Under the pieces are notes generated by a model. The model was not told the origin of the DNA. It saw only the letters and a program-made list of their open reading frames with translations, and did no database searches. A stretch of DNA of 16,969 nucleotides from Candidatus Thorarchaeota archaeon (GTDB lineage: Archaea > Asgardarchaeota > Thorarchaeia > Thorarchaeales > Thorarchaeaceae), in assembly GCA_004524445.1 (NCBI GenBank), contig SDNP01000045.1:1-16969 (forward strand). The letters are read 5' to 3'. Positions 1-16,969 of this stretch are shown here, in pieces; within the stretch, counting starts at the first letter, position 1, and each line of letters starts with the position of its first letter. The position numbers were made by a program, and so were the translations under genes.

Positions 1-1
1 A

Positions 2-745
2 GAGATGATCGAAAATCCGATTGAGGCAAAAGTCTTCACGCCCTATGGTGCACCATCAGATAATTTCATCGTCGGGACTGTTAAGGGAAGAAGCTTTGCA
101 TTCCTTGCTCGTCATGCCAGAGGGCACACAATTCCCCCACATGCTATCGACTACAGGGCAAACATTTGGGGGATGAAAGCGTTGGGCGTGAAGAGGATCA
201 TAAGCCCTGCTGCATGCGGAAGCTTACAGCCAGATAAAATCAAACTTGGGGAGTTCGTAATTGCAGACCAAATATTTGACCGAACTTTCGGGCAGCGAAA
301 AGATACATTTTTCGAAGGAGGAACTATCGCTCACCTTCCATTTGGAGAACCATTCTGTCCAGAATTGAGAAGAGTTGCCCGACAAACTGCTGATGATTTG
401 GGATTTAAGGTTCATGATGGAGGGACCTATGTCTGCATAAATGGCCCAAGATTTTCAACTTCGGCCGAATCGATGTTTTTCCACAACCAGGGCTGGGATG
501 TGATTGGGATGACAGCATATCCAGAGGCGCCGTGAGCTCGTGAAGCTGGCATTTGTTTTGTAAACATCTCCATGCCTACTGATTACGACGTCCATGCGGA
601 GGAGCATGTGACTCATGAGAAAGTTCTCGAAACTATGTCAAAGAACATCGAGAGAGTCCGCAAACTCACATTCGCAATGATTGAGAATATACCAAAAGAA
701 CCAGAATGTTCCTGCCAAACTGCCCTGAAAGGCGGACTGTTTTAG
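2..745 (+). CDS. mtnP: S-methyl-5'-thioadenosine phosphorylase (MTAP/PNP-2 family), 5'-truncated by the window edge, with in-frame TGA at 533-535 (recoded, nonsense allele or sequence error)
   Basis: Motifs TPYGxPS, FLARHARGH, DYRANIWGMK, ACGSL, DQIFDRT, PFCPELR, GTYVCINGPRFST, VIGMT-PE. After the TGA the same frame reads AREAGICFVNISMPTDYDVHAEEHVTHEKVLETMSKNIERVRKLTFAMIENIPKEPECSCQTALKGGLF to TAG 743-745, the typical MTAP C-terminus (ARE, TDYD, CxC). The N-terminal GIIGGSG segment is absent, so the true start lies upstream of the window. Confidence 0.92.
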
Positions 746-787
746 AAAAAACAAATAAGACCTGGCCCAAGTCATATCCTTGGGCCA
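746..787 (-). terminator. Hairpin plus U-rich tract, probable terminator of the acidic micropeptide gene (lies between convergent genes)
   Basis: Perfect 9-bp inverted repeat TGGCCCAAG (763-771) / CTTGGGCCA (779-787) with a 7-nt loop, followed on the minus strand by GGTCTTATTTGTTTTTT. Confidence 0.6.
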
Positions 788-843
788 ACCGTCCAATTCA
801 CTTTCTTGTGTCGGAATAACGACAAGTCTGAACGCAAGACGAC

Positions 844-942
844 TTACCAATCGTCGTCGTCATCCAAGTCTTCATCGTCATCGTCCCAATCTTCATCGTC
901 GTCCCAATCTTCATCGTCGTCCCATTCTTCGTCGAAGACCAT
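844..942 (-). CDS. 32-aa hyper-acidic Trp-repeat micropeptide MVFDEEWDDDEDWDDDEDWDDDDEDLDDDDDW (not in the ORF track)
   Basis: Translated by hand: ATG at 942-940, TAA at 846-844. SD GAGGTG sits 8 nt upstream of the ATG. Synonymous GAC/GAT variation occurs within the repeats, and there is a downstream hairpin with U tract. Confidence 0.75.
   Translation of the reverse strand: MVFDEEWDDDEDWDDDEDWDDDDEDLDDDDDW
885..923. repeat. 18-bp tandem repeat CCCAATCTTCATCGTCGT (2 exact copies plus degenerate flanking copies) encoding the WDDDED unit
   Basis: Directly visible at 885-902 and 903-920; related units at about 847-884. Confidence 0.85.
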
Positions 943-950
943 GATTTTTT

Positions 951-956
951 CACCTC
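951..956 (-). promoter_or_regulatory. Shine-Dalgarno GAGGTG for the acidic micropeptide
   Basis: CACCTC on the + strand; minus strand reads GAGGTGAAAAAATCATG. Confidence 0.65.
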
Positions 957-1235
957 AGATGCCCCCCGTCGCCTTTTTCATCTAAATATGAAGGAACGGA
1001 ACTAATGGCACAATGCACCAAGTAATTTGCTATTGAAAAGCAAATAAAATTCAAATCCCTATTAGTAGGATAATCACGTTTTATAGATTTGAAAAAAGGC
1101 ATCATAACGCTTTTTTTGTCGATATCGGTAAAATGAAGACAATTGTTAAATGTCACTCAGAACCTCTCACGAACAAGGGTTAAAACGATCTTATGGGAAC
1201 CCGTGACGCTACCAGAGATAGTGGAGGTGTGACCA

Positions 1236-2042
1236 ATGAACAATGCAAAAGGTTCGGAAGATATTGATGTTAAACCAGAAATCTCCTCTGATGCAAGATT
1301 GGTCATCCTCCCCAAGAAGGAAAAAATCAATGTAAAGCTACTGGGAGAGCAAGAAATATCCAGGGTAGGAAACGGGATTTATTTGATTCTGGAGGGGACC
1401 ACAAATATCAAAGAGCACCTCGCAGATATCTCTCACTTCAGGTTCCGCAGGGTACGAGAAATACCTCCTATCAAATCGCGAGACCCAGAGGTACGGGCGA
1501 AGAAGGTCTTCGCGATTGTATGGTACCAGTTCGCTTCACCAACAGCTGGCCAGAAAAAGAGAGTGCAGAGACTTATACATCGAGCTCCCTGCATTAGACT
1601 CAGACCGGGTGTTCTCTTATTCCCGCATCTACGCAGTAAAGACAGAGAACGGTATCTCAAGAAGAATAAAGAGCGGTCAGTTCTTGGATCGAAAGAGTTC
1701 TCTGCTGTATTGGAAGAAATGGGCGGCAATGTAGCCAGATGGACACGGCTTCAACTAGTAAATCAGGCCAGTAATGAGTTGCTCTATGCATCGCTAGAGA
1801 AAATGTCTAAATCTGAGATTGGTTCGCTTGAGGCAAAGCTCCGAACACTGAAAGAAGCAGCAGTAGAGGGGGAGGGTATTCGAAAAAAGCTGAAGGAACG
1901 TTATTCTGAGATATCCAGTATTTACAGAAATCTCAGATCCAAATATGAGGTAGTTCGTGTGGTGTGGGGTGTTGATCTCAGAAGAGAATTAAAACGGACC
2001 TATAATTTGATGCTAAGAACGAAGCATGTGATTAGTTCGTAG
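1236..2042 (+). CDS. Hypothetical basic protein with a putative ChrB_N / PaaX-central / Cas2-like ferredoxin-fold domain and C-terminal coiled coil
   Basis: 268-aa ORF with strong SD GGAGGTG at 1223-1229. The pattern FAIVWYQF...KKRVQRLI...IRLRPGVLLFP...LEEMGGNV followed by long amphipathic helices resembles ChrB N-terminal and PaaX central domains, judged by eye only. Confidence 0.6.
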   Translation: MNNAKGSEDIDVKPEISSDARLVILPKKEKINVKLLGEQEISRVGNGIYLILEGTTNIKEHLADISHFRFRRVREIPPIKSRDPEVRAKKVFAIVWYQFASPTAGQKKRVQRLIHRAPCIRLRPGVLLFPHLRSKDRERYLKKNKERSVLGSKEFSAVLEEMGGNVARWTRLQLVNQASNELLYASLEKMSKSEIGSLEAKLRTLKEAAVEGEGIRKKLKERYSEISSIYRNLRSKYEVVRVVWGVDLRRELKRTYNLMLRTKHVISS

Positions 2043-2136
2043 CAAAGCAGAGATCACTTCTCTTCATCGGGATTGAATACCTGTTTGCTCAATGAAAACA
2101 CAAATCATGTGCATTAGATTGAAAGATAAATGAGAT

Positions 2137-2949
2137 ATGGAGCTGAAGCGCATGAGAATTGGCTTAGGTCAGATAGAACCTCAAATTGGCGAGATGGACA
2201 AGAATCTTCGGAATATCAGGAGTATCCTGGACCAAGCAAGGGAAAACGATGTTGAAATTCTAGTTCTTCCTGAACTAGCTAATTCAGGGTATGCTTTTGA
2301 TTCCAAAAGCGAAGCGTTCGAATCTGCTGAAAGAGTCGACGATGGCGAGTTCTCTCATATGCTGAAAGATTGGTCTAAGAATGGCAGGCTAATTGTTTCT
2401 GGACTCTGTGAAAGGGATGATGAAAGAATCTACAATTCTGCTGTTGTCTTTGCTGAAGGTTCCCATATTCTGACTTATCGGAAAGTTCACTTGTTTAACA
2501 AAGAGAAACTTTGGTTCGCCCCAGGTACGACAGAGCCCCCTACCTTCGAACACAACGATGCCTGCTTTGGAGTGATGGTCTGCTGGGATTGGGCCTTTCC
2601 GGAAATGGCAAGGATTCTTGCATTGAAGGGGGCACAAGTGATTCTGCACCCATCAAATCTGGTCTTGCCATATTGCTTCGACGCTATGAAAATCCGTTCA
2701 CTTGAGAACCATTTGTTTACAGCTACATGCAACCGGACTGGAACTGAGAGAAACCTACAATTCAGTGGAAAGTCACAATTCACTTCACCGAAAGGAGAGG
2801 TGCTTCTTTCGCTTGGTGAGGGCGAACCGGAACTAGGGGTATTGAATATCAATCCTAGCGACGCAGATGAAAAGAAGCTGACACCACGAAATGATGTACT
2901 GGCAGATCGAAAACCAGAGATATATAGTAGGCTCACTCGTTCTTCGTAA
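2137..2949 (+). CDS. Carbon-nitrogen hydrolase (nitrilase/amidase superfamily)
   Basis: Glu-Lys-Cys triad motifs LVLPELANSGY, YRKVHLF, GVMVCWDWAFPE; also RSLEN, NRTGTE, FSGKSQ and DRKPEIY. The start could be the ATG at 2152. Confidence 0.93.
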   Translation: MELKRMRIGLGQIEPQIGEMDKNLRNIRSILDQARENDVEILVLPELANSGYAFDSKSEAFESAERVDDGEFSHMLKDWSKNGRLIVSGLCERDDERIYNSAVVFAEGSHILTYRKVHLFNKEKLWFAPGTTEPPTFEHNDACFGVMVCWDWAFPEMARILALKGAQVILHPSNLVLPYCFDAMKIRSLENHLFTATCNRTGTERNLQFSGKSQFTSPKGEVLLSLGEGEPELGVLNINPSDADEKKLTPRNDVLADRKPEIYSRLTRSS

Positions 2950-3313
2950 TCTTATCTGGGATGCGTCCAGCCCAATCCTTTTGAGGATACTTCTGCTCGT
3001 TCTTCTTCATTTTGTCCTTGATGGATTTCGACGCGTCTATTCCTATGACATCTGCAAGGCGTAAAGCATAGATTAGAATGTCCGCAATTTCATCTGACAA
3101 TGCCTCAACATATTTGTCCGATAAGAGAAGCTCCTCAATCTCATCTTCGCGTAGCCATTGGAAGAGCTCGAGTAATTCTCCTGTTTCTATGGCAATTGAT
3201 TGAGCAAGGGCATTAGGCTTTTGGAAACCTTGCCACTGTCTATCATTGACGAATTTGCGGATGGCTTGCGTCAGTTTATTGAGGGATGGTTCTTCATCCA
3301 CCAATGATTGCAC
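2933..3313 (-). CDS. MazG-like all-alpha nucleotide pyrophosphohydrolase (dCTPase/RS21-C6-like)
   Basis: Motifs RQWQGFQKPNAL, SIAIETGELLELFQW, DEIADILIYALRLAD, KMKKNEQKYP. GTG start; 17-bp convergent overlap with the nitrilase gene. Confidence 0.9.
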   Translation of the reverse strand: MQSLVDEEPSLNKLTQAIRKFVNDRQWQGFQKPNALAQSIAIETGELLELFQWLREDEIEELLLSDKYVEALSDEIADILIYALRLADVIGIDASKSIKDKMKKNEQKYPQKDWAGRIPDKITKNE

Positions 3314-3317
3314 ACTC

Positions 3318-3851
3318 TTACTTGTTCTGTTGGAAGCTTCGCTGAATAATCCATAGGCTGTAGAGTGAGAATAGGATTACAACAGCTGCCAAGGATAGTA
3401 TAGGAGTTGCAGTCCCAGGGATTATGGACTGGGAGAAAAGAACCCAACTAATCGTATCTAATGTACCTATTATCGCTGCAACAATGACAACGATGAGATT
3501 CGTGAAACCTCCATATCTAATACGTGAAGATGTGAGTTTCCAAATTCGTAAAGATAACACGGCTGCAACGGTAGCCATAACGATAATGCCATAGTTGATA
3601 ATAAAATAGTAATTCCACTGTTGCCAAATTGGGTAGGGGGGGATAAATGCAAAACCAAACCCAATCAAAATGAGAACGAAGACCACACGCGGCCATGGGT
3701 CAGCCAGAAAATCTCCAAGGTCACCCAATAGTTCTGGACGGAGTGAATCCTCATACAGGGACATATCTCGCTCGTCTTCTTCATCAGGAAAAGAATCATC
3801 GAATTCAGCTTCGATATCATCTTCATCATGTTGGTCTTCTTCGTAGTCCAT
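3318..3851 (-). CDS. Hypothetical membrane protein (about 4 TM helices) with a very acidic N-terminal tail
   Basis: 177 aa; D/E-rich first ~35 residues, then four hydrophobic segments. GAGG SD upstream; 4 bp from the MazG-like gene, so probably co-transcribed. Confidence 0.8.
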   Translation of the reverse strand: MDYEEDQHDEDDIEAEFDDSFPDEEDERDMSLYEDSLRPELLGDLGDFLADPWPRVVFVLILIGFGFAFIPPYPIWQQWNYYFIINYGIIVMATVAAVLSLRIWKLTSSRIRYGGFTNLIVVIVAAIIGTLDTISWVLFSQSIIPGTATPILSLAAVVILFSLYSLWIIQRSFQQNK

Positions 3852-3979
3852 TTGTAATTCCTCGCTCAGACGAGTGGGCTTTCCTGAGCGGTCTGAGTTA
3901 AAATTCTTGTCATTGGTTAGTGCCGATATACTTAGCTCAGCTGAAGAAGCATTATTACCACTTCTGTCGAGATTCTGAT

Positions 3980-4576
3980 ATGGCTCAAGATTCCGAAACC
4001 CAATCCCTGCTTCAAAATGCTCAACTACTAAGGCAACGAGGAGAAACGAAGAAGGCCATAGACATTTACGAGAAAATATTAGATGTTTCTCCAGAATCTA
4101 TCATCGCGCTAAATGAATTGGGCCTTGCCAGAATTCACAATGGAGAACAAGAGCAGGCATTAGAGTTGTTTTCAAAGGCCATTGAAATCGCCCCAATGGA
4201 TTCGAGAGGGTATAGTAACATGACCGAAGCCTATCTGACTATTGGCGATTTTGAAAACGCACTAAAAGCATCAAATCGTGGTTTGGAACGGATTGAGGAT
4301 GATGCAGACCTTTGGAAGAAAAAGGCAAGGGCTCTTGAGAGTCTTATGAGAATTGACGATGCCATAGAAGCATTTCGAAGAGCTCTTGAGGTCAATTCGG
4401 AAGATCCTGAAACCTGGAAAGCACTTGCACTCTGCATGGATGCAAAAGCTAAGTGGGAAGAGGTCGGTAGAGCATATAGAATTGCAGCTAAATTACATAA
4501 GAAGCGGGGAGAAAACCAGGACGCCGAGAGCTGTTTGAGATTTGCAAAAATGGCCGAAGGTGGGCTAGAAAAATGA
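3980..4576 (+). CDS. Tetratricopeptide repeat protein
   Basis: Several TPR units (AIDIYEKILDVSPE, ALELFSKAIEIAPMD, LWKKKARALESL, AIEAFRRALEVNSED). The in-frame ATG at 3980 is preferred over the track's GTG at 3920. Confidence 0.88.
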   Translation: MAQDSETQSLLQNAQLLRQRGETKKAIDIYEKILDVSPESIIALNELGLARIHNGEQEQALELFSKAIEIAPMDSRGYSNMTEAYLTIGDFENALKASNRGLERIEDDADLWKKKARALESLMRIDDAIEAFRRALEVNSEDPETWKALALCMDAKAKWEEVGRAYRIAAKLHKKRGENQDAESCLRFAKMAEGGLEK

Positions 4577-4605
4577 GAAAAGAAGGGGCGGCAGCAAGTG
4601 CCACC
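4577..4605 (-). terminator. Hairpin plus pyrimidine tract after the PLD gene, between convergent genes
   Basis: Minus strand GGTGGCA-CTTGC-TGCCGCC (7 bp with one G:U) followed by CCTTCTTTTC. Confidence 0.5.
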
Positions 4606-4618
4606 TCATGATATTCGA

Positions 4619-6301
4619 CTATTTTTTCTTCTTATAGAAGACCGCTCCAATGATGACTGCTACTATTGCAATTGCAATGTAGACTGCATAATCGATCAGA
4701 AGCTGCATTAGAGGATCAATTGTATCAGTGGGAGTAGTTGTGGGGGATGTCGTTGGACTTGTTATTACAGACCCGATTGAATCTCGTACTCGAATGACCA
4801 TGGGTATTCCAACATGCCAATTGGTACCCACACGTATTTTTCCAACAACGGTAATATTTGTTCCATCAGCCTGAGGTGAAATCACATGGAAGTAATTCTC
4901 CGGGTCATCATCCTCAGTAAGCTCTGACTCTGGCGAATCATAGGCATTATCGGTGATGGTGTAATTATCCCAAGCATCATCGCCAATCTTGACTGCCAAC
5001 TCGACCTCATCTATGCCATCATCGTATAGCTCATGACCATAGACGGTGACATTGATGTTCGAAGAACTGGTGGGAATGTTTGGGTCCCAATAGGTATTGA
5101 CATATTCTATCTCATCAAAGTCAGCAATGCCCCAATCATAATCGAATACTTCTGAATACCATTGGGCTACATCCTCGTTCTCGATGATGACGCCAGCCTC
5201 TCGGTTATTCTCAATGCTGTTGTCGCTATAATTGATGCTGCTAATGAGTACGATTCTACCATCCACAATGATAGCCTTGTTGTGGTTTGCAGTAAACCAG
5301 CGCGTCATCTGCCAAACAATAGGAATTCCATGCTCTACAAACAACTCTGAAATCTCCTCCCAAGCATATGACCCCTCTTCGGAAATCACTCGGACTGTTA
5401 CACCCCGGTTCTTAGCCGCAAGGATGGCATCAACAATTTGCTCTACCGAACCTTCTTCATCAATATTAGCAAAATAGGGAATCTGGATGTCCAAAGTCGC
5501 CTGAGCAGAATTTATGCAGTACAGAATTCCTTGAAGACTGGTCTCAGGACTGAAGATTGGCGTCACATTCATGGGTCCACTAAACCGCCCAGGAGCGGCA
5601 AATGGTCGGGGGTAAGTTGTTCCTACTTGAGAATAGGAAAGCGGTTCGCCAGTTCCATCCTCATCTGGGTCATAATCAGTTCCACGACTCCAATCATTAT
5701 CAAAGACCATTCTGTAGTAGTTAGTGACTTGGTCATCGGTCATGGCAATACTCCACTCGCGATTTGCCTTCTTCCCCTCTTCTGGGAAGCTTGTTTTTGC
5801 CCAATTCCCAGAATGAACAATAGTGGTCTCGTTGTCAATAATGACATATTTCTGATGAGCAAATGTGAAATCGCCGCCTGCCCCACTACTGGTCCATCTT
5901 ACAGGATAACCCAATAGTGTCAGATTGTTTGCAACATAGTCGTTTGGTTCATAATAACCCAGGCTGCTCCTACCAAGCAAGAATTTCATGTCGATGCCTG
6001 GTTTAGAATCCTGTATTTCGTGGATTAAGTCTAGTATATAGGGATTGTTTATACCATATATCTCGACATAGATACTCTCTTCTGCTGATTCTAGAAAATG
6101 CCAGAGCGCATCTCTGCTACCGTCAGGAGAAACAAAAGTAGTCACATTCATATTTGTTGATATTGTGTTCCATTCAATGTCAGCGGTCACATATTTCGGT
6201 TCAAGATTATACACGCTTGCGGCCGGAACTAGCATTGTAATGGAGAATGAAAATAATAAACCCACAGCCAATAGGCTTCTGGAAGTACGGCAAATTCTCA
6301 T
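4619..6301 (-). CDS. Secreted, membrane-anchored phospholipase D-superfamily enzyme (two HKD motifs)
   Basis: N-terminal signal peptide; HQKYVIID...HSGNW...NRE and HNKAIIVD...SSINYS...NRE; beta-rich C-terminal domain, Thr/Pro linker, TM helix and KKKK tail. Confidence 0.92.
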   Translation of the reverse strand: MRICRTSRSLLAVGLLFSFSITMLVPAASVYNLEPKYVTADIEWNTISTNMNVTTFVSPDGSRDALWHFLESAEESIYVEIYGINNPYILDLIHEIQDSKPGIDMKFLLGRSSLGYYEPNDYVANNLTLLGYPVRWTSSGAGGDFTFAHQKYVIIDNETTIVHSGNWAKTSFPEEGKKANREWSIAMTDDQVTNYYRMVFDNDWSRGTDYDPDEDGTGEPLSYSQVGTTYPRPFAAPGRFSGPMNVTPIFSPETSLQGILYCINSAQATLDIQIPYFANIDEEGSVEQIVDAILAAKNRGVTVRVISEEGSYAWEEISELFVEHGIPIVWQMTRWFTANHNKAIIVDGRIVLISSINYSDNSIENNREAGVIIENEDVAQWYSEVFDYDWGIADFDEIEYVNTYWDPNIPTSSSNINVTVYGHELYDDGIDEVELAVKIGDDAWDNYTITDNAYDSPESELTEDDDPENYFHVISPQADGTNITVVGKIRVGTNWHVGIPMVIRVRDSIGSVITSPTTSPTTTPTDTIDPLMQLLIDYAVYIAIAIVAVIIGAVFYKKKK

Positions 6302-6402
6302 GGTTCAAACATCCTCGTCTAAGGGTGAGAGAAGAGCATTCAAGGAATCACTTATACCTTCTGATAGCATTATACCGTAATCGAATTTAGAGGAATATCA
6401 CC

Positions 6403-6660
6403 ATGAAGCTGTTTTACAAAGTTGACCCATCGAGATATAGAGAGATGATGGAGAAGGTAAGAGATGAACTTGGATTGCATGAGGAGATTGATGAAGCTGC
6501 CACATTCCTCATGGAGGAGTCAGAGGACCGAATCGAGCAGATCACTGGTAGATATAACCCAGCCATAGGCGGAGATGCTATGATTCGAGTTGTGCTTGTG
6601 GACGAGTCATTGAAGGATTTCTTAGATTCTGTATTTGGCGAGCCCTACAAGGTGAAATGA
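6403..6660 (+). CDS. Small hypothetical protein (85 aa, acidic, alpha/beta)
   Basis: GAGG SD upstream, protein-like composition, fills the gap divergent from the PLD gene. No family recognised. Confidence 0.75.
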   Translation: MKLFYKVDPSRYREMMEKVRDELGLHEEIDEAATFLMEESEDRIEQITGRYNPAIGGDAMIRVVLVDESLKDFLDSVFGEPYKVK

Positions 6661-7075
6661 TTCTAGTTACTAGACCAGCATAGAATCTTTGAAACAAGAA
6701 ATGATACAGTCAAACACCATGCTGCATCCATTTTTCTCAATTCATTGATTGCCATCTATGCATGGACTCTGAATCACCAGACACCGATATTTTGACAACG
6801 GCGCTTTCTGAAGCCATATGCCATATCTTGAATCTTTTCCATATATTTGACTCAATCGAAATGATGCAGTCCTGTAAATTTTGTTTGTAAAAAGCCCGAA
6901 AACTGTCCTCCAAAAGGATCTCATCGATTGGGCTTTGGTTCAATCTTAGGTTAGCGGTTTTTAGAAAAATGGAGGAATAGCCGGGGATAGGGAGCCTCTT
7001 CCATTTCTGAAATGGCCCCCTTATTGGCATTACTTGGTGTCAGTATCATTGACAACAAGCAAGACTTCAACTAGA

Positions 7076-7258
7076 CTATGCCTCTTCGATAGCGGCTTCT
7101 GGGCAGCTATCTACACAAGCATAGCACTCGGTACATTCATCGGCACGGTCGGCCTGGTATACTGCTTTGTCTTCGATTACGTATAGAGTTGGATCGACCG
7201 GACAAACGTCAGCGCAGGTTCCACAGGCTGTGCATGCGTCAGTTACTTTCCACATCAT
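7076..7258 (-). CDS. 2[4Fe-4S] dicluster ferredoxin
   Basis: Two CxxCxxCxxxCP motifs (CTACGTCADVCP and CTECYACVDSCP) in a 60-aa acidic protein. Confidence 0.95.
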   Translation of the reverse strand: MMWKVTDACTACGTCADVCPVDPTLYVIEDKAVYQADRADECTECYACVDSCPEAAIEEA

Positions 7259-7324
7259 TTTTGCTTCACTTCGTTCATTGGACTCTTGAAGAGTCTGTCA
7301 ATTACTTGCCATTTTTATCTAGCA

Positions 7325-7332
7325 TTTAAATC
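7325..7332 (-). promoter_or_regulatory. Candidate TATA box for the ferredoxin gene
   Basis: ATTTAAAT palindrome in the 117-bp uvrC-ferredoxin gap, about 70 nt upstream of the start codon. Confidence 0.35.
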
Positions 7333-7375
7333 TCAGGGTAGTTCCAACATTTCAGATTCTACCGAATTTCCAGTG

Positions 7376-9208
7376 TCACCTAGGAAGAGGGTCTTCACTG
7401 TCTATCCAATGTCTCAATGAAGCTGCAGCTTTCTCAGTCATGCCTTCCACCTGCCTCAGTTCGTTGATGGAAGCCCTCCGGATTTTGTCATAACTACCGA
7501 AATATTGGAGCAGGGTATTTCTTCTCTTTGGTCCAATCCCAGGAGCATCCTCTAGTATTGAACCGGAGAATCTGCGCTCTCTGAGTTTGTGGTGGTACCG
7601 TTGTGCGAAGCGATGTGCCTCATCACGAACCTGCTGAACCAAAAAAAGGCCATCGGAATCCAAAGGGAGAAATATACCGCCAGGGGCGTTCCTTGTATAG
7701 AGAATCTCCTTATTCTTGGCAATAGCGGCAACATTGAGATATTCAAGTCCCAGTTCTTCCAATGCTTTTTGAGCAACGTTCAGCTGACCCTTGCCACCAT
7801 CGATGATAATCAAATCCGGCAATGGCATCCCTTTCTCAAGTACCCCCCGGTATCTACGATAAACAACTTCATACATCATAGCGTAGTCATCGGGAGTGGT
7901 CTTTGAGCGAATTTTGAACATTCTATATTTGCTATTGTCGGGTTCACCATTATGAAATACAACACAAGAGCCTGTTGGATCTGTCCCTTGGATATTTGCT
8001 ATATCGAATCCTTCGATGTGTAAAGGGGCACGTGATAAATCTAGATACTCCTTCAGGTTCTTGACACCTTCACTTAGAATCTCCTCGTCGCTTTCACCCA
8101 GTAGCAAGATTTTCCGAAGACTGCGGTATGCATTCTTGTTTGCCATCTCCACTAGTTCAGATGGTCTACCGCTTTTGGGATTATGCAGCTTTGTCTTGGT
8201 GTCCACGGTCTCACCAAGCCATCTCCCGATTTTTTTCATTCCAGTAATTTTAATCGGAAGGAGTATTTCCTCTGGAACTCTAGGAATTGTGAAGTAGAAC
8301 TGTTCCACAAAAGCCTGCAGCACCGATGAATCGGGAGTGTCGATATCGACTTCAAAGTAGTAGTTATCATGTCCTACCAGACGCCCGGACCGAATCAGAA
8401 GGATTTCAATCAATGCGGCTTGCTCCGTTCGAGCAAGACCAAGAACATCTTTGTCAGTTCCTTTGGGTTCCACAACCTTTTGCTTTCGCATTATAATGTC
8501 AATGTCCAATAGACGGTCTCTGAGATTGGCTGCTTTTTCATATTCAAGATTTCGAGATGCCTCTTCCATCTTCTCTCTGATGATGTCGGTTAGCTCCTCT
8601 TCTCTACCTTCAAGATAGAGGCACATTTCTTGAACAGCTTCTCTGTATTCTTCAATCGGCACTTGTTCTGAACAGGGAGCAATACATCTCCCCAGGTGGA
8701 AATCCATGCATGCTCGCTTCACATTGGTGGGGTCGCGGCACATTGCCACAGGGATAAAACGCCTCACAGTATCAAGGAACTTATCTAGACGCTTCGTGCT
8801 GCCATAGGGACCATAATACGTTGCGCCATCCTTTTCGATTTCTCGGGTGACCTCAAATGTTGGTATATCCGCATCAAGATCCACCCTTATCCAGGCATGC
8901 CGCCTATCATCCTTCAAAGCCAGGTTGTATTTCGGTTGATGCTTTCGTATTAAGGTGGCTTCTAAGAGAAGAGCCTCTCGTTCCGTATTTGTGATGATGG
9001 TTTCTAGGTCTGCTGCGTACTGCATCATATTCCAAGTCTTTCTGTCCAGCTTTTTCCGCAAGTAGGAGGGAACCCTCTTTCGCAGCTCTTTTGCCTTGCC
9101 TATATACAATATCTCGCCATCTTTGTCCTTCCAGAGATATACTCCCGGCTGCTTTGGAAGGTCTTTCACTAAGGCGGTGAGGTCAGACACTGTATCTTCA
9201 TCCATCAT
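7376..9208 (-). CDS. uvrC: Excinuclease ABC subunit C
   Basis: GIY-YIG domain (PGVYLW...ILYIGKAKELRKRV, EALLLEATLI, PKYN), 4-Cys motif, UVR domain (LEYEKAANLRD), RNase H-like domain (EGFDIA, DDYAMM, IIDGGKGQ, RDEAHRFA) and tandem HhH (PGIGPKR). Confidence 0.98.
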   Translation of the reverse strand: MMDEDTVSDLTALVKDLPKQPGVYLWKDKDGEILYIGKAKELRKRVPSYLRKKLDRKTWNMMQYAADLETIITNTEREALLLEATLIRKHQPKYNLALKDDRRHAWIRVDLDADIPTFEVTREIEKDGATYYGPYGSTKRLDKFLDTVRRFIPVAMCRDPTNVKRACMDFHLGRCIAPCSEQVPIEEYREAVQEMCLYLEGREEELTDIIREKMEEASRNLEYEKAANLRDRLLDIDIIMRKQKVVEPKGTDKDVLGLARTEQAALIEILLIRSGRLVGHDNYYFEVDIDTPDSSVLQAFVEQFYFTIPRVPEEILLPIKITGMKKIGRWLGETVDTKTKLHNPKSGRPSELVEMANKNAYRSLRKILLLGESDEEILSEGVKNLKEYLDLSRAPLHIEGFDIANIQGTDPTGSCVVFHNGEPDNSKYRMFKIRSKTTPDDYAMMYEVVYRRYRGVLEKGMPLPDLIIIDGGKGQLNVAQKALEELGLEYLNVAAIAKNKEILYTRNAPGGIFLPLDSDGLFLVQQVRDEAHRFAQRYHHKLRERRFSGSILEDAPGIGPKRRNTLLQYFGSYDKIRRASINELRQVEGMTEKAAASLRHWIDSEDPLPR

Positions 9209-9262
9209 AGGTTGCTATTACTTTTTCACGACTAGTGTAAATCAGGGCTTTGGTATGAGTGC

Positions 9263-12118
9263 CTACTCCAAAGATGCATAGATGGCATCCTCTCTATAGA
9301 TGATTTTTCGCAGATGGTTGCCCGTGTATGAGTTCCATACTTCACAAATTTCCTCAGGAGTGCCTGTTGAAATAACTTCCCCGCCACCATCTCCGCCTTC
9401 AGGTCCTAAGTCTATAATCCAGTCTGCTGTCTTGATAACTTCGAGATTATGCTCGATCATGACGATAGTATTCCCCGCGTCAGTAAGCCGTTTTAGAACC
9501 CTCAATAACACGTGAACATCGGAGGCTGACAGACCTGTTGTCGGCTCGTCCAGCAAATAGAGAGTATTCCCTGTGCTTCTTCGGCTTAACTCAGACGCCA
9601 ACTTCATTCTCTGGGCTTCTCCACCACTAAGGGTGGTGGCTGGTTGCCCAAGCTGTAAATAGCCAAGACCAACGTCTACCAGGGTCTGTAGCTTGTCCTT
9701 GATTTTCGGAATGTCATAGAAGAACTCCAGGGCTTCATCTATTGTCATTGATAGGACGTCATTAATGTTCTTGCCTTTGTATTCTACCTCGAGGGTCTCT
9801 CTGTCATAGCGCTGTCCTTCACAGACATCACACGTCATGAAGACATCTGACATAAAATGCATTTCTACCTGAATGACACCGCTTCCCTTACACTTAGAGC
9901 ATCGTCCTTCTCGCGTATTGAAGCTGAACCTACCCTTCTCATAGCCCCTTGCCTTTGCCTCAGGCATCTTTGCAAAGAGTCTCCTAATGTAGCCAAAGGT
10001 CTTCGTGTAGGTGGCAGGGTTTGAGCGAGGTGTTCTGCCGATAGGCGACTGGTCGACGAGTACCAATCTGTCGATGTTGTCGTAACCGGTGATATCTTCA
10101 TGCGCACCAGGACGTGCACTTGCATCATTCAAGATTTTTGCCAGAGCCTTGTAGAGAGTCTCATGAATGAGTGTGCTCTTTCCAGATCCTGACACGCCGG
10201 TCACACAGATGAATCGGCCCAGCGGGAATGATACATCAATATTCTTCAGATTGTGCTGTCTTGCACCTTTGATAGTGATTTCTTTCCCATTGCCATTTCT
10301 CCGATTCTTAGGAATGGGAATTTGCTCAGCCCCTGCAAGATAGCGAGCTGTAAGAGATTTCGGATTGTTCAATACCTCTTCGGGGGGGCCTTCAGCGACA
10401 ACTTCTCCGCCGTACCTTCCAGCCTGAGGACCCAGGTCGATAATATGGTCGGCTGAATAGATTGTGTCTCTATCATGCTCTATGACCAAGACCGTATTTC
10501 CCAGACTTCTCAGTTCTCGGAATGTGTCCAAAAGCCTATTCAGGTCACGAGGATGCAATCCAATGCTAGGTTCATCTAGGCAATAGAGAACACCAGTTAA
10601 TGCAGAACCAATCTGAGTGGCCAGTCGTATCCGCTGACTTTCACCGCCGGAGAGAGTCATGCTGAGTCTATCGAGATTCAGATATTCCAACCCGACAGCA
10701 ACAAGAAAACGTAAACGTGAGGTTATTTCTTTCAGGACCAGTTCAGCTATTTTCAAGTCCCTATCGCTCAACTCAATATTGTCAAAAAACTTGTAGGCTT
10801 GCTCAATCGTCATGGAATTGACTTCGTCGATCGGCTTACCTCCAACTGTCACAGCTAGACTCTGTGCTTTCAGTTTCCGCCCGTTGCACCCCTCGCACGT
10901 TACTTTTCGCGAGATTTTGTTAGCAATATGTTGGGACCAACGCTGGTACCATTGCTTTTCACTGCTCTTACCTTTGTCAAAGATGCCTTCCAACCATGGA
11001 ATAAGACCATTCCATTTCCTCTTAATCTCCCATTTAGAGTCAGATTTCTCAGAAATGTAAGTTAGTGTTAAGTTGGGTTTCCCCCACAGAAAGACATCCT
11101 TCTGATTCTCAGTCATATCTTTCCAGTGGGTATCGAGAGTGAATCCGAATCGCTCTCCGAGGACCTCTATTCTCCGCATGAACCAGTTCCTCTTGGCTCT
11201 GACTTGCTTTAGAATGTCAGTTACGGTCATTTCCTCGTCGGAAACAATCAAATCCACATCGATGGACATCGTAACGCCTAGTCCATTACAAGTAGGACAT
11301 GCGCCGCTAGGTCTGTTGTACGAGAATGCCTTTGGATCCAATTTTGCATACTGAATGCCACACTTGGGACACATGAGTTGTTCGGCAAAGACCAAGTCCG
11401 CTTGTCCCGGTCGTGAAACAATGGCTTTTCCATTACCCATCTCCAAGGCTGTTTCTAGTGAGCCAACAAGGCGTTCTCTCGTTGAGTGGCTCACATCAAC
11501 TCTATCAACAACAACATCGACATCATGCTTTTTGCGTCCGTCAATATCCACATCATCGATCTCGGTTATCCTATCGTCTACTCGAACTCTTACAAATCCC
11601 TTTTCGATTAGACTATGCAGGGTCTCCTCATGCTTCCCAGTTTCTTCTTCTATTACTGGGGCGAGGACAAAGATACGCTGCCCTCCATTTTCATTTAGAA
11701 GTAATCTCGCTGCGGATTGAGCTGTGAGTTGTTCCATTGGCTCATTGCATTCGACACAATGGGGAATGCCAATATTCGCATAGAGGAGCCGCAAGTAGTC
11801 ATGAATCTCTGTACTGGTTCCAACGGTGCTCCTCGGGTTCTTTGTTCTTCCCTTCTGCTCGATTGAAATTGCAGGTGGTAGACCAGTTATGCTTTCTACT
11901 TTTGGCTTATCCAATCGGCCTAGGAAACGTCTGGCATAGGATGAGAGAGACTCTACATATCGTCTCTGTCCCTCAGCAAACACAGTATCGAACACAAGTG
12001 TGCTCTTGCCGGAACCCGATGGCCCGGTAATTACGACGAGGCGGTCGCGGGGAATATTCAATGATATTTTCTTTAGATTATGTTCCTCTGCCTTCTTTAC
12101 GCTGATATAACCGGTCAT
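9263..12118 (-). CDS. uvrA: Excinuclease ABC subunit A, second (more divergent) paralog
   Basis: Two ABC ATPase modules (GPSGSGKST, LSGGESQR, DEPSIGLH; GVSGSGKST, LSGGEAQR, DEPTTGL), AEGQRRYVESLS, PIGRTPRSNPATY, zinc-binding CxxC pairs, UvrB-binding and insertion domains present. Confidence 0.97.
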   Translation of the reverse strand: MTGYISVKKAEEHNLKKISLNIPRDRLVVITGPSGSGKSTLVFDTVFAEGQRRYVESLSSYARRFLGRLDKPKVESITGLPPAISIEQKGRTKNPRSTVGTSTEIHDYLRLLYANIGIPHCVECNEPMEQLTAQSAARLLLNENGGQRIFVLAPVIEEETGKHEETLHSLIEKGFVRVRVDDRITEIDDVDIDGRKKHDVDVVVDRVDVSHSTRERLVGSLETALEMGNGKAIVSRPGQADLVFAEQLMCPKCGIQYAKLDPKAFSYNRPSGACPTCNGLGVTMSIDVDLIVSDEEMTVTDILKQVRAKRNWFMRRIEVLGERFGFTLDTHWKDMTENQKDVFLWGKPNLTLTYISEKSDSKWEIKRKWNGLIPWLEGIFDKGKSSEKQWYQRWSQHIANKISRKVTCEGCNGRKLKAQSLAVTVGGKPIDEVNSMTIEQAYKFFDNIELSDRDLKIAELVLKEITSRLRFLVAVGLEYLNLDRLSMTLSGGESQRIRLATQIGSALTGVLYCLDEPSIGLHPRDLNRLLDTFRELRSLGNTVLVIEHDRDTIYSADHIIDLGPQAGRYGGEVVAEGPPEEVLNNPKSLTARYLAGAEQIPIPKNRRNGNGKEITIKGARQHNLKNIDVSFPLGRFICVTGVSGSGKSTLIHETLYKALAKILNDASARPGAHEDITGYDNIDRLVLVDQSPIGRTPRSNPATYTKTFGYIRRLFAKMPEAKARGYEKGRFSFNTREGRCSKCKGSGVIQVEMHFMSDVFMTCDVCEGQRYDRETLEVEYKGKNINDVLSMTIDEALEFFYDIPKIKDKLQTLVDVGLGYLQLGQPATTLSGGEAQRMKLASELSRRSTGNTLYLLDEPTTGLSASDVHVLLRVLKRLTDAGNTIVMIEHNLEVIKTADWIIDLGPEGGDGGGEVISTGTPEEICEVWNSYTGNHLRKIIYREDAIYASLE

Positions 12119-15018
12119 TTGCTATCACTCCCCTCATTATCAGCTCTGAAAGCCGGAAACATTTCTTTGAGATAGTATCCTGTGTAAGAATCCTCTGAGG
12201 ACGCGATGAGTTCAGGTGAACCTTCTGCCACAATGTGTCCTCCTTCTTCGCCACCCTCTGGTCCGAGGTCGATAATCCAGTCTGCGGTCTTAACGACATC
12301 CAGCTGGTGTTCTATGACCAAGACTGAGTTTCCGAGATCAACTAATCGGTGAAGTACTTCTAGCAGCTTCTTGATGTCAGCAAAATGAAGCCCGGTAGTT
12401 GGTTCATCAAGCATAATCAGAGTTTGCCCGGTTGCTGGTCGGGATAGGAATTTGCTCAACTTAATCCGCTGTGCCTCACCACCACTCAGTGTCGTGGCGG
12501 GTTGACCGAGTTTGATATAACCCATTCCAACATCACAGAGAGTCTTCAGTCTGCGATAGATAGGCTCGATCTCTTCAAAGAAGTTGACGGCTTCATCGAT
12601 GCGCATTTCAAGAACGTCAGCAATATTCTTTCCTTTGTAGCGCACCTGCAGAGTATCTCGGTCGTATCTCCGCCCCTTACAGTCAGTACACTTTACTTCA
12701 ACAGGAGGGAGGAATTGCATCTCAATTGTTTCAACTCCCGCACCCTTACATTTCTCACATCGGCCGCTCTTAGTATTGAAACTGAAGCGTCCCTTCTTAT
12801 AGCCGCGAATCTTCGCCTCGGGAAGACTGGCATATAGCTCCCGTATCGGAGTAAAGAGACCCACATAAGTCGCCGGATTTGATCGAGGAGTTCGGCCAAT
12901 TGGGCTCTGGTCGATGACTATAACTTTGTCGAGTTGTTCCGAGCCAACAATCCCATCGTGGTCGCCAGGCTTTGCCTCTGCGTTATGGAACTCTCTTGCA
13001 AGAGCCCTCTGTAAGGTTTCCACAACCAGGCTTGATTTGCCGCTCCCGCTCACACCAGTCACTGCGATAAATAGACCTAGTGGAATCTTGACATCAATAT
13101 TCTTCAGATTATTGTGCCTGCAGCCCCTCATCTCGAGTATACGACCATTTGGCTCTCGTCGCTCATCGGGAACTGGTATCTGTTCATCTCCGCGGAGATA
13201 CTGACCAGTGATAGACTCTTTGGATGCAAGGACATCATCCAATGTTCCTGAGACAACAACCTCGCCGCCTTCAGCGCCAGCACCTGGTCCTAAGTCAACT
13301 ATATGGTCAGCAAACCTGATAGTTTCCTCGTCATGCTCAACAATCAGTATTGTATTTTCCAGGTCTCTAAGTCGCTTCAGCGAATTCAATAGGCGCTTGT
13401 TGTCACGTGAATGAAGGCCTATACTGGGTTCATCACACACGTATGTCACACCAACAAGATTCGAGCCAATCTGACTGGCAAGCCGTATTCTCTGAGCCTC
13501 ACCGCCTGCCAACGAGGGAGCAGGTCGATCCAGTGTCAGATACTCCAAACCAACATCCTTGAGAAAACCTATTCTGCTTTCTAATTCATTCAGAATTGGC
13601 TCTGCCACAGGTTTGAATCTGTCCTCTGGTTCGGTTGATTTGAGAAATTCATCCAGTTGAGTGATCGACATGGAGTTGACTTCAACAATAGACCGACCAC
13701 CGTATTTCACAGCCTGTGAAACGGGCTTCAGTTTTCCACCATTGCATTCAGGACAGGTCTGTTCAGCCATGAACTCTTCCAGTTGCCGGCGTCTGTAATC
13801 TGACTTTGTCTGTCTATAGACTCTTTTCGCCCGGGACACAAATCCCTCGAATGGCCTATTGAATGTGCCTTTCCATTGCACTGAGGAATCAGGATTCTCA
13901 TTGTTCCAATGCAGCTCATACTTCTCCTCGGTTCCGAACAGGATGACTTGCTTCTGGAGAGCTGTGAGTTCCTTCCAGGGCGCATCCAAAGTGAAACCGT
14001 ACTGATCCGCAACCAGTTTGAAAATCCTTCGCTTCAGCAGCCACTTATCTGATTTTATAGCGCCATCCTTCAGAGGCATGTCAGGGTCTTCAATGAACAA
14101 ATCTGGATCAAATTCCCGTACGACACCAATCCCAGTACATCTGGAACATGCACCCTGAGGTGTATTCCATGAGAATATTCTTGGCTCCATCTCTGGGAGT
14201 GATATTCCACAATCAACACAGGCGAACTGTTCTGAGAGAGTTAAGTCACGCTCATCAGTAATTATCGTTACAACGCCCTCGGCCATTTCCAATGCGATTT
14301 CTATGCCTTCAGAGATTCTACCGCGAGATGACATGTCAACCTTCAAACGGTCAATGACAACCTCTATGGTATGTTCGAAGTATCGATCAAGGGACATGCC
14401 CTCTTCAATTTCAACGATTTCTCCATCCACACGCGCTCGGATAAAGCCCTTCCCAAGCAACTCCGAGAATTCCTTGCGGTATTCTCCTTTGCGCCCTCGA
14501 ACAATGGGAGCCAAGATTACAATGCGAGTGTACTCAGGAATTTCCAGAACTCTGTCTACGATTTGCTGTGCTGTCTGAGGCTCAATCCTCTTTCCACATT
14601 GAGGACAATGAGGAACGCCAACCCGTGCATAGAGTAGTCTAAGGAAATCGTATATTTCTGTGATTGTACCAACAGTGCTTCGAGGGTTGTTACTTACACT
14701 CTTCTGGTCGATAGAGATAGAGGGTGAGAGACCCGACATGTAGTCAACATTGGGCTTTTCTAGCATGCCAAGAAACTGCCTGGCGTAGGGAGAGAGGCTC
14801 TCCACAAACCGTCTCTGTCCTTCTGCAAAAATCGTGTCAAACGCTAAGCTGGATTTTCCACTTCCGCTGACCCCAGTAATTACCGTCATCTTATTCTTTG
14901 GAATCTCAACCGAGATTGACTTGAGGTTGTGTTCAGCAGCTCCAATAACGACTATAGACTTGGGACCATTGTGTTCAGCACCTTTGTCAGCGGTATCAGA
15001 AGTCGAAAGCGCCTTCAT
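12115..15018 (-). CDS. uvrA: Excinuclease ABC subunit A, first paralog
   Basis: GVSGSGKSSLAFDT, AEGQRRFVESLS, canonical UvrB-binding domain (LAPIVRGRKGEY...GFIRARVDG), second Walker A, PIGRTPRSNPATY, LSGGEAQR, DEPTTGLH, zinc-binding CxxC pairs. Confidence 0.98.
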   Translation of the reverse strand: MKALSTSDTADKGAEHNGPKSIVVIGAAEHNLKSISVEIPKNKMTVITGVSGSGKSSLAFDTIFAEGQRRFVESLSPYARQFLGMLEKPNVDYMSGLSPSISIDQKSVSNNPRSTVGTITEIYDFLRLLYARVGVPHCPQCGKRIEPQTAQQIVDRVLEIPEYTRIVILAPIVRGRKGEYRKEFSELLGKGFIRARVDGEIVEIEEGMSLDRYFEHTIEVVIDRLKVDMSSRGRISEGIEIALEMAEGVVTIITDERDLTLSEQFACVDCGISLPEMEPRIFSWNTPQGACSRCTGIGVVREFDPDLFIEDPDMPLKDGAIKSDKWLLKRRIFKLVADQYGFTLDAPWKELTALQKQVILFGTEEKYELHWNNENPDSSVQWKGTFNRPFEGFVSRAKRVYRQTKSDYRRRQLEEFMAEQTCPECNGGKLKPVSQAVKYGGRSIVEVNSMSITQLDEFLKSTEPEDRFKPVAEPILNELESRIGFLKDVGLEYLTLDRPAPSLAGGEAQRIRLASQIGSNLVGVTYVCDEPSIGLHSRDNKRLLNSLKRLRDLENTILIVEHDEETIRFADHIVDLGPGAGAEGGEVVVSGTLDDVLASKESITGQYLRGDEQIPVPDERREPNGRILEMRGCRHNNLKNIDVKIPLGLFIAVTGVSGSGKSSLVVETLQRALAREFHNAEAKPGDHDGIVGSEQLDKVIVIDQSPIGRTPRSNPATYVGLFTPIRELYASLPEAKIRGYKKGRFSFNTKSGRCEKCKGAGVETIEMQFLPPVEVKCTDCKGRRYDRDTLQVRYKGKNIADVLEMRIDEAVNFFEEIEPIYRRLKTLCDVGMGYIKLGQPATTLSGGEAQRIKLSKFLSRPATGQTLIMLDEPTTGLHFADIKKLLEVLHRLVDLGNSVLVIEHQLDVVKTADWIIDLGPEGGEEGGHIVAEGSPELIASSEDSYTGYYLKEMFPAFRADNEGSDSK

Positions 15019-16969
15019 TTTTGGAAGTCCTCTATTTGCTTTCGTAGCCCTGCAATCTTGTCGCGCAGGGCAGCTGCCTTCTCGAACTCAAGGTTACGAG
15101 CTGACTCTTTCATCTGTTCTTCAAGTTCGAGTATGTAGTCCGTCAGTTCATCTACCTCGACGGGATCATAATCGGTAACTTTCGTTTGCTTCTTAGTTAG
15201 CTTGACCGGCATTGATTGTGCGATGTCTTTGATCTCCTTCTTGATACTCTGTGGCGTCACATTCTGTTCTTCATTGTATTCTATCTGATATCTGCGTCTT
15301 CGATTCGTTTCGTCTATTGCAGACTGCATGGCGGAGGACACATGATCTGCATAGAGAAGCACACGACCATCTATGTTCCGTGCTGCTCTACCCATAGTCT
15401 GAATGAGTGCCCAGTCTGTTCGTAAGAAGCCTTCTTTGTCAGCATCTAGAATTGCAACTAATCCCACCTCGGGAAGGTCCAGGCCCTCACGAAGAAGGTT
15501 GATGCCAACGAGCACATCGAACTTACCCTGACGGAGCTCTCTGATAATCTGGATTCTCTCCACCGTACCTATGTCGGAGTGGAGATATCGAGCCATCTCT
15601 CCAGCTTCAATAAGATACTCTGTTAGCATCTCAGCCGTCTTTTTCGTGAGCGTTGTGACAAGCACTCGGTGGCCTTGACTAACCGTCTTGTTAATTTCGG
15701 CAATCAGGCTGTCAACTTGGTTCTCGATTGGCTTCACTGTAATCTCTGGGTCCACCAGCCCAGTAGGTCGCAGAAGCTGCTCAACAATCTGGGTACTCAC
15801 CTTTCTCTCATATTTGCCCGGTGTTGCACTAGTGAAGATGACATGCCGCATGTAATCTTCGAATTCTTCAAACTTCATCGGCCGATTATCAAAGGCAGAG
15901 GGGAGTCTGAATCCGTAGTCAATCAGGTTTTGCTTTCTGGAACGGTCTCCATGATACATTCCGCCGATTTGAGGAACGGTCATATGAGACTCATCGATGA
16001 TCATCAGGAAGTCATCAGAGAAGTAGTCTAAGAGGGTATAGGGCTTCTGACCCTCTGACCGCCCATCGATATGGCGAGAGTAATTCTCAATCCCCTGACA
16101 ATGACCAGTCTCTCGCAACATCTCCGTATCATAGAGCGTTCGTCTACGCAATCTGTCAGCCTCGACAAGCTTGCCTTGTTTCTTCAGTTTCTCAACACGC
16201 TCTTCCATTTCCTGTTCTATGGGATCTAGTGCCGCCATCACCTTCTCATATCGAGCCATGTGATGTCGAGCCGGATATAGCTCAAACCAGTGCTCGTCGG
16301 ATAGCCGTTTCGATGAGATAGAATCGATGATAGACAACCGTTCAATGATGTTTCCATCAAGCTCTATGCGCACCCTATTTCTTGATGCAGCAGGTTGGAC
16401 TTCAATCACGTCGCCTCGAACGCGGAAGACGCCCGGTTCCACTTCCATATCGTTTCTATCATACTGCATCTCTACCAGTCGCTCGAGCAAAGTCCTACGG
16501 TCAATCTCTCTGCCAACTTCAAGAAACATCCTGAAGTGATCGTATTCCTCTGGGTTTCCGATTCCGTAGATACATGACACTGACGCTACAACTAGCACAT
16601 CGCTTCTGGACCGAAGAGCATGCGTTGTGGAGTGGCGGAGTCGCTCAATCTCAGCGTTGATGTCAGCCTCCTTTTCGATGTACATATCCTTACTCGGGAC
16701 ATATGCCTCTGGTTGAAACCAGTCATAATATGAGACGTAGTACTCTACAGCGGAATCTGGGAAGAATTGCTTGTATTCAGAAGCTAATTGAGCAGCCAAA
16801 GTCTTATTGTGCGAGATAACCAGCGTTGGTCGATTGTATTTCTCAATCACATTAGCCATCGTGAACGTCTTTCCGGACCCGGTGACTCCGAGCAAAGTCT
16901 GAAAACGATGTCCATCTTCGAGACCCTGCGCTAGTTTTTTGATTGCCTGTGGTTGGTCGCCAGTTGGCT
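15015..16969 (-). CDS. uvrB: Excinuclease ABC subunit B, 5'-truncated by the window edge
   Basis: The frame is open upstream of the track's TTG and reads PTGDQPQAIKKL...FQTLLGVTGSGKT. Also HNKTLAAQL, beta-hairpin, IDESH, SATP, RPTGLVDP, GINLLREGLDLPEV, GRAARN and C-terminal UVR (LEFEKAAALRD). Confidence 0.98.
   Translation of the reverse strand, partial: PTGDQPQAIKKLAQGLEDGHRFQTLLGVTGSGKTFTMANVIEKYNRPTLVISHNKTLAAQLASEYKQFFPDSAVEYYVSYYDWFQPEAYVPSKDMYIEKEADINAEIERLRHSTTHALRSRSDVLVVASVSCIYGIGNPEEYDHFRMFLEVGREIDRRTLLERLVEMQYDRNDMEVEPGVFRVRGDVIEVQPAASRNRVRIELDGNIIERLSIIDSISSKRLSDEHWFELYPARHHMARYEKVMAALDPIEQEMEERVEKLKKQGKLVEADRLRRRTLYDTEMLRETGHCQGIENYSRHIDGRSEGQKPYTLLDYFSDDFLMIIDESHMTVPQIGGMYHGDRSRKQNLIDYGFRLPSAFDNRPMKFEEFEDYMRHVIFTSATPGKYERKVSTQIVEQLLRPTGLVDPEITVKPIENQVDSLIAEINKTVSQGHRVLVTTLTKKTAEMLTEYLIEAGEMARYLHSDIGTVERIQIIRELRQGKFDVLVGINLLREGLDLPEVGLVAILDADKEGFLRTDWALIQTMGRAARNIDGRVLLYADHVSSAMQSAIDETNRRRRYQIEYNEEQNVTPQSIKKEIKDIAQSMPVKLTKKQTKVTDYDPVEVDELTDYILELEEQMKESARNLEFEKAAALRDKIAGLRKQIEDFQK

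Follow-up and report, generated by a model that had tools for sequence, protein, structure and literature searches.

The microprotein gene and its surroundings

The window analysed here, 16,969 nucleotides of DNA from a Candidatus Thorarchaeota archaeon, is one entire contig of a MAG that is about 90% complete. An ORF of 32 codons on its minus strand encodes a very acidic peptide, and the gene for a strongly basic protein of 268 residues is located divergently to it. The features of this part of the window are as follows:

844..942, minus strand: microprotein gene, 32 codons, ATG at 940-942, stop codon TAA at 844-846
951..956, minus strand: Shine-Dalgarno (SD) sequence GAGGTG, 8 nt 5' of the microprotein ATG
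979..992, minus strand: candidate TATA-like archaeal promoter box TTCATATTTAGATG, 37-50 nt 5' of the ATG
744..788, minus strand: terminator-like element, with a 10-bp hairpin at 762-788 and a T-rich tract at about 744-761
943..1235: AT-rich divergent intergenic spacer of 293 bp, separating the microprotein and 268-aa genes
1236..2042, plus strand: divergent partner gene, 268 aa, strongly basic (56 Lys/Arg versus 32 Asp/Glu)

Translation of the ORF gave a peptide with 24 Asp/Glu residues, no Lys, Arg or His and a net charge of about -24, in agreement with the acidic, Trp-periodic 32-residue peptide described in an earlier reading of the DNA without database searches (the sequence-only reading). 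The initial M-V-F is followed by repeats of five to six Asp/Glu residues and a Trp or Leu (W7, W13, W19, L26 and W32), i.e. one such residue for every 6-7 positions, with Trp as the last residue. Residues 4-6 and 8-12, close behind the start codon, are all Asp/Glu. At the DNA level the ORF consists of 4.7 copies of an 18-nt tandem unit encoding DDDEDW, and in this GAN-rich DNA other reading frames are open too. The GC content of the spacer was 0.38-0.39, compared to 0.446 genome-wide. The fold of the hairpin and T-tract region, which separates the microprotein gene from the convergent mtnP, was stronger than that of all 200 shuffled sequences (z -3.5). The strong SD, the AT-rich upstream region and the downstream hairpin with its U-tract, which the sequence-only reading had taken for expression signals, were all confirmed.

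A genome-wide scan of the 2.79-Mb genome detected no second ORF of this kind. Because the ORF is the only one in the genome, and because it recurs in related genomes with its signals kept, the ORF and its signals far exceed what can be expected by chance. Judged from the sequence and its conservation, ORF 844-942 is a genuine, unannotated, stand-alone gene of this Thorarchaeota archaeon. It had been proposed to be such a gene, lying below the thresholds of gene callers, and the frame, signals and substitution bias conserved in its relatives (described below) bear this out. Genes this small and of such low complexity escape both gene callers and profile searches.

Several other genes in the window were noted. 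The mtnP gene (2-745, plus strand) has an in-frame TGA at codon 533-535, where the congener has TTG (Leu). The TGA falls in a fully conserved PEAP-L-AREAG motif, and both frame and conservation carry on beyond it; an error in the assembly, a nonsense mutation of very recent origin or read-through at this codon could each explain it. A 177-aa protein (3318-3851, minus strand) appears to have a very acidic N-terminus of about 40 residues and putative transmembrane stretches. It matched no family, and is kept in the synteny block in several genera. A 560-aa protein (4619-6301, minus strand) contains two PLD-like domains together with an apparent N-terminal signal or anchor, a Thr/Pro-rich linker and an apparent C-terminal hydrophobic anchor, an arrangement which suggests a surface enzyme of the phospholipase D family. 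An excision-repair operon, uvrB - uvrA - uvrA - uvrC, occupies positions 7376-16895 of the minus strand and includes tandem full-length UvrA paralogues of 951 and 967 aa.

Conservation of the gene and its polycationic neighbours

When 201 Asgard genomes were scanned with a profile built from the peptide alignment, not even the query genome was recovered, for which the composition correction of the HMM is to blame. Since profile HMMs were useless on such low-complexity peptides, DNA patterns were used for searching. The search for orthologues was anchored on the 268-aa neighbour; 20 related genomes together with 26 public contigs supplied homologues of it. An acidic, Trp-periodic ORF of 25-32 codons was present divergently 5' of the 268-aa gene in 22 of the 22 loci with sufficient flank. 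The sequence-only reading had suggested looking downstream of mtnP in relatives for a conserved start, SD and frame with a variable number of repeats, and this is the pattern that was observed: the ATG, the SD, the frame and a stop codon after the last aromatic residue were kept in more than 40 Thorarchaeota loci, and the repeat number varied. Of 24 orthologous loci, about 21 carry GAGGTG or GAGGT 5-8 nt ahead of the start codon. The orthologues are 25-32 residues long, with three to five (D/E)n-W repeats, nothing past the final Trp and net charges from -16 to -24; their consensus is M-x-F-D-D-E-D-x-W-x-D6-W-E-D6-W-stop. In an alignment of 19 orthologues the W19 column was invariant and the other spaced aromatic positions recurred in most sequences. 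Differences in length corresponded to whole codons or whole repeats, and codon position 3 took 92 of the 132 differences (70%) found between 12 close orthologue pairs.

The window genome (G000) and its congener (G001) were aligned over 481 columns, 86% of which were identical. The SD and the ORF were nearly unchanged, whereas the spacer was clearly more diverged save for short blocks. The TTCATATTTAGATG block was kept between the two genomes in the midst of diverged spacer, and a promoter-like TTAGACATCTTTTACTC box is kept in other genera at an equal distance from the ATG. The terminator stem was also kept in the congener, with a single change of A-U to G-U.

No Pfam or NCBIfam family matched the peptides (hmmscan of five against Pfam-A, E up to 10), none of ten such microproteins was present in a collection of 15 billion proteins, and no description was found in the literature on archaeal acidic Trp small proteins, Asgard DSS1/Sem1 and Asgard microproteins. 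The peptide belongs to an undescribed archaeal microprotein family, as had been supposed from its sequence; among low-complexity acidic peptides of this type homology is not provable, and profile searches are blind to them. Asgard archaea are the archaea most closely related to eukaryotes, and a microprotein conserved across their lineages with fixed signals and partners is a real addition to their proteome.

In several Thorarchaeota genera a second acidic Trp micro-ORF was seen on the far side of the basic gene, which is therefore bracketed by two of them. The loci concerned are:

L076, 1420-1524 and 2619-2723: acidic Trp micro-ORFs
L004, 2298-2633: second acidic Trp micro-ORFs
L014, 2259-2528: second acidic Trp micro-ORFs
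L016, 1168-1410: second acidic Trp micro-ORFs

Acidic Trp paralogues also occur at unrelated loci (L081 and L082), and the window genome has a single acidic Trp micro-ORF.

The 268-aa protein has a net charge of +24 in the window genome. Its family is small and confined to archaea-like contigs, and all of about 100 representatives, drawn from 1.84 billion proteins, were polycationic, with net charges from +8 to +41. None of these representatives had acidic tracts or was a fusion of the basic protein with an acidic Trp tail. The AlphaFold model (pLDDT 85) consists of an N-terminal beta domain, a ferredoxin domain at about 92-174 and a three-helix bundle at 177-268. The beta-alpha-beta-beta-alpha-beta order read from the predicted model at 92-174 would fit a Cas2/VapD fold. 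The top Foldseek match was PaaX (8a39, E 5e-3), Cas2 chains were matched at E 0.3, and PF20803 (PaaX_M) matched one of 18 family members at 1e-4, which is a weak signal; the C-terminal bundle gave generic matches only. Model and matches point to a Cas2/PaaX_M-like core. PaaX-type regulators are composed of an N-terminal winged helix, PaaX_M and PaaX_C; the 268-aa protein combines a mostly-beta N-terminus, in which no winged-helix family was detected, with a weak PaaX_M signal. Searches of NCBIfam and PADLOC returned nothing for the 268-aa gene or the microprotein gene. Structure alignment and a PDB sequence search with the 268-aa neighbour returned just generic three-helix-bundle and coiled-coil matches, and a Pfam match to Med9 (E 0.007, short of the cut-off) was dismissed as coiled-coil noise.

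The acidic micro-ORF and the 268-aa gene are linked in three Asgard families and in three gene orders. The two are divergent in all 22 testable loci of family f1 and linked downstream, on the same strand, in families f12 and f16; among metagenomic relatives the linkage is convergent or downstream, as it is for two of the four distant family members that were sampled. The pair is single-copy per genome and sits in a synteny block that is stable across many genera, in some of which the local block reads mtnP - peptide - 268-aa gene - CN hydrolase - MazG - membrane protein - TPR. Genera g3, g4, g11 and g16 have neither the 268-aa gene nor the peptide pattern. Two genomes of genus g7 (G007 and G364) have an acidic micro-ORF at the mtnP/CN-hydrolase locus and are missing the 268-aa gene, so the 268-aa protein cannot be the only partner of the peptide. 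The net charge of the neighbour did not covary with that of the peptide (rho -0.26, p 0.26). Complex prediction for the 268-aa protein and the peptide gave a score of 0.00, which is no verdict either way on binding.

Three families, with at least 20 genomes between them, have a micro-ORF encoding polylysine (19-31 codons, MAKKKPAKK...KKKK type, net charge about +9 to +13) beside the acidic ORF on the same strand, in a shuffled order. Most f1 genera have it about 70 nt 3' of the acidic ORF; in f12 it is 5' of that ORF, and in f16 it comes behind two acidic ORFs. The copy of the window genome is on a separate contig:

C28, 22027-22092 (= L083, 1528-1593), minus strand in L083: polylysine micro-ORF of the window genome, 21 codons, MAKDKKPAK...KK, unlinked

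This gene has a GAGGTGA SD and a GC-rich terminal hairpin, and its copy in the congener differs by one in-frame indel of 3 nt (one codon), with the SD intact. The peptide and the two polycations, i.e. the 268-aa protein and the polylysine microprotein, form an Asgard module which is conserved by linkage. In f12, a 22-codon Arg/Lys micro-ORF resembling eL41 was also seen about 700 nt 3' of the acidic micro-ORF (L055, 2235-2303, plus strand).

Metagenome DNA was scanned with the pattern W-(D/E)6-W-stop. The scan returned 80 loci, 39 of which were micro-ORFs, mostly of a Glu/Trp type. Five of the metagenome micro-ORFs adjoin homologues of the 268-aa protein, and 11 of the 39, all Glu/Trp micro-ORFs, are located 70-400 nt 5' of ABCE1 on the same strand. 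A zinc-ribbon gene of about 90 aa lies between micro-ORF and ABCE1 in three of these 11 loci. The product of the ~90-aa gene (L158, L159 and L131) is conserved and begins with a zinc ribbon (FCPKCG...C..C), followed by a basic middle and an acidic tail. ABCE1 of the window genome has no acidic Trp ORF nearby, and ABCE1 linkage is absent in Thorarchaeota. Small K/R-rich frames over the Glu-rich metagenome ORFs were discounted, since runs of GAA/GAG produce such frames as artefacts when read out of frame.

Possible roles of the acidic peptide

A multivalent docking peptide or polyanion mimic is the best general reading of the role of the peptide. Since its gene has stayed next to that of a very basic protein and, in relatives, to a polylysine micro-gene, the peptide most likely binds basic partners, and because the two Asgard partners have extreme positive charge in common, a free polyanion is the simplest reading. 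More precisely, the peptide may be a disordered polyanion which binds or neutralises polycationic partners, in the manner of prothymosin-alpha with H1 or of DSS1. We put the probability of this reading at roughly 0.45. The free peptide would then act as a soluble counter-polyelectrolyte or nucleic-acid mimic. Charge would drive its binding to lysine/arginine-rich partners, and the spaced and C-terminal Trp residues could serve as hydrophobic or cation-pi anchors. Bound partners would be held soluble, kept off nucleic acid or controlled in their availability. Oppositely charged disordered proteins can form very tight complexes (PMC7661507, PMC11971343). Several observations speak against the reading: the charges of peptide and neighbour do not covary, acidic micro-ORFs persist in the two g7 genomes that lack the 268-aa gene, the polylysine gene of the window genome is unlinked, and in other archaea the Glu/Trp forms adjoin ABCE1 and no basic protein. 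Starting from a gene whose reality, conservation and linkage are shown by the comparisons above, we infer the binding by the peptide and the direction in which it would regulate its partners.

N-terminal runs of Asp/Glu destabilise translating ribosomes, an effect counteracted by bulky residues (bioRxiv 10.1101/2021.02.02.429294; PMC9718836). The peptide may thus owe its translatability to its bulky M-x-F start and periodic Trp, which probably also aid translation of the acidic run.

A wider proposal is that poly-Asp/Glu-Trp and polylysine microproteins are a charge-paired class, new to science and present in Asgard and other archaea, forming a disordered polyelectrolyte complex or condensate, which would tune the Cas2/PaaX_M-like protein and, elsewhere, ABCE1, and which could be a prokaryotic forerunner or analogue of DSS1-like hubs. 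We regard this wider proposal as doubtful.

The ribosome-destabilising property of acidic runs suggests an explanation in which the act of translation, and not the peptide, is what matters. The ORF would be a leader or sensor in which the stochastic, Asp/Glu-triggered falling apart of ribosomes (intrinsic ribosome destabilisation), as in MgtL, regulates a downstream gene or reports ribosome or Mg2+ status. Consecutive acidic residues right behind the start codon are a known trigger (PMC9718836; PMC12673854). Two arrangements described above are consistent with such a leader, namely the 11 Glu/Trp micro-ORFs 70-400 nt 5' of ABCE1, a ribosome-splitting ATPase encoded on the same strand, and the polylysine micro-ORF about 70 nt 3' of the acidic ORF in many Thorarchaeota. 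The ORF in the window, however, precedes the conserved hairpin and T-tract and then the convergent mtnP, and so has no downstream gene to regulate. The order of the partner genes also varies between families (divergent, downstream or convergent). Furthermore, the terminal Trp and spaced aromatics are kept up to the stop codon, which suggests that the full-length product matters, and such bulky residues suppress the destabilisation that a leader would need. The explanation fits the ABCE1-linked relatives and not the window locus, and we consider it unlikely. If translation of these ORFs does sense ribosome stability, sensing by acidic leaders would be extended to archaea and tied to ABCE1. Both this explanation and the polyanion reading yield simple testable peptides of 20-32 residues.

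The predicted Cas2/PaaX_M-like core of the 268-aa protein raises the question of a toxin-antitoxin pair, in which the 268-aa protein would be a nuclease toxin of the VapD/Cas2 type, neutralised by the acidic peptide as antitoxin. The tiny acidic neighbour with a putative promoter of its own would suit this arrangement, as would the existence of peptide-only genomes, none having clearly been seen with the basic gene alone. Toxin-antitoxin pairs of the VapD/VapX type are patchily distributed, multi-copy and mobile, whereas the single-copy state of the present pair, its vertical inheritance and its stable synteny across many genera indicate that it is not. No nuclease motif was identified in the 268-aa protein, PADLOC returned no match, the family is tiny and confined to archaea-like contigs, and an equivalent type of peptide is found beside ABCE1 without the basic protein. 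A toxin-antitoxin function is accordingly given a low probability.

Equally improbable is mimicry of the ribosomal stalk tail, in which the acidic tract and hydrophobic end of the peptide would fill the pocket for the aP1 C-terminus in ABCE1 or translational GTPases. Stalk tails bind ABCE1, the Glu/Trp forms of the peptide adjoin ABCE1, and aP1 of the window genome ends in a poly-Glu tract followed by the hydrophobic tail FTAGLGSLFG. But Thorarchaeota, the window genome included, lack the ABCE1 linkage, and the peptide terminates in Trp and has no LxxLF-type tail.

It is very improbable that the ORF is just a tandem repeat at the DNA or RNA level, open by accident and not coding for protein, or that its product is a plain Mg2+/Ca2+ buffer. 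The 18-nt tandem repeat and the GAN-rich DNA, open in other frames, could be read in the first way, and polycarboxylates do bind divalent cations. Yet the third-position substitution bias is specific to the peptide frame, SD and ATG are kept at a fixed distance, the stop is always directly behind the last aromatic codon, and the gene partnerships are conserved.

Hardly any credence can be given to a eukaryote-like acidic-Trp motif, of the kind of the WASP/WAVE A region or the kinesin W-acidic motif, that would dock onto an actin-related or TPR protein. There is a resemblance of motif only; no actin or Arp gene was linked in any locus examined, and the neighbours that have been conserved are ABCE1 and proteins of polycationic character. 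Nothing was found to tie the peptide to the Arp2/3, actin, kinesin-type TPR or histone docking that the sequence-only reading had considered. The TPR gene to which it had drawn attention is real (3920-4576) and lies about 3 kb off in seven loci of several genera, but its link to the peptide did not hold up: it moves with the whole synteny block, which is restricted to some genera, and g5-type genomes do not have it close to the module, while the TPR gene near the module in f16 is just 26% identical and a generic TPR match.

Comparison with known systems

In the WASP/WAVE A region and the kinesin W-acidic motifs, the acidic Trp element is part of a larger protein and acts with Arp2/3 or a KLC-type TPR, whereas the peptide described here is a free product of 32 aa. 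The VapD/VapX and other Cas2-fold toxin-antitoxin systems are similar in that a basic protein, here with a predicted Cas2-like ferredoxin fold, is encoded beside a very small acidic protein; the 268-aa protein differs in having a further domain at the N-terminus as well as a three-helix bundle, as in PaaX. MgtL-type leaders share with the window ORF the very short reading frame and the Asp/Glu residues straight behind the start codon. They have a regulated downstream gene, a feature which the window ORF is without and which the ABCE1-linked metagenomic relatives share. Compared to MgtL, the window ORF is much longer, contains no Pro, carries counteracting bulky residues and has apparently been selected to its last residue.

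In DSS1, which is a small disordered protein, Trp residues in Asp/Glu runs anchor in basic grooves of several unrelated partners, and DSS1 is a DNA mimic too. The peptide resembles DSS1/Sem1 in having conserved Trp within the Asp/Glu runs of a small acidic protein. DSS1/Sem1 has about 70-90 residues, two acidic Trp sites and a C-terminal helix, whereas the peptide is a third as long, helix-less and built from repeats of variable number, and no PCI or BRCA2-type protein is linked to it. None of five peptides matched PF05160 (DSS1/Sem1) at E up to 10, a search in which composition filters may mask weak similarity. Membership of the DSS1 family, as judged from the sequences, fails on profile, length and architecture.

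The polyanion reading finds its closest functional counterpart in prothymosin-alpha and H1. The peptide and prothymosin-alpha are without sequence relationship, and the comparison is functional only: prothymosin-alpha has about 110 aa and no aromatics, whereas the archaeal peptide has 25-32 aa with spaced Trp and a C-terminal Trp, and its putative partners are a KKPAKK-type polylysine microprotein and a folded +24 protein instead of histone H1. Should the peptide work as a polyanionic chaperone or antagonist of basic proteins that bind nucleic acid, it would represent a very early and minimal form of what is regarded as a characteristic strategy of the eukaryotic nucleus, known from prothymosin-alpha, DSS1 and acidic histone chaperones. 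In the prothymosin-alpha/H1 pair and in the archaeal module alike, a very acidic and presumably disordered polypeptide is paired with lysine-rich polycations; the net charges of peptide and partners are extreme and opposite, and here the genes are paired by conserved adjacency. Prothymosin-alpha and H1 bind by charge without folding, and by analogy the same mode of binding would be expected for the peptide.
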